From: Tetramitus jugosus
Taxonomy: Eukaryota; Protista; Heterolobosea
Assembly (NCBI GenBank): GCA_937625935.1
Contig: OW569386.1
Span: forward strand, 62,001 to 126,000
Length of the DNA stretch: 64,000 nucleotides
Reading direction: 5' to 3'
Shown here piece after piece: positions 1 through 64,000 of the stretch (positions within the stretch are counted from its first letter, which is position 1; each line of letters starts with the position of its first letter). The notes under the pieces were generated by a model that searched no databases, had not been told where the DNA came from, and saw nothing but the letters and a program-made list of their open reading frames with translations. Both the position numbers and the translations under genes were made by a program.

Positions 1-1211
1 ACAATGTTCTTCAACCACAGTACATTACGACGACGATCATACAAATACTTGTCATTAGATTTGGGTTTTTTCTCTTCTTCACTATCACTACTGCTACCTC
101 TGTACTCATCATCACTATCACTATCATAGCTACTACTACTGCTGCTACTTGTACTATCACTACTGCTATAGTGACGATGATGACGTCGATGATGACGACT
201 GCTGCTGCTGCTGCTGCTCCTGCGATGACGACGACTACGACGTGAATGTGGCGATGACGATGATGATGACGATGAACTGGACGAACAAGACAATGATTCT
301 CTCTTACTCAATTGTCGAAGCACTCGAGATGACAATCGTATCATTGTCGATGGTTGTTGTTGTTGTTGAAGCACTAACTGAGAAGATGACGACGGTGGTG
401 TCATTGCATTCATTGTTGTTGTTGTTCTCGCTGTTGATGTCGTTAATGATGATGATGATGGTGATGCAGAAGGTGGTGGAGTATTGGGTGTTTTGGGTGT
501 TCGTGGTGGATAGGGCTGTCTCGGTCCAGAACGACCCATTTTTGGTGTGGATCGAATCACAGTGGATGGTGGAGTCAGTTTAGGTGGTCTTCCTCTTCTC
601 TTTTTTGGTGGTGGAGTCGTAGCATTGATCAATGCACCATGAGTAGCGGCAGTAGTAGTCAAATTGAGTGCAGTAGTATTGATGGCAGCCAACAGTGGAG
701 GTGCTCCTCCAATCATGCGACTCGTGGTTGATGCATCAACTGCAATAGGTGATGAGGGAGATGGTGCGAGTGAAGCTGCCACAGAAGCCACCAATGATTG
801 ATAATGTTGATAGAAATCAGGTGCAAAAATATTGCCGATTGCAGTTGTTGTTGATGATGATGATGATGATGAGTTTGGTGGTGTCAATGGTGATGGTGAT
901 GATGATGACGATGGGAAAATAAGGGGAGGTGTCATCGGTGTAGTAGTAGTAGTTGTAGTCGCTGTCGTAGTTGTTGTGAGAGGAATTTGAGGTGGTACTG
1001 CAGTGCGTGAAGATAACAATGATGATAATGATGATGATGATGATGGAGGTGTAGATGGTAGTGGTGGTGTAGATGGAGGAGTAGTGGGAAGAGTTGATGA
1101 TGGTGATGATTGGCTCTGAAGATGTTTTTGTTGTTGATTCTCATCATCAGAGTCAACATTGATCACATCTGTCAAGAAGACAGAGTAACTCATCACTTTT
1201 TCCTGAGACAT
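1..1211 (-). CDS. AT-hook-containing low-complexity protein (partial, runs off the left edge)
   Basis: ATG at 1211 (MSQEKVMSYSVF...). The same frame encodes PPPKKRRGRPPK (AT-hook) at about 579-614, within Ser/Pro/Thr-rich sequence. Absent from the ORF track, presumably because the stop lies outside the window. Confidence 0.7.
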   Translation of the reverse strand, partial: MSQEKVMSYSVFLTDVINVDSDDENQQQKHLQSQSSPSSTLPTTPPSTPPLPSTPPSSSSSLSSLLSSRTAVPPQIPLTTTTTATTTTTTTPMTPPLIFPSSSSSPSPLTPPNSSSSSSSTTTAIGNIFAPDFYQHYQSLVASVAASLAPSPSSPIAVDASTTSRMIGGAPPLLAAINTTALNLTTTAATHGALINATTPPPKKRRGRPPKLTPPSTVIRSTPKMGRSGPRQPYPPRTPKTPNTPPPSASPSSSSLTTSTARTTTTMNAMTPPSSSSQLVLQQQQQPSTMIRLSSRVLRQLSKRESLSCSSSSSSSSSSSPHSRRSRRHRRSSSSSSSRHHRRHHRHYSSSDSTSSSSSSSYDSDSDDEYRGSSSDSEEEKKPKSNDKYLYDRRRNVLWLKNI

Positions 1212-1244
1212 TGAATTTTTGTTTTTTTGCTTGTTGTTGTTGGA

Positions 1245-2423
1245 TTAGCATGTGAGTTTATTGCTCGAGTGTTGTAGTGCGTAGAATCCAATCATTTGCT
1301 GGACAATCTCGCATGATTCTCTGCTCTTGGGTCCCTGCGAACAACATTCATAGTATGGAATGCGGTTCGACTGGCAGAACTTTAGAGCTGTTTTACCCAT
1401 GGTGTGTTCCACCTGAAGATCCTTCTTCAATCCAATCATCAGAACAGATATGTCATCTGATTGAAATTTCTGTACATAGCTGTGAAACCTTCCAGAATCA
1501 CTTGTAAACTGATTCAAGGATTCTTCATTAGTCAAGTCAAACATGAGAACGACGAGAGATGCTTCATTCAAGTAGGATCGAATAATGAACTCGAACCGAC
1601 TCTTTCCTGAACAATCCCACATTACAATCTCGCTATTGTTATTGTAATCGTACCTAAAATGTTGAACTCCAATTGTGCTCGAAATGGAATGATTCGGTGG
1701 ATAGTCATCTCTAAACTGGAGACGCTGCACAAACGAAGTCTTGCCAATAGAACTTTCTCCAATCAGTACCACCTGATACTTGTCGATTCTATAGGTTTTG
1801 CGCATTTGGTTCGATACATGTCCTCCTCGTTTCATCCAAGGTCCTTCATTGTGAATCCACATGTACAGCATCTTCCTCTCCCACTCGACGAGGCGATATC
1901 TTCGTTTCCAGCAAGTCAATTCCTTGATGTGGTACTCAAGCTGAGGGGAATGATGATATCTATGAGCATCGTCCATTAACAATTTCACGATTCGACAACT
2001 GTGAACAGCTCTATTCCACTCATGACTAATTTGAGTCAACTTGACCAAATCTGAGAACGAAGGGTGCAAATACTGCATAATAGTCTCTATCAAATCATGT
2101 TGCATTCCATTCTGTTCTCCAAACAAGTAATATTCCCGAATATCCTCTGTTCTCTCCTTACTTGATGAATGATGACTCGAGTGAGTATCCTGACAACAAA
2201 AACATTGCCCAATCCGTTCTTCTTCCCTGCTTAGTTCGTCAATGGACTTCGCGAGGTAAGTGTGAGGGTCTCTCAACTTGGTTGGATGATTGATGAACTT
2301 GTTCTGAGGGAACCAATCCATGATATTCTTTGAGTAATTCAACATGCCATAGTCATCGAATCGATAAAGAGAGTGTTCATCGCCAGCAGCATCCTGGCTT
2401 GGTCGGGAGGATAGAGATCCCAT
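1245..2423 (-). CDS. F-box-like domain fused to a Rab/Ras-like small GTPase
   Basis: G1 GESSIGKT, G2 STIGV, G3 WDCSGK, G4-like LKKD. Upstream HDLIETIMQYL...LVKLTQISHEWN fits an F-box pattern. Start is either MGSLSS at 2423 (myristoylation-like) or ORF-track 2504. Confidence 0.75.
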   Translation of the reverse strand: MGSLSSRPSQDAAGDEHSLYRFDDYGMLNYSKNIMDWFPQNKFINHPTKLRDPHTYLAKSIDELSREEERIGQCFCCQDTHSSHHSSSKERTEDIREYYLFGEQNGMQHDLIETIMQYLHPSFSDLVKLTQISHEWNRAVHSCRIVKLLMDDAHRYHHSPQLEYHIKELTCWKRRYRLVEWERKMLYMWIHNEGPWMKRGGHVSNQMRKTYRIDKYQVVLIGESSIGKTSFVQRLQFRDDYPPNHSISSTIGVQHFRYDYNNNSEIVMWDCSGKSRFEFIIRSYLNEASLVVLMFDLTNEESLNQFTSDSGRFHSYVQKFQSDDISVLMIGLKKDLQVEHTMGKTALKFCQSNRIPYYECCSQGPKSRESCEIVQQMIGFYALQHSSNKLTC

Positions 2424-2592
2424 TATTGTTCCCACAAGATATGTACAGAAGGTTTTTGCAAATGAGATTGTTTTATTCTTCGAGGGAGCATGTTGTTGCT
2501 CCAATTAACGAATCGCTCGAAGACGTCGCTTCGAACAATCGTAAAGCTATTTTGGTTGTTTGGGTCACAAGGACGAACGCGCCTTTTTACGT

Positions 2593-3627
2593 TTACTGAT
2601 TTACAATTAGGTTGTAGTGACGCCGTGGTTCGTCAAACATTAACCAAACAATTTCTTCTGCTTCCACCTGGTCTCGTGGAGTAACATCGAGAACACTGGT
2701 TACGACGTCGTCTCTCACAACGACAATCTTAAACTGGACTCTCAAAACTTGACTCAGTGCCACGATGCATGAAAAATCGCCCCATTCTCCATCATTCAAC
2801 ATATCTTTCAGATAATCTTCGACGGAGTGTTGGGACTCCTTGAGGAAAATGGTCTCCTTGAATGGAACATCGTCAATTAGTGTGTGTAAATTGTCATTCA
2901 TCCATTGAACGGCCAAAATTCGGACCTGATGGTGCTTTTCTTGTGTTTGAACCAGTCCGTTGCTGATGGAACGGAAGAGACATGATCCATCGGGCTCGCT
3001 CTGAATGATTCTCTTTCCCATGTAGCCTAAAAATTGATCAATGGTCAATGGCTGAGCCATTTCATCGCTCTGTTTGATGATGCGGCGACTGCTGTTGTTC
3101 ATGTGTTGAGCTTCATGAGGTTCTTGTGTCATGGATTCTCCAATGTTTGAGGATGATGGAGGAGCACTCTGTGGCTGAATTTGTGCTCTATTTGTGATAA
3201 CCGTGCTTGCTCCACTGTTGTCATCTGGTACCTCTGGTGAACGCTCCTTCTTGCGCCGCAAGTGAGATCGAAGGGAGCGATGATGGTGAATCGATTGATG
3301 GTTGTTTCGATGAAACAAGTGACTCCGTTCTTGCTCAACAGCATCTTCTATTTGTTGTTTTTTTTGTTGTTGATCATGTAGCTGTTGCTGTTGCTGAGAT
3401 TGATACTGTGATTGTTGTTGTTGATGATCCAGTTGGGATCGACTGCTCGTCCGATGAATCATGACGGCATTGCTGTACTCTGATGCATTCGGTATAGAAG
3501 AGTAAGAGATTTGGTAACCTTCGTCATGATCAATGTTGTCATTGGTCGAGGGAAAATACTTGCTCTGATGATAGCTATTGTTGAATAGATTATCTTCTGG
3601 TTGACGATAATAATTATGTACTGTCAT
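2593..3627 (-). CDS. OTU-family deubiquitinase
   Basis: DGSCLFRSIS (catalytic Cys), WGD and HYN motifs; Gln-rich N-terminus; first ATG at 3627. Confidence 0.85.
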   Translation of the reverse strand: MTVHNYYRQPEDNLFNNSYHQSKYFPSTNDNIDHDEGYQISYSSIPNASEYSNAVMIHRTSSRSQLDHQQQQSQYQSQQQQQLHDQQQKKQQIEDAVEQERSHLFHRNNHQSIHHHRSLRSHLRRKKERSPEVPDDNSGASTVITNRAQIQPQSAPPSSSNIGESMTQEPHEAQHMNNSSRRIIKQSDEMAQPLTIDQFLGYMGKRIIQSEPDGSCLFRSISNGLVQTQEKHHQVRILAVQWMNDNLHTLIDDVPFKETIFLKESQHSVEDYLKDMLNDGEWGDFSCIVALSQVLRVQFKIVVVRDDVVTSVLDVTPRDQVEAEEIVWLMFDEPRRHYNLIVNQ

Positions 3628-3835
3628 TTTAGTTAGAAGTAGTGGTATAGTTTTTTGAACATAGGGTGAGTTGGTTGACTTGTTTTCTTTTGTATTCGGC
3701 AAAAAGTTGCGTGTTCCCTCATTTTCCTTTGTCTTCCGTGTCCTTCGGAACTTTTGCGGAGAGTTTCTTCCTAAAAATACAACATTAACTTCCTATAAAA
3801 ATATTCCCATTCCTCAACTACCGAAGATATTGGTG

Positions 3836-5024
3836 TCATTGATTCATTTGCAATCTTAGAATATCTACTATTATCGATTCATCCTGCGAAAGGCTATCTT
3901 CAGAGTCACTTCTTCGCAATAAGGGTTGTTCTGTGCTGTCTCTAATCCAGTGATTCGCACCTTTACCTAAGATGACAAGGTTTTTGACAGCCGACACTAC
4001 CTGATCAATATCCTTGATTCTTATTTCCTTGCACACATCCTTCAATTGTGATGTAATTTTATGTAGAGCACCACTATCTACTAAACTCTGTCTCTCCTTT
4101 GCCAACCTTGTTATCTGTGACTCCTTCTGGTCCAGTTTCTCCTTAATCTTTGATATCTCATATTGATTTCTTGTAACCTCTTCGTTTAAATCTAATTTAG
4201 CCTCTTCTGATGCTCGAAGTTTTCGTTCCAACTCATATATTCTAACTCTTAGTTTTTCGGCGGTACATTCATTTCTCGATCTCTCGGTAATTTCTTGTTC
4301 CACCTTTAGCTTCAGAGTTGATATCTTTTCCGTCATTTCTCTCCTAGTTTCTTCTTTTACTTTGTTATTTCGTTCTTGTCCACTCTCTTGAAGCTCAATC
4401 AGAGTTCTCTTGAGTTTATTGTTCTCTTCCTCTACTCTTCTTGTGATCTCTTTGTATTCTTCTTTCATATCAAGAGTGTTATGTGATTCCTGAAGTGAGT
4501 TATTTAGTATCTGCTCTTTCAATCCCGAAATCTGTTGGAACAGGTTCTCCTTGTCAGTTCTAAGACTCTTTACAATTGCTTCAAGTGATCTTGTTTGTTG
4601 CTGCAAAAGTCCCTTTTCGAGCTTAATGGTGGTCAATTCATTCTTTAATGCGTCAATGCTCACCAATGTTTCTTGTGTTGTCATTCCATCATTTCTTAAA
4701 TTTTCGATTGCTTGTTTCGCTCTCTCCAACATGCCTGTTCTCGACTGAAGCTCTCTTCTTTGTTGATCAATGATCTTCCTCTGGAAAAAGAAAACCGAAT
4801 TAACATTAACTCTACATTACTAAGAAAGCACAAACATCACTTACCAACTCTGTCCTTTCTGGTGTGTCGCGAACACTGGTCATCGTGCTAGCTCGAGAAG
4901 ACGAACTGAGAGGAGATCGAGCTAGTTCAATACTACTGCCATTGCTATAGCTACTATTATTGCTGCTCCTTCCACTGTAGTTCCCACCACCACCAGTTTG
5001 TTCGTTCCTCGCATAGAAGCTCAT
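3836..5024 (-). CDS. Coiled-coil protein, 2 exons (intron 4781-4844)
   Basis: A GTAAGT...CAG intron joins the 4812-5024 ORF to the 3836-4732 ORF in frame; heptad-like E/K/L composition. Confidence 0.7.
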
Positions 5025-5089
5025 CCCTTTTGTTTATTTCGGCGATTTTTTGTTGTAAAATGACATTTGATACGTGTCTGGCTCTTTTA

Positions 5090-5680
5090 TTAATGCGCGG
5101 CAATTACTTGCTTGCAAATATCATTGGCCATGCCGATCCAAGTCTCATAACTCTTCTTTGCAGCGGAAGCACAAGTCTTTTCAAGCAAGCTCTGTATCAT
5201 TGGAACCTTCTTCTTATATTCACTACTAATTTTCACCTTGAGTTGCAACGGTTTCGTCCTATCATTGTTCACATGAGTCAACTGCCAATGAACAGTCACA
5301 CTCATGTTATCCTTCAATGCACCACTCATCATGTACATGATTGTGACTCCTTCTAACCGTTCTGGATTGTCTTCTGGTCCCACAATTGTCATTGAAGCCT
5401 TACTCATGCCACTCGTTGTTTTCAAATTGAGAAAGGTTTGAACTGCAGGTGGTGCGTTCACTGGAGCTTCAAACGTAATGACTCGTTCATAGGTCGTATG
5501 AAGAACGTTTAATGCAGTGGTGGATGTGCTTGGTGCGGACCATGGTCCAACAACTACTTTTGTGTGACCCATCTTCTCCTGTACGGCCTGTTGGAAGTTT
5601 GGGTCAGAAAACATGCGTTCCTTGAATGTGGTTGTGCTGACATGCACTGGGAATGATCCTTCGACTTCTGCTGTTTTCAT
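5090..5680 (-). CDS. VASt/StARkin-like lipid-transfer domain protein
   Basis: FPVHVS..F...MFSD..F......GH..VVVGPW...ERVITF pattern resembles VASt (GRAMD1/Lam) domains. Confidence 0.6.
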   Translation of the reverse strand: MKTAEVEGSFPVHVSTTTFKERMFSDPNFQQAVQEKMGHTKVVVGPWSAPSTSTTALNVLHTTYERVITFEAPVNAPPAVQTFLNLKTTSGMSKASMTIVGPEDNPERLEGVTIMYMMSGALKDNMSVTVHWQLTHVNNDRTKPLQLKVKISSEYKKKVPMIQSLLEKTCASAAKKSYETWIGMANDICKQVIAAH

Positions 5681-6009
5681 TGTTTATATTGTTGTTGTTG
5701 TTGTTGTTGTTTGTTTGTTTGGTTGTTTGGTTGTGTTTTTGGAAAGGTCGGTGTGGTGGAAGACCAAAGTTGTTTCAATTGAAAAATGAATGTGGCGAAG
5801 GAAATCTTCTCGTCAAGTGTTGTGTGCTCGTCCATGGCCCAAAAAAAAAGTAAATCTTTTTTGCGGGCAGTGTCACACAAGCCAGTGTCCGTGACGGTCC
5901 GTTTCGCGACATGCTGTTTGTTTGGGTGGAAGTGTCCAAAGTAGTCACCACCGTTGGTTTTTTTTTGATATGTGACGCAATTCTACAGTAAATCTGAGGG
6001 AGTTGTGTT

Positions 6010-6729
6010 TTATAGGACTGTCAGTTCCATGTCAAGTGGAAAATACTCGGTAGAGGCTTTTTGCCACTGCTGGAAGTGTTTCTTTAGGGACGCAATGTCT
6101 TCAACTCTTCTCCTGATGCCAAAGGTTGTCACGACAATTGGTTTTTCAGCATCAGCGACATCTAAATAGGCCACTTCACACATGTAAGACTCTGGCTGGC
6201 TCTCCAAAATATGTTTTAGTTCTTCCTTCTCTGGTAAAGCAACTGGATATCCAAACATTTGACTCAAAGTCTCTTCACTCACCCAAAAAGGTGAAGGACT
6301 CTGGTCCGCCGTTTTTGATGATCGACAACCAAATAGCAATTCGAAGGGAACTGCTGGCGACTCGAAAGTGTTACTGCCTACATCCATTGTATCGTCTCCC
6401 TTGGCAAAAAACAGTAAATACAGACCACAATACTCCGATTCATTGTCGGAGAAAACAGGATTAGTGATTTGCTTCAGTGTGAGGTTGGGGAAGTGTTCGA
6501 ATAGACCACTTGATTCAAGAACTTGTTTCTGATAGGCACGCATGACAGAAGAGTCATACACACCAGAAAACAGAACACATTGCTTTTTCCGAATCAACAG
6601 AAAGAAAATTTCGCCATAAAAATTAAAGTTGTCTCGATTGCATCCCTCTTGTATCTTTGAGTATTGACATGGTTGTGACCAGAATTTCAAATCTAACTCT
6701 TTTAGTTTTTCGAATAGAGGTTTGTTCAT
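6010..6729 (-). CDS. Hypothetical protein
   Basis: 239-aa ATG-initiated ORF with globular composition. Confidence 0.65.
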   Translation of the reverse strand: MNKPLFEKLKELDLKFWSQPCQYSKIQEGCNRDNFNFYGEIFFLLIRKKQCVLFSGVYDSSVMRAYQKQVLESSGLFEHFPNLTLKQITNPVFSDNESEYCGLYLLFFAKGDDTMDVGSNTFESPAVPFELLFGCRSSKTADQSPSPFWVSEETLSQMFGYPVALPEKEELKHILESQPESYMCEVAYLDVADAEKPIVVTTFGIRRRVEDIASLKKHFQQWQKASTEYFPLDMELTVL

Positions 6730-6854
6730 TTTGATTCACAATCAATTGATTGGATAGGAACTCGGGGTTTTTTTCGTTTGTTTGCTTATGAGAGTGTGGT
6801 TGACTCAGTGATATGTGATATGAAACAATTTAGAGATGATTAGATACGAATAAT

Positions 6855-7058
6855 TTATTCTTCCTTGATGTGTTTTGATTCTTCCTCAATGTCTTTGTGG
6901 GTTTCCTCGTCGAATGTTGTGACCAAGGCGTTCTTTGCAGTTAGAACAGCATCCACTAGGTTGTCTTTCCACTTTTCGTGATGGAAGTTGATTTGCTGTC
7001 TCTCGAGTTCAGTTTCGTGGTGATGTTTCAACGATGTGGTGGCCTTGGGTGACTTCAT
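6855..7058 (-). CDS. Small hydrophilic hypothetical protein (67 aa)
   Basis: ATG at 7058 (MKSPKATT...) preceded by an A/C-rich leader; charged, His-rich. Confidence 0.4.
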   Translation of the reverse strand: MKSPKATTSLKHHHETELERQQINFHHEKWKDNLVDAVLTAKNALVTTFDEETHKDIEEESKHIKEE

Positions 7059-7245
7059 ATCTCGCTTGTGTGTGAATTGATTGATACTTGTATTTGCAAG
7101 CAAGGTGAGCCATTCAACTGGAAGACCTGTTGTTTGGTCTAAAAAAGTGATCGACCCCAATCCTATTTATTGTTTTTTCGATCCTAATTACAACAACCAC
7201 TTGAGTGTATTTGATTTTTTATCAAAAGAACGACAAGATTGCAAA

Positions 7246-8775
7246 ATGACCAAGCAAACTCTAAACGAAGAAGCAGTGGGTTTACTACCGAATGATCAAT
7301 TGAGAAATAGATTCACAAACAACCAAAGCTATGGTTCTGTCTATGATCGAGGTTCTTCATCAGTGTCGCAAACCGCCCAGCAAACTCAAGCAGCAAAAGC
7401 GAGTCAGAAACGAACAAAATTACTGATTGAAAACAAATTGTTGACTCTTCATGGAGTTCAACAACAAGTGGACCTCTTAGCATTTGGGAAACGATTTTTA
7501 GTTTTGGGAGAGAACTTTCAATGTAGAATGTTCTCCCAATGTAAAGACATGCTCCAGCATTTGAAGAGAGAGTCAATCAAAACTGATGATTCTCGCGAGC
7601 TAACATTCAAACAACCAGTGTGGATCGATATTCAAGGAGCGTCCCCATCAGATATTGTAATGATGCAGAAGGACTTTTATTTTCATCCTCTAACAACAGA
7701 GGACATTCAAAGCAAGGATTATTTTGAAAAGTGGGAAGCATTTGAAGGTTACATTTATGTTGTGTTCATTGGACCCACGGCAAATGAGAATTTGTTGGAT
7801 ACATCCATTTATGATGAGAAGGGAGGAGGCACTTGGGTCGGTTCGAGACACAAGAAAGAAACATTACTCCATATTTTGGTGTTTGGCTCCTTTGTTGTTA
7901 CGATACACGAGAAACCGATGCGTGGTATCGATGTTTTGCTCAATCGAATTGAGAGTGAGTTTGAGACTAGTAGTGCAGTGAAAAAGTTCAAGGACACTCA
8001 GAAGTTTCAAAAAACGGCAATGATGACTCCCTCGACGAGTCGAATCAGTCTTCGAAGTGTGAAATCCGAGAGTAACCTAGTCTCGCATCATCAAGAAAAG
8101 AAAGAGGAAGTGTACACAAGTATACCAAGTCCAGATTGGATTTTGTATGCATGTTTAGATGTCTTCGTTGATTTGTATATACCTCCTGTTGAATTTGTGA
8201 ACTTGGAGGCTGATCAAATCGATGAGGCAATTCTAGGTATCAAGAAATTCATCAATTCAGACATCTTGCAAAGAATTGGTGTTTGCAGTCGCAACATTGG
8301 AACTCTGAGAAGATTGCTCGTACCAAAATACTCGATGACAGCTCATATTCTATCAGTGAATAGCAATCATGTCAATTTCAGTGAGAATGTTCGAGTGTAT
8401 ATGAGAGATGTTCTTGATCATTTGCAGAGATGTATTGACCGGTTGGAAACTGCACGAAAGAATCTGAATCAAACTCACGCTAACTTTGTCACTAAATTCC
8501 AATTGGAAGTTGCCAAGTCAGGTGAGAAGACGAAGTCTCTCACGAACCAAATTACCATATTTGCAAGTATCTGGGGACCAGTGTCATTCATTTCTGGTTT
8601 CTTTGGTATGAATGCAAAAACACCTGGAGAAGCAGTACCCTCTCTCGATTGGTTCTATGGCATTGTAGCAAGCTCTCTCATTCTCACACTCGTAATGGTC
8701 ATCTACTTCCGAAAGGAACTCATTACTTTGAAGTCAACGAAACCAAAAGTGTCCGACAAGAAGAAAACTGTTTAG
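7246..8775 (+). CDS. CorA/Alr1/Mnr2-family Mg2+ transporter
   Basis: WIDI, FHPLTTEDI, YMRDVLDH motifs; GFFGMN signature between two C-terminal TM helices. Confidence 0.92.
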   Translation: MTKQTLNEEAVGLLPNDQLRNRFTNNQSYGSVYDRGSSSVSQTAQQTQAAKASQKRTKLLIENKLLTLHGVQQQVDLLAFGKRFLVLGENFQCRMFSQCKDMLQHLKRESIKTDDSRELTFKQPVWIDIQGASPSDIVMMQKDFYFHPLTTEDIQSKDYFEKWEAFEGYIYVVFIGPTANENLLDTSIYDEKGGGTWVGSRHKKETLLHILVFGSFVVTIHEKPMRGIDVLLNRIESEFETSSAVKKFKDTQKFQKTAMMTPSTSRISLRSVKSESNLVSHHQEKKEEVYTSIPSPDWILYACLDVFVDLYIPPVEFVNLEADQIDEAILGIKKFINSDILQRIGVCSRNIGTLRRLLVPKYSMTAHILSVNSNHVNFSENVRVYMRDVLDHLQRCIDRLETARKNLNQTHANFVTKFQLEVAKSGEKTKSLTNQITIFASIWGPVSFISGFFGMNAKTPGEAVPSLDWFYGIVASSLILTLVMVIYFRKELITLKSTKPKVSDKKKTV

Positions 8776-8960
8776 AAATAAATACCAAAAATTGACTTCG
8801 AACCCATCCAGGTTATAATTAAGTGTTCATTGTTGCCTTTCGGAGGCAAGACTACCAAATCCTTCCACGTGAAAAGGCCACGAATTATCTATTTTCGAGG
8901 GAGAACAATCAAATACTCTTCTTCATCGATAGTAGATCGTAACAGAATCCAACCAATACA

Positions 8961-10970
8961 ATGACTGAAAAGACAATCAACGAAGTAGATAGACCATTAT
9001 CTACAATGGCTTCAAGTGATATACAAGTAAAATGTGAAGACCCAACTCCTCAATCTTTCAGCGATATCAACCACCCTAATTTTGTGCCCACTCCCATGAC
9101 TCCTCTCGATCAAGTGCTGAAGAGGATGCAGAAGGATACCCCCCCATTTGCTGATTTCCTTGGTAATCCAAACCATTTTCCTCTCACCCCAACCCCAACA
9201 ATGCTCGAACAATCCGCAGAATCATCTCTATTCGACAGAGGTCCAATTCAGAGTGAATTAGAAGCTGAAGCACAACGGGTGGATGATAATGAGCTTCATC
9301 GCTTAATTCAATCATTGCTGGAAGCAATCTCAGTGTATGAACGAGAGAATCCTTTGAACCAGGAAGTAAAAAATTTAATTGAGCAGTTAAGAACTCAAAT
9401 GGTTAATGCAGAAGATTCTCTAGTTTTATCCCGAGTTAACAGTCCCTGTGATTTGGACATTGAGAAAGAGGAACCTCGGAACAGTTCTGGTCTGGTTCGT
9501 GAACCTGATCGAACCGATACATTGGATGAATTGAGAAGAGAACAAATGCTACTAGAAATCAAAGTCAAGGATATGCTCGACAGACATAGAACTGGAGACA
9601 GTCAGAATGAAGAAGGCGAGAATAAATACATCCAGTCAACAAATGACTTGAATCCCCCGCAAGATTCAACTCATGTTCCAAAAGGAAATCGGATCTCTCT
9701 GATGATTGAACAACAACCGGAGCAAAAGTTGAAAGATAGCGTATTTTACAAAGAAAGTGTTCGAGAAATGATACCTCAAGTCATGTCCTCTCTGGATCGC
9801 GACTCCCTGGAGAAAGACTTTCCTATTCAACATAAAACGATTAGACAGGAAGAACAGAGAAGAATGTCGTTGGATCTGACATTGAGTGGCTATGATAAAT
9901 CTGGAGTTGATGTGTCAACCATCCAACTACTTCAAGATCGAGAAAGATGTGAATACATCAACACGATACTTAACGATCATTTTCCCTCTCTATACGAGTT
10001 GAAGAAAATGATATTAAATTGTGACATAGAGCTCCGGAGATATCTATCTGTGTTGAAAGATATCCTACCCACAGAACAGGAGGTAGATTATGCGGTTTGT
10101 TCTGTCTGTCACCTGAATCAAATTTCAGAACACTCGATGGGCTTATTTTTGGAGAAGGCAGAAACTAAAGCGGACCAATGGATGTTGATACTGCTCATGG
10201 AAGATGAAGCCACTCCCCATAAAGGGGCACCACAGGAAGCAATACCTATAACACAACAGGCGATCCGCCAAACAAAGCAACTTCGTCACCTTGTAGAAGC
10301 GTGGATCGGATATCACAGATTTCAGTGTCTGTATCCCCTGATTAAGGAACATATCACATGTCTCGAGGAGGCATGTATGGAAATGAAGAATAGTAAGAGT
10401 TTCTTCAAGTTTTTGGGAGTTGTGTTGGCCTTGATTAATTGCTTGTATTCCACTGGAGACAGAGAGCTCATATGGGGATTCCAAATCTCATGTCTGGGAA
10501 AATTGTTAGCAGTGAAGAACGGTGACGAATCAACCTGTCTATTGAACTATATTGACCAATTATGCTGTGAAAAGTATCCAGATTTAAAGGTGGACTCACT
10601 CTTATCTGAGTTGAGTCATGTTCCGAAAGCAGCCAATATTTCACTTGACCTACTTTCTCTCCAAATAGACGAAGTTCAGGACGATCTCCATCAACTAATT
10701 CAGTTCAGAAACGAACAGGTCTTGGAGTGCAACTTTCAGCTCTCCAAATCTTTATGTGCTGATGATAGTCTAAACGAAATGCAAGATCAGTTGGCCAAAG
10801 TTGAAGAGCGCTGGACAAATCTCCTGCAGAACATACGGAGTGTGAGAGAACTGTACTGCGAAAGGGAGTCGGACCAGATGAAAACTTTCCAATCAGTTTC
10901 GCAATTTCTTGCGTCCCTGCAAGCTGCGCACCACCAAAACTCGAGCTATCCATCAACAAATGGGGAATAA
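8961..10970 (+). CDS. Divergent formin FH2-domain protein
   Basis: SKSFFKFLGVVLALINCL...GFQISCLGKLLAVK...CLLNYI...YPDL resembles the FH2 post/coiled-coil region. Confidence 0.7.
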   Translation: MTEKTINEVDRPLSTMASSDIQVKCEDPTPQSFSDINHPNFVPTPMTPLDQVLKRMQKDTPPFADFLGNPNHFPLTPTPTMLEQSAESSLFDRGPIQSELEAEAQRVDDNELHRLIQSLLEAISVYERENPLNQEVKNLIEQLRTQMVNAEDSLVLSRVNSPCDLDIEKEEPRNSSGLVREPDRTDTLDELRREQMLLEIKVKDMLDRHRTGDSQNEEGENKYIQSTNDLNPPQDSTHVPKGNRISLMIEQQPEQKLKDSVFYKESVREMIPQVMSSLDRDSLEKDFPIQHKTIRQEEQRRMSLDLTLSGYDKSGVDVSTIQLLQDRERCEYINTILNDHFPSLYELKKMILNCDIELRRYLSVLKDILPTEQEVDYAVCSVCHLNQISEHSMGLFLEKAETKADQWMLILLMEDEATPHKGAPQEAIPITQQAIRQTKQLRHLVEAWIGYHRFQCLYPLIKEHITCLEEACMEMKNSKSFFKFLGVVLALINCLYSTGDRELIWGFQISCLGKLLAVKNGDESTCLLNYIDQLCCEKYPDLKVDSLLSELSHVPKAANISLDLLSLQIDEVQDDLHQLIQFRNEQVLECNFQLSKSLCADDSLNEMQDQLAKVEERWTNLLQNIRSVRELYCERESDQMKTFQSVSQFLASLQAAHHQNSSYPSTNGE

Positions 10971-11044
10971 AAATTCACTGAATTCGTTGAACCAGTCAAC
11001 CTTCGACATCTCGCTGACGTATCTCATGAAACTTCTCGCATGTT

Positions 11045-11059
11045 ACAAGGGGAGAATTG
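11045..11059 (+). promoter_or_regulatory. Conserved upstream element ACAAGGGGAGAATTG (paralog A)
   Basis: Exact 15-mer shared with 12479-12493 at a similar distance from the ATG (119 vs 128 bp). Confidence 0.45.
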
Positions 11060-11163
11060 GCTTGCGCAGCAAAACCCATCAGCTTTTAACGCGACACCCA
11101 ACCGCCAAAACTCTGCCAAAACATCAAAACAAACAAAACCAAAAACATCTGTATTTTTTAATA

Positions 11164-11838
11164 ATGAGAGCTACCATTATTCTTGCTGTTCTTGTGATCT
11201 TGGCTATCGCATCCCTTGCAACTGCTTACTCTCCAAGAGGACGCAACGTTCCACAGAGAAAGTACCGTGTCAACAGTGATAGAAGCATGCCACATCCTGT
11301 CAGAAGACCATTGGCTGACTTGTCAATCAGGAGACCAGACTGGACCACTACTTATCCAACTTTCCCAACAAGACAACCAGTCTTGTTCAGCGACAAGATG
11401 GTCTACGGCCCAGCTCCAAGATACAACAGAAGACAACCTGTTTACTTGAGCGACAGAACTCTTCCATACAACCCAATCTATACCACCTATCCAATCAGAA
11501 GACAAGACTTGTTGAGCGACTCTGAACTCTTGATCATCAGAAAGGACAGATTCGGCAACATTGTTGGAAGAAATATTGTTCACAATGATGAAGAAGAACA
11601 ATGGGGTGTCAGTGGTAACATTGGCTCTGGTGGTCAATGGAACGCTGGTGGATCTTACACTGGAAGAGTTGGCAACGGTGACTTGAAGGTTGGAGGAAAT
11701 GTTGGCAACGGTGGAAACTGGGGTGTCAATGCTGGATACTCTGGCAAGATTGGAAACTCTGGATCCTACAATGTCGGTGGCAACTACAACCGTGGTGGAA
11801 ACTGGGGAGTTGGTGCTAGCGCCTCTTTCAGATTCTAA
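11164..11838 (+). CDS. Secreted multi-peptide precursor with Gly-rich beta-hairpin C-terminal domain (paralog A, 224 aa)
   Basis: Signal peptide MRATIILAVLVILAIASLATA; repeated ...SD cassettes; DEEE linker; GGNWG repeats; close paralog at 12607; AATAAA downstream. Confidence 0.85.
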   Translation: MRATIILAVLVILAIASLATAYSPRGRNVPQRKYRVNSDRSMPHPVRRPLADLSIRRPDWTTTYPTFPTRQPVLFSDKMVYGPAPRYNRRQPVYLSDRTLPYNPIYTTYPIRRQDLLSDSELLIIRKDRFGNIVGRNIVHNDEEEQWGVSGNIGSGGQWNAGGSYTGRVGNGDLKVGGNVGNGGNWGVNAGYSGKIGNSGSYNVGGNYNRGGNWGVGASASFRF

Positions 11839-12478
11839 ATTGTGTCAAATGTTTGTCGTATTTTGAATAAACAAAGATACAACATGTCTCGCCAAAAGGT
11901 GTGCCTTTTTATTGTTCTCTGCAGTACGCAATAGTAAGTGAAGCTCATGTCGCCAGAAACTTTCTCAAGTCTCCAACAAACGATGGAGAAGGGCTTCTAA
12001 CAATGGGTCCTTGGAGTCTCTGAGATGGGAGAGCACAACTCAATCATGTGAACATGATTGGGCTCAGACATCTTCGTTCACAATGCGGATGGCTGAGATT
12101 GTGATGGTTTGGTGCATAGTATTGCTTCAAGTCAAAGTGACGTGCTTAGTGGATTCAGCCTGTTCTGATTACAGTCTGAATTCCTTCATGAAGCAGACAG
12201 CTATCATCTTCTCCAGGATTAGTCATCTTTAAAAAGAGTAATTGTACACTCATTGCAAAACAAATCCTTCCCAATATCTCCTTCAGTCACTCCTGTCTCT
12301 TCCCAATGAAGAATAACAACCAGATCTGGTTCTGTAAGGCTGGGTGGGGCGAATTCTGAGCTAGAACCCTATCAACTAACGGAGAATAAACAAAGCTCAA
12401 TCATTGGATTCTGGTCAGTCAACCTGCACTGCTTGTCATCGTCTTGTTCAAAAGTTTTTGGAAGCTTGGGGTGGTCTC

Positions 12479-12493
12479 ACAAGGGGAGAATTG
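12479..12493 (+). promoter_or_regulatory. Conserved upstream element ACAAGGGGAGAATTG (paralog B)
   Basis: Exact match to 11045-11059 within otherwise diverged flanks. Confidence 0.45.
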
Positions 12494-12606
12494 TCGAGCA
12501 GCGGGGACCCCACAAACATTTAAAAGTCGAACCAACTGACCCAAACATTCTGAAAAACATCTCAACTAAAACATAACCCAAAACCCTTGTACTTTACTCC
12601 TACACG

Positions 12607-13407
12607 ATGAGAGCTACTGTCATTCTCGCTGTTCTTGTAATCTTGGCTATCGCATCCCTTGCAACTGCTTACTCTCCAAGAGGACGTTATGCTCCACAAA
12701 GAAAGTACCGTGTCAACAGTGACAAGATGCCATACTTTGATGAACCAGATTGCATCTCTAAGCCACCTTCATTCAGAAAGCCAATCATCTTCAGTGATAG
12801 AATGATCCTCAATCCAAACTATCCAAGATCCAGAATCGCAAGAAGACAACCAGCCTTGTTGAGTGATAAGATGGTCTACAGCCCAGCTCCAAGATACAAC
12901 AGAAGACAACCTGTCTACTTGAGCGACAGAACTCTTCCATACAACCCAATCTACACCACTTATCCAATCAGAACTCTACCATACTTGTTGAGTGACTCTG
13001 AATTGATTGCACCAGTTGAATGGGAAGGTAGAAGAATTGGCAACAGATACAGATACATGACTCACGATGATGAAGAAGATGAAGAAGAGAAATGGGGTGT
13101 CAGTGGAAATGTTGGATCTGGTGGATGGAGTGCAGGTGGATCCTACTCTGGAAAGGTTGGCAACGGTAAGGCCAGCGTTAGTGGAAACGTTTCCAAGGGA
13201 GGAAACTGGGGTGCCAGTGGATCTTACTCTGGAAAGGTTGGTAATGGTAACTTGAGTGTTGGTGGCAACGTCTCCAAGGGTGGAAACTGGGGTGCCAATG
13301 CTGGATACTCTGGCAACATTGGTAAGTCTGGATCTTACAGTGTTGGTGGTAATGTTTCCAAGGGAGGAAACTGGGGAGTTGGTGCTAGCGCCTCTTTCAG
13401 ATTCTAA
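12607..13407 (+). CDS. Secreted multi-peptide precursor with Gly-rich beta-hairpin C-terminal domain (paralog B, 266 aa)
   Basis: Same architecture as paralog A with one extra 27-aa Gly-rich repeat; identical C-terminus GGNWGVGASASFRF. Confidence 0.88.
   Translation: MRATVILAVLVILAIASLATAYSPRGRYAPQRKYRVNSDKMPYFDEPDCISKPPSFRKPIIFSDRMILNPNYPRSRIARRQPALLSDKMVYSPAPRYNRRQPVYLSDRTLPYNPIYTTYPIRTLPYLLSDSELIAPVEWEGRRIGNRYRYMTHDDEEDEEEKWGVSGNVGSGGWSAGGSYSGKVGNGKASVSGNVSKGGNWGASGSYSGKVGNGNLSVGGNVSKGGNWGANAGYSGNIGKSGSYSVGGNVSKGGNWGVGASASFRF
13093..13404 (+). repeat. Intragenic ~81-bp (27-aa) tandem repeat encoding GGNWGxxGSYSGKVGNGxxSVGGNVSK
   Basis: Repeat visible in DNA and protein; the equivalent region in paralog A (11602-11835) is one unit shorter. 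Confidence 0.85.
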
Positions 13408-13633
13408 ATTGTGTCAAGTCGTGTTTGAATAAACGAAAATACAACTTTTCATACCCAATCACGCACCTTGTTTGTTGTCACAAAAATATTTTGAGGACTG
13501 TAGATTTTTGGCAGTTGGCGTCATCGTGAGGTTTTTTTTAGAACATGTTCAGATTGTACAGTTCAAGAGATGGCCAGATAAAAGCTGAAAGATCTTGCCC
13601 AAACAAAACCAACGAATCATAGCAAATAACAAC

Positions 13634-13837
13634 ATGCAAAGAAAGGGAAGAGTGGGTGGTGCACAAACTAACAAAACAAGAGATCGAGGCAGATGTCGAA
13701 AGAAGAACTGCTCCTGGTGCCATTCAAAACCAGCAACCAAGAGCGCCTGTAAAATCAAAGGCGAAAAGAACAAGGGTTTCTTGAGACAAAATATTCGTGA
13801 TATCGCAAGATTTGACCTTGACTTTTGCTTGGACTAA
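13634..13837 (+). CDS. Small basic Cys-containing hypothetical protein (67 aa)
   Basis: ATG after an A/C-rich leader; MQRKGRVGG...CRKKNCSWCH. Confidence 0.35.
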   Translation: MQRKGRVGGAQTNKTRDRGRCRKKNCSWCHSKPATKSACKIKGEKNKGFLRQNIRDIARFDLDFCLD

Positions 13838-14201
13838 AGTCAGTGAGCTCCTGACTAAAAATTTTTTCAATCGGAACATCTTTAATGCTGTGTGGCCTGT
13901 AGGATCAGATCTATTCTCTCTACGGTGCTTGTGCTGTTCGTTTACTATTTTCGTTGCTGTAGTCTCCAGAAGGAAAAACCTCAACAATGGGCCATCGTTA
14001 TGAAACCATGGCATCTCATAAAATTACCTCGCTTTCTGAAACTCTCATTTGAGTCTCTTAATGATGTTTGCGTCACTGTTTTTAACTTAACGCCATCGAT
14101 CTGGTTGGTTTTGTTGGTATTCCCACCATTCCCGCGCCATCGGTCCGAACTTGCTCCATTGAACATGAATCTTCGCACAACCTGAAAGCCAAACAAAATC
14201 A

Positions 14202-15710
14202 ATGTTCAAACTCGCACAACTACAAAAGCCAATCATCACAACAACCACAACAGTCATCATCAGACAAAGAACCAACAACGTCATATTCTTCACCTACCAT
14301 CAACAACTCTTACACAACATCATGAATCACATTTCACTCATCAACGTTGGCAACAAGACCTATCGCAAACACAATCACAACAACCTTAACAACAACCTTA
14401 ACAAGAACCGTAACAACAATTGCAATCATGATCAAACAACAGAAGTAGATGAAGAGAATAAAAACTATGAAGATGAACCATACTTGACATGCACAATCAT
14501 GGACTCTCGAAGCACTTTCCTATCATCATCATCATCATCATCATCAATGGTTGCTACTGCAGCTGAGACTGATGATGATCAATATGATGATAATGATACT
14601 ACTCAACAGAGTGAAATTACCACTGTTACCACAACTACAACTACTTCTACTACTGCTGCAGTTTCTGCTAGTGATAAGAATAATGATAGTAGTGTCAGTG
14701 AATTCAAGTTCAAGGATTCTATCGAAGTCGATTCATCCATGGTTCGTCATCTCATTGGCTACAAGTATCAAACAATCAACTCGATTATGAAAAAGTCCAA
14801 TACTCGAATCACTGTATCATCATCTGCTGCACCATCTATGAATACGAATACTACTAATAACAACAATCAACAACATCAACATCAACAACATCATAGAAAG
14901 AGACATCATGTGAAGGAACCCGTGTGGATTCATGCCAATGAGTTGAGTGATATCGAATTGGCAAAGAATGAAATACTTCAATTGATTGAAAGCAAGTTAC
15001 CATTCACTCATTTTCTGAGTTTGCATCTAGTGAATGATCCAACAGTGCACTCCAAGCTCTCTCAGTTCTTTGATGACTTGAAGGTGACTTTTCCATCGAT
15101 TCACAGCACAGTGTACATTTCTCCCAGTCGATTCCACTTTACGATACAAATGCTTCGATTGTCCAATCAGGACAAGATTGATCAGATGAAACAATTGTTG
15201 AATGATGAGATTCAACCCATTATCAATGAACTGTTTTCGAACAATGGTTTTGGTAGTAGTGGTATTGATGCAGTGGAGTTTGATCGATTGGACACGTTTA
15301 GAGACAGACAACACACAAAGTTGTCTCATACGTCTGTTGTGTTCCTTAAGCCAAAGACCAATACAACGTACGATCGTATCATGGAGATGGGCAACAGAAT
15401 CAAGTCTGTCCTGTTAAAGTACAAGTTGATCAATCAAAAGGAATCTCAAGAGTCATTGGTGTTGCACGCCACGGTCATGAACGCAAAGTATGGCAATATC
15501 AAGGGATTTGATGCCGAACAGTTGTTGAACCAGTTTGGAACAATGACTGCTCTCGAATCCAAACTTGGTAACGACTTTAAGGTTCCTCTCACAACTCTAG
15601 AACTGTCAAAGCTCGTACCAAGCAAGACAGATGTGCGAGTCAATGGATTCTATGCAGCGGAAGCAATCATCCAATTCCCTCCACAGCAACAGCAACAGCA
15701 ACAGCAATAA
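14202..15710 (+). CDS. ASCC1: ASCC1-like protein (KH domain + 2H phosphoesterase/AKAP7-like domain)
   Basis: KH: VRHLIGYKYQTINSIMKKSNTRITV. PFTHFLS, followed by two HxT motifs (HFT, HAT). Start codon uncertain. Confidence 0.8.
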   Translation: MFKLAQLQKPIITTTTTVIIRQRTNNVIFFTYHQQLLHNIMNHISLINVGNKTYRKHNHNNLNNNLNKNRNNNCNHDQTTEVDEENKNYEDEPYLTCTIMDSRSTFLSSSSSSSSMVATAAETDDDQYDDNDTTQQSEITTVTTTTTTSTTAAVSASDKNNDSSVSEFKFKDSIEVDSSMVRHLIGYKYQTINSIMKKSNTRITVSSSAAPSMNTNTTNNNNQQHQHQQHHRKRHHVKEPVWIHANELSDIELAKNEILQLIESKLPFTHFLSLHLVNDPTVHSKLSQFFDDLKVTFPSIHSTVYISPSRFHFTIQMLRLSNQDKIDQMKQLLNDEIQPIINELFSNNGFGSSGIDAVEFDRLDTFRDRQHTKLSHTSVVFLKPKTNTTYDRIMEMGNRIKSVLLKYKLINQKESQESLVLHATVMNAKYGNIKGFDAEQLLNQFGTMTALESKLGNDFKVPLTTLELSKLVPSKTDVRVNGFYAAEAIIQFPPQQQQQQQQ

Positions 15711-15768
15711 AACGGTGCAAGGCACTTTTCGTTTTTCTAATTGGATTGAATGCGCACTTTATTATTGA

Positions 15769-17181
15769 TTAAGCAGACCTCCATCCATCATCAGTTTCGT
15801 CATCATCACGAATAACAGCACTGCTGTTCTTTGCATTTCGCACAACATATCTCTCCTCACCCATCACATCACTGTAGTCTTGTTCATCACTGTCTGAACC
15901 TCCACTCTCCTTTTGCTGCTGCTCTTGTTGTTTCTGATTTGTCAAATAGTGTTGTCTCTGTTTCTCATAATGCCCTTTCATCAAATTACCAAACATACTG
16001 AGTGAGAACATGAAGAGAAATCCACAGATGACCATGTACACGAACAGTACTGTCATGCGCTTGGACGAAGAGAATCGATTTGCCATGTCACGATAGGTTC
16101 GATCATGATGCATCTGATGTCTCCTATGTTGCTGTTCATAAAAACTGCCACCACCACTACTACCACCACTACTATTGGTTGAAGTGAATGGATCATCATA
16201 CTGATAATCATAGCGATGATCATGTGGATTATGATAGGGTGATGAATATTGTTGTCTATATTGATAATAGTAGTAGGATGAATCATGAGAATCTTGATTA
16301 AAATCTCTGAATCTCTGTTGTTGTTGTTGTTGTTGCTGCTGTTGTTGTTTGAACACTTCACTCATACTGTACATGCGCTTGATCATGAGATGAATGAGTG
16401 GATTGGGATGAAATCGCTTGGATTGTTGTTGTTGATGTTGTTGATGTTGACCATTGTGTTTCATCTCATTCTGATATCGATAGAATGCCTCGGCTTGTTC
16501 TCTTCTCAATCGATCTCTCATTTCACTGAATGGATCTCTGCCCATGCCACTACTACTACTACTATAATAACGATTATTATTGCTGTTGTTGTTGTTGTGA
16601 TTACTTTGATTTGGATGTTGTTGGTAATAGTAATAATAGTATTGTTGCTGCTGTTGTTGTTGAGCATGAGTGTATGCTGAATGATATGAAGCACCACTAC
16701 CACCACCACCACCACCACTACTCGATGCAGTGGCAGTCGTGAACGTGCTCTTGTTCTGAATGGCGTCATATGCATTGTTGATCTCTGCCATCTTCTTCTT
16801 TGCTTCCGGTGATGGATTCAAGTCTGGATGATATTTTTGACATAGTTTGTAGTAACGTTTTTTGATCTCTTGTTTGGAATCGGTGGGTGATGCACCCAGT
16901 ACGGCATATGGATTTAACGCGTGTGGTTGTTGTTGTTGATAGTGTCCATGAAAACTTCGACTACTGCTGCCATGATTGTTGTTGCAAATGTTAATCAAAT
17001 GCTTGAACAAGAGTGATGATCGTGTTGTTATTGCTGTATTTTGTTGTTGTTGGAAGAATGGACTCCGCTTCAGCATGATCATCTTTGATTCAAATTGTTG
17101 TGTTGCTTCTTTTTGTTTGCACACAACGCGCTGACGGGACGATAAAAAATAGAAAAAAAGGATAAACAAGAATGGATGCAA
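15769..17181 (-). CDS. DnaJ-domain membrane protein, possibly mitochondrial
   Basis: NPYAVLG...EIKKRYYKLCQKYHPDLN...EINNAYDAI; one C-terminal TM; Gln/Tyr-rich linker. The true start may be MIMLKRS near 17080. Confidence 0.85.
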   Translation of the reverse strand: MHPFLFILFFYFLSSRQRVVCKQKEATQQFESKMIMLKRSPFFQQQQNTAITTRSSLLFKHLINICNNNHGSSSRSFHGHYQQQQPHALNPYAVLGASPTDSKQEIKKRYYKLCQKYHPDLNPSPEAKKKMAEINNAYDAIQNKSTFTTATASSSGGGGGGSGASYHSAYTHAQQQQQQQYYYYYYQQHPNQSNHNNNNSNNNRYYSSSSSGMGRDPFSEMRDRLRREQAEAFYRYQNEMKHNGQHQQHQQQQSKRFHPNPLIHLMIKRMYSMSEVFKQQQQQQQQQQQRFRDFNQDSHDSSYYYYQYRQQYSSPYHNPHDHRYDYQYDDPFTSTNSSGGSSGGGSFYEQQHRRHQMHHDRTYRDMANRFSSSKRMTVLFVYMVICGFLFMFSLSMFGNLMKGHYEKQRQHYLTNQKQQEQQQKESGGSDSDEQDYSDVMGEERYVVRNAKNSSAVIRDDDETDDGWRSA

Positions 17182-17215
17182 ATGAGTTTAAAGGCGTAAA
17201 ATAGGTTTATAGCAT

Positions 17216-17538
17216 TTAGTTAGCGACATCCTTGATGATCTTGTTGCTCAAGCAGAACTCGTTCATGGCGTTGTCAGCCTTGCCGTCGTATCTGACCTTT
17301 CCGCAGAAAGCAACGGTGTGATATTCACCAGTGAAAAGTCCGTTTTCGTCAACCTTACCAATGTTAATTTGGACGGAAGCGTGGTCCTTAGCGGTAATCA
17401 AATTGCTGGTAGCGGTACTATAATTGTGAAGGTGTAAGTTTAAAGTTCAATGTTATTGACAATACAGTTAGTTGAAGAGGACACTCACCATTTTCTTGGG
17501 ATGTACAAGTCTACGTTAACACCTTCGTCGTTAATCAT
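17216..17538 (-). CDS. RPS21: 40S ribosomal protein S21 (eS21), intron 17418-17488
   Basis: Spliced product [37 protein letters not shown]...; GTGAGT...TAG intron. Confidence 0.96.
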
Positions 17539-17919
17539 CTTTCTATATGTGTGGTTTTGGCAGAATGGTAATTTGTTTTTTTTCTTTTTGGTTTTTTCAA
17601 ATTTTTTCTCGTCATACTCAGTTGACTGAAGGTTCAACGAACTTACAATAAACTCTCCGACACCAAATGATCTTGGTGATCATCGTTCATGTGGAGGCAC
17701 TATCAACTTACGCTAAAGCCGTGAAGTACTACTAGTACTCTCCTCGATCAATCCCCCAAGAAAGAAAAAAATTGTTGTTGTTGTTTTATGTTTGGATTTT
17801 ATTATTGGTTACACAATCTCCTCGACATCTCTCTTCGTGCACACGTGGCAAAATGAAGAGAAAAAAAATGAGATCTTCTTTGCTCATTCACAAGCAATCA
17901 TGAGAGAGGGTTTTCTCAT

Positions 17920-18186
17920 TTAGAGACCATACTTCTCAATCAAGCTCTTTGCCAATTCGATGTATTCCTTCATGGCATCTTCCTTTGGCATACCTTCTCT
18001 CTCCTTCCATGCATCAAACTTTGCTCTGTCAGTTGGTGAGAAGATGCCTGGTCTATCACCAGTGCAGTCACCAACAGTGGATTGCTTGAACAAGGAGTAC
18101 AATTGCAACAATTCATCGTTGGATGGCTTGGTCTTCAAGTTCTTGATCTTGTCAGCGTAGTCTTGGAAGTCTTGTTCGAGGGACAT
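17920..18186 (-). CDS. ACBP: Acyl-CoA-binding protein
   Basis: MSLEQDF...PSNDELLQLYSLFKQSTVGDC...AKFDAW...AMKEYI. Confidence 0.95.
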   Translation of the reverse strand: MSLEQDFQDYADKIKNLKTKPSNDELLQLYSLFKQSTVGDCTGDRPGIFSPTDRAKFDAWKEREGMPKEDAMKEYIELAKSLIEKYGL

Positions 18187-18644
18187 TTTGTGTGTAGGTA
18201 TAGTTGGTTGTTTTTTGGTTTGTTTGTGATTGGAATTGTTTTTTAATCTTCCGCTGTACGGATCAGATGACGTTGCATGTCCGGTGCCTCCCAATAGCCC
18301 TGGAGATTTGGAGAATTTGATAACCAACCGATTAATTTGGGAACTACAGCAAGCATTGTCCTTACGCTCAGTTCGCCTCCTGACCATTGTTCAAGTGTGG
18401 TATCGCAAGTTCGAGATAACCTCGCTCTCGACAAAAAAATGGGCACACTCCGTTCCCACATGTAATTTTTCAAGTGACCGAGATTGCATTTTTACAGGCA
18501 GGAGCGCGAATTGTTCTTGTTATTCATACTTTTCTCGATCTGATGACAAACTTTTATATAACCAAACAAACTAGAGTCTCTGATCAACCATTAGACCGGT
18601 TGCTTTGACGATAACAACTCTCTGAAACGAAAGCTTTTTATTCC

Positions 18645-19865
18645 TTACATTCGACCACATTTCTTTTCTAGAATGACAGGGCCTTCTTCGTCCCATTCAT
18701 CAATGGTGACGACTAAATCTTGGAAGGTGCTCAAAGAAGCCATGATACTACCTCCTGACCAAGAACTGAACTGCCTGAAAGGGTCCGAGTGAACTTTAAA
18801 GTTTCTAAGAACTCCTTTCTTACGAGCCAGAGAATCCAAATCGGTCGTAATTCTTTGTTGAAAACCGGGTAGCATAGTGTTGCCACCAACGAGAACAAGA
18901 TTGGAGTACATATCCTTCTTGACATCCCTTTCGCAAGAGTTCAATGAATCCCATACCATTTCAGAGATTCCTAGAGCTTCCTTTCCCACAAGAGGAGGAT
19001 GAAACAGCATTTCAGTGCATTGAAGCTTTTCTCGACCAATGATAAATGATTGACCATCAGGTAGCATATACTCCACTTCGAATTGTTTTTCCCTAGCTGG
19101 TTCCAACCACCTTGCACATATCTCCTCAGGAGTAATATTTTCATCAGTATTCACCTGGACAACATGTTGATCGGATTCTTTCAACTCTCTCACAAAATGG
19201 TGTTCAGCAGAGCTCGTAAAATACAACCCACGCTCCAGCAACAAGCGTTGCAAGTATTCGGTTACATCTCTACCTCCCATCTCTAATCTCTTGACACAGT
19301 GATCCAATAGATATCCATCATACACTGGTACAGTGTAAGTCACGTGATCTCCACTATCAATAACCAATCCAGTGGTCCTTCCAGTACTGAACAGAGATAG
19401 GACCGCTTGACTCATCATATGAATACCTGGCATTCCAAAAACATCAAACAAGAACTCAGCCATCTTCTCTCTGTTCTTCGTTGATGTCATAGCGGGTTCT
19501 GTTATGAGAGCCAGTGTTTCTTCTGGGACGATATCCAACAAATCTAAGAAAGCGTGCTCGAAAATAAACTCCATTTGATCCCAATTGGATACAACACCTC
19601 TACTCATAGGATATGATAATGTGTGATTATGCCTGTTAGCCAAAGCAGCTTCTCCAACTTTGTACTCCTCAACTCCAACATGTTCTCCAGCGAGTTTTTT
19701 CAAGAATCGTTTTCTTCTGTCATGAATAGCTGTTTCATTGTACAAGTGAGGTAGACCAACAACAGTTTGAAAGCTCTTCGTTGGGTACTCATTCCCAGCG
19801 TAGCCAGCTTTAAAAACTCCACTTCCAGGGTCTAATACGACAGCTTGTAGGCTATCCTCTGACAT
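18645..19865 (-). CDS. Divergent actin-related protein
   Basis: VVLDPGSGVFKAGYAG, LITEP, TGRTTGLVIDSGD, GGNTMLPGF, WSGGSIMASL. Confidence 0.9.
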   Translation of the reverse strand: MSEDSLQAVVLDPGSGVFKAGYAGNEYPTKSFQTVVGLPHLYNETAIHDRRKRFLKKLAGEHVGVEEYKVGEAALANRHNHTLSYPMSRGVVSNWDQMEFIFEHAFLDLLDIVPEETLALITEPAMTSTKNREKMAEFLFDVFGMPGIHMMSQAVLSLFSTGRTTGLVIDSGDHVTYTVPVYDGYLLDHCVKRLEMGGRDVTEYLQRLLLERGLYFTSSAEHHFVRELKESDQHVVQVNTDENITPEEICARWLEPAREKQFEVEYMLPDGQSFIIGREKLQCTEMLFHPPLVGKEALGISEMVWDSLNSCERDVKKDMYSNLVLVGGNTMLPGFQQRITTDLDSLARKKGVLRNFKVHSDPFRQFSSWSGGSIMASLSTFQDLVVTIDEWDEEGPVILEKKCGRM

Positions 19866-20002
19866 TGTTTCGAACCGGTTGATTTGTGTTTTCCTCCAAA
19901 CTTGGTGTCCAGAATGTGAATGTTCGTCGTACCGTAAATGACTCATCTGGCGGAGAAAATAGCAACAAAAACAGCTTTGAACTTCAGATTGATTGGGTGA
20001 GT

Positions 20003-21669
20003 TTATTCGGGTACAATCTTGAAGGAGGCATTCTTCAAGTTCTCTGACTCAATTGTCTTATCGAGAGCAGGTTCGATCTCTTTGCCGAGCACACAAACTC
20101 TGAATGGTTTCGGATTGTTTTCTAATATCCTCATGTACAGGTGATAAATGACAGCAAGTGGAGTATTGGGAGCCACATTATAAATGTTTCGTTTGGTGCC
20201 ATCCATGAGGCATACACGTGTGCCACCAGAAGGCAACAAGTATTCATCGACATTGACATCAGGAACAACAAAAGCAGCAGTTGCTGTTTCTTCTTCTTGT
20301 GGTGCAACTTGTTCATCCTCTGCCTTGTGTGGTTGCTGTTGTGATTGTGGTTGTTCGAGTAGAGATGGTGATTTTGGAACAAACTGTTGTTGTTTGGTTG
20401 CTGCTACTTCTTCTTCCTCTTCGTCTTCATCAATCACAATTGGAGTCTGTGCACTGGATTGTTCTTGCAGTGACGCTCTAATTGCTGCTTGAATCATTTG
20501 TTCTTCATCGTCCATATCCATTGCAGTGTCAGAGGAAGATGATGAAACACCAGTCGGTGTCGATGAGTATTGGAGACCCTGATTCGTTGTCGTAGCAGAA
20601 GATGCACCACTTGTGGTCGATGATGATGATGATGATGATGGTGCAATTCTCATGTAATCATCCTGCAGTGAATGCGTGTCGACAAACTGTTGCAAATGTT
20701 CAATCATTTGATGCTTTGTCATCTTTCCATTCAATCGCTTAATCAGTTCACCTGTTCTCGGATCAATGAACAAAATCATGGGACACTGATCCATTCCACC
20801 GTGACCCGACGATGACGATGACAACAAACCGTGCAGTCTCAAAAATTGAGTTCCACTGTTTGTTGACACATCACACTGCCACAACGTATAGAAACATGCA
20901 ATCAAATCCTGAACAGTCTCATCTCTCCACACGTCTCTAATCAATTCGTGACATGCAAACTCGGATTCATCATGCACCGAAACAATTAACCATTTTTCAG
21001 ATTGAGCCGCATGATTCAGAGCAGCATTGTATGATCCTTGGAACAGAATGTTACTTGGTATGGTGAATAGGTGAGCGTGCTCGGATCCTTGAAACGTGGA
21101 TGGTCTCACTCGTTCCTGTTGTTGTTGTTGTTGTTGATATTGTGCCATTGCTGGATGAAAGAATGGATTGGTATGTGCACCACCTGTTGTTGTTGTCGTC
21201 GTAGATGAAACTATAGAATTGTTGTTGTTTGATCAGTGTGGTAATGGTGATGGTGTTATTATTGCACATGTGTAAAGTGAACATTCAACAACAATAGATC
21301 TGTGGAGAAGAGAATAACATACATGAATCATAGAGTCTAGAGGCTTGTTCGTTGAATTCCATGGGTGCTCTCACACTTTCACTGTCGTCTTGCATGCGAG
21401 TCGATGAGGATTGACTAGTTGTTGTTGCTGTTGTTGTAGAGTTGGACAAGTAGAGATCGACAGCATTCTGTACATCATAGTTTGAAGCCTGTGTGTGTGT
21501 GCGTGCATACATTGTGTGAGTATGATGAGGATGATGGTAGAAAAAATACAAAAAAAAAAACAGTCATGAGCAAGGAATTGCTTACCTCCAAGTAGTGAAG
21601 AGCAGTTTCGACGTCTTCCACATTGGTGACGCCCATAAATTGGATCAATAGATCATCAGTCTGTTCCAT
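20003..21669 (-). CDS. UBXN7/Ubx5-like p97 adaptor (UBA-like, UAS, UIM, UBX/ubiquitin-like); introns 21489-21585 and 21151-21322
   Basis: QFMGVT...ALHYLEASNYDVQNAVDLY (UBA-like); KWLIV...EFACHELIRDVW...IDPRTGE (UAS); EEQMIQAAIRASL (UIM); in-frame GT-AG introns. Confidence 0.85.
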
Positions 21670-21875
21670 GTTTCTGTTGGTACTGTTTGATTTTTGTTCG
21701 GATTGTTTTTTTGACCGTTTTTGTAATACAATTCCGTATCATGGCGGCCACTAAGAATTCGTTCGCAAACTTGAAGTCGATTTTCCGAACCCATCTTTTT
21801 TTATCGCGAATTCCCTCCGAGTGAGCTGCTTTCCGGTAGCTCTATTCTATCACACAACAAACGAGAGAGCGAAAC

Positions 21876-24800
21876 ATGCAATTCAATCATGATACACATT
21901 TTGGAAATGGAGTGACGATTGTAGGAGGGATCAATGACCGTTTCGAGAACATTACAAAGAATTTTGATGTGCCGACCGGAGGAATCACGTTTACTCTGCT
22001 GTTGAACTTGGTGGTTTGTACGACCATGTTTCTGGTGTTTGTCTGTTGTTTGCAACCATTTATTCCATTGTTCAATGTGAACCGTAAGAGGAAGCTCGTC
22101 CAGAGAGTGAAGAACGAAATGGGTGTTCATTTCCTTCAAAAACAGCAACAGCAACAACAACAGAAATCGAAGAAACAGGAGGATCGAGATGAAAAGACTT
22201 TGAAAGAGACAGATAGCACTACTGAAGGCACTTACCGCACTGGTGCCAGAAGAGGTAGATCTGACTCAGTCGTGAGTCATTTGTTCCAGGCGAATGGAGA
22301 CATTGAAAATGAACCGGGCAATTGCCGGAATGATGTGGTTACTACGACGACGACGATGACTGCAGCGACTCATGCTCGGGAATTGGATAGTGGATATCAT
22401 CAAAATACGATCGATAATAGTAGTAGAGCTGAATATGATGGTGATGATGATGGTGGTGGTTCAGAGTATGGTGCGAATCATGAAGTTATGGAAGAGAAAA
22501 GTAATTTAATCACTTGTGTGATGGATGAAAACTCTGGATACAGTGACTCTTATCATCATAATAACAACCGCAATAGAAGTGAGATATCTGAAGAGCTTGA
22601 TGATGATGATGATGATGACATTACGGATCAAACGAACACGAATTGTATGATAGAGAACAGTGATGACTGCGATAACAGGTCACATTTTGAGAATGACTCG
22701 GCCGAGTTTGCTGTGAACGAGGGATCATTGCAAAACCTGTTGGATTTGAATGAAACAGAGGTCGATGAGACACAGAGAGATGACCAGAGTCAAACTGCGA
22801 TACGATTTTACGAGCGTTTCTCTATTTTTTCACTCGTAAAAAAATTGAATCGGTCCATGGTTGTATTGAGAGAGCTACTGGTGTATATATGGAGCGTATT
22901 CCTGAGTTTTTTCAACAGTAAGCACAATATTGAAGACATGAAGCACCTGTATACGAGATATTCGAGAGATGTAGCCACTTATCTATTGTTTCAAAAGGAG
23001 ATTATTCTGGCATTGTCTCTATGCAGTTTCCTCGCTGCATGTATTTTATTGCCGATTCATTTGACTGGTGTGGAGCCAGTGTATGAAAGCTACAATTTTG
23101 GAAGCTACAATTTAACGCAAGATGATTATCCATTGCTCAGAACTTCTGTTTCAATGGTTATTACATCTCCTCACAAGTTGTATGCTCATGTGATACTATG
23201 TATCGTATTTCTTTTGATATTTGCCATGTTTTTGCATCGATTTAGAACAAGTGAGGTGGTCGCTCGTGAACACTTTCTAGAGGAGCAGCAATTCCTTGAG
23301 AGTAGAAAGAGAGGTTCCTTGCAGATGAAGTTAAAATTGAAGCCAACACAATTGGTGAGTAAATATTCAGTCAAGTTGTATGGACTAAAGTCAACTTTTC
23401 AGAGTCAGAGAGCGTTTGATCGAATGGTCAGGGAGGAGCTCTGCCCTGATTTAAAAGTATTTAAGACTGTGCTGATGTTCAATGTGACAGAGAGATTAAA
23501 GCTGCAGAAGGAGTACAAGTCATATTGTGATAAGGTCGAACGGTACATGTATCTAGAGGAGCATAAGGATAAGAACCCAACGATACGTCCCTTCTCACTT
23601 CGACATGGATTTTCTGAGAGAGTGGATGCAGTTGAGTACTATAGGAACAAGATGTTAGAAACTGAGGAGAAGATGAAGGATTGGGAGGCACGATATCACA
23701 GAGTCCTGAATGATGAAACTGGTGACGAGAGAGCAGAGACCATTACTTCTCTTGGCTTTGGATTTGTCGTGTTTGAAACACCAGAGGATGCAACAGAGTG
23801 TCTCTCGAGATTTTACAAGCGAGGACGAGTGAAGAAGACTATTGTTTCGAACAATGGAGAGCAATCACAATTATATTTCTCTGTTACGAGTGCGTATGAG
23901 CCTGATGATATCAATTGGAATAATATGTTGAACTATACTGGATATTTTGATTCTGTTCGGAATTGGCTCATACAAATATCAATAGTCATCATATTCATCT
24001 TTATGACTACTCCATTGGCTGCTCTTTCAGGCGTTCAATCTTTTGCTAATTTGCCATCAGTGAGTGAATCGATTGAAAAGATTAGGAAAACAACAGGGCA
24101 TGCAGGTAGCTTACTTTTCCAATATCTGCCAACATTCATGCTACATACGCTAGCCATTTGCTTGCCATATGTAGTATGGATCATTGCAGATTTTGCGAAA
24201 TATCGATCCAAGTCACGATATAATCGCAAGCTCATGTCCAGAATGTACGTGTATTTGGTGCTGAGTACATTGTTGATGCCCTCCATGGCTCTAACAAGCT
24301 TCGATGCAGTGATCACATATTTTAGAAGTCGTGAAAACTTGAGAAACATGTTTTCCAAAATGTTTCTGCCAGCTAGTGGAGCATTCTTTCTCAACTATGT
24401 CCTACAGCAAGTTTTCATGAAGAACTTTGGAGATTTGATTAGAATATTCAATTTACTAAAGTACTTTTGGGGTGTCAGGCATTGGCCAGCAGTGAGTCCA
24501 AAGGATGTGTTGAGGGCTTGTGAATTGAGTGAGTTCTACTTTGAGTATGAATATCCATATATGATCTCAGTTCTCTGTATGGTGTTGTGCTACTCTCTGT
24601 TAAGTCCTCTCATTCTATTCTTTGGATTAGCTTACATGATACTTAAACATTTGGTTGATCGCTATGTCATCATGTACATTTATGGACACAAAACAGGTGG
24701 TGCCCGAGGTGTTTTGTCGTTTGATTTTCGAGCTCATCGTAAGAATGTGAATCTCGTGATTCAGTTAATGATTGTGAATATGATTGTATTCGCAGTTGCC

Positions 24801-25193
24801 ATGACCATATTTTTCGCGACGAGAGTGCGTGCTGACTCAGATCTCTACCCTCATGCGGTTATCATTGGATTAGTGATGGGAGCAGTTTTCATTGTTTTCT
24901 TCATAGAATATATGAATAGTGTGTCAGTTATTGAGTTTTTGAAGAAAAAGTTATCAAAACTAGTGTCAAATCGTTCTCAGTCAGGTGAAGAAACTTCCCA
25001 AGTGGCAGTTGATGAAGAAAGTGCTCGAATTGTTACCACAACAGTTGGTAAAAGCTATGGTTCCATCTCAGTCAAGAGCATTTTTAAGGATCCCAAGTTT
25101 ATTAAGGCTTACGAACCTCCTTTCAGATATACTTCACGAACCAAGTTTAAGTTTTGGTCTGAGATGAGTATCGCTCAGCATTATTCAGATTAA
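21876..25193 (+). CDS. OSCA/TMEM63/CSC1 mechanosensitive cation channel
   Basis: YLLFQK, ILLPIH, GFGFVVF, AYEPDDINWNNM, GAFFLNYV, SPLILFFGLAY...KHLVDRY; many TM helices. Confidence 0.9.
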   Translation: MQFNHDTHFGNGVTIVGGINDRFENITKNFDVPTGGITFTLLLNLVVCTTMFLVFVCCLQPFIPLFNVNRKRKLVQRVKNEMGVHFLQKQQQQQQQKSKKQEDRDEKTLKETDSTTEGTYRTGARRGRSDSVVSHLFQANGDIENEPGNCRNDVVTTTTTMTAATHARELDSGYHQNTIDNSSRAEYDGDDDGGGSEYGANHEVMEEKSNLITCVMDENSGYSDSYHHNNNRNRSEISEELDDDDDDDITDQTNTNCMIENSDDCDNRSHFENDSAEFAVNEGSLQNLLDLNETEVDETQRDDQSQTAIRFYERFSIFSLVKKLNRSMVVLRELLVYIWSVFLSFFNSKHNIEDMKHLYTRYSRDVATYLLFQKEIILALSLCSFLAACILLPIHLTGVEPVYESYNFGSYNLTQDDYPLLRTSVSMVITSPHKLYAHVILCIVFLLIFAMFLHRFRTSEVVAREHFLEEQQFLESRKRGSLQMKLKLKPTQLVSKYSVKLYGLKSTFQSQRAFDRMVREELCPDLKVFKTVLMFNVTERLKLQKEYKSYCDKVERYMYLEEHKDKNPTIRPFSLRHGFSERVDAVEYYRNKMLETEEKMKDWEARYHRVLNDETGDERAETITSLGFGFVVFETPEDATECLSRFYKRGRVKKTIVSNNGEQSQLYFSVTSAYEPDDINWNNMLNYTGYFDSVRNWLIQISIVIIFIFMTTPLAALSGVQSFANLPSVSESIEKIRKTTGHAGSLLFQYLPTFMLHTLAICLPYVVWIIADFAKYRSKSRYNRKLMSRMYVYLVLSTLLMPSMALTSFDAVITYFRSRENLRNMFSKMFLPASGAFFLNYVLQQVFMKNFGDLIRIFNLLKYFWGVRHWPAVSPKDVLRACELSEFYFEYEYPYMISVLCMVLCYSLLSPLILFFGLAYMILKHLVDRYVIMYIYGHKTGGARGVLSFDFRAHRKNVNLVIQLMIVNMIVFAVAMTIFFATRVRADSDLYPHAVIIGLVMGAVFIVFFIEYMNSVSVIEFLKKKLSKLVSNRSQSGEETSQVAVDEESARIVTTTVGKSYGSISVKSIFKDPKFIKAYEPPFRYTSRTKFKFWSEMSIAQHYSD

Positions 25194-25217
25194 AGTTGAT
25201 TGCACGAAGCATACCTT

Positions 25218-25709
25218 TTATCGCACGTTGTTTGCTTGGAGATAATCTGTATAGCTCATCACAAATCGAGGTGAGCGTGATGTTACACGAGCACTGGGTA
25301 TACCTTCCAGAGGTCCAATGGATTCATAGGATCGCAAGGCGTATTGCATAAAACGTTGCTCAAAAGCAAGCCGAGCACCATTCTCTATATCCTCTGTTTG
25401 AGCAAATACTCGGGGGAAATCAGATGAAGTTTGCTTCGATTCTAATGGGAACTGAATTCTTTTTGCTCTTACAACTTTCTTCGTCTGTTCCATCGGTTTT
25501 GCATTTTCAATGTCTGTGTTTGACGGACTGAAATGCCCTTTCACAGGATTGGCGACTCGCATTTTTAGACGATTATCCTGACAACAGTGATTATGAATAT
25601 GACAATGATGATTATTCTTATTTAGAACTGGAAGCCTTGAAGTTTGAAGATGTAATCTGTTGCTAGAGGTTCGACTTTCCGCCTGCCTAAACTCCTGGTT
25701 ATTCATCAT
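25218..25709 (-). CDS. Hypothetical protein (probably the last exon of a spliced gene)
   Basis: 163-aa ORF; upstream exons unresolved. Confidence 0.4.
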   Translation of the reverse strand: MMNNQEFRQAESRTSSNRLHLQTSRLPVLNKNNHHCHIHNHCCQDNRLKMRVANPVKGHFSPSNTDIENAKPMEQTKKVVRAKRIQFPLESKQTSSDFPRVFAQTEDIENGARLAFEQRFMQYALRSYESIGPLEGIPSARVTSRSPRFVMSYTDYLQANNVR

Positions 25710-26172
25710 ACCTATTGAATCACCAAACCGATTGAGTCAGATATTTGGGCGCCAAACACTGTAGACATGCAACAAAAGCTCGCTTTTCATCGAAAAAGTC
25801 CGTGTTGCTCAAAGAGTATTTCATGTACCAAAATCTTGTTCCTGATCATTTTATCTACATCAAACTGTTGCTCAGGTTGTGAGTACCGCTTCGCCTGTAC
25901 ATGAAACCATTCAAACTTACGCTCAGTGCGATGAGGGGACTAAACAACGCGTTGTACCATGGTTAATTGCTTCAATTGTTTTCTTTGCAAATCTACCAAT
26001 CGGCGCACTTTCAGCCCTTCATCTCCCTCATTGTTATAGATAACTATTCACCGCAGCGGAGCATTGCATTTGGATCAACAGTGCAGCCATCAACCAGACC
26101 GACAAGAGTTGAGGTGCGCTGATTGTATTCTGAATACAACAAGACTCGTTGTAAGAGGTGAGTTGGCAATTT

Positions 26173-27035
26173 TCAAAAAAGAACATCCAAATCAGTGAGC
26201 TTATTCTTTTTCTTGATTGCCCAGAGATTACTTTGCCAGTTTGAATGGTTGATGGCATCATAGTAGCAAAGAACGGAATGGAAAGCACCTGTTGCAGCTG
26301 TCACTGCCCATCAAGTATCATGCCTCTCTTTCTTGAACCCACACTTCCATAAAATCTCCCATCCTCACCGATGCACATAAAGTAATTGTAACCACAAATA
26401 GCATTTCGAATCTTCATCGGAAAAGGTTCTTCTAATGATGCTGATGTAAAATCCATTTGCGTAAACAACGAATATTGTTCAGTACCATCTTGGCCACATG
26501 CATAGAGCTTATTATCACTCGTCAATGCACATCCGAAATTTCCACCACATGACACTTGTACAACTGGATATCCACCGAACAATGATTGATCAACAGGAGC
26601 GCACAGTACATTCATACTTTCATCGTCATCATCATTTGTGCTCAGTTCGCCATCTGAATTCGATCCACAGAGAAACAATCGTCCATCACCTGTTAGAAAG
26701 TAGCTAAAGTTGAATCCAGCGTCCAAGTCCACAATATTCTCATGTATCAGTGCCTCAATTTCAAACAATGAATCATTGTGTAGTGTGTCACCCTTGTGCC
26801 GACCACAGTTTCCATAGTGGTTATCCCCAATGCCATTCCGCATCAGAAACAGTGAAAAGTTGCCTCCACAGCGAACTTTGACAATGTGGTGATCAAAGTG
26901 CAGACGAGAGCCAAACGTGTTCTTGTCACTGTCATCGGTGGAGAGTGGAAATGCAATCCATGATGTCACCTGGCCTGATTCATGGATTCCAATTTGACCA
27001 CAAGTGTTACTTCCTGTGACATAAATTGTTGTCAT
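26173..27035 (-). CDS. RCC1-repeat protein (probable intron near 26290-26345)
   Basis: VTGSNTCGQIG, VRCGGNFSLFL, LCGSNSDGEL, VSCGGNFGCAL repeats. The putative last exon reads SAFHSVLCYY...LTDLDVLF*. Confidence 0.75.
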
Positions 27036-27281
27036 TGGGTGGTACTGCCGTGTTTTTTTGAAGTGTGCATCCTTGAGTATCGAGTTTCAGAGAGAACGCA
27101 ATTTTTACGACAGGAACGAGGAAATAGGGCAATTTCAGCCAATTTCACATCCGCTGATGTGGTGTAATGGAAGCACGCCCGCGAGCAACATGGGAGGAAC
27201 AAGTTCGATTCTTGGTGTCGGTAATCAATTTTTAATCATATTTCAAAAAATACCATTTTTAATACGCTGGCATGTGATGGG

Positions 27282-28776
27282 TTATTGCTGGGTGGCAAAG
27301 ATGGACTGAGGAGCGTACTGGCGAATGAATTGAATCTCATCTTCATCGACTGGCATGACCAACTGTTCCACATCTGGTTCATCCACGACATACTGTGCCA
27401 CATTCTCATGAATGCATCGATAATTCTCACCTTCCTGTTGAAACAGTTGGAGAGGTGGTGCGTGTTGTCCACTGTCTTCACGTGCCTTTCTGATGCCTCT
27501 CTGCTCCTCCTCCACTGCATTCTTGTGAGTGTTGGCATCTGTGAATCGACCCTTGTTCAGAGCGTAGGACACCTTGTGCCATACGCGCCTCGATTCATTA
27601 CTGTTTTGCTTAATGACCGGTTTGACATACTTTGGTACGTGTTCCATGGCAGATGCATCCACCAGAGTGCTCGTATTCTTTGTTCTGAGTGATTTGATGA
27701 GCACCTTGTCAGTGATACTGCCAGACAACTTGTACAGTGTGCCTTCCGTGTTGTGCTTGATGCTGCCCTTGATTTGATTCTCTGATTTGACCATGAATTC
27801 AATCTTGGCCGACAGTCCAGTCTTGTCACACTTGATCTTGAGGAATTCGTTCATTTCGAGCCCTTGTTGACCCCAGATGAGACCCTTGGCAACAACATGT
27901 GGAAACACAATCGAGTATTGTTCCTTGAGACCGTTGCTCAACAATTGGACCGTAATTTCACCCTCCAACAGTGTACTGGCACTGTTGCCGTGGAATTTGC
28001 TCTTTGGTTTGAGAACACCCTTGAGTGCAAAGTTTTTGACTCGATTGGTGAGGTAGATGGCAGAGATGGGAGGATGATGACTCACTTGCTCTGCCAAGAA
28101 CAGAGTCTTGCTGTCATTGTGAATAAACTTTGCAGAAAACACTTCACCGAGAATGGCATTGTACGGCTTGGCACCCATGATGCCCTTTTTTGGAATGTGA
28201 GCCATGTTGCCTACCCACCATTTGACAATGGTGATCATTCTCTGTTCTGGATCACTCATGTTGCATATGCTGTAGTTGATGTATGATGATGTATGATGTT
28301 GTTGTATGATGATGATGTTGTATTGTTGTTGTTGTATGGTTGTTGGATGATCATGTTTTTTGTTTTGTTTTTTGTATTCATGAGATGGAACAGACACATG
28401 GGTGAGATGAACATTCACGAGAGTGTTAAAAAAACAAACAATTCAATCATACACAGTCATACACAGTCACACACACACACACACGAATAACATACTTTAA
28501 AAGAAAGGATTGAGGTGTGATAAACAGTCCAATGTACTCTAGCATACTCACTGGCTTCAATAGAGCAGCAGGCAATGAAATACGGTACAAGTCCTTTCCT
28601 GTTCTCAAACTTCTGACCAAATCCATAATGATTTGAGTTCTAGAGGGTTCTTCATGAGGAGTATTGGGTTCACCACTTGGATCACTCTGATCCGCATGAT
28701 AGATGAACTCTTGTTGTCTCATTTCTTCTTCAGTAGCTTGTGCTAGGGATGATGATGATGTTGATGGATTACTCAT
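27282..28776 (-). CDS. Oxysterol-binding protein (short ORP/Osh4-like), intron 28270-28495
   Basis: DLYRISLPA..L.P.SMLE, KPYNAILGEVF, EQVSHHPP signature, VEEEQR. Confidence 0.93.
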
Positions 28777-29343
28777 TGTTGTTGTTGTTGTTGTCTTGGA
28801 TTAAAAATAATTATAAATGTATTCGATTCTTGTGTTCTTTGTTGTGTGTGATCAATATTGATGATGAGTGTATATTTCAATCTCTAATAATAATATCTCC
28901 CTATCGACTACTAATACTACAAGTGGTGTTGTTGTTGTTTTGAGAGAGCGAGTCTGTGTGTGTGGATGGGGGGAGTGGTGGTTTACAAGCTTGGTACGCG
29001 TGTGTGGATTCTTCTTTTTGTTCTTCAAAAAGCGTCTGTCAAAGTTTTGATTCTCCTAAAATAACACAGAGGACAATCAATGGAGGTTACAATCTGTTGG
29101 ATTTTTTGTCTTGGGCGTACTCATCACGCAAGTTCGCCTTGTAAAAATTCCCCGTGGTCGGTAGTTTATTCTCCAAGGAGTTTTTGGTTGGAAGGCAATT
29201 GATCGTGAAAACCCGATAATCCCAAAAAATCTACAATACAACTGGCCCTGTTCTGAATTCTCACCGTACTGCATTACTGCGCTGCGTATTTATTAAGCGA
29301 GACAATAGGATGAATATATTAAAAGTAGTTTAGTTTGACTGCT

Positions 29344-31902
29344 TCAGTAGTCTCCTCCACCACCGCCAGCACTACTCATTCCAACACCTTGTGCCTTTCT
29401 GACTCTGTCTGCTCTGTCTCTCTCCAACTTTCTACAGTTGGTGATACGATGACCGAGACCACCACAGTATTCACATGGCTTGGAATCAGAACCAGCAGCA
29501 CCTGCTCCTTCTTCAAACTCTTGTTGTTGACCCATACCCATCATCATGGAATCAGCAGTCATATCAGACTTGATGCTCTCCAAGATTTTTGGCACACGTT
29601 GCTTTGCCTCCTTCAACAAGTGCTTCAAATCCATGAGCACACCTTCAGAGTCCTTAAAGTTGATAAATGTGGTGGCTAGACCGGTGCGATCACCACGACC
29701 CGTTCTACCAATTCGATGCACATAATCTTCAATCTGCTTTGGCATATCATAGTTGATGACATGTTGAATGTGAGGAAAATCGAGGCCCTTGGACACAATG
29801 TCCGTCGCTACCAACACATCACTCTTTGCACTCTTGAACGATAGAATGGCATCTTGTCTCTCTGTTTGAGACTTGCCAGCGTGGATGGAGACGACTGATA
29901 CGCCCTTGAGCATCAAATACTCGTGTATATCATCCACATCACTCTTGTTCTCACAAAAGATGAGCACAGGTGGAGGTGTCTTTTGCAGCACTTGCAACAG
30001 ATAGATCATTTTGGATTCTGGTTTGACAAATTCCACTTCTTGAACAACGTTGAGACTCGCTGCACCTGCTCTACCCACATTGACCACAATGGGATCAATG
30101 AGTGATGACTTTGCAAACGATTGAATCTTTTCTGGCATGGTAGCACTGAACAAGAGTGTTTGTCTCTTGATTTGCAACTCTTTCTTGACTCTTTGATACT
30201 GTTGTTGTAGTTGAGCAGTCACAGTACTACTACCACTACCACTACTACCACTGTTGTTACTGGTCGTATTCGTATTTGCAGTAGTACTATTAGTAGTTGT
30301 TGTTGTTGTTGTTGTCGTAGATGATGATGATGATGGAGAAGATTGATTCAAGTGCATGAAAATGCTGCGAATGTCTTCTTCAAACGTATAGTCAATCAAT
30401 CGATCAGCCTCATCCAGACACACCATTCGACAATAATCCAACGTCAATCTCTTGTCATTCAACATGTGCAACAATCGACCAGGTGTTGCTACAACAATGT
30501 GTATTCCCTTGTGATGATGATGATGATTAGTTTGATGATGACTATCTGATGAATGAGATGAATGAGATGCATAGGGTTGATCATTGACCAACAATGGAAT
30601 ACCACCTGTACACAACAATACATTGATACTGCGTTGTTCTTCTTCTTCTTGTTGTTCTTGTTGTTGAGATTGCAATTGTTGATTGATGGCACTGGTAAAC
30701 TCTAGAATGATATCATAGGTTTGACGTGCCAATTCTCTATTGGGACACAACACCAAGCACAGTGGGCCTTCACCTGACATGTTCAATGGACTCACATGAT
30801 ACTCTTGAATCATGCTCAGCAGTACCATGGGCAATATGAATACAAGTGATTTACCACTGCCCGTAAATGCAATACCAATGAGATCTCTACCAGATAAGAT
30901 GACTGGAAGTGCTTGCATCTGAATCGCTGTCGGTTTCACAATGTTCTTCCTGGTGGACAATACGTCTTGTATGACTGGTGGTAGTCGAAAGTGAGAAAAG
31001 AGAGTGATGGGTGGTGGAATGTCTCTGCCCTGTACATCAATGTGATAATAGTCTCGAATCATTTGAGATTGTTCATCTGATAGTGATTGAACAAATGGTG
31101 GTGCACTCCATGAGAAGACTTGTTTGTTTGATAGAGTCATGGACGTGGTCTTATTCTTATAGTTGATATTTGCAGTAGTAGTAGTATTAGTAGTATTTTG
31201 ATTATTATTATTATTATGAGTAGTAGCAGTAGTAGTAGGTGATGATTGATTGGTTGTTATTCTTGTATCGTTATTCTCATTTTCATATTCACCATCCTTT
31301 GTTGTTGTTGTACTAGTACTACTAGTGGTAGTGTCATCTGAATGATGATGATGATGATGAAACATGAGTGGATTGTGTGATTGATGAATAATGGCATGTA
31401 CAATCTCTTCTTCCTTCATCTTGTTCAACTGTTCTTCTGACAGTTTTGGTTGTTGACGCACTTGTTCCAACAGAGAGACCTTGGATTGTAACTGTGGTTG
31501 ATAGGATTGTACACTTGATTTGTTGCCATCATTCTCATTATTATTCTCATTATTATTATTATCATCTCGCTCTTGTTCATCATCTTGTTGTTCATCATGC
31601 AATCGCCGTCTTTTTTTCAATTGTTGTTGTTCGTTGAGCAGTTGACGAATAGAGTCTTGTTTTCGCTTTTTGAGTGATTGATATGATTCTTCAAAATGGT
31701 CTTCTTCATCTTGTTGTTGTTCTCCATGTGTAGAGTCATGTTTGCGTGCATCATGTTGATTGATTGTTCTTGTTGTTGTGGGTTGCAATCGTCTCAGTCT
31801 TTCTCTTTCTCTCTCTTCTCTCCTTTTCTTCCACTCGAGTACTTGACTATTCACATCATCATCATCATTATTGTTCATGTATTCGTTATTGCTATTGTGC
31901 AT
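29344..31902 (-). CDS. DDX41: DEAD-box RNA helicase DDX41/abstrakt
   Basis: GIAFTGSGKS, TPGRL, DEAD, SAT, VGRAGAASLNVVQEVE, KTPPPVLIF, HRIGRTGR; C-terminal knuckle CEYCGGLGHRITNC. Confidence 0.93.
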   Translation of the reverse strand: MHNSNNEYMNNNDDDDVNSQVLEWKKRREERERERLRRLQPTTTRTINQHDARKHDSTHGEQQQDEEDHFEESYQSLKKRKQDSIRQLLNEQQQLKKRRRLHDEQQDDEQERDDNNNNENNNENDGNKSSVQSYQPQLQSKVSLLEQVRQQPKLSEEQLNKMKEEEIVHAIIHQSHNPLMFHHHHHHSDDTTTSSTSTTTTKDGEYENENNDTRITTNQSSPTTTATTHNNNNNQNTTNTTTTANINYKNKTTSMTLSNKQVFSWSAPPFVQSLSDEQSQMIRDYYHIDVQGRDIPPPITLFSHFRLPPVIQDVLSTRKNIVKPTAIQMQALPVILSGRDLIGIAFTGSGKSLVFILPMVLLSMIQEYHVSPLNMSGEGPLCLVLCPNRELARQTYDIILEFTSAINQQLQSQQQEQQEEEEQRSINVLLCTGGIPLLVNDQPYASHSSHSSDSHHQTNHHHHHKGIHIVVATPGRLLHMLNDKRLTLDYCRMVCLDEADRLIDYTFEEDIRSIFMHLNQSSPSSSSSTTTTTTTTTNSTTANTNTTSNNSGSSGSGSSTVTAQLQQQYQRVKKELQIKRQTLLFSATMPEKIQSFAKSSLIDPIVVNVGRAGAASLNVVQEVEFVKPESKMIYLLQVLQKTPPPVLIFCENKSDVDDIHEYLMLKGVSVVSIHAGKSQTERQDAILSFKSAKSDVLVATDIVSKGLDFPHIQHVINYDMPKQIEDYVHRIGRTGRGDRTGLATTFINFKDSEGVLMDLKHLLKEAKQRVPKILESIKSDMTADSMMMGMGQQQEFEEGAGAAGSDSKPCEYCGGLGHRITNCRKLERDRADRVRKAQGVGMSSAGGGGGDY

Positions 31903-32237
31903 GTTGTTGTTGTTATTGATCTGATGATGATTCTGATGATGTTGTTATTGTTATTGATTTTTTTTTGATTCTTCTCTCGAGAGAATGGATTCACAATGAG
32001 GTTGAAGTGCAGAGCGGTGTATCTCTGACGATCTTTCTAGAAATACAATTGATGAATGAGTGATGATACACGTGAACAAACCAGATTTATTCTATAAATC
32101 CTATATTCAATTATGTCACAATTGGTTGTTGCAACAAACACAACAGATAATCTCCATCTGTGGTTTGTTATCATCTCTTTGTTATCCGATAGATCTGCAG
32201 ATAAATGAAGTTTCTCATCCTACGAGCACCTCCATTT

Positions 32238-32608
32238 TCACTCTATGGAAGAGCGGCCTCTCTTTGCTTGTATCTCGTTTCTTACTCTGCACAGTTCCTC
32301 TGCGACAACCTTGGAACTGTTCAAGAACAGGAAGTCGACCAGTGAGGGATGAGCACTCCTAAATTGATGATATACATAAAATGGGTGATCTCTAAACGCA
32401 GAATAAACTCGACTGCTCGTCAATATGAGCTGAACAACAGTGAGACTGCCCGGTGGAATGAAGTCAAGAGAGAAGACAAGACTTCGGGTGGAATCTCACC
32501 GAACCGAGTGTTTGTTGCAGCGAATGGTAGTGGTAGAGTCTGAGAGATCTCATCATCACTCTCATCATCTGCATCAGGATCGGCAATGAGTGAGTACTTT
32601 CGTTTCAT
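32238..32608 (-). pseudogene. Frameshifted F-box gene fragment
   Basis: FGEIPPEVLSSL continues in another frame near 32467 as DFIPPGSLTVVQLILTSSRVYSAFRDHPF, together giving an F-box-like pattern; early stops follow. Confidence 0.4.
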
Positions 32609-33165
32609 TTTCCTTGTCAGTTTTTTGGGTACCAGATTCGATCAGCGTTAACCAAGTTTTCAGGCAAAAATCAACTGGTTCCGAACATCACCATCGTGGT
32701 ATCTTAATAACGTATACGGAAATACATTGCAAATCCTAACAATATATTTAAATTATGGAATATAAATGTTGAACTTCAGTATACAAAGTTATTAAATATT
32801 ACGCTGATTAAAAATATTTAATGTAATAGTCGAGGTTAGTTTTAGACGAACAATGTTCATTTTTCATTCGAGATTTTCGCTAGTATTATACTTTGATCTT
32901 TAGTTTGCATCAATTACAAACATAGGATGCCGATGCTGGCTTAATGAGCCTTGAATTTTTGGAAATTGATATCCCTGTTTATGGAGAGATAATATCCCTT
33001 TTCATTTTCTACTTCATTCGCGTGAATGTTCTTGCTCATCACCGTATTAATCGTAGCAGGTTGTCCCCACACCTTTTCATTCATGCCAACAACTCAAGGA
33101 AAGAAAAACTGCAATGATCCTGAACCTGACTTCTTTTCATGTGTTGCTGAAGAATGTCATCTTTA

Positions 33166-34818
33166 TTAAAAGTATTCAGTGGATTGATTATAAGTGTCCC
33201 ACGGATTTCTCTTCTCTTGCAAGCTCTTGTCCAAACAGTTGCGTTCATAGTCTAGCAGAGTACTATACATGCCAGCGACTCTCTTGGGTGCAATGAATCC
33301 TCGTGCATGATTGGCTCTGCACTTGTTAATCAAATCAGCATACATTTCCATGGCTTGAGTCTCAAACGCTCTCCTCACATTTCTCTTCTTGTTGAAAAAG
33401 TCTTGTGTGCGCACCAGAGTAATCGTAGTGTATCGTGTCATGTGCTCATCCGATGTCTGACCCACTGCTTCATAGATGGTGCCAGTGAACAAGCTGGATC
33501 GAATGACAGAGTGATTGTTGGCCAATGGTTTTGCCTTTGGATGAGAGCACGACTTGTGAAGAGTGATGAATCGGTTGTGAATCGAATCGTACACTGCACT
33601 GCTCGCTACACAATAGTCGAGTACAATGGGCACACTGAACAGGAATTGTTGTCCCAATGCAGCACCAGCATCGATACCAACAGAGGATGATTGTGGTAGT
33701 TGAGAGTTCATGAGAGCAGCTCTGTGCAATGTTGAGGATGACGATGATGACGATGAGGATGGAGAAGCAGAGGAAGGTGATGACACTTGATGACTACTGT
33801 ACTGTAGAATAGAAGATGCATTCTTCATGACACTGCTTCTTCTTCTCTTGCTCATCTCTTCAGCATCAATCTTGTTGTTGTTATTCATCAGTTCACTACT
33901 ACTGCTACCACTATTATTGTTGTTGTTGTTGCCTCCATTGTCTGTAAATGTCATTGTCATTCGACTTACACTAATGCTGTATGGTGATAGATTGGATGAA
34001 GTCGTGGTGGTGGAATAACGTTTGCTATTGTTGTTGTTGTTGTTGTTATCACTTGATGTAGAATAGTAATCAACAGGCACATTGACAAGTGATAGAGTCT
34101 GTGGCAATGATGTATCCATGACAGAGTTGACCACATCACACAATTGATAGGGAACGACACCTACACTTCTCACAATGACCATGCCCCTTGACTCTGAATG
34201 ATTCAAATCCAATCGTTCACTGTGCATTTCACACTTGAGAGTGAAACCGTCTTCTGATGACACGATTGGCTTCATCATGTAATCATCGTCCGAACACTTT
34301 TGATTGCACTGGATGAGAAAAGCAATGTCACTGTCATTGATAATGTTGGGAATCTGTTGTTGCTGTTGTTTGTGAAGATTGTTAGTAGAGGACGATGATG
34401 ATGACACTGATTTGTGCTTGTCTGACGGTGTCAATAGCACAGTTGGATCCAAATTGTATCTCTTTTTTTGTTTGCTAGGAATGACTCTGGATGCAGTAGT
34501 AGTAGTAGTAGTAGAGGTACCAGTAGTACCACCACCAGTAGTAGTAGTAGTAGTAGATGGTGGAACAGGCAGTGAATGAATCAAGTCATCATACATCATG
34601 TTGTCATCTACACCATTGTTATTGCTCTCATCATTATTATGATCAGGAATATTGTTGACTTGATCAGGACCATCATCATTATACTCATCAATGTCATTGT
34701 CATTGCTATTGCTGTTGTTGTTGTCATCGTCACGTCCATCGATATCATTCTTTTCAAACAATAGTCCCATGGATGCATTCTTTAGGAATGCTGATTCTTT
34801 TTCCTTCTTTTTAAACAT
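33166..34818 (-). CDS. START-like domain protein with long low-complexity insertions
   Basis: Segments (GVVPYQLCDVV; DYCVASSAVYD...FITLHKSCSHP; TRYTTI) parallel the START-like part of the 50754-52296 gene. Confidence 0.5.
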   Translation of the reverse strand: MFKKKEKESAFLKNASMGLLFEKNDIDGRDDDNNNSNSNDNDIDEYNDDGPDQVNNIPDHNNDESNNNGVDDNMMYDDLIHSLPVPPSTTTTTTGGGTTGTSTTTTTTASRVIPSKQKKRYNLDPTVLLTPSDKHKSVSSSSSSTNNLHKQQQQQIPNIINDSDIAFLIQCNQKCSDDDYMMKPIVSSEDGFTLKCEMHSERLDLNHSESRGMVIVRSVGVVPYQLCDVVNSVMDTSLPQTLSLVNVPVDYYSTSSDNNNNNNNSKRYSTTTTSSNLSPYSISVSRMTMTFTDNGGNNNNNNSGSSSSELMNNNNKIDAEEMSKRRRSSVMKNASSILQYSSHQVSSPSSASPSSSSSSSSSTLHRAALMNSQLPQSSSVGIDAGAALGQQFLFSVPIVLDYCVASSAVYDSIHNRFITLHKSCSHPKAKPLANNHSVIRSSLFTGTIYEAVGQTSDEHMTRYTTITLVRTQDFFNKKRNVRRAFETQAMEMYADLINKCRANHARGFIAPKRVAGMYSTLLDYERNCLDKSLQEKRNPWDTYNQSTEYF

Positions 34819-35430
34819 TTTATTCTCCAATAGTAATATAGTTAGTTGATATGTGTTTTGTGCAGTTGTTGATTTGTTTGTGTCGTGTCAGTTCTTCTCA
34901 TCATCGTCCACACAAGGATTGTCGCAGAAACTACCCACACACAAGTGTCACCTTTCACATTTTGCTTGTCATCCAATTGTGCGACAAGAAAATCGCCTCG
35001 AGTTATTTTTGGTGGTGGTGGAGAGATAATCTCCGGTATGAACCAAAAGCATGCCATGGGCAAAGTGATCTGTTTGATTACGACCAATGATCCAATATCT
35101 CACGATATCCAAATGAACTCCTACGTCCTCATGGATGATATTCTGGAAGCTTTTTTGGTGCATTGTCTATTGCACTAACACCTCGTTCCAACACACTCCA
35201 GCCACTGAACCCTTGACTATTTAACAAGTGAGCTGTTTGTGTCTCTTTCAGCAAGCAAAACCAACAAACAAACCAACTCAAATACAACCAAACCTGTATA
35301 TAAACATACACTAACCAATAAGTAAGCTCAAGAACTGCTTGACCTCTCTGTCTCTTGCACACGTACAACACACCACCACCACTAAGAAAGAACCCACACT
35401 CCCCACACAGACAAGAAACGATAAAAGAAG

Positions 35431-36834
35431 ATGAGGACTCAACCAATGTTCATCATGGCACTCCTAGTGCTCGTACTATTTCAATTCATGGCCATTCTGA
35501 GCTCTGTTCACTCTGCTGAAACGGCATCCATTGTAGATTTTGGAGATGTTTTGAGTGTGCAGGGTCTTAAGAACTTGACCCAATTCCGTATCTTCCTCCC
35601 CAACACCACAGAGGAACTTCAAGTGGATATTCTGAAGCCAGCAACTGACATGCAATTCCTAGTTCATTACCACAGTGTAGATCAAGCTCCCATTGTCGAC
35701 GGCAACGGTGGTCCTAGAACTGTACCAGTGTTCTACTTTGACGTGGAGTTGGTAACCTCTCAACCTGCTCTCACCGTCTCTCAACTCAAGTTCAATGCCG
35801 TATTCCGATACAAGTACGATCCTAGTACATTGCCTTGCTCTGACGCAAGTCACCTGACATTCCTTGTGCATCGATCTGGACGATGGAGAGAATTGGAAGA
35901 ACCAACAACCATTGAACCACTCACTCACTACATTACACAGCCCATGAATTCCTATGAGGAGTTGAATCGTTATGAGAATACGACTCAATTTGCTGTCATG
36001 TGCGGTGATGTCGTACCAGTGTCAGACTCTGATGACTACGAGTTGTATGACAGATTGGACACTGTGTTGACTGCTGTTGCATCCAACTCTACACTGGAAC
36101 AAGATCCATTCGAGAATCAATTCCAATTCCAACTCGGTGGATACGAGTCACTGCAGATTGACATTCTCGGTACAAAGAATGCATTCGAGTGGAAGGTGAG
36201 TAAATTGGAACAGAACCCAACCACTAGCTCTCAATTCCAATCCGGTAACATCACTCTTCACTACTTCTCATTGGAGATGATGGGATTGAACGGCAGCACC
36301 ATTGCACCAACATTCAATGCTGTCCTGCGATACAAGTACAGATTGAATCTCATCCCAAGTCAAGCTCAAATCGACTCGATTCACTTTGAATGGTTCTCTG
36401 TCAACCAGAATCGATGGGTCAAGTTTACACAAGCCGGCTCCATCAACACCGAATCTCGTACCGTTTCTCAAGGTGGCAGCACTGTAGATGAACTCAAGCG
36501 TTCACCAACATACTTGGTCATTGTCGCCAAGGTGAAGGAACCTCAAACACCATCTCCATCTCCTTCACCAAAGCCATCCACTCCTCCATCACCATCACCA
36601 AAGCCAAGTGACTCCAATGTTGTCAACCCACCTCCTTCATCCTCCTCATCCAACAATGGCAACCCTGGTAGTGAGACATCCACCAAGCCAAACCCATCTT
36701 CCAGCAAGAGCGGCACGGAACCAAAAGCCAGCTCATCGACCAACTCGTCCAACACGTTGAACAAGACGAGTCACATGACCGGTATCACCTGTGCAATTAT
36801 TGCACTCTTTTCCCTTCTCGTCCTCTCACTCTAA
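35431..36834 (+). CDS. Putative GPI-anchored surface protein with two internal beta-domain repeats and a Ser/Pro stalk
   Basis: Signal peptide; duplicated motif L.DIL...YF..E...FNAV.RYKY...RW......I......Q......EL.R; PSPSP/Ser-rich stalk; hydrophobic C-terminus. Confidence 0.8.
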   Translation: MRTQPMFIMALLVLVLFQFMAILSSVHSAETASIVDFGDVLSVQGLKNLTQFRIFLPNTTEELQVDILKPATDMQFLVHYHSVDQAPIVDGNGGPRTVPVFYFDVELVTSQPALTVSQLKFNAVFRYKYDPSTLPCSDASHLTFLVHRSGRWRELEEPTTIEPLTHYITQPMNSYEELNRYENTTQFAVMCGDVVPVSDSDDYELYDRLDTVLTAVASNSTLEQDPFENQFQFQLGGYESLQIDILGTKNAFEWKVSKLEQNPTTSSQFQSGNITLHYFSLEMMGLNGSTIAPTFNAVLRYKYRLNLIPSQAQIDSIHFEWFSVNQNRWVKFTQAGSINTESRTVSQGGSTVDELKRSPTYLVIVAKVKEPQTPSPSPSPKPSTPPSPSPKPSDSNVVNPPPSSSSSNNGNPGSETSTKPNPSSSKSGTEPKASSSTNSSNTLNKTSHMTGITCAIIALFSLLVLSL

Positions 36835-36944
36835 CAACAAACGTGTGGTTCACCTTAAAAAAAAAAGAGTAGGAAACAACAGAAGAAAACAAACCACGAC
36901 ATGCAAAAAACACTTATGAATCGAAACATAAAAAAAAAATGTAT

Positions 36945-37460
36945 TTAACACTTCTCCTTCTTGACACCGTCGATAAAGAAGTACAAGTATGGAGTCATGC
37001 CATCTTCAGAAAAGTCCATCAAGACAATCATACCGTCTTCTTCCAATGATTCTCCTTGGAAGAAATCGTATTCAGAAAATCTACCAGCAACCTTCTTGAC
37101 ATAGGCTTGAACGTCCTTTTGGAAAGCTTCCAATCTGTCTGGGTTATTCTTGGTAATGTGTTCCTTCAATTGACCCATGTACTTCTTAATGTGAGCCAAG
37201 TAGTCCTTCTTGGAGAAAGAATCAATCTTTTGGAGCTTGAAGGCATCAACGACTTCATTGACAGTCTCACCACCTTCACCACCAAAGCCACCAGAGTCAC
37301 CACCCTCATCTTCGTCAGTGTTGTGTGCAATACCAAAGTCTTCTTCACCCTTCTTCTTAAAAGAGGATTCAACTCTGTAGACACATCCGTCTACTTCAGT
37401 AATTTTGAAGGAATCAGAAAAGAGTTCATCACCAGAGAAAACGTCCTTGTAGAGATACAT
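36945..37460 (-). CDS. TCTP: Translationally controlled tumor protein
   Basis: MYLYKDVFSGDELFSDSF...FFQGES...DGMTPY...DGVKKEKC. Confidence 0.96.
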   Translation of the reverse strand: MYLYKDVFSGDELFSDSFKITEVDGCVYRVESSFKKKGEEDFGIAHNTDEDEGGDSGGFGGEGGETVNEVVDAFKLQKIDSFSKKDYLAHIKKYMGQLKEHITKNNPDRLEAFQKDVQAYVKKVAGRFSEYDFFQGESLEEDGMIVLMDFSEDGMTPYLYFFIDGVKKEKC

Positions 37461-37787
37461 TTCTATTTGTTGTTATTGTTGTTATTGTTTATGGCTTTTT
37501 GGTTTTGGTTGTTGTTGTTGTTTTTTCACAAGGAGCGACGACGAGAGAAAAGGGCGTGTGCCCCGAAACGTGTGTGTTCACTCAAAATTCAACAGCATCC
37601 TCCGACCATGTCGCTGCTGCACATTTTACACACCAACCCCGATCTCCAATAATTTGAACCTTCATCATTACAACAATGAGCGTTAAAGATTTTGTTGAAT
37701 CCTCATTTAATTTACAATGGAGAATTAGGGATCAATGAAGGCTCTGACAAAACTATTGGTCCGATAGTTCTTTCTCTGTCGACTTGT

Positions 37788-40064
37788 TCATGTCGAGGCA
37801 AGGGATGATGGATTCGATGCAACTGATGTGGGAAGACTAAATTGATTGACAACTGCACTTGATTTTGGTTTTTCAATGGGCTGTTGAGAGGATGGGTGTC
37901 AATACAATGAAAGTTCAAACGAAACAAAAAATGCTCGAGCAACATACCGGTAGATAATGATCGTCGACAGAAGTTTTTTGCTTCTTCTCAACATTATGAC
38001 CGTTTTGATGTTCATTGTAATTATCTGTAGCATTCGGTAGAATGCTCATTGCGTATTGTGTGGGATCTCTGGGTATTGTGGTGTTCGATGCAACAAGAGA
38101 TTCCAATATCCATTCGTGCCTTAGGGCATCCTCAGGCGTAAATCTGTCACTTGGATCCCATTTCAAACATCCCTCCAGGAAGTTCACAAAGTGTTGATCA
38201 CGACACCTGAGAATACTGGCCAAGTCCTTAGAGCCAGGTTTCCTCTTCTTTTGAGATCTTCGGCAGACCACTAGCCGAGGGTTTCCATACGAATCAAAAA
38301 AGTGTTTCTTTCTCGTACTCATCTCAATGACTCTCCTCGGTGGTACATCAAATATCTCCATAATATAATTCATTTGGTCCACCTCATTCTCTCCTGGGAA
38401 TATAGGATAACCCATGTACAATTCAGCCAAAATACAACCAAAGCTCCACATATCTATACCTCTTCCATACGGTATACCCAATATCACTTCAGGAGATCGG
38501 TAGAATCGACTCTGGATGTACGTAAACATCCGATTCTCGACAAAGCAAGAGCTACCAAAATCAATCATTTTGATGGCAGACTTATTCGGAGATTTCAATA
38601 GAATATTCTCAGGTTTTAAGTCGCAGTGAATGATCTGTTCGTGGTATAAGTACTTTAAAGAGTTCAATATCTGAACAGCAAACCGTCGTATTAATCCTAA
38701 GCTTAAACCTTGAAAGTTGTTGTTCTTGATAAATTCGTACAGATTGATACTAAGGAGTTCAAATGTGATACACAAATGACCTCTGAAATAGAAGGAGTTG
38801 TACATTTCGATAATGTGGTGATGTTTTTCTGGATCCTAAATATGAAAAGAATGTGAGTGAGAATGCAATGATAAACAAGAGAATTGATTGTTGCATTAAA
38901 CATACATGATCACGCAGATGTTTTAGTATGTCCACCTCTACGAGCGCTTGGTGATGGAATCGCTCCTTGTTTCTGATCATTTTCAGGGCAATATATTTGT
39001 TGGTCTTGACATCTAAACATTTGCAAACTTGACCAAATGACCCTTTTCCTAAGAGAGAGATAACTTCATATCGATAGGCGACATGATCATTCAGTATGAT
39101 TTGATAGTCTCCACGTTGATCATCATATCCATGATTGCACTTACTTCCACTCACTGAGCCCTTAATTTTGTTCTTTGTGTTTCCTATACAATAAATTCTT
39201 GGATAGTCAAATATTTCGCTCTGCTCATAGTCGGTGAGTTGAGGCGAATAATTCTTAATTGCCATAGCTGGAGTGATAGTATCAGGAAATCTCCATTGTT
39301 TTGCCTCAATGTTGTCACTCTGTGTCATTGGTGGGGTTTTTCGCATCGTCCTTTGGGAGACTCTGGCTGTGAGAGGCTGTTTCACTTGAGATGAAACCTT
39401 ATTGATGGATGAAGGACCTCGCGCAGATTGAATCGTGTCAGGCACACCCGAACCAAATCCTGTAAACTCGTTAACTGTAGCATGAAACTTCTCTCTGAAT
39501 GGATGTGTTAGCAACATGAATCTATTAGGGGAAGAAATCAAATAGGAGCACTTACAATTTCAATTTTTCCATATTGTATCTTCTGGGAGCAACGTTCGAT
39601 GCGTTTAGTATATTTGATGAACTTCCATTGTTCGAGAGCGATGGTTTTCGAGGAGAAGAGGATACTGAAGATTTTTGAGAGGACGGAGGCTTAGGGATGA
39701 AGAAACCCTGTGGATTCACCATTGATACCGAGGTTGTATTGTTCAAAATGGTTGTACTGGCCATGTAGTTGACCCCTCCTCCGTCTCTACTGTTCGGTAC
39801 CCTCGGTTGTTTGATCACAGTCTTGATACTATTGGTGTTATTGTTAACATTCATGTTGTTATTATTATTGGTGTTGCCAAGTGATTGATAGTTTAAATTG
39901 GAGGAAGAAGTCGTGGAAGACACAGCTAATAATTTAGAGTTCGATTGCATTGGATACCGTCTGGAATAGGTTGATATAGCTGGTTTACTGCCTCCATTGT
40001 AGTTCATTAATGCTTCGGATGATGGTGGTTTGGATGATGGATTGTGGTAGATGACAGAGGACAT
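37788..40064 (-). CDS. DYRK-family (class 2) dual-specificity kinase; introns 39495-39555, 38836-38905 and probably about 37881-37947
   Basis: DH box GYDDQRGDY, GKGSFGQV, HCDLKPEN, DFGSSC, YIQSRFYRSPE; canonical splice sites, with a CTAAC branch point in the first intron. Confidence 0.93.
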
Positions 40065-40423
40065 TCTTAGAACCAACCTAGTTGAAATAGTGGTACAAGA
40101 GAGAAGGTATTCGCCGAACAATAAGTGGAGGCTAGCTAGAGTCAGTCAGATGGGACTGAGAATCAGGAGTTTTGCAGAGAGAAGAGTTGGTTTTGATCCA
40201 AATCGCTCAAAGTGGCGTTGCTGAAAAAACCGTAAAATAGCATCTTTGACAATCAGATAACGGTTAAGTCGGCGCAATATTCCGATTGAACATGAGACAA
40301 CACTCGTTTGATAGCTCTTGCGCACATAACAACAATCGAGGAGACGTAAAGTTGGTTGTTCAAAGTTTATGATTTTGTGCGTCTAGCTCATGTTGAGATA
40401 GTAAGGTATGCCGCCCCAATCAT

Positions 40424-42418
40424 CTATTCTTGCTTCTTCTTATTATCTTGTTGTGGTTGAGTAACTGTGGAAGGAGTGGATGCCTTGAGAATGTTTTGCA
40501 CCAAGCGAACAGCGTGACCCACCTTTGCAAACAAGTTGCTTCCGTACAGCAAATCAACAGCTTCGCACACAATCAAATGAGAGAAACCTCTGGTTGGGTA
40601 TCTCATGAATACGGGGACAGTGGATTGAATAGGGAATCGATCAGTGATGAATGCCTTTTGATTAGAGAAGGCACGCAATCCCTCTCTACCACCAAACTTT
40701 CCAAAACCAGACACCTTTGTTCCACCGAATGGCAATGATTGAATCAAGTAGAACACACCATAGTCATTAACCATGGTGACACCAGCCACCAATTGATTGG
40801 CAATCTTGTGAGCACGCTTGTAGTCTCTGCAAAAGACGTAGCTACCCAATCCAAACACTGTTCCATTGGCCTGCTCCACCACTTGTTCATCTGTGCTCCA
40901 CTCGATAATGAGCATGACTGGTCCAAATGCCTCCTCCTGAACAATTCTCATGTCTTGTGACACGTGAGAAAGAATGGTTGGTTGCATGAATTGACCATTG
41001 GGCAACGATGCATTTCTGTAGCCACCAAACTCCAATCGTGCACCAGCTTCCACTGCTTCACTCACCATCTTTTCAATACGCTCCACTTCACCTCTCATGG
41101 TCATGGCTCCCATCTCAAACACTTCGTCATCAGCAAAGCACTTGTCCAATTTTTGTGCATCACAATTCGTTGCACCCATTCTCAACTGGGATGCCTTTTG
41201 TTTGACACCTCTCGTGAACTGGTCAATCACTTTTTCGTGCACGTAGAATCTCTCTGCTGCCACACAATTCTGACCACAATTAATAAAAATGGATCTCACT
41301 GCATAGTCAATCGCATTGTCAATATCAGTGTCCTCGGTCACAATAAACGCATCTTTTCCTCCGAGTTCCAACGTGACTGGAACGAGATTGTCCGATGCTG
41401 CACTCATGACACGCTTACCAGTGGATGGACTACCAATGAAAAAGATGTGATCGACTCCGGGACTGCGAATCAAACTACTGCCCGCATCACCATACCCAAC
41501 AATGAAACTGACCAGATCGGGAGAGTAGCCCGCTTCCATCAACGCACCATGAATCACACCTTCAAAGCAATGGACCAGACTGTGAGTGGTCCATTCAGAG
41601 ACTTTGCACACGACTGCATTACCAGAGAAGAGAGCAGTGACGAGTGAACCAATAATGTTGTGGAATGGATAGTTCCATGGCACAATCATGGCAATGACAC
41701 CCAGTGGATGATACTGTACCTCTGCCTTCTTCATAATCATGGCCAGTGGCACTGGACGACTCTCCGCCTTCAAATCACTCTCACCATGATTGATCATGTA
41801 ACGAATTTTTTCACAAGAGAGCATCACTTCACCCAGGTGGGCCTCAAACAGTGTTTTACCAGAGTCGATGCAACTGGCTCTGGCAATCTCGTGCTTTTGT
41901 TCTAGAATGTGTCGCATCAGAATTTTCATGACGCGTCTGCGCTCTGCAAAATTCGTGTGCTTCCACGTGTTGATTTGTACTTGACGAGAGAATTGAACAC
42001 GGAGTTGAACATCGGATTCATCCATGGCTGCAATGTCTTCACACAGTGATTCACCTGTGGCTGGATTGTGGCATGGTATGGTTTTTGTATCCTTGTTGTT
42101 TTGTTTCTTTTCACGTGAAAAGTCAATCAATGTTGGAATGTTCTATTTTTGATGATGATGATGATGGTTGTTATGATGGTTGTTGTATGGTGGTTGTTGT
42201 TATATGATGAATGATTTTGGATAAGAGTGTTTGTTGTTGTTGTATCATCACAAAAAATAAAAACATACTCTTTTGCCAGTGAATCGAGGCAGAGGTGTTG
42301 GATTCTCCATTCGGAACAAGATCCATTTGATGAGCCTGTACAAGGCATAACCAATCAATAAATACTTGGCAAGTGATAGATTGAAAGAAATGTGATCCCA
42401 AACTGGTGGTGCACTCAT
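40424..42418 (-). CDS. Aldehyde dehydrogenase (ALDH22/Msc7-like) with N-terminal anchor; intron 42143-42268
   Basis: PWNYP, FIGS, LELGGKD, GQNC, EEAFGPV, PFGG; first exon MSAPPVWDH... splices in frame. Confidence 0.93.
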
Positions 42419-42652
42419 CGTTTTTTTTTGGTTGTTGTTTGGGGTTGTTGATTGTGTGTGGAAAAAAGGATGTCAATCTTTTTCGGGGAATCGGGAGCGC
42501 ACAATCCTTATTCTCCTCATTGAACAAATGTTGGATCACAGAACTCACCAATGCGAACCACCAGAGAAAACAGAGAAACAATGCTAAAGGGATCACTTTG
42601 CCGAGCTGGCAAGAATAAGGGGAATACTCCATTCGTGCCCAAAACGAGCGAA

Positions 42653-42949
42653 ATGGAGAACAGCCACAAGAGAAAACGGCTCAGAAAAAAGTTCAACATG
42701 GAAATGAAGAGTCATTGCAGTGGAGAGATTCATGATGTGAATCAGTTGTCATCCAGTAGAGAAAGATCAAGTCTAACAGACAAGGATGTGGAGAGACAGT
42801 TGTTTATCAGAGAGAAGCGGTTGTGGTATGAATCGAAACAATGTGAGTATAGGAAACCTCTACCATCGAATACCAAGAAGCCTCACAAGAAGGAAAGAGA
42901 GACAGTTGACGAGTTTTATTATCATGCAATGTTTGGTGGTTTAAAATGA
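42653..42949 (+). CDS. Small basic hypothetical protein
   Basis: ATG-initiated 98-aa ORF with NLS-like KRKRLRKK. Confidence 0.4.
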   Translation: MENSHKRKRLRKKFNMEMKSHCSGEIHDVNQLSSSRERSSLTDKDVERQLFIREKRLWYESKQCEYRKPLPSNTKKPHKKERETVDEFYYHAMFGGLK

Positions 42950-43134
42950 GTTATTCAAACTGATACCACATTGCTGGCTTTCAGGTTCTGCTCAGATATT
43001 GGTGCTGTGAATTGATTTGGTTGTTCATGAAAGGAAAGATTTGACAAGGTGTGAAATAAACAATAATTTTACCTAAGTAATTTTATCTGAAGACTTTGTA
43101 AAACTTGTCGCAAAATCCTTTTGCAAAAGGACAT

Positions 43135-43207
43135 CGCCCACCGAGGGGCTCGAACCCTCGACCACAAGGTTAAGAGCCTTGCGCTCTACCGACTGAGCTA
43201 GACGGGC
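43135..43207 (-). tRNA. tRNA-Lys (anticodon CTT)
   Basis: GCCCGTCTAGCTCAGTCGGTAGAGCGCAAGGCTCTTAACCTTGTGGTCGAGGGTTCGAGCCCCTCGGTGGGCG forms a complete cloverleaf; TTTT terminator downstream. Confidence 0.97.
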
Positions 43208-43492
43208 TTGGATACAATAGAAATCCGGATAAATACCCCGAACTCGAAATATAACGAACAGAGCAGTTAAGTGTCGAAGTTGTAATGACAGTACGAGACG
43301 AGTTAGTGGAGTTAGGGTGGACAAAGTTTCATGTCATAGCTATTGATGGAAGGAAAATTGTCGAAGACCGTTGGCTAATGCAAACGAAAGAGCGCAACTG
43401 CAATGGTTGTATTAAAAAAAACTTTTCTGTCTTCTTGCTCATTGGAAGTCAACATTTTTGTTCGACCGAGTTCTTGCGTCAGACGAGCTGCT

Positions 43493-45754
43493 TTATTCGT
43501 TGAGATCCACATCTATATCCTCACATACGTTGGATTCATTATCTGCAATACAACGAGAGAAAAAATTTGTTTGTGTCGTGTCGCCTGCGCCAATGAACAC
43601 GAACCGCCTGCAAGATTGATAGCGCTGATAAATGTAGCACAGTTGAGCTTCCAACATGTTATCACAATCGACTACAAACACGTATTGATTGGATCTGGAA
43701 ATGATATCAGGCAGTGGTTGAGACAAGTTGCACACGACAATGAATTGGTTTTCTGACAGTTTCAATTGACCACTCGAAGGGCAGTCATAGTACACAATGT
43801 GCTTATCCGTACCAATTGCCCTCTTCAATTTTTCATCGATAGGACACACAATTGGCAGACAAATCATAATGACACCTCTTACTCGACGCACTCTCTCCAT
43901 CACAGCATCAATGTAAGTGTTGAGCTTTGTGTGACCATGGACGACCAGGTTTCCGTTATCCATGCGCAGAATCTTCTCCACCACGGTCTCTGCCTTTTGT
44001 TTGTACTCTAGAGTGAACCGTGGACGAGGTGGCTGAAGATTGCCCTGCTTAATATCACTATACAGCTTAATGAGTTGAAAGAAGTCGATTTGACACCTTT
44101 GAATCTTAACATTGTCCAAGAGCTGAAATTGGCTAGACAGTGACACTCGTATATCAACTGACACATCACTCTCTGTATCGTTCTCAAAAATGTCATAGAC
44201 ACCGAGACATTGTTCGTTGGCACTGTTGGACACATGAAAGAGATCATAGCACTTGATGTGAGAAAATGTAGCACCTCCAGTGGCTTTCACTGTCAATACA
44301 CGATATGTGGTTGTTGCATCGACGGGCCCTATTGCCTTCTTTATATTGACAATTTCTCCCTGAATTTCCTCTCTGCGAGTGGCCGAATAGATTAGAGTTT
44401 GTAATTTTCGCAACAACTCATTGTTGGTCACTCGATTCCAAAGTGAAGAATCAGTAGCAAATGACACGTTTGCTTCACTTGATGGTGTCAATGATGAGGA
44501 ATCAGAAGAAGCAGAGCAAGTTGCGAGAACATGATCAATTAACTCTAGCCACACGAGCATCATGCCTGAATCGATACCATGATTCTTCATCTTGGAAGAA
44601 GAACTGCGAGTCGCTGTGGTGGTGCTTCTTGTTGCTGCTGCTGCTTTTTTTGCTTTTGGGAGAGTGCTTGTCAATCGAACTACGGTTTTAGCTCGGTTCT
44701 TGCTGTCCATTGGTGCATCATCATCATCATCGTTCAACACATTCTTGGCCCTTGAATGAAAGGTTGATGGTACTGCTCTTGTGTTATCTCTTCTTGTCGC
44801 AGTAGTACTAGTAGCACTAGTAGCACTAGTAGCAGTTGTTGTAGTTGTTTCTAATAATAAAGCGGATTGAGAGGGTGATGTAGATGCCTTGTTAATCATG
44901 TGTTTCGGAACACCTGAATGATTCATCTCTGCATTCTTCCGATTCACAATTTTTGTCATTGATGATGATGACGATGACGATGATGAAGAAGCAGAAGCAG
45001 AAGATGATGTGCGTTGTCGTTTCTTCTCAGGCTGTCGTTGTTGCTGTGTTGCAGATGATGATCGACTCTTCTCTCTTTTCATTGCATTCGATTGTACTCT
45101 TGCACCTGCTTTAGAAGAAGATGATACATGAGCACGAGAGTTCACAATCATTACTGCTCTCTTTTCTCTCATGAGTTTCTCCTTGAGTTTCTTGTCTGTT
45201 CTCGTTGGTGAATCAGGCATTAACAGTGCTTCTTCTTCTTCATCACCACTGTTGTTGTTGTGACCAAACTCTGCTTCATTGTCATCATCATCTTCATCTT
45301 CATCATCACCATACTCATCATCACTATCACCATCATAGGTATGATCACCTTGACAACGTCTCCTCACCACTCCTACTTTATCATCCTTTAAATTTGCGAC
45401 TTCTTCTTCATCTTCATCATCATCATCACTACCACCACCATACTCTTCATTTTCATCATGATCTTCTTCATGATCAGAAGGTTGATAATCATAGTCTTCC
45501 AGTAATGTGCTTGATTTTCGTTTATTTGTACTTGTTGTTGTTGTCGCGTTGATTATTGCACTGCGATTGATGAATTGTGGAATCACATCAGATGATTTGA
45601 TGATGATGATTTGGTTCGCATTCTTCTCCTTCTTCGTATCATGATTGTTGTTGTTGTCGGGAGGAGGAGGCGGAGGCGGAGGAGGAGTGAATGCGTAGAG
45701 TTTGCTCATCTTTTCATTGGCCGCATTTTTGCATCCTCTTGTTGCTCTCTTCAT
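43493..45754 (-). CDS. Protein with low-complexity N-terminus and degenerate RecD/SF1B helicase-like C-terminal domain
   Basis: 753-aa ORF; YVFVVDCDNML...RRFVFIGAGDTTQ echoes SF1 motifs II/III. Confidence 0.6.
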   Translation of the reverse strand: MKRATRGCKNAANEKMSKLYAFTPPPPPPPPPDNNNNHDTKKEKNANQIIIIKSSDVIPQFINRSAIINATTTTSTNKRKSSTLLEDYDYQPSDHEEDHDENEEYGGGSDDDDEDEEEVANLKDDKVGVVRRRCQGDHTYDGDSDDEYGDDEDEDDDDNEAEFGHNNNSGDEEEEALLMPDSPTRTDKKLKEKLMREKRAVMIVNSRAHVSSSSKAGARVQSNAMKREKSRSSSATQQQRQPEKKRQRTSSSASASSSSSSSSSSMTKIVNRKNAEMNHSGVPKHMINKASTSPSQSALLLETTTTTATSATSATSTTATRRDNTRAVPSTFHSRAKNVLNDDDDDAPMDSKNRAKTVVRLTSTLPKAKKAAAATRSTTTATRSSSSKMKNHGIDSGMMLVWLELIDHVLATCSASSDSSSLTPSSEANVSFATDSSLWNRVTNNELLRKLQTLIYSATRREEIQGEIVNIKKAIGPVDATTTYRVLTVKATGGATFSHIKCYDLFHVSNSANEQCLGVYDIFENDTESDVSVDIRVSLSSQFQLLDNVKIQRCQIDFFQLIKLYSDIKQGNLQPPRPRFTLEYKQKAETVVEKILRMDNGNLVVHGHTKLNTYIDAVMERVRRVRGVIMICLPIVCPIDEKLKRAIGTDKHIVYYDCPSSGQLKLSENQFIVVCNLSQPLPDIISRSNQYVFVVDCDNMLEAQLCYIYQRYQSCRRFVFIGAGDTTQTNFFSRCIADNESNVCEDIDVDLNE

Positions 45755-45886
45755 TTGGAAGCTTGGTTGTTGTTGCAGTGTTCTTCAATTGTTGTTTTGG
45801 GGGATTGGTTTTTTGTTTGGGTGGATGGATGAGGGACAATAATTTCGTGCTTTCACCAATGACCAGTTCCTTCAAAAACAAGAAAT

Positions 45887-47913
45887 TTATTCTTCGAGAG
45901 CGAGTGTGAGGTCCAAACTCTGTATCTCCATGTCATCTTTAGCATCTCGTTCCATGACACTAATTTTCCTTCGTCTCGCTGTTGCCAACACCTCTCTGCC
46001 CTCTACAGTGTCCTTATCGGCCACAGTTGGATTAAAGTTGAATCTGGGCATCCCAAAGAGAACACCAATGTAACCTGGTACATTAAATAGTGTCAACAGG
46101 GCGATCACAACCATTAACATGGGGAAGAAATTGACAAAGCCTCCACCCACGATATCAATAATTGTTGGTTTACTCACAAGAGTCGAACCAATTTGTTTCA
46201 GTCCATCCAACTTTAGTGTGCCCATAATTTGGTAGTATGCAACACTGTCCTTGCTCGTCACTCCAACCATTTGAAGGAAATTGTAACATAGAGAAGGACA
46301 GACACGACCAAGAAACACAGCAGTGTACAAGATTGATCCAGCATCCGTGTAATGAGGAATCAATTGGTACAGAGAATAAATCTCAATTCGAAACAGGGCA
46401 AATAGGACAATCAAGAACATTAATCCAATCACAACCAGAGAAACAATCTAGGACATTGTACAGTCAATAAGTCAGTATCACGCACACATACACAAAATAT
46501 AAGGAGCTAATATGTCACTGTCTGCACTCACCTGTAGCAATGGACGAATTTTGACCAACGCATGAATCAAATGATAAAACACTGAAAGATGTAAATCATC
46601 TCTCTTCTTTGGCATTACAAATACAAATAGAGGCGTAAACTCGCAATACAGGAGCACCAATGCAAATGGGATAAACAAGATTGCAATCGAACGCATCACA
46701 ATTTTCCTCAAGTATTTGTACCAATAATATTCTGGAATGTTGAACAGAGAGGCTCTGATCCCTGTTCTTGGTTTTCTAAATGGCGTATTGATCTTTCTAT
46801 TCGCAGAATCCTTGTTTGTTGAATCAAGAACATCTTCAATGAAGAAAGCTCTTTCCTGCAAGTATTCCCAATTGTATTTACTGCGATAATATGCTTGCAT
46901 TGCTTTCTTCACTCGCTTATGTAATTGAGCCAACTTTGATCGCTTCAAAGTATCAATATCATCCTTTGTTAAATTGGACGGCCGTACTCGCATATATTCA
47001 AACTCCTTTTCGCAAGTCTTCAAAATCATATCTACAAATTTTCTCAATGAGTGATCGCTTGGCACTCTTTCGTCGTATGCCTTGACATCACTCAACACTT
47101 CCTTTAATGCGGACTCGTTATCATTCACTGTATCTTCCATCTTCACTGCCTGGAACTCAATAAAGCTCAATGATCTCTTCATATCAGCTTGTTGCCACAT
47201 GTATCGCGGAAAATCAACAATGCCATAGCCCATCAAGCAAATCATAATCAATAAACCGAATGAGGCAGATAAGCTCTGACCGATACCTAACAGCATACTC
47301 ACACTGAGCTCAGTCTTTATCTCTGATTTCTTGTTGGACAAAACAATATACACAATGAGTCCAACAACAGCAACGAGACCAACAGAAACCATAATGGCAA
47401 ACGTAATGATATGTTCGAGTGCAGATGCTAATATTCGCCTCATAAACGTAAATTCACCATTGTACACATAGGTACCTGACAATGGAATGGCAAACCATGC
47501 CAACACTTGAATGCTCCAATAAATAATTCTCCAAATGACCATGAGATATTTGGGTGGACTCTTGGTCACACTTGTCGATGTTTCACGTGTTTCATACAAG
47601 CCCTAATAATTTGAGTAACAATAACAGCAACAATAACAGCAACAACAAGATGAAAACATTCGTAAGAAATCAGTCAAAAAGAAGAGCTGCTCTAAACAAA
47701 CAACCAAAGTAAACATACAGATGATAGATCAATGGTGACCAAAAACACTGAATACAACAGAATAGACAAGTGACAAAAGAGTGCAATGTAAATTCCCCAC
47801 GAGAAACGGCTCTTTCTCGTAAAATATCTCAGAATACTAAAAACACAGAGAGCAGCCAGAAACAGGCATGAAATCAGTGCCAATGAATCATAAATGATTG
47901 TTATATCTTGCAT
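45887..47913 (-). CDS. LMBR1-family membrane protein (LMBRD2-like); introns 47603-47718 and 46448-46531
   Basis: WRIIYWS.Q.LAWF.IP...Y...GEF, GYGIVDFPR..W, YQLIPHYTD..S, R....LCYNFL; three exons join in frame. Confidence 0.88.
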
Positions 47914-48461
47914 TGCAAGTATCAATTCGCGTTCTTTCACTAATGGTTTCAATGATGCCTTTTGTTTCGATGTGTCTTTCAAGAATCAATCAACCAGTGA
48001 CAGAGAAAGAAAACTGTCTGCTCTGTGCAACAACAAGTGGATATGAGTTGAATCTCTGATCAAGATTCGGGTCAAACTCTCTCTTGTTTTTTGTTTGTTT
48101 TTGTTTGCTTTGTGCAATGGAAGCTGTGCCTTCTTGGTGGTCTCTCAAAGAAATCTGTGCCCAGAGAATTCCCAAAGAGAATCCTCGTTATCACCCGCCA
48201 AGCGGAGTTATGAGATATTTCGCTCCATGACCCAGTAAAAAAACGATCTGTAGAGTCGGAGTGATCATCGGGGTAAATCGATCGGACAAACACTTCCCCT
48301 TGTGCGATGATGCAGTAGACGTCGTGTTCTGTCATGAACTGCCCTATCCCCCTGAAGAATCGACGCCTGAGCCTTGTTCCATAAAAACATCTACCTATTT
48401 TCCAATCCAAAACGACAGCACACAGTGGCGACTACATAGCCGCACAAAAAAGACACATACT

Positions 48462-50696
48462 ATGAAGCTTCTTGCACATTTTCTTTCCGTGTTGTTGTTG
48501 CTCTGCGTGACTCTGATGATTCTCTTGACAGTGTCCACTACTACTGCTGCTGCCACTGCTCACCATCATCATCAGCATCATCACAACAAGAACAAGAATA
48601 ACAACAACAAAAAATCCAATAGTGATGACGCATCCGTCAACAACCATTGCATGTACAAGTGTATCATTGATAGAAAACATCCTGTCAAGCAATGTGAAGT
48701 CTACTGTCATGCCATTGAATCCTATTATCGCAGTCGTGCTTCTACTACTACTACTACTTCTCAGAGTGATGCGACTCAAGAAGCAACAAGTCATAGCTAT
48801 TGGTCACACAAGCTGTTGATTGTTGACAATGGTGTTGCCATCAATGAACACACAACTCCATTGAGTGATGACTCATCAGACACATCGTTCAATTCTGCGT
48901 CTGTCCGTTTCGACAAGAACTTGTTTAGTACACCAAACGCATTCCAAGAATTGTTCCAATGGACACATGTTCTTCAACAGAAGTTGGGTGTCATTATGGA
49001 TCAGATGCTCACCTCTTCTGCATCAACGTCCAATGCTCAAATGAGTCGAACAAGTGCCATTGACAATCAACAATTCCACTTCTTGCCCATGCCTATTCCA
49101 TTGTCACCTGATCAATTGAATAACCATAGGTTCATGAGTCGATTGTTGGATGTTGTACCAGCGTCCGATATTGTCTACAAGGAGACATCGCCACTCATGT
49201 TCTCTGAGGCGTACAAGCAATTTTTGTTGGATGTCAACATTGATCAGAGTGCTCAAATGGGATCGGCCAATCAATCTCCAGAAGTGCTCAACAAGGTCAA
49301 ACAGATGGAACAATTGATTGAGAATGACATGAGCCAGTTTTTGGCATTTGGTGAAGCTTGTTATGCTGCTTATGAGAACTACTTGAGTGCCAACAATTTG
49401 AAGAAGGTGTCCTACACGTTTGACCAATTCTCAAAGAGCAATCAAGACTGTTTGAATGCAGATCGTTACCTAGCAGATCATACCACTCATTCCAAGGAGT
49501 TGTCCGATTATTTGAAATCGTTGAATCCGTACGATGAGTTGTTTAGTGCCATTGGTGCATTCAGTATGAACAGAGCAGATTGGAACTTTAACCGTGAGGA
49601 GATTGAGCAGTTCAAGAACACTCAGGTTCAATTGGAAGACAGTGGCGCAGCTGTAACACCTATTACTGCCAACATTGATATCATGAGATACTATTTCAAT
49701 CAGGATTACTTTGGAGGTACAGTCAAGGTGGAAGAGTCCTGCGAGATTGCCAACCTTGCATTCTCTGCACGTGCATGGAGAGAAGTGGATGTAAGTCCAA
49801 AGGATACATGGTTCAAACCAGATGTCATCAACAGATACAGAGGTCAAGGAACAAAGTCTGGTAGAAATTATATGGAAGCTGGTGGATTGATGCAGAGATA
49901 CATCTCCAAGATGCTTGTCGCATATAAGCCGGTTCTTAAAATCTTTGTCAGTGCCGCAATGAAGCAAGAGTTTATTACTCGCTCTGCTAGAATGGGATAC
50001 AGACCATTGGAGGTTGGTCCATTCATCTTTGATCGTGTTGAGTTCACTCAAGTAGTGAGCACTAATGCATTTGAGAGCTATGAGATGAAGATTGAGTGCA
50101 GAACTCAGGAGCCACAAGTCATTGGTATTAGAACAAAGACCTTCTCTCCAATTCCTGTTCCTCTACCAAGCACAAACTATGCTGCTGCATGTCAGAGAGG
50201 AGACTTGTGCATGAAGAGAATGACATTGACAGCCATTCACCGTTTCTATGCTAATGGACATCACTTCTTCACTACAAACTTCGCTGAAGGTGCAGGAAAG
50301 CATTATGAGGGAGTTGCTGGACACTGTTTGCCTGGACCTGTGCCTGGCAGTAGACCACTCTACCGATTCTACGCTCCTAGACAGGGCCAACACTTGTACA
50401 CTATCAATTACGGTGAGGTATCAACTGCTCCAATTGTCAAGCGAGTCCTATTCTTCAAGAGAACATTGGCTCCAGAATGGAATTATGAAGGAGTCGTTTG
50501 TTACATGCACACCACACAACAGGCCAACACTGCCCCATTATATAGATATTACCATAGAGCCAATGATCGATTGATTACAACTAACTATGGTGAATTGGGT
50601 GCCGGTGGTAATGGATGGTCTCAAGAAGGTGTCCTTGGTTACATCTACCCTCAATCTGAAGTTGATCAAGCCATCTCATGTTGTAAGTGTGAGTAA
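48462..50696 (+). CDS. Secreted protein with an uncharacterised core and three C-terminal DUF5648-like repeats
   Basis: Signal peptide MKLLAHFLSVLLLLCV...; three repeats (L/I)(Y/H)R(F/Y)Y....H..T.N..E.....EGV.G/CY at about 50230-50650. Confidence 0.8.
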   Translation: MKLLAHFLSVLLLLCVTLMILLTVSTTTAAATAHHHHQHHHNKNKNNNNKKSNSDDASVNNHCMYKCIIDRKHPVKQCEVYCHAIESYYRSRASTTTTTSQSDATQEATSHSYWSHKLLIVDNGVAINEHTTPLSDDSSDTSFNSASVRFDKNLFSTPNAFQELFQWTHVLQQKLGVIMDQMLTSSASTSNAQMSRTSAIDNQQFHFLPMPIPLSPDQLNNHRFMSRLLDVVPASDIVYKETSPLMFSEAYKQFLLDVNIDQSAQMGSANQSPEVLNKVKQMEQLIENDMSQFLAFGEACYAAYENYLSANNLKKVSYTFDQFSKSNQDCLNADRYLADHTTHSKELSDYLKSLNPYDELFSAIGAFSMNRADWNFNREEIEQFKNTQVQLEDSGAAVTPITANIDIMRYYFNQDYFGGTVKVEESCEIANLAFSARAWREVDVSPKDTWFKPDVINRYRGQGTKSGRNYMEAGGLMQRYISKMLVAYKPVLKIFVSAAMKQEFITRSARMGYRPLEVGPFIFDRVEFTQVVSTNAFESYEMKIECRTQEPQVIGIRTKTFSPIPVPLPSTNYAAACQRGDLCMKRMTLTAIHRFYANGHHFFTTNFAEGAGKHYEGVAGHCLPGPVPGSRPLYRFYAPRQGQHLYTINYGEVSTAPIVKRVLFFKRTLAPEWNYEGVVCYMHTTQQANTAPLYRYYHRANDRLITTNYGELGAGGNGWSQEGVLGYIYPQSEVDQAISCCKCE

Positions 50697-50753
50697 ACGA
50701 AGTAGACAACAACAATCCTATTTTATTATTGTTTTCAAGAAAAACATAAAAAC

Positions 50754-52296
50754 TTAGTCCTTGTTCTCCTCCAAGGACTCCACATAGTTCTTGTGGTCTA
50801 GATACGATCTCATAGCTCCATCATCCAAATCGGGTTCTGGTATTGGAAGATGTTCTTGGGATTTAAGAAAGTTGTGAATGTTGCTGCTGAGCTGTTTAGC
50901 TCTCCTAGAAATAACCAGACTCGACAACTTGTTTCCAGTGGTACTTCCACTGTTAAAGATATGAATCTGATAGTACAACGTCTTTTGCTCATCAATCTTC
51001 TTTAGAACATAGAGCTGAATATCCCTCAAGAAGCACACCTTGTTGAGATTGATGTTATCTAATGAGGAATGATGGCACGGCTTATAGAACAAATAAGCTT
51101 CGTTCGCTGCCTTGTTGTAGTATCCACTAATAGCCACACAGTACACTCTAGGACCAATCAGTGGAAACGGAAACTTCACATCATAAATCACCACGGCACA
51201 ACTTCGGCATTGAGATATGTTCTTATTAGGATGCATGGCTTTCAATTGCTCATGGCTATAGTAAGCAATTGTTCTCTGACCGACCACATTGTCATCGAAT
51301 CGTTGCATATACTTTGAATGGAACATGTAGTACTCACACATTTCAAATGGATAATTTAAGACACCAGAGAACTTGCATGCCGATGCGTTTTGTACCCATG
51401 AAACATCAGGCAAATAATCCAAGACTTTGGACGATTGAAATGCCATGATACGACGATTGTTGTTGCTCCAACCTACCAACTTCCAATCAAAGCTATCCTC
51501 CATCAGAGACAATTGAAATTCCATGTCGCGATCATCGACGACATGCTCCAGGAAATCAGAGTCCGTATAAGATATCTCTATTGCCTTCTTGTGTCTTCCC
51601 ACTCTCTTCACCATTGAATGCCCTGTCTTCTGTACAAATTGCATCCATGTGTGAGATCGAAGAAATCTTGGCAGTACATGACAGGTCAACTCTGTTTCTA
51701 TGGATTGAATCATCGGTCTAAATGCACTCTTTATATCACCTACGAGCCCACGCATCTGATCATACAAATTTACATTGTTTGCCGTGTGTGGTGTTGTATT
51801 CGCAGGTGTCAAATGAACGAGAATCCATTGATCAATTAAATGACACACATTGGATCGAGTGGCAGGAATTAACCGAGTCAGTTCACTTGGAGAACCATCT
51901 TTTAAGAATTGACGAGAGATTAACTGCAATTGTTTCTTAATCTTTTTTTGGAGACCACTGCTGTGGTAGTGTGATGACGTGGTTGTGGTGGTGGCAGCAC
52001 TACCACCGCCGCCAGCGTCATTCTCATACGAGTAGAAATCGAGTCGCTTGAGGTAGCGATGCAACTTTGAGCACGCAGTCAAGAAATCAATAAGCTCTGC
52101 GCTGCGTTCCTGTTTGAGGAAGAGGCGCAGACAAAATCGACAACTTTCATCTTTGGATTGTGAAGTTTGTGAAGAGAAATGTCAGCTGACATCTTCATTT
52201 GGCAAAATATGGACAAAAAAAATAATAACCGTTGTTGCCGCACTTACCCTTCAATAGATTCGATAATGTGAACACATAATCGTCATACTGCACCAT
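50754..52296 (-). CDS. RGS domain + START-like domain protein (intron about 52151-52247)
   Basis: Spliced N-terminus LSNLLKDESCRFCLRLFLKQERSAELIDFL...FLKDGSPSEL...VLPRFLRS (RGS), then a START-like region (FSGVLNYPFE, KFPFPLIGPRVYCVA). Confidence 0.78.
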
Positions 52297-52597
52297 TTGT
52301 GTCAATAGTAAGCTTTGAGTTTGTTGCTGTTGTTCTGGTTGCTGTGTTCCTTCTTTGCCTTGTGCGTCTTCGATTTTTTTTGTTGTGCTGAAATCTTTTG
52401 TTTGAGTTTGAGGCGTGATGGAAGAACAAGAATATCAAGTTGTCTAATCAGGAAGTAACACATCCGAACAATGTGACATGTCCCACATCTGCTTTACCAA
52501 AATTTTTGTCGTGGTATTATTTTGTATTAAATTAATCATCTGTCCGACTACAAAACAAGTCAATTTGCCGAGCAATTTGAATTCAAATTTCACATCT

Positions 52598-54127
52598 CTA
52601 CACACAATGCAACAAGCCGTTGATTTTTGCAGAGCGCCTCGAGATTTCAGGAGAGGCGGAGTCGGAAGATGTAATGATGGGTGACGAAGCCGTTCGCGGC
52701 GGGGAAGGACGAACGGAGTCACCATTGGGGCACACAAAGTATTTGTGATACCATTCGAGATAATCCTCTGGAAAGTAATGCTTGGATTCGCCAACTGTTT
52801 TACCTGTCTTGTCATCATCATCATCATCATTGCTATTCCTATCATGATGAGCACTTGTGTAAAACATTTCATTAAGTTGCTTGTGCATCTGAGCGTATAC
52901 TTTACTCAGATGATACTTGTCAAAACTCGCTGTTTGATTATGATGAAAATTATTGTTGTTGTTGTTGTTGTCAATGTTCCTTATTGATGATGTGATTGTT
53001 GCAGTTTCAGTTGTTGGAAGGTTCATTGTCCGAGGAGGAGGTGCAGCAGCTGTACGAGTCAAACTAGGCATCTGATTCTGCTGTTGACCAACACCAACAA
53101 CAACAGAACCATATAACCTGCTCTGTTGTTGATGACTAAAATTCACACTAGTATGATTGGTATTATTGGTATTGATAATAGTATTCGTATTATTGGTATT
53201 ATTCGTATTATTCGTATTGATAGTATTATTGCTGCTAATAGTGTTGTTGGTATTGGCATTGACATTAGTATTGGTTGGCAGGGATCGTGAAATAACGCCA
53301 GACGCATTGGACAAAAATCCATCACAGGACATTGGATTCAGAGCGTTCAAATCAAAATCAAGCAATGAACCAACGGACATTGGATCTCTCACTGTATCAA
53401 TTTTTTTGTTTTGCCAATGAAAACTACCAGTGTTATTATTATGATGACTCTGATTATTGTTATTCATGTTGTTGTTGTTATTCATGTTGGATATGGAGGA
53501 TCTAGATGTTAATTTTGGCTTTTTTGCTGCTCCCTTCATCAATCTTTGTATGGTTCTCTTCCTAATATTATCATTTGCATTACTAGAACTATTTGTGTTG
53601 TTGTTGTTGTTGTTATCAGAAGTGTTATTGGATGATGATGGTGCGATTCTCCAATGACTAGCAAAACCAGTGGAGCCACATGGTTTCATTGTTGGTACGG
53701 ACTCGTTTGAGACACCACTGTTTTTGGTGGCATAATTATTATTGTTGTTGTTGTTGCTGCTGTTGTTGAAAAGAGGTGATGAAGATGAGATTGATGATGA
53801 TAATGGGATTGGTGCACCACCATCACTGGCAGATGTTGTGGAGGAATAAGTGTTGGATTTGTCAGAGTATTGTTGTTGTTGGTGTTGTTGTTGTAGTGTT
53901 GACCGAGTTTGATCTCGTGAGAATGGTGATGGAGGTGTTGATGTTGTTGTCGTAGTGGTCAAGCTTGCTTGAGACACGAGCTTGACATTGGCCGAAGAAT
54001 TGGCGGCATTACCGAGAAAGCTGTAGAATCGGTTGTCGAGAGGGTCGTGCACATTGTTCTTTTCTCTAGCTTTCCTCTTTTTTGTGTGATTGGAACTACT
54101 ATTGTTGATGTTGTTATTAGTAGGCAT
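52598..54127 (-). CDS. Asn/Ser-rich low-complexity hypothetical protein
   Basis: 509-aa ATG ORF with NLS-like KKRKAR and a short complex C-terminal segment. Confidence 0.6.
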   Translation of the reverse strand: MPTNNNINNSSSNHTKKRKAREKNNVHDPLDNRFYSFLGNAANSSANVKLVSQASLTTTTTTSTPPSPFSRDQTRSTLQQQHQQQQYSDKSNTYSSTTSASDGGAPIPLSSSISSSSPLFNNSSNNNNNNNYATKNSGVSNESVPTMKPCGSTGFASHWRIAPSSSNNTSDNNNNNNTNSSSNANDNIRKRTIQRLMKGAAKKPKLTSRSSISNMNNNNNMNNNNQSHHNNNTGSFHWQNKKIDTVRDPMSVGSLLDFDLNALNPMSCDGFLSNASGVISRSLPTNTNVNANTNNTISSNNTINTNNTNNTNNTNTIINTNNTNHTSVNFSHQQQSRLYGSVVVGVGQQQNQMPSLTRTAAAPPPRTMNLPTTETATITSSIRNIDNNNNNNNFHHNQTASFDKYHLSKVYAQMHKQLNEMFYTSAHHDRNSNDDDDDDKTGKTVGESKHYFPEDYLEWYHKYFVCPNGDSVRPSPPRTASSPIITSSDSASPEISRRSAKINGLLHCV

Positions 54128-54334
54128 GATGATGTCTCTCTTGTGTATTTTGTGCGCGCCAGTGTTTTTTCAAACGTCGACTCTTCTCTTTTGCTGTTGT
54201 TGTTTCGAAGGGAAACCGACCTGTCAGGAAAAAAGAAAATGCCCGACGGAGTGGAGCGAATTAGGCACTCGCGATAACAATTATGCGCTGAGGTGTTCAC
54301 ACCAATGGCTCACGGCAAAGACGTTGGCTTGCTT

Positions 54335-56683
54335 TTATTGGACGTACTGGCATTTACAGTAATGGGGTGGAATGCGCACGTCAGCGCATGTCCGCAGAGG
54401 AGAAATATCATTGGTAAATAGTGAACGACCATAGGGGAGCTTGTCGGCTTCTTCAGGGTAAGTCGGAGTTGCAGACAAGTCCATCACGTGCTTCAATGTT
54501 TCATGAATGTCGTATGCTGTTACCAATCTCTGAGAGTTGATAAGCAAGTTGTCCTTCATCTGGCTATTCTTGCTTAAAATATGGTTGGGTATAAACCAAT
54601 ACTGCAATGGATTCATGTGTTCAATCTTGCCACTCTGCGTCATGATTGGCAAGAGACCACAATGCAAGCCATGATCACTCATTACAACCATGATGGTATT
54701 ATCAAGTTTGCCACTTGATTTCATGTGCGCAATGAATTGAGACAAATCTTCATCCACATCCTGAATGATCTCTCCTGTTAGTTCGTGGCCCTCAATATAA
54801 GCAGAGACAACAAACTTTGGTACATCAGTATAGACATCCCAAAACTTTTTGATGTAGTCAAACGTGTACTTGTGAACAAGCTCACCAGAGAGACATCGAT
54901 GTCGGATACCATAAGGACCATTAATTAGATCATTTGCTGCATTGACTCGCAAGTACTCTGGTAGACAGAACGGAGTGATCGCTTCATGGTCATTATCAGC
55001 AACATATTGATTGTATTTTGCGGTCCAATCTTCGCAAAAGTTGTCCAGTCTAGCAGTGACGTAGCCATTGTCTCTAAATGTATGCCACAGTGGTGGTAAA
55101 ACAGTAGAATTCTTGAACACGGTTTCGACATCTTGCGCCGAAAGGCCATATTTCCCTCTTCCTGTCCACATGGCTCTTGTGTTGTCGTCCGTGCTGAAAT
55201 CTACAGAGTGATATCTAAAGAATTGGAAAATACCTGTTGTATCTGGATTTGAACTGCCGCCATCAGTATACTCCTTTTGAATTGCTTCCATGACCTTGAT
55301 GGTCTTGGGAAACTTTCGTTGAAAATGCTTTCGAGACACAGCGTCCAAGAAGAGTGCCAGAATATTAGGTTTGGACGCAATCTCAGCCTTACTTTTCAAC
55401 TTTTCAGAGATGCGTTCAATGACTTGCTTCTTTCTTCGGGGGAAGAATACAATCTTGGAATGTACTTCCTCAAAATTCTTTGCACACGAAACACGGAAAC
55501 TCTCGTGAGGAAACACATCACTCTCCATCAGATCCAACACAGCTGGATCGCTTCTGGACTTGCATCTCAATCTCTTCTCAACAATTCGCTTCATCATGAA
55601 CTCTTGCATCTTTCTCTTCTCCATAAATTCCCACCCCAACGAAGACGGTATCACCTGGACGTGAACATCCAGCGAGTGAGAACAATAGATTTGCATTTTA
55701 GGTTGATCAGACTCGGTATTGATAAATTCAATGCGAGGCGTATGGTACACACTTGGACAACCAAACCATTGACCCATCCAAAAGTTTTGAACATAGGGCG
55801 GAATAATGTCGAGCCATGCGATGGCTGTATCATCCAAGTGACAAATGGCTGTGTCATGTTTCGTACCACCCACATGAGTGGTGGCGATATTTGTTGTTTG
55901 AGGAGCTTTTGCAGGCAACAATTTTTGTCCAAACAAACCTGCAGCAAACGTCACAGTGCGCCTATTGTACCAAACAAGGAATCGAATTGATCCATAGCTC
56001 AACACGAGTGCTAAAGCAACAATCACACCCTGTCTCAGGCGTTTCTTGGTTAATACTCGCGTCCACAAAAGATAGACTCCATACAGCATAAACAGTACCA
56101 CCTGCGTATAACCAAACACAATCATGAATGCTACAAAATTGAAATAACCGTGATTTTGCATCGAATCATCATGATCCCACGCATAAATCACTGCTACATA
56201 TGCGAGCCACACCACACTCAATATGACCCTGAGTTTTCGATTCAAGTGTGGCAAGAACAACACCAAATCAAACGAAATGATAAAAATAAAGATGCCTGAC
56301 ATGAGATAGCTTCCGATTTGAACGACATGGTCCTTCATCCATTGGAATGTGCCTCCCTGAAGTGACAACATGTAGCAATAGCCAGAGATGGTCAATAGTC
56401 CAAACAAGACAAGAATAGCAACGTCTTGTCTGTGCTTTGGTGGTATTGGTAGTGGTGGAGATGATGATTGTGCGTCATGATCATCATTGCTTGTTGTTGT
56501 TGTTGTTGAATTGGAAATGGACACAACAGTATTCCTACTGTAATAATTGTGATCATTGTTGGTTGTTGTTGTTGAATGAGTAGCGCTATTGCTATTGTTG
56601 TTGTTGTTGTTATTGGTAGGAAGCAAAGAGTACTCGTAGTCAGTTGTTGTTTGGCCATTCAAAGGCCTCTTTTTGATGGACAT
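54335..56683 (-). CDS. DUF229-like alkaline phosphatase/sulfatase superfamily membrane protein
   Basis: About five N-terminal TMs; PNILALFLDAVSRKHFQRKFPKT, LDNTIMVVMSDHG, EHMNP, NSQRLVTAYDIHETL, IPPHYCKC. Confidence 0.85.
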   Translation of the reverse strand: MSIKKRPLNGQTTTDYEYSLLPTNNNNNNNSNSATHSTTTTNNDHNYYSRNTVVSISNSTTTTTSNDDHDAQSSSPPLPIPPKHRQDVAILVLFGLLTISGYCYMLSLQGGTFQWMKDHVVQIGSYLMSGIFIFIISFDLVLFLPHLNRKLRVILSVVWLAYVAVIYAWDHDDSMQNHGYFNFVAFMIVFGYTQVVLFMLYGVYLLWTRVLTKKRLRQGVIVALALVLSYGSIRFLVWYNRRTVTFAAGLFGQKLLPAKAPQTTNIATTHVGGTKHDTAICHLDDTAIAWLDIIPPYVQNFWMGQWFGCPSVYHTPRIEFINTESDQPKMQIYCSHSLDVHVQVIPSSLGWEFMEKRKMQEFMMKRIVEKRLRCKSRSDPAVLDLMESDVFPHESFRVSCAKNFEEVHSKIVFFPRRKKQVIERISEKLKSKAEIASKPNILALFLDAVSRKHFQRKFPKTIKVMEAIQKEYTDGGSSNPDTTGIFQFFRYHSVDFSTDDNTRAMWTGRGKYGLSAQDVETVFKNSTVLPPLWHTFRDNGYVTARLDNFCEDWTAKYNQYVADNDHEAITPFCLPEYLRVNAANDLINGPYGIRHRCLSGELVHKYTFDYIKKFWDVYTDVPKFVVSAYIEGHELTGEIIQDVDEDLSQFIAHMKSSGKLDNTIMVVMSDHGLHCGLLPIMTQSGKIEHMNPLQYWFIPNHILSKNSQMKDNLLINSQRLVTAYDIHETLKHVMDLSATPTYPEEADKLPYGRSLFTNDISPLRTCADVRIPPHYCKCQYVQ

Positions 56684-57050
56684 TGAAGGAAGATGCTGTG
56701 TGTGGATTGTCCTGACTGACAGTGGACTGTTGAACTGTTGTTGGATTGTTTGTGTTGCAGGCAAGATTGTTCTCTCTTTGTGCGGATATTGTCCGCCTGA
56801 TCCGGGGAATCCGGGGAATATTTGACGTTGAATCAGATCGTTCTAACATGAACTTTTCGTAGAGAAACCGCGGGAATTGTTTTCACCCTCTTCTACGGTG
56901 AACGCACAGATGCGCTTCCCTAAATAACTTTACAGTCTGGAACTGAGCTGTTGAAAAGTATTTTTTTCTCTCAGACAAGTGATCGTTACCCTAACAAAAG
57001 CCAAAAAAAGATGTCAAACTCCCTGAACAGAAACCAAAGCACACAACAAC

Positions 57051-58552
57051 ATGAAAAATATGAAATATTCTACTAGTAGCAACCTTCATCCTTTGACACT
57101 TTTGTTGTTATGTTCACTGATAATTGTTCTGACATCTGCACATTCACTGCGGTCAGATCATCAAAATCCCATCAACATTGTGGATATAACACATAGACAA
57201 CATGGCTCCATATCGTCGTCAGATGATAGGGTATTTTCTCAGGTACACACGTCTATTACGGATCAACCTGATGTCTATCAGATTTCATGGTACACAAAAA
57301 CAGTGATGAAGTCCTATGTCAAGTACTATAGCTCGATGAGTAACAACAACAAGGAAAACTGGAACATTACAGACAATGGAAATCAAACCTGTCAACCAAT
57401 GACTCATTGGAGTGGTTGTTATCACCATGTACGGGTATCTATGGCTCCACAAATCAACGTAACTCTGCCCAATCGTTACCTCTACTTCATGGTGGGAAAT
57501 GGTGAGCAATGGCGTGATCAAGTGTTCCAACTGTTATTGCCCCGAAGAAGTCCGACTGTGGACCAGAAGAACGGGCAAGTTCTACCTCTGCAGTCGATAT
57601 GGTATGGTGATATGGGTGTGGGAGCAGATGCAGAAATTACAATGAACTCCATTTTGAAGTACAATCAAAAATATGGAAAGAGCGAGGATGGTACACCGCT
57701 GATTGATGCTTTGTTTCATGTAGGTGATATTGCATACAGTGATGCAAAGAACAACGCAACATGGTACGAGTTCATGGATTTGATTGAGCCATTGAGCACG
57801 AGTTGGATTTATATGACCACTCCAGGTAATCATGATTCTTTCAATAACATGGAAACTTACTTGCAGACGTTCCATATGCCCCACAACGGAGAATATTATG
57901 TGTTGCGCAACTTGTTTGACAAAGTTGCCACGATTGTGAGTCTGTCCACGGAGCAAGCTATCTGGCCGTTTAGTAAACAGAGTGTATGGATGGTAGAGCA
58001 ACTGGAAGCTCTGAATCATGATGCTGCGACTAAATGGCTAATATTATACATTCACAAACCACTTTATTGTTCTAATGAGTGGGACTATTGCAAATTGGCC
58101 TATTTGGGTTTGGAGCGTGAGGAGATCAAGTACAGTATCAGTTATCTCATTCAGAAGTTTAATGTGCATTTGGTGATAGCAGGTCATACACATGCGTACG
58201 AAAGAAGTTATCCTGTCTACTTGGACAGCGTGAAGGGAACGTACGAAAAGCCTTGTGGTATGTTTTGTCTCGTTGACTTGATTGTTGTCCGGAGTGTACT
58301 AGAATACTAACCATGATTTTCATAATAGCCCCTGTTCATATTTATGCAGGTGCTCCTGGATCTTACATGCCATTGGATATAGAGTGGCAGACTGCTGTGC
58401 CTCAGTGGTCAGCGAAACGATTTTCAGAGCTGGGTTGGGGATTGTTGAAGATATACAACACAACTGATCTTGAATGGCAGTATGTGTCTTCAGACACATT
58501 ACAAGTTCTAGATTCAATCCACCTGAAACGTAATGATTTTTCAAGATGTTAA
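57051..58552 (+). CDS. Purple acid phosphatase (intron 58258-58328)
   Basis: Signal peptide, FN3-like N-domain, GDMG, GDIAY, GNHD, HKPLY, GHTHAYER; last exon APVHIYAG. Confidence 0.92.
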
Positions 58553-58832
58553 GCTCCTTAATAAATTGTACAGCTTCTGGGGATGAATATTGTTCTCTGC
58601 TTCTATTCTATTTTATTTTGTGGTGTCCTCATTTGAGCAACCATCAATCATTTCTTTGTGACCAAATGATTGATGGTTGTTCAACTTCTTTAGCTAAAGA
58701 AGATTTGATGAAGATGGTGGTACTGTTCCGATAAAAATCCAAATTCAAGGTCCTTTGAAAAGATCCAAGCAAGTAGAATACAAAGAATTCTTTCAGAAAT
58801 ACATTTTATTGGATCCCATTTGACAATTCATA

Positions 58833-61157
58833 TTACTCCAAAGGTTGGGAAGGGTCTACAATATCTTCATTCTTCGCAAATGGATTGTTGTTCGCGGCAA
58901 ATGACTCCTTTGGATACTTTCTCCACACACTATCGTAAACATTTTCCTTCTTCTTTTGAACAGTCTTTGATTCTTCTATTTTAGTCTGAGATACAGACGT
59001 GGCACTAGTTGGTACTTGTTCCACTACCTTTGTGAAAGAGCTGACAGGGACGTCCTTTCTAATATTTACATACTGTCCCACAGTGTAATCAGTTCTTGGA
59101 ACAGATGAGTATTGGGTTGATGGTGGTGAGTACTCGCGCTTGAACTCCTTCTCCTTGATTGGAGCAGGCTTTTCCTTTGATTCGAAAGCCTCCTTCAACT
59201 TGACATTGGCTCTCTCGGTTAAGTGCAAGTCTCTCTGTTGTCTGAAGAAATCATTCAAGCTATCATTCATGGGCTCTAGAACTTCCTTCATCTTCTCCAC
59301 AATTGTGTCGGCCATTCTCTTCTTAATTGTACCACCGAACAGCTTGACAGCAAGTTTGTTGATAATAGAGTGATTAGACTTCTTGATTGTAATATCCAAC
59401 TTATCAATGTTACACTTGACCGTATGAAGCTCAAGGAAGAGTGGTCGATTCTCCTTCAATATCATCTTCCATTCAATCTTGAAACTCAGTCCTTTACCAA
59501 GAACCTTTACATCAGCAACACCCTCATCAGTCATTCTAGGAATAGCATTTCTGTGGTACCAGAAGTTGATATCGTTGATAGCAAGTCGGATATTGTCTGC
59601 AGACATCTTGAGCTTTGTAATCATGCTATCCTTGTGGTGGTTGTGTCCAAGTTCCACATCGCTAACAAATCTGAGATCGAAACGATCTGGAATAATATCG
59701 GTACCGTTCAATGTCATGTTATCCAAGCGATAGTCATACTTTGGCGTACTTCCTTCAATCATTGGTAATGGCAATGTTTGCAATTCCTTCTCAATCAATG
59801 GAATGAGCATGTCTCTCAATTGACCAACGGATTCTTGAGCCACGAATAGATCAGGTCTTCCTTGTTCATCCATAATGAAATCCTTGGCAAATTGATTAAC
59901 TGCACTACTCAATTTCTGTGTGTCATCGTCATATCGAATTTGGTTCAACAAGTCGCCGAACCCTCTGAACAAGAAGTCAAATCTGGATTGATACTTGTTT
60001 TGCTCCAATCGGAACAGTCTTTGAGCTCTTTCCACAAAGTCCTTTGCTTCTCTCTTTCTAGATTCATCAGTTATCTGATCAGGAGATTCCAATTGTTTCT
60101 TCAAGTACATTCTCAAATCGTGGAGGAATGAAGTGGCATCATTGTCGTTCTGCAGATCATAGTACAGTGACCAGAATTCGTTTTGTAACTTTGTTAAATC
60201 ATTTTCGTTCACGAACTGGATTAACAGATCGTAGGATTCATTGATGATCACCTGAGTTCTATCATTTGGATCCAACTGATTCTGATAGGATTCAAGTTGT
60301 GACAGATTTTTCATTTGAGCAAATCGAGCAGACAGATGTGACACGAGAGTATAGATGTTGTCCAGGGCTCTGTTGTACTGAGGATTGTTCGACAAGAGTG
60401 TCAACATGTTCTCCAATCTATCTTCAAGGCTTCTCTTCTTCTTCTCATCACCAATGTTGCCCTCCTGGAGGTCGTTGACCAAGTCTTGAGCAGTAGATTG
60501 AGTCTGGGACATCTTGGAATCTCCTCTATTGACATCCTTCTTGATTGATTTATTCAATTCATCCCCATGCTTCTCATCAATATCTCGAAGCATCGATTGG
60601 AACAGGTCCATTAAATCAAACAAGAATCCTCTGAAATCACTGGAGCGAATCATGAAGAAAACAACATCACGAATGTTGTTCATTGTTTCCTTGGCCAATT
60701 CCACATCTCTTTCTTGGATTAAGCTTGGTTGATTAGCCAATTGTTGTTCCATTCGTTGAGCAGCGACTCCAGCTGTTTGAGAAGTGTCTCTGCCCAATAG
60801 GTTTGCCTCCTTGACAATCTTTTGCAAGTTTTCGTCTCTGTTCTTGTGTTCGAGTAGTTGTTGAGTGCTTTCGATAATTTCTTGAGCATCGTGAGACAAT
60901 TTCTTTCCTTGATAACTCAACGATCTCTCATTCTCTTCTAAACTTTCCTTGGCGATTTCCAAGGTGCTCTCGATTTCTACGTTGCTTGGCATCTCTCCCT
61001 TTGAGAGTGCACTGGCAACTTGAACAATCTTGGAGTCACCGTGCTTGTAGTCGTGACCAACAGCCACGAATCCAGAATCCGTTTCTTTGATGATCTTCTT
61101 TTGATTAGTATCTACAATAATGTCCTTGTTTTTAACTTCAGTTTTATAGTCAACCAT
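58833..61157 (-). CDS. HAM1-like helical protein with C-terminal BPI/TULIP-like domain (DUF5923/DUF4449-like)
   Basis: ALSKGEMPSN.EI, LS.QGKKL..D, KN.DE.LQ, LP.IEG....YD..LDN, D.GVADV, IDKLDI.IKKSNH patterns recalled from this fungal/amoebal family. Confidence 0.7.
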   Translation of the reverse strand: MVDYKTEVKNKDIIVDTNQKKIIKETDSGFVAVGHDYKHGDSKIVQVASALSKGEMPSNVEIESTLEIAKESLEENERSLSYQGKKLSHDAQEIIESTQQLLEHKNRDENLQKIVKEANLLGRDTSQTAGVAAQRMEQQLANQPSLIQERDVELAKETMNNIRDVVFFMIRSSDFRGFLFDLMDLFQSMLRDIDEKHGDELNKSIKKDVNRGDSKMSQTQSTAQDLVNDLQEGNIGDEKKKRSLEDRLENMLTLLSNNPQYNRALDNIYTLVSHLSARFAQMKNLSQLESYQNQLDPNDRTQVIINESYDLLIQFVNENDLTKLQNEFWSLYYDLQNDNDATSFLHDLRMYLKKQLESPDQITDESRKREAKDFVERAQRLFRLEQNKYQSRFDFLFRGFGDLLNQIRYDDDTQKLSSAVNQFAKDFIMDEQGRPDLFVAQESVGQLRDMLIPLIEKELQTLPLPMIEGSTPKYDYRLDNMTLNGTDIIPDRFDLRFVSDVELGHNHHKDSMITKLKMSADNIRLAINDINFWYHRNAIPRMTDEGVADVKVLGKGLSFKIEWKMILKENRPLFLELHTVKCNIDKLDITIKKSNHSIINKLAVKLFGGTIKKRMADTIVEKMKEVLEPMNDSLNDFFRQQRDLHLTERANVKLKEAFESKEKPAPIKEKEFKREYSPPSTQYSSVPRTDYTVGQYVNIRKDVPVSSFTKVVEQVPTSATSVSQTKIEESKTVQKKKENVYDSVWRKYPKESFAANNNPFAKNEDIVDPSQPLE

Positions 61158-61424
61158 GTTTGCTTGTTTGTTGTGTTATGTACTTTGCTTTGTGATTATG
61201 CTCGAAATATGAGACAGAGCTCTTTGGTTATATAGATCTTGAACAGAGCTAATACTGGCCGATTGTTCTATCATGTCTAAAAAAAGTATGTGAACACCCG
61301 GTGTTGTAATGGCATTCCAATAACGAAAATAACCCTTCACTTCGTTACGAATATGAAATCGACATCTATTTTCATGACTCGAAGAAGGAGGAATCGACGC
61401 ACAGTTGATCATCACTGGAGGAAA

Positions 61425-62999
61425 ATGATGAAGAGACTCTTGCTCAACTCTGCCCTGACCAGACTGGCATCCACAAAGACCACGCGTTCTGTTGGACGAC
61501 ATCTCCATCCAGAAAAGAATGGTCCACAGAGTCACATGAAGAAATCTGTGGTTCATCAGAAGAAGAGTAGGCAAGGTCACTCGAAAGAGAAGAAGGACAC
61601 CCATCATGAAGAGCCAAAGATAATTACCAAAAAAAGAGAAAGGTTGTTGAGATACACCTGGAGTTTCTTGTTCTTTGGTGTTCCGGTATTTCTCGTGTGG
61701 GATGAGTCTCAAGATGTTGAAAGAGTGGTGGAGGCGATTGAGAAGGGATCAGGTGTACAATTTCATGAGCAGGTAATGATCGCCCCAGTCAACTTGATAG
61801 ATCGAAGAAGCAGTATCGAAAAAATTCAACACATTATTAAACCAAAAAAGCAAAAGGGACCAGAGATGACCACCTTTTGTGTCATCACAGGTTCAACAGG
61901 CAGTGGCAAAACTACATTGATTGAGCAGGTGGCCAAGGAGATGGGAGAACGATTTGTGTTTATTCAGTTTGACAACAAGGGATCGAGGATGAAGGATCAC
62001 ATTATCCAACGATATGCCAAAGTGTTAAACTATCACCCTTTGATGAATGAGGAGGATTTACCCTTTTGGAAACCCTTTCTCTACAAGTTACAATCATCAG
62101 TTGCGCGAAAAACTCAGAGCAACATTCTCTCTGTGATGAAGAAGGCTTGTGGCATCATTCAGGAGAGAGATATAGAGAGACAGCAGGCGGATCCTAATTA
62201 CATCCCGAGAGTGCCCGTGTTTTGCTTTGATAACATTAATGCTTTGGTCGATGATAACTTGGAGACCTTACTTGATCAGTTTGAGGCCTCAAAAGATGCC
62301 ACTGACAAGAGATTGTACGCCAGTATCTATACACTCAATGACGCCAAAACTTTTCATATCCTGGAAGATGAAGAAGGGTTCTCTAGAGTAAATCAGCAAA
62401 TTGAAGTTAGGGATGTCAACTATGACACTGCAAAGGAATACATGAAGGAAGAAATGATTTTAGGTGAAGGATGTACAGTTGAAGATATAGATATGTTAGT
62501 CGAACAGTGCTGTGGTGGTCATTTGTTGTCCATTCAAAGCATGATCTTTCTGAGAAATTCTAGAGGCTTGAATGCGGAACAGTTGGTGGCATACGATGTA
62601 CACAAGATTAGTCTCAGAGCTTCCAAGTTTAACTTGGGAAGAAAACATCCCACTAGGTATGCAACAGCAGTGTGGAACTTACTCTATCGATTGTACGTGA
62701 GTGAAACGGGGGCTCTTTCAGAAGATGAAGCAAAGGAAGCTCTCCAACTCGAAGTGGACAAAGAAAATATGAACATGAAGTGGAAAGAGGAATTGGTTGA
62801 GGAGATTCTGGATGAGATGATCAGTAAGAACCTAATTTCTCGTGATTTACTCTCCAATAGTGTTCGGTTCCACCACAATACTGTTCGAACATATGTTCGT
62901 AATCAAATTTCGGTACACGAAACCAAGTTGGCTGCTATCCTTGAAGAATCACTTCCTAAAGATGAGGAGAATGAAGGCCACCCAACCTCCAAAAAATAA
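61425..62999 (+). CDS. Membrane-anchored P-loop ATPase (AAA+/archaeal-ATPase-like), probably mitochondrial
   Basis: Basic presequence-like N-terminus, one TM, Walker A GSTGSGKTT, Walker B FCFDN, CGG helix. Confidence 0.75.
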   Translation: MMKRLLLNSALTRLASTKTTRSVGRHLHPEKNGPQSHMKKSVVHQKKSRQGHSKEKKDTHHEEPKIITKKRERLLRYTWSFLFFGVPVFLVWDESQDVERVVEAIEKGSGVQFHEQVMIAPVNLIDRRSSIEKIQHIIKPKKQKGPEMTTFCVITGSTGSGKTTLIEQVAKEMGERFVFIQFDNKGSRMKDHIIQRYAKVLNYHPLMNEEDLPFWKPFLYKLQSSVARKTQSNILSVMKKACGIIQERDIERQQADPNYIPRVPVFCFDNINALVDDNLETLLDQFEASKDATDKRLYASIYTLNDAKTFHILEDEEGFSRVNQQIEVRDVNYDTAKEYMKEEMILGEGCTVEDIDMLVEQCCGGHLLSIQSMIFLRNSRGLNAEQLVAYDVHKISLRASKFNLGRKHPTRYATAVWNLLYRLYVSETGALSEDEAKEALQLEVDKENMNMKWKEELVEEILDEMISKNLISRDLLSNSVRFHHNTVRTYVRNQISVHETKLAAILEESLPKDEENEGHPTSKK

Positions 63000-63556
63000 G
63001 GAGAGTCCAACAAATGAATCAATCACCAACAAGATGTTGTTGGAGCGGATTTTCGAAACGATCGTTCGATTGAAATTACCTGACATTAATGATACGATTC
63101 AGTGGCACATTTCTCGAAACAAACAGTCGAACCAATGCCTGATTTTCTGAAACCAGTGTTAAAAGCTGTTGAAGAAGCAACAAAGTTTCATTTCAATAGG
63201 TAGAACACAACATGATTATGAGCATGCTGTACCAAAGAGAAAAAACAATACTCAGACCCAGAATCTTACATTCAGAAGGGTCACAGATTACAGAGGCATC
63301 AACAACTATTACAAATATACCATTGGTTGTTTGGTGATTCTGATCCAGAAACAGGAACCAAACACTTGTTTAACCATTTCTGATATATCAGAAGTTCGAT
63401 AAATAAATGAAGCCTGTAAGTAAATTTATCCGATTACAACAGCCTGAATAATCAAATATGAGCAATATGAGGTATCTAATGATACTACTAAGACAAGAAA
63501 ACATCATGAACAAGAGCGGTATACACTACTATATTCCTTTTTACACATTCCATCCC

Positions 63557-64000
63557 CTACTCCTCCAACACCATCAAATAACAATCCGGATTCTCTATTC
63601 TCTTATAAAACTTGTCCAACCGTCTCTTCTTCTCGAATCCCAACCGTTCATAGAACCGTACCGCTTCTTCATTACTCACTTGCACATGCAAATACACTTG
63701 ATCAATAGAGAGTGCCTGTTCTTGCTCCATCCGACACGCATCACGCATCACCTGTCGCATCAACATTCGACCTATACCCTGACTCCTGTACGGTGCCAAC
63801 ACTGACAATGTCATGACGTACAATCTCAAATGAGCTCTTCCATCATCTGGCAGCTGTAGATTGGGTAAATCTGGAAAACACTTGTCATGGGGCACACTTG
63901 CATTCCACTTGATGGTTTCGAGGCGACATCCCACACCTCCCACCACTAGGTCATCACTCCTTGCGAGATAGGACATACCAACGTTCACCATTTGAACATA
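63557..64000 (-). CDS. GNAT N-acetyltransferase, NAA50-like (5' partial)
   Basis: LYVMTLSVLAPYRSQGIG, YLHVQVSNEEAVRFY...GF, FYKRIENPDC. Confidence 0.85.
   Translation of the reverse strand, partial: YVQMVNVGMSYLARSDDLVVGGVGCRLETIKWNASVPHDKCFPDLPNLQLPDDGRAHLRLYVMTLSVLAPYRSQGIGRMLMRQVMRDACRMEQEQALSIDQVYLHVQVSNEEAVRFYERLGFEKKRRLDKFYKRIENPDCYLMVLEE

Follow-up and report, generated by a model that had tools for sequence, protein, structure and literature searches.

Two adjacent genes, A and B, lie in tandem on the same strand of the window, by which we mean the whole 64,000-nucleotide stretch of the Tetramitus jugosus genome analysed here (Table 1). Both are intact and highly transcribed, and their products are secretory-pathway proteins made of exchangeable cassettes. 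The proteins are 72% identical, both genes are intronless, and RNA contigs across them contain no intron joints, in agreement with the sequence-only reading, which had recognised two adjacent intronless paralogs with one layout. That layout runs from a signal peptide through six cationic cassettes and an acidic linker to a Cys-free domain rich in Gly, Asn, Ser and aromatic residues. The 21-residue signal peptide and the acidic linker of the same reading were both recovered: the N-terminal hydrophobic stretch averages 3.6 on the Kyte-Doolittle scale over 12 residues and ends in ATA-Y at residue 21/22, and a linker is present in A as well as in B.

Table 1. Features of the A/B gene pair, with positions counted from the first letter of the window
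Feature	Positions	Strand	Basis and properties
Gene A, 224-aa multi-cassette precursor with predicted secretion	11164..11838	+	intact ORF, transcribed
Gene A signal peptide, 21 aa	11164..11226	+	predicted by inspection, hydrophobic core
Gene A, six cationic cassettes	11227..11583	+	predicted mature peptides of 11-23 aa, net +2 to +5
Gene A, predicted mature peptides	11227-11274, 11281-11313, 11320-11388, 11395-11448, 11455-11514, 11527-11583	+	spacer rule
Gene A acidic linker	11584..11601	+	sequence inspection
Gene A Gly/Asn/aromatic domain, 78 aa, three predicted amphipathic beta-hairpins	11602..11835	+	ends FRF, pI 10.0, net +4
Gene B, 266-aa paralog of A	12607..13407	+	intact ORF, transcribed
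Gene B signal peptide, 21 aa	12607..12669	+	predicted by inspection
Gene B, six cationic cassettes	12670..13065	+	predicted peptides of 16-23 aa, net +1 to +5
Gene B, predicted mature peptides	12670-12717, 12724-12792, 12799-12861, 12868-12921, 12928-12990, 13003-13065	+	spacer rule
Gene B acidic linker	13066..13092	+	sequence inspection
Gene B Gly/Asn/aromatic domain, 104 aa, four predicted beta-hairpins, 27-28-aa period	13093..13404	+	ends FRF, pI 10.2, net +8
15-bp upstream motif, copy 1 (candidate regulatory element)	11045..11059	+	exact match before genes A and B, upstream alignment
15-bp upstream motif, copy 2 (candidate regulatory element)	12479..12493	+	upstream alignment

The pair is flanked by a formin-like gene on one side and by a KH plus 2'-5' ligase-like gene on the other. 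The frame of gene A stays open 5' of the ATG at 11164; RNA contigs begin near 11140, and we therefore take this ATG as the start. The A/B duplication extends about 120 bases upstream of the genes. By alignment, the 15-bp motif was not found upstream of paralog C, a further member of the family described below, and an Rfam search of 11800-14250 gave no match. When the 43 open reading frames of the window were ranked by C-ending and AAG codons, gene B came first and the TCTP gene second, in line with the TCTP-like codon usage that had been noted from the sequence.

Expression

Tetramitus jugosus CCAP 1588/3C is an amoeboflagellate of soils that feeds on bacteria, fungi and protists (PMC11106597). 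In run X4, which is RNA-like, with poly(A) tails at 8799 and 10991 and uncovered gaps between genes, contig depth was about 12,000 over the Gly-rich domain of gene A and about 4,800 over that of gene B, compared with 59 for the formin gene; the corresponding values in two soil metatranscriptomes were about 1,400-2,800, 150-330 and 2-5. Such depths are approximate, and the runs were selected because they contain this stretch, although the same runs also include the neighbour genes; on that footing, the A/B depth is about 80-200 times that of a neighbour gene. Both genes are very highly transcribed, in culture and in soil.

Cassettes, spacers and processing

In each gene, five cassettes are terminated by a hydrophobic residue or Asn followed by SD or AD, and the sixth continues into the acidic linker. 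Five such terminators compare with 0.2-0.3 expected per gene, and none of 20,000 shuffles got to five. Of the description of these segments as Pro/Arg/Tyr-rich cassettes ending in (L/F/N)SD, the terminators therefore stand, but the Pro content of the A/B cassettes is only 11-27%. The spacers of gene A are SD, AD or SDSE, its cassettes 3 and 5 contain PTFP and PYNP, respectively, and the computed masses of its predicted peptides include 2,208.6 and 2,493.9 Da; gene B has a single Cys, in cassette 2. In 13 family proteins we counted 63 cassettes, 57 of them cationic; the median length is 22 residues.

The spacers in these 13 proteins are runs of (S/A)(D/E) dipeptides, for example SD, AD, SDAEAE and SDSDSDSD, and they come after F, L, Y or M. 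Under a looser definition of the spacer than in the cassette count, 13 of the 14 spacers that have at least three residues and end at K/R are even in length (9 of 10 when each distinct spacer is counted once), compared with 2 of 12 in the background. An acid occupies the second place of the pair in 32 of 36 instances and the first in 3 of 37. Lys or Arg stands directly after the spacer at 23 of 53 family junctions (16% expected, p 3e-6) and at 7 of 10 junctions in the window. Cathepsin C strips dipeptides until it reaches a stop, and an N-terminal Arg or Lys is unfavourable to it (PMC11337848); the genome encodes four genes with a cathepsin C exclusion domain. The same spacers occur on contig C20 in a precursor that carries ten amphipathic helices; its last helix reaches the stop codon without a spacer, and we therefore place the cut before the SD spacer. 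Judged from this spacer pattern, the precursors are very probably processed into peptides by a cut at the hydrophobic end of each cassette and cathepsin C-type trimming. Identical peptides would result if the cut fell behind the last acid and dipeptides were trimmed from the C-terminus, and RR pairs within some A/B cassettes may also be cut.

Kinases can recognise a Ser that precedes acidic residues, and one may ask whether the proteins stay unprocessed and act whole as repetitive secreted proteins, with SD serving for phosphorylation or glycosylation. This would fail to predict even-length, in-register spacers, the Lys or Arg after them and a terminal cassette that has no spacer, and we regard it as highly improbable.

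A family of cassette precursors

The family-size search suggested with the sequence-only reading returned five genes in the genome (26.35 Mb, 56 contigs), namely A, B and paralogs C, D and E, and, in large protein collections, 14 homolog clusters plus one marine fragment, none of which carries a functional name. The sole match in a metagenome scan was a near-identical copy of paralog C. Paralog C combines ten Pro/Arg/Trp cassettes with a four-hairpin domain. Paralogs D and E have a four-Cys pro-piece, nine and seven single 20-residue hairpins, respectively, each preceded by an acidic spacer, and two hairpins at the end; their free hairpins are near neutral in charge. The homologs sit on gene-dense eukaryotic contigs. 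Two tested neighbour genes are 66% and 53% identical to T. jugosus genes, and the hosts, including that of assembly GCA_037189345, are therefore likely to be related protists, a placement by neighbour-gene identity alone. At least four family members occur in one homolog assembly, and one contig carries four cassette genes in tandem. Two candidates were rejected: P0010, a spurious repeat match, and P0026, a small gene adjoining a caspase-like gene whose match (E 0.06) is too weak.

In homologs P0005 and P0017, the same Gly-rich domain is fused to 29-residue cationic amphipathic helices homologous to those of the ten-helix precursor on contig C20, and cassettes have therefore been swapped among precursors. 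The family is undescribed so far. As had been supposed from the sequence, no account of such peptides was found in the literature on Tetramitus and Heterolobosea, of which our coverage was partial.

Signalling peptides typically come from multi-copy precursors with acidic dipeptide spacers, and the freed peptides could be pheromones, density signals or cues for encystment or excystment, comparable to the products of yeast alpha-factor and of neuropeptide precursors with dipeptide spacers. Variation of the cassettes between species would fit such a role. However, the cassettes are also diverse inside one gene, and the same spacers also separate helices that look lytic. The precursors further include a membrane-type beta domain, and their transcript depth far exceeds the usual need of a signal. 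A signalling function thus appears improbable to us.

The Gly-rich terminal domain

The terminal domains of A and B contain 31-33% Gly. Their description as Cys-free cationic domains of 78 and 104 residues is accurate for these two proteins, but the cationic character is not family-wide: family terminal domains comprise one to four hairpins and range in net charge from 0 to +10. The last residue is nearly always aromatic (F in 14 of 17 domains). In nearly all family members an acidic run and then an aromatic residue precede the hairpin unit. The idea that the linker balances the charge of the domain was dropped, as it applies to A and B alone: in paralog C, some nine acids precede a domain of net charge +1. 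Hydrophobic residues alternate with a strict two-residue period in both strands of the hairpin (73 and 64 strands); among the 73 strands led by Trp, a hydrophobic residue fills positions 1, 3 and 7 in 95-100% of cases and the even positions in 0-3%.

Two predicted folds were obtained, from different paralogs. A single-sequence model of the B domain is a beta-solenoid (pLDDT 64), nearest to CsgA (Z 7.2, rmsd 8.3), SufBD and FapC (Z 5.4). The paralog C domain, modelled from a 16-row alignment, has eight antiparallel strands (pLDDT 73, above 80 in the last 55 residues), and its best matches are walls of transmembrane barrels, including the SusC transporter (Z 9.2), Mdm10 (8.5), Omp33 (8.4) and TamA (8.2). 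It also fits VDAC with a TM-score of 0.65-0.70 at a non-significant E, as well as Tom40 walls. Any curved antiparallel sheet, however, fits barrel walls. Foldseek with the domain model returned nothing at E 0.001, and an Atlas shape search gave no match. The nearest named clusters in the language-model Atlas were Attacin_C and Gloverin at 0.82-0.87, where values below 0.9 are leads only; phage hypothetical proteins at 0.87-0.90 were discarded, having no backing from PHROGs or tblastn. Pfam, PHROGs, PDB sequence and phage tblastn searches with the A/B proteins and domains yielded nothing significant. A comparison with outer-membrane protein profiles had been proposed, and the weak Pfam matches of the 16 family domains are indeed mostly to barrel families (Porin_4, Porin_3, YadA_anchor, Alginate_exp), but all lie below the cut-off. 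As a model, we prefer the antiparallel meander over the solenoid.

Like bacterial outer-membrane barrels and YadA anchors, the family domain would have amphipathic strands with aromatic ends and an aromatic C-terminal residue. Unlike them, it comes from a eukaryotic gene, in which it follows a signal peptide and cassettes, and it would consist of two to eight short strands, so that a barrel would need oligomers. The consensus of the bacterial outer-membrane beta-signal is an amphipathic final strand with an aromatic end, an aromatic residue at -3 and Gly at -6. In A and B, F stands at -1 and -3 and Ser at -6, and the family Gly is mostly at -8; by sequence, their C-terminus resembles the beta-signal in part only.

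Might the Gly/Asn/aromatic repeats instead form a secreted functional amyloid or coat, contributing to the cyst wall, the glycocalyx or adhesion, with the pro-cassettes keeping the protein soluble until it is cut? Curli CsgA and FapC share with the family domain secreted Gly/Asn-rich repeats of about 23 residues, and both are among the top matches of the solenoid model of B; in-register Trp, Asn and Tyr repeats suit stacking, expression is very high, and the free single hairpins of D and E could polymerise. Against this stand the low pLDDT of that model and the large rmsd of its CsgA match, whereas 16 sequences together give an antiparallel meander at higher confidence. One strand face of the family domain is aromatic and aliphatic, unlike in curli and FapC, and the domain lacks their Ser-Gln-Asn-Gln repeat pattern. 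Pfam and PDB-type searches of A/B and the family domains found no curli or Fap match, and the domain has no Cys or chitin-binding module. An amyloid or coat would also leave unexplained the fusion to cationic helices and the P[FY]NP peptides in relatives. The structural alternative of a cyst-wall or extracellular protein is weakened, and we consider it unlikely.

Comparison with known antimicrobial systems

Insect attacins, diptericins, hymenoptaecins and gloverins (PF03769, PF03768, PF10793) have in common with A and B a signal peptide, a Pro-rich part or pro-piece and a Cys-free Gly-rich domain, and their Gly-rich domain, like the model of paralog C, is predicted as a porin-wall-like antiparallel sheet. 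For a fly attacin, modelling gave such a porin-like sheet, and damage to outer membranes was demonstrated (PMC10690985). The A/B family differs in its 22-28-residue hairpin unit, present in one to four copies or alone between acidic spacers, in the boundary of the Gly-rich domain, which in A, B and almost every homolog is an acidic run but in the attacin group RR or RxxR, and in its host, a discoban protist rather than an insect. Attacin_C, Attacin_N and Gloverin profiles found no match at E 10 in the A/B proteins or the 16 family domains, and database searches with family sequences retrieved no insect protein; scans of the genome itself with Attacin_C, Metchnikowin and Abaecin profiles, which are weak as negatives, gave no candidates. 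The sequence-only reading had called the system attacin-like. This survives as an analogy, which draws on processing signals, AMP-like cassettes, a porin-wall-like predicted fold, the Atlas leads and transcript depth. It does not survive as family membership, given the missing Attacin Pfam match, the absence of any insect protein from the searches and a different processing code. Lacking attacin sequence homology, the A/B family would therefore work like attacins and is not a member of the group.

The cassettes invite a second comparison, with insect proline-rich and apidaecin-type precursors (metchnikowin PF08105, abaecin PF08026, lebocin, LSer-PRP3/4), which likewise carry tandem short cationic Pro/Arg peptides with dipeptide spacers and share P[FY]NP and PTFP motifs with the family cassettes. 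The 3,160 family residues contain 11 copies of P[FY]NP, one of them in A and one in B, and 15,890 control residues contain none. P[FY]NP is the core common to metchnikowin, abaecin, lebocin and LSer-PRP3/4 (PMC11678341, Table 3); PTFP is present in abaecin (PMC11678341), and STGPYNP is common to LSer-PRP4 and the first cassettes of homologs P0004 and P0009. This likeness was judged by eye and Pfam only, and such short low-complexity motifs cannot tell descent from convergence. The A/B cassettes have no Pfam match, and neither they nor the homolog cassettes match PF08105, PF08026 or the apidaecin Pfam family at the gathering score. In three homolog Pro cassettes, the sole Pfam match is Metchnikowin, below the cut-off (E 0.04-0.12; best 14.5 bits against a cut-off of 25). 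The spacers differ as well, being X-Asp or X-Glu after a hydrophobic residue in the A/B family, compared with RR plus X-Ala or X-Pro (EAEP) in insects; ant and Nasonia hymenoptaecins are themselves multi-peptide precursors with RR and EAEP sites (PMC3415428). In contrast to the insect proline-rich peptides, A and B would hold payload and putative pore-former in one chain. It is conceivable that the amoeba uses an insect-like kit of a Gly-rich beta-hairpin breacher and P[FY]NP peptides, acquired by very old common descent or gene exchange or arrived at by convergence on shared bacterial targets, and that its hairpin domain, with an end resembling that of an outer-membrane protein, may use or jam the BAM machinery of the prey, although we rate this combination as rather unlikely.

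Closer to the host, amoebal antibacterial effectors known to date are mostly saposin-like pore-formers and lysozymes. Naegleriapores derive from multi-peptide precursors. Together with amoebapores and Dictyostelium Apl proteins, they belong to the saposin-like antibacterial pore-formers of bacterivorous amoebae (PMC11542183, PMC5890168). These proteins are helical and contain six Cys, whereas the A/B family domain is linear, Cys-free and, by prediction, all beta.

Discussion

Taken as a whole, the locus is best explained as a pair of antimicrobial multi-peptide precursors of a bacterivorous amoeba, and we think this explanation probable. An antimicrobial role of the A/B products appears likely from sequence features, the predicted fold and analogy with insect systems. 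We propose the following model. There are strong grounds to infer that the precursor would enter an acidic secretory or lysosomal compartment, that an endoprotease would cut after the hydrophobic end of each cassette, and that a cathepsin C-type dipeptidyl aminopeptidase would strip (S/A)(D/E) pairs as far as a Lys or Arg. These steps would free cationic Pro/Arg/Tyr peptides of 11-23 residues, and removal of the acidic linker would free the Gly-rich domain. With moderate confidence, we picture this domain as an amphipathic beta-meander that would oligomerise in the envelope of microbes, engulfed or close by, and form a barrel-like pore or lesion there. Bumblebee abaecin is inactive alone and gets to DnaK after hymenoptaecin has breached the membrane (PMC4426631). 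By analogy with this pair, the breach could admit the Pro-rich peptides to internal targets such as DnaK or the ribosome, and a single gene would supply breacher and payload at a fixed ratio. Synergy of this kind between the Gly-rich domain and the Pro-rich peptides is a tentative part of the model, and we lean slightly against it.

Several points speak against the antimicrobial reading. No AMP family gave a significant sequence match, the A/B cassettes are less Pro-rich than many insect peptides, and the near-neutral free hairpins of D and E are unusual for membrane-attacking AMPs. The products may also be aimed elsewhere, as weapons against eukaryotes (fungal prey, rival protists or small predators) or as digestive aids that loosen envelopes without killing. 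Metchnikowin, the nearest motif match, is antifungal, the sheet model fits VDAC and Tom40 walls too, and fungi and protists belong to the diet of Tetramitus (PMC11106597). Yet the abaecin, lebocin and attacin analogues are mainly antibacterial, and cationic charge suits bacterial surfaces, which leaves an anti-eukaryotic or purely digestive use with a low probability.

What would an antibacterial function of A and B mean for the amoeba and its family? Killing inside protist phagosomes is incompletely explained. If the proposed reading is true, linear Pro-rich peptides and an attacin-like beta effector, seen as insect specialities, extend to a lineage whose split from animals lies close to the root of the eukaryotes. 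The spacer rule is readable: it predicts exact peptide masses and is usable to mine other protist genomes. The minimal 20-residue hairpin unit, free or in one to four copies, would provide a simple model for attacin-type action on outer membranes, and the A/B peptides, being short and makeable, would be leads against Gram-negative bacteria. Since A and B are abundant in soil metatranscriptomes, they may therefore shape grazing on soil bacteria.

Spacer-system genes and their surroundings

Homologs P0005 and P0017, from outside the T. jugosus assembly, carry helix cassettes that are homologous to the helices of a secreted precursor on contig C20. This precursor comprises ten amphipathic helices, all cationic, and its spacers are of the (S/A)(D/E) type used by the gene A/B family. 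Judged by its sequence, a small secreted protein on C33, with four hydrophobic-plus-SD/SE junctions and cassettes with two Cys, is a further member of the spacer system that lacks the Gly domain. In the tandem array from another organism, two of the four genes contain Cys, and two end C-terminally in the family's Gly-rich domain.

Paralogs D and E begin with a CX3C-Xn-CX3C piece, which we infer from its pattern to be similar to plant alpha-hairpinins, followed by many free, near-neutral beta-hairpins, each preceded by an acidic spacer. The C-terminus of the candidate P0026 has two Gly/Asn/Trp hairpins resembling the family's, with a match of only E 0.06; its gene adjoins a caspase-like Peptidase_C14 gene.

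Table. Coordinates of features discussed
Feature	Location	Strand	Source or remark
Small secreted protein, 129 aa	L057:1137-1598	minus	T. jugosus C33
Four secreted cassette genes in tandem	L049:716-5782		Organism other than T. jugosus
P0026, 109 aa			JGI 3300050046
Ten-helix secreted precursor	L043:781-2049		T. jugosus C20, near 364,200-365,480
Paralogs D and E	L005:1498-2763; L006:859-1848	minus (L005)	T. jugosus
ORFs flanking homolog P0002	L037:1-477; 1758-2360		Papain-type protease-like; Xaa-Pro aminopeptidase-like; read by eye
Formin FH2-domain gene	window 8961-10970		
Transcribed stretch without convincing ORF	window 13620-14010		

Gene A's transcript starts about 150 bases downstream of the formin mRNA end (10991). 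The transcribed stretch, covered in three RNA runs and carrying single-base indels between strains, yielded no convincing ORF and no Rfam match, and is perhaps a non-coding RNA or long UTR.

The protease-like and aminopeptidase-like ORFs on either side of P0002 may be there by coincidence. The T. jugosus assembly encodes four cathepsin C-type genes (on C28, C39, C15 and C5), with the exclusion domain above the Pfam cut-off.

Follow-up and report, generated by a model that had tools for sequence, protein, structure and literature searches.

Genes A and B of Tetramitus jugosus, a bacterivorous heterolobosean soil amoeba, encode secreted precursors that end in a glycine-rich domain, and we tentatively interpret this tail as an attacin-like antibacterial domain, a porin mimic that would attack the outer membrane of bacteria; the interpretation draws on a predicted structure and on analogy with insect proteins. 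Judged from the sequences in hand, the family is a small, protist-specific group of secreted precursors, and what is new to the record is a protist family with paralogs that extend the A/B-type hairpin unit to porin-sized proteins. As far as the literature could be searched, the family is undescribed, and it is absent from Pfam.

The two genes lie in the stretch of 64,000 nucleotides analysed here (the window), part of an assembly (56 contigs, 26.35 Mb) that was searched for paralogs. The window is eukaryotic: it also carries a formin FH2 gene (8961-10970) and an AKAP7/KH gene (14202-15710). A and B form a tandem pair of paralogs with 59% identity, A lacking one Gly-rich unit of 26-27 residues, and the translations of both begin with an apparent ER-type signal peptide. 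Their features are as follows.

11164..11838, plus strand: gene A, an unspliced open reading frame for a 224-aa secreted precursor, which translates as signal peptide, Pro/Arg/Tyr-rich cassettes (11227-11590), short acidic linker and Gly-rich domain
11602..11835, plus strand: Gly-rich domain of A, 78 aa, one hairpin shorter than that of B in the alignments
11868-11873, plus strand: AATAAA signal of A; RNA contigs stop at 11883
12607..13407, plus strand: gene B, an unspliced open reading frame for a 266-aa secreted precursor
12607..12669, plus strand: signal peptide of B as read from the translation, 21 aa (MR, a 16-residue hydrophobic core, and A-T-A before Tyr)
12670..13065, plus strand: Pro/Arg/Tyr-rich cassettes of B, each ending in a hydrophobic residue and Ser-Asp (translation)
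13066..13092, plus strand: acidic linker of B, eight Asp/Glu and then Lys, abutting the first strand (translation)
13093..13404, plus strand: Gly-rich domain of B, W163-F266, 104 residues, predicted by AlphaFold2 as an eight-strand amphipathic beta-meander
13144..13376, plus strand: tandem repeat of B, 81 nt (27 aa), 2.8 copies, one unit corresponding to one hairpin
13372..13404, plus strand: last strand of B, WGVGASASFRF, an end like that of outer-membrane proteins (OMPs)
13428..13433, plus strand: AATAAA signal of B; RNA contigs stop about 20 nt further on, at 13453

Near-identical sequence occurs in many public sequencing runs, among them six soil metatranscriptomes from separate studies. 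In two soil metatranscriptomes, RNA-library contigs cover gene A over 11140-11883 at a depth of 1400-2760 and gene B over 12553/12676-13453 at a depth of 150-330; the flank upstream of A (10900-11087) has zero coverage in soil metatranscriptome contigs, and most of the stretch between A and B has little or no coverage in one soil RNA run. Because the RNA contigs are colinear with the genome, A and B are unspliced, transcribed and abundant enough to be assembled from bulk soil RNA, exact transcript ends and expression levels being beyond the reach of assembled contigs.

The same data hold some smaller observations. In the gap between the genes (11934-12590), a contig of depth 825 from one soil RNA run joins 11665-12036 to 12230-12349 on opposite strands, a join that may reflect faulty assembly or an unannotated transcript between the genes; low-depth contigs are also present at 12230-12351. 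A few sites within the B domain (13193-13194, 13090, 13335) differ between soil RNA contigs and the window and are probably strain variants, and the CC>TT change at 13193-13194 would turn the Ser of one N-V-S-K turn into Phe. Genes A and B are identical to each other at 11797-11848 and 13366-13417, that is, over the last 39 coding nucleotides, the stop codon and the next 10 nucleotides of the 3' UTR, synonymous sites included, with about 85% identity in the 120 nucleotides before; this pattern points to gene conversion or to a nucleotide-level constraint on the terminal strand.

The original prediction parsed a 27-residue repeat into strands parted by GG and GNG turns, eight of them in B, and the analysis agrees with this parsing. 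At 13144-13376, Tandem Repeats Finder detects a period of 81 nt (2.8 copies, 79% matches), and AlphaFold2, given the 106-aa domain with a 13-sequence alignment (A2), predicts eight antiparallel strands (2-10, 13-24, 27-36, 41-51, 54-63, 67-78, 82-91 and 95-103 in 106-aa numbering) with turns at GG/GNG/KGG, at a pLDDT of 86.5 and a pTM of 0.68 that are to be read with the caveat that only 13 sequences underlie the model and that Gly-rich repetitive hairpins may be over-confidently modelled. Given the hairpin that it lacks, the domain of A would have six strands.

With the strands placed in this way, the large hydrophobic residues (W/Y/F/V/I/L) lie on a single face in all eight strands of B and none is found on the opposite face, an arrangement equalled by 0 of 5000 within-strand shuffles; the face contrast reaches z = 4.0 against whole-domain shuffles, and when the 13 aligned domains are taken together, 249 of the 416 residues in hydrophobic-face columns are large hydrophobics, compared with 2 of 433 on the opposite face. 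A sliding-window beta hydrophobic moment of the B domain was not above shuffles (z = -0.29), so the amphipathy becomes visible only once strand positions are fixed. Every odd strand of B carries W-x5-Y, the spacing expected for two aromatic girdles. The opposite face is made up of G/S/N/T/K only, and 40% of the hydrophobic face is Gly/Ala. Among relatives, the domain varies in net charge between +8 and -4, and it is therefore not a uniformly cationic antimicrobial. As a separate observation, the Gly-rich domain of B contains four N-x-S/T sequons (the N-V-S of each repeat), and the other 12 aligned domains contain three in total versus about 17 in shuffles; the family, B excepted, seems to avoid N-glycosylation sites.

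The predicted B domain was compared with known folds. In a Foldseek search against the PDB, E-values were weak (0.01 upward) and the matches were nearly all membrane beta-barrels, the top ones being, with few exceptions, outer-membrane, mitochondrial or chloroplast barrels. The B model fits segments of 18-24-strand barrels at an rmsd of 2.3-2.8 Å, whereas small barrels fit only at 6-9 Å (KdgM, NalP and a designed 10-strand barrel at 7-9 Å) and no 8-strand barrel occurs among the best 50 of 48,161 chains. Since a low rmsd is obtained only with segments of large barrels, the B model amounts to a weakly curved, open sheet that corresponds to roughly a third of such a barrel. The proposal that the hairpins are amphipathic and of the membrane-barrel kind was thus upheld as regards the one-sided hydrophobic face and the barrel fold matches, but not as regards a small closed barrel, and the accompanying idea of a monomeric barrel of OmpA/OmpX size is not supported by the present model. 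We consider a monomeric, closed eight-strand barrel of the OmpA/OmpX type extremely improbable: B does have eight strands, and OmpA and OmpX end in -YRF, which resembles the ending of B, but these fits go to large-barrel segments and paralog A would have six strands only. A mitochondrial or plastid barrel was also considered and was rejected on account of the cleavable ER-type signal peptide and the acidic loops.

Over the whole domain, the best match in the ESM Atlas is an arthropod cluster with Gloverin in 66% and Attacin_C in 16% of its members (TM 0.85 by query and 0.68 by target, rmsd 2.0 Å, 106 aligned residues), both sides of this comparison being predicted models. Language-model features gave 0.87 for Attacin_C and 0.86 for Gloverin, scores too low to be taken as anything beyond a lead. 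Profiles of Attacin_C and Gloverin did not match the full proteins or the 13 domains at E <= 10, and Pfam and NCBIfam searches of A, B, C and P0001 gave no match, for Pfam even at E <= 10; the link to the insect proteins consequently rests on predicted shape and composition. Viral sequences also came up in these comparisons: an unnamed phage cluster of 102 aa in the ESM Atlas resembles the B domain (TM 0.79/0.82, rmsd 1.8 Å), and an unnamed giant-virus cluster of 70 aa has a feature score of 0.89 to it. The BFVD viral library yielded merely weak phage OMP-like barrels, with a best E of 5e-3.

The genome holds five members of the family (A, B, C, D and E), of which the three outside the tandem pair are as follows.

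L003:1078-2100: paralog C, like A and B, with more Pro-rich cassettes (L003:1140-1800)
L005:1501-2763 (G000 C43, near 290.7 kb), minus strand: paralog D, 421 aa
L006:859-1845 (G000 C4): paralog E, 329 aa

Paralogs D and E carry, besides a signal peptide, a small CxxxC...CxxxC segment, which is modelled as a helical hairpin and weakly matches arthropod defensin (E 0.045). Their core consists of 8-10 copies of a hairpin unit of about 19 residues, W-K-V-x-G-N...G-G-x-W-x-A-G-F-E-W/Y, with strongly acidic linkers in between, and a four-strand tail follows that ends as in the rest of the family. In their predicted layout, tight turns would lie opposite long acidic loops, as in outer-membrane proteins, and D and E may be single-chain, porin-sized versions of the A/B design. 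The model of E has 20 strands and matches almost only outer-membrane barrels, although it is a weak model (pLDDT 66.6) whose rmsd to barrels is 8-11 Å. Hairpin units of D-type proteins (L005; P0005, P0008, P0009) are mostly preceded by Asp-Pro (..D-P-E-D-W..), and the suggestion that this acid-labile bond could let hairpins be freed inside an acidic phagosome is pure speculation on our part.

The Foldseek matches of paralog E include segments of the ApoB100 belt, which bear on the possibility that the sheet coats an interface, its hydrophobic face lying flat on a lipid or air-water surface in the manner of hydrophobin or the apolipoprotein B beta-belt. A weakly curved, open sheet with a polar face of small residues would suit such a role; the ApoB matches, however, are few and weak (TM 0.23-0.25) compared with those to barrels, and strands of 9-12 residues with girdle spacing fit the span of a bilayer. 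We regard this explanation as improbable.

When a tail profile was run against 1.84 billion representative proteins, it picked up nine clusters outside the genome at E-values from 3e-32 to 9e-4, and no bacterial or insect relatives. All nine have the family layout and end in F or W; they come, unnamed, from metagenomes and run assemblies, and the contigs of two carry eukaryotic neighbours (kinases, Ras, F-box and CFAP298). A word-index protein search found one relative only, and the matches from a sequence search of the PDB were nothing but chance repeats (gamma-tubulin complex component 6, E 0.04; ribonucleotide reductase, E 0.07). We also rejected the idea that a bacterial porin was transferred recently, given the lack of a bacterial relative in the profile search and the eukaryotic gene structure and context.

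Profiles of bacterial barrels recognise parts of the family. Paralog D passes the gathering cut-off of Porin_4 (33.9 bits versus 27, E 3.8e-8) with a score summed over three repeat stretches in a low-complexity protein, and E nearly passes at 25.4 bits; A, B, C and P0001 have no match to this profile, and one of the 13 Gly-rich domains reaches E 0.029. Other members show weak matches to YadA_anchor (best E 9.8e-5), Porin_3 and Alginate_exp. Because the sequences are repeat-rich and of low complexity and the score of D is a sum, these matches support an OMP-like sequence pattern and not homology. A Porin_4 search of the amoeba's own genome produced no candidates, its first-look filter having probably missed D.

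The same features can be read in a different way, namely that the tail forms a stacked beta-sheet material of the silk or cross-beta kind in a cyst wall, surface coat or adhesive, with the Tyr/Pro-rich cassettes providing cross-links or matrix. The composition of the B domain (Gly 31%, Ser 19%, Asn 11%, and a recurring [G/S]-Y-[G/S] motif), a dyad pattern with one face of small residues as in silk-type sheets, very high expression, the non-conserved charge and the lack of homology to known antimicrobial families are all in keeping with such a material. The dyad pattern suits stacked sheets too, and it is counted against an antibacterial porin mimic, as are the shallow alignment, the variable charge, the Gly/Ala content of the hydrophobic face, the missing sequence homology to the insect proteins, the repeat-summed Porin_4 score and the weak model of paralog E. 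On the other hand, the predicted structure is a discrete meander, its look-alikes are membrane barrels and not solenoids or fibrils, the W-x5-Y spacing and the invariant aromatic end have no obvious role in a fibre, and D and E place tight turns opposite long acidic loops. On balance, we judge a structural material to be unlikely, and the porin-mimicking antibacterial domain remains the reading that we prefer.

The C-terminal end deserves closer attention, since the last strand had been proposed to be an OMP beta-signal. The beta-signal consensus is polar-x-G-x-x-[aromatic/hydrophobic]-x-[aromatic/hydrophobic] at the C-terminus, the last three positions forming its inhibitory core; peptides with this sub-motif block BAM-dependent assembly in vitro, and darobactin mimics only these last three residues (PMC10945584). 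In B, the strand W-g-V-g-A-s-A-s-F-r-F alternates exactly, as had been stated, and closes with a terminal Phe and a Phe at -3, both of which are shared by A. Among the 21 family members, the terminal residue is aromatic (F or W) in all and the end is [aromatic/hydrophobic]-x-[aromatic/hydrophobic] in 14, but Gly at -6 is present in a single member, A and B having Ser at -6 and Gly at -8, and the full consensus is found in just one. With Gly at -6 absent from 20 of the 21 despite the aromatic end, the ending is OMP-like without being a canonical beta-signal; the part of the claim that concerned the aromatic terminus and the sub-motif therefore survives, and the part that equated the strand with the beta-signal does not.

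If the resemblance were functional, the amoeba proteins would imitate unassembled OMPs down to the C-terminal signal: the last strand would dock on BamA strand 1 or on other readers of OMP C-termini, and the BAM complex or the C-terminus sensors of the prey would either insert a foreign pore or be jammed, much as by darobactin and beta-signal peptides. Such mimicry could explain the shutdown of outer-membrane protein synthesis that insect attacin reportedly causes, an old observation that has gone unexplained. The frequencies of the aromatic end and the sub-motif, the inhibition of BAM-dependent assembly by sub-motif peptides, the precedent of darobactin, and the weak recognition of members by the YadA_anchor and Porin_4 profiles would fit this mechanism. 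However, besides the missing Gly at -6, the sub-motif carries little information and is expected in any membrane-type C-terminal strand, and the mechanism leaves unexplained how a domain of about 10 kDa would travel from outside to the lateral gate or the periplasm. We thus hold mimicry of the beta-signal to be quite improbable.

Upstream of the Gly-rich domain, the precursors vary. The cassettes are about 20-25 residues long, each closing with a hydrophobic residue and Ser-Asp, and their copy number differs among paralogs and relatives; C and the outside relatives P0001, P0002, P0004 and P0010 share the design. No Pfam match was found for the cassettes, and an Atlas feature search of residues 22-150 gave no usable match. 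They recall insect proline-rich antibacterial peptides and the layout of P-domain plus G-domain in diptericin and attacin C. One might then suppose that small peptides are the products, either the Pro-rich cassettes or the single hairpins of D and E, with the Gly-rich tail as a carrier or pro-region. The recurring Ser-Asp ends and acidic spacers of the cassettes, and the acidic linkers, often with Asp-Pro, that flank each D/E hairpin unit, are of the kind that such a precursor would have, but the tail is the sole part conserved across the family (tail-profile E-values down to 3e-32) where the cassettes vary freely, and dibasic cleavage sites are missing around the hairpins. A precursor of small peptides is accordingly very improbable, and we return to the tail as the putative active part.

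For A and B we infer processing, oligomerisation, membrane insertion and an antibacterial role, in a sequence of steps that could run as follows. After removal of the signal peptide, the precursor would probably be cleaved near the acidic linker; in all relatives, acidic residues precede the conserved W-x-V-x-G-N start in the alignment. The freed Gly-rich domain would fold as an amphipathic antiparallel beta-meander of eight strands in B and six in A, its W-x5-Y face mimicking the two aromatic girdles of outer-membrane proteins and its chain stopping at the Phe of an OMP-like strand. Since the sheet is too flat to close alone, it would either join with others, two to four in all, or enter edge-on. 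[quoted passage not shown] For a Hermetia attacin, the published prediction is a porin-like oligomeric barrel, and the protein was shown to damage the outer membrane of Pseudomonas (PMC10690985); an oligomeric barrel in the amoeba proteins, which would parallel that prediction, is plausible.

We suggest that the family is best seen beside the insect glycine-rich, outer-membrane-directed antibacterial proteins, on the strength of its predicted shape, and that it is either convergent with them or too remote for detection. To our knowledge, the glycine-rich antibacterial class has until now been an insect matter, and here a protist family shares its predicted shape although no homology can be detected. 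The action of attacin, gloverin and diptericin has been unclear for decades. The repeat architecture exposes design rules, namely a hairpin unit, aromatic girdles, an aromatic end and paralogs of 4 to 20 or more strands, and the family offers a simple, expressible system in which to ask whether such sheets form outer-membrane pores and whether the OMP-like end matters. A and B rank among the amoeba's most visible transcripts in soil RNA; should they prove antibacterial, they could be an important means by which soil protists kill Gram-negative prey, as well as a source of outer-membrane-active scaffolds.

Among known systems, the G domain of gloverin and attacin (PF10793 Gloverin; PF03769 Attacin_C) comes closest to A and B in being secreted, Cys-free, Gly-rich and about 100-130 aa long, in a predicted structure that superposes over the whole B domain, and in having a pro-region upstream. 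Diptericin shares the G domain, and the pro-region is Pro-rich in diptericin and attacin C. In contrast to the insect proteins, the A/B domain shows no detectable sequence similarity to them and consists of recent 27-aa tandem repeats, its host is a heterolobosean amoeba and not an arthropod, and the N-terminal part of the precursor holds several cassettes. It is possible, though we would put it cautiously, that the domain is the amoeba's analogue, in structure and in function, of the glycine-rich antibacterial domain of insects; the present data do not distinguish convergence from very remote homology.

The barrels of Gram-negative bacteria (Porin_4, PF13609; YadA_anchor, PF03895) resemble the B domain in their dyad amphipathic strands of 9-12 residues, tight turns, girdle spacing and aromatic end. 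They differ in that A and B are eukaryotic genes with an ER-type signal peptide, a poly(A) signal and no bacterial relative, that the beta-signal Gly and a Porin_4 match are absent from A and B, and that B is predicted as an open eight-strand sheet as opposed to a closed barrel. A single-chain porin barrel has 16-18 strands, and the family models have eight in B and, in the weak model of E, 20. Darobactin and the beta-signal peptides have in common with A and B the C-terminal [aromatic/hydrophobic]-x-[aromatic/hydrophobic] end, whereas A and B present a 10-kDa domain that lacks the full eight-residue consensus. Finally, the anchors of trimeric autotransporters have four strands per chain where B would have eight, yet these anchors, like the predicted attacin homotrimer, share with B a short sheet in each chain that would close only by oligomerisation, a likeness accompanied by the weak YadA_anchor matches.
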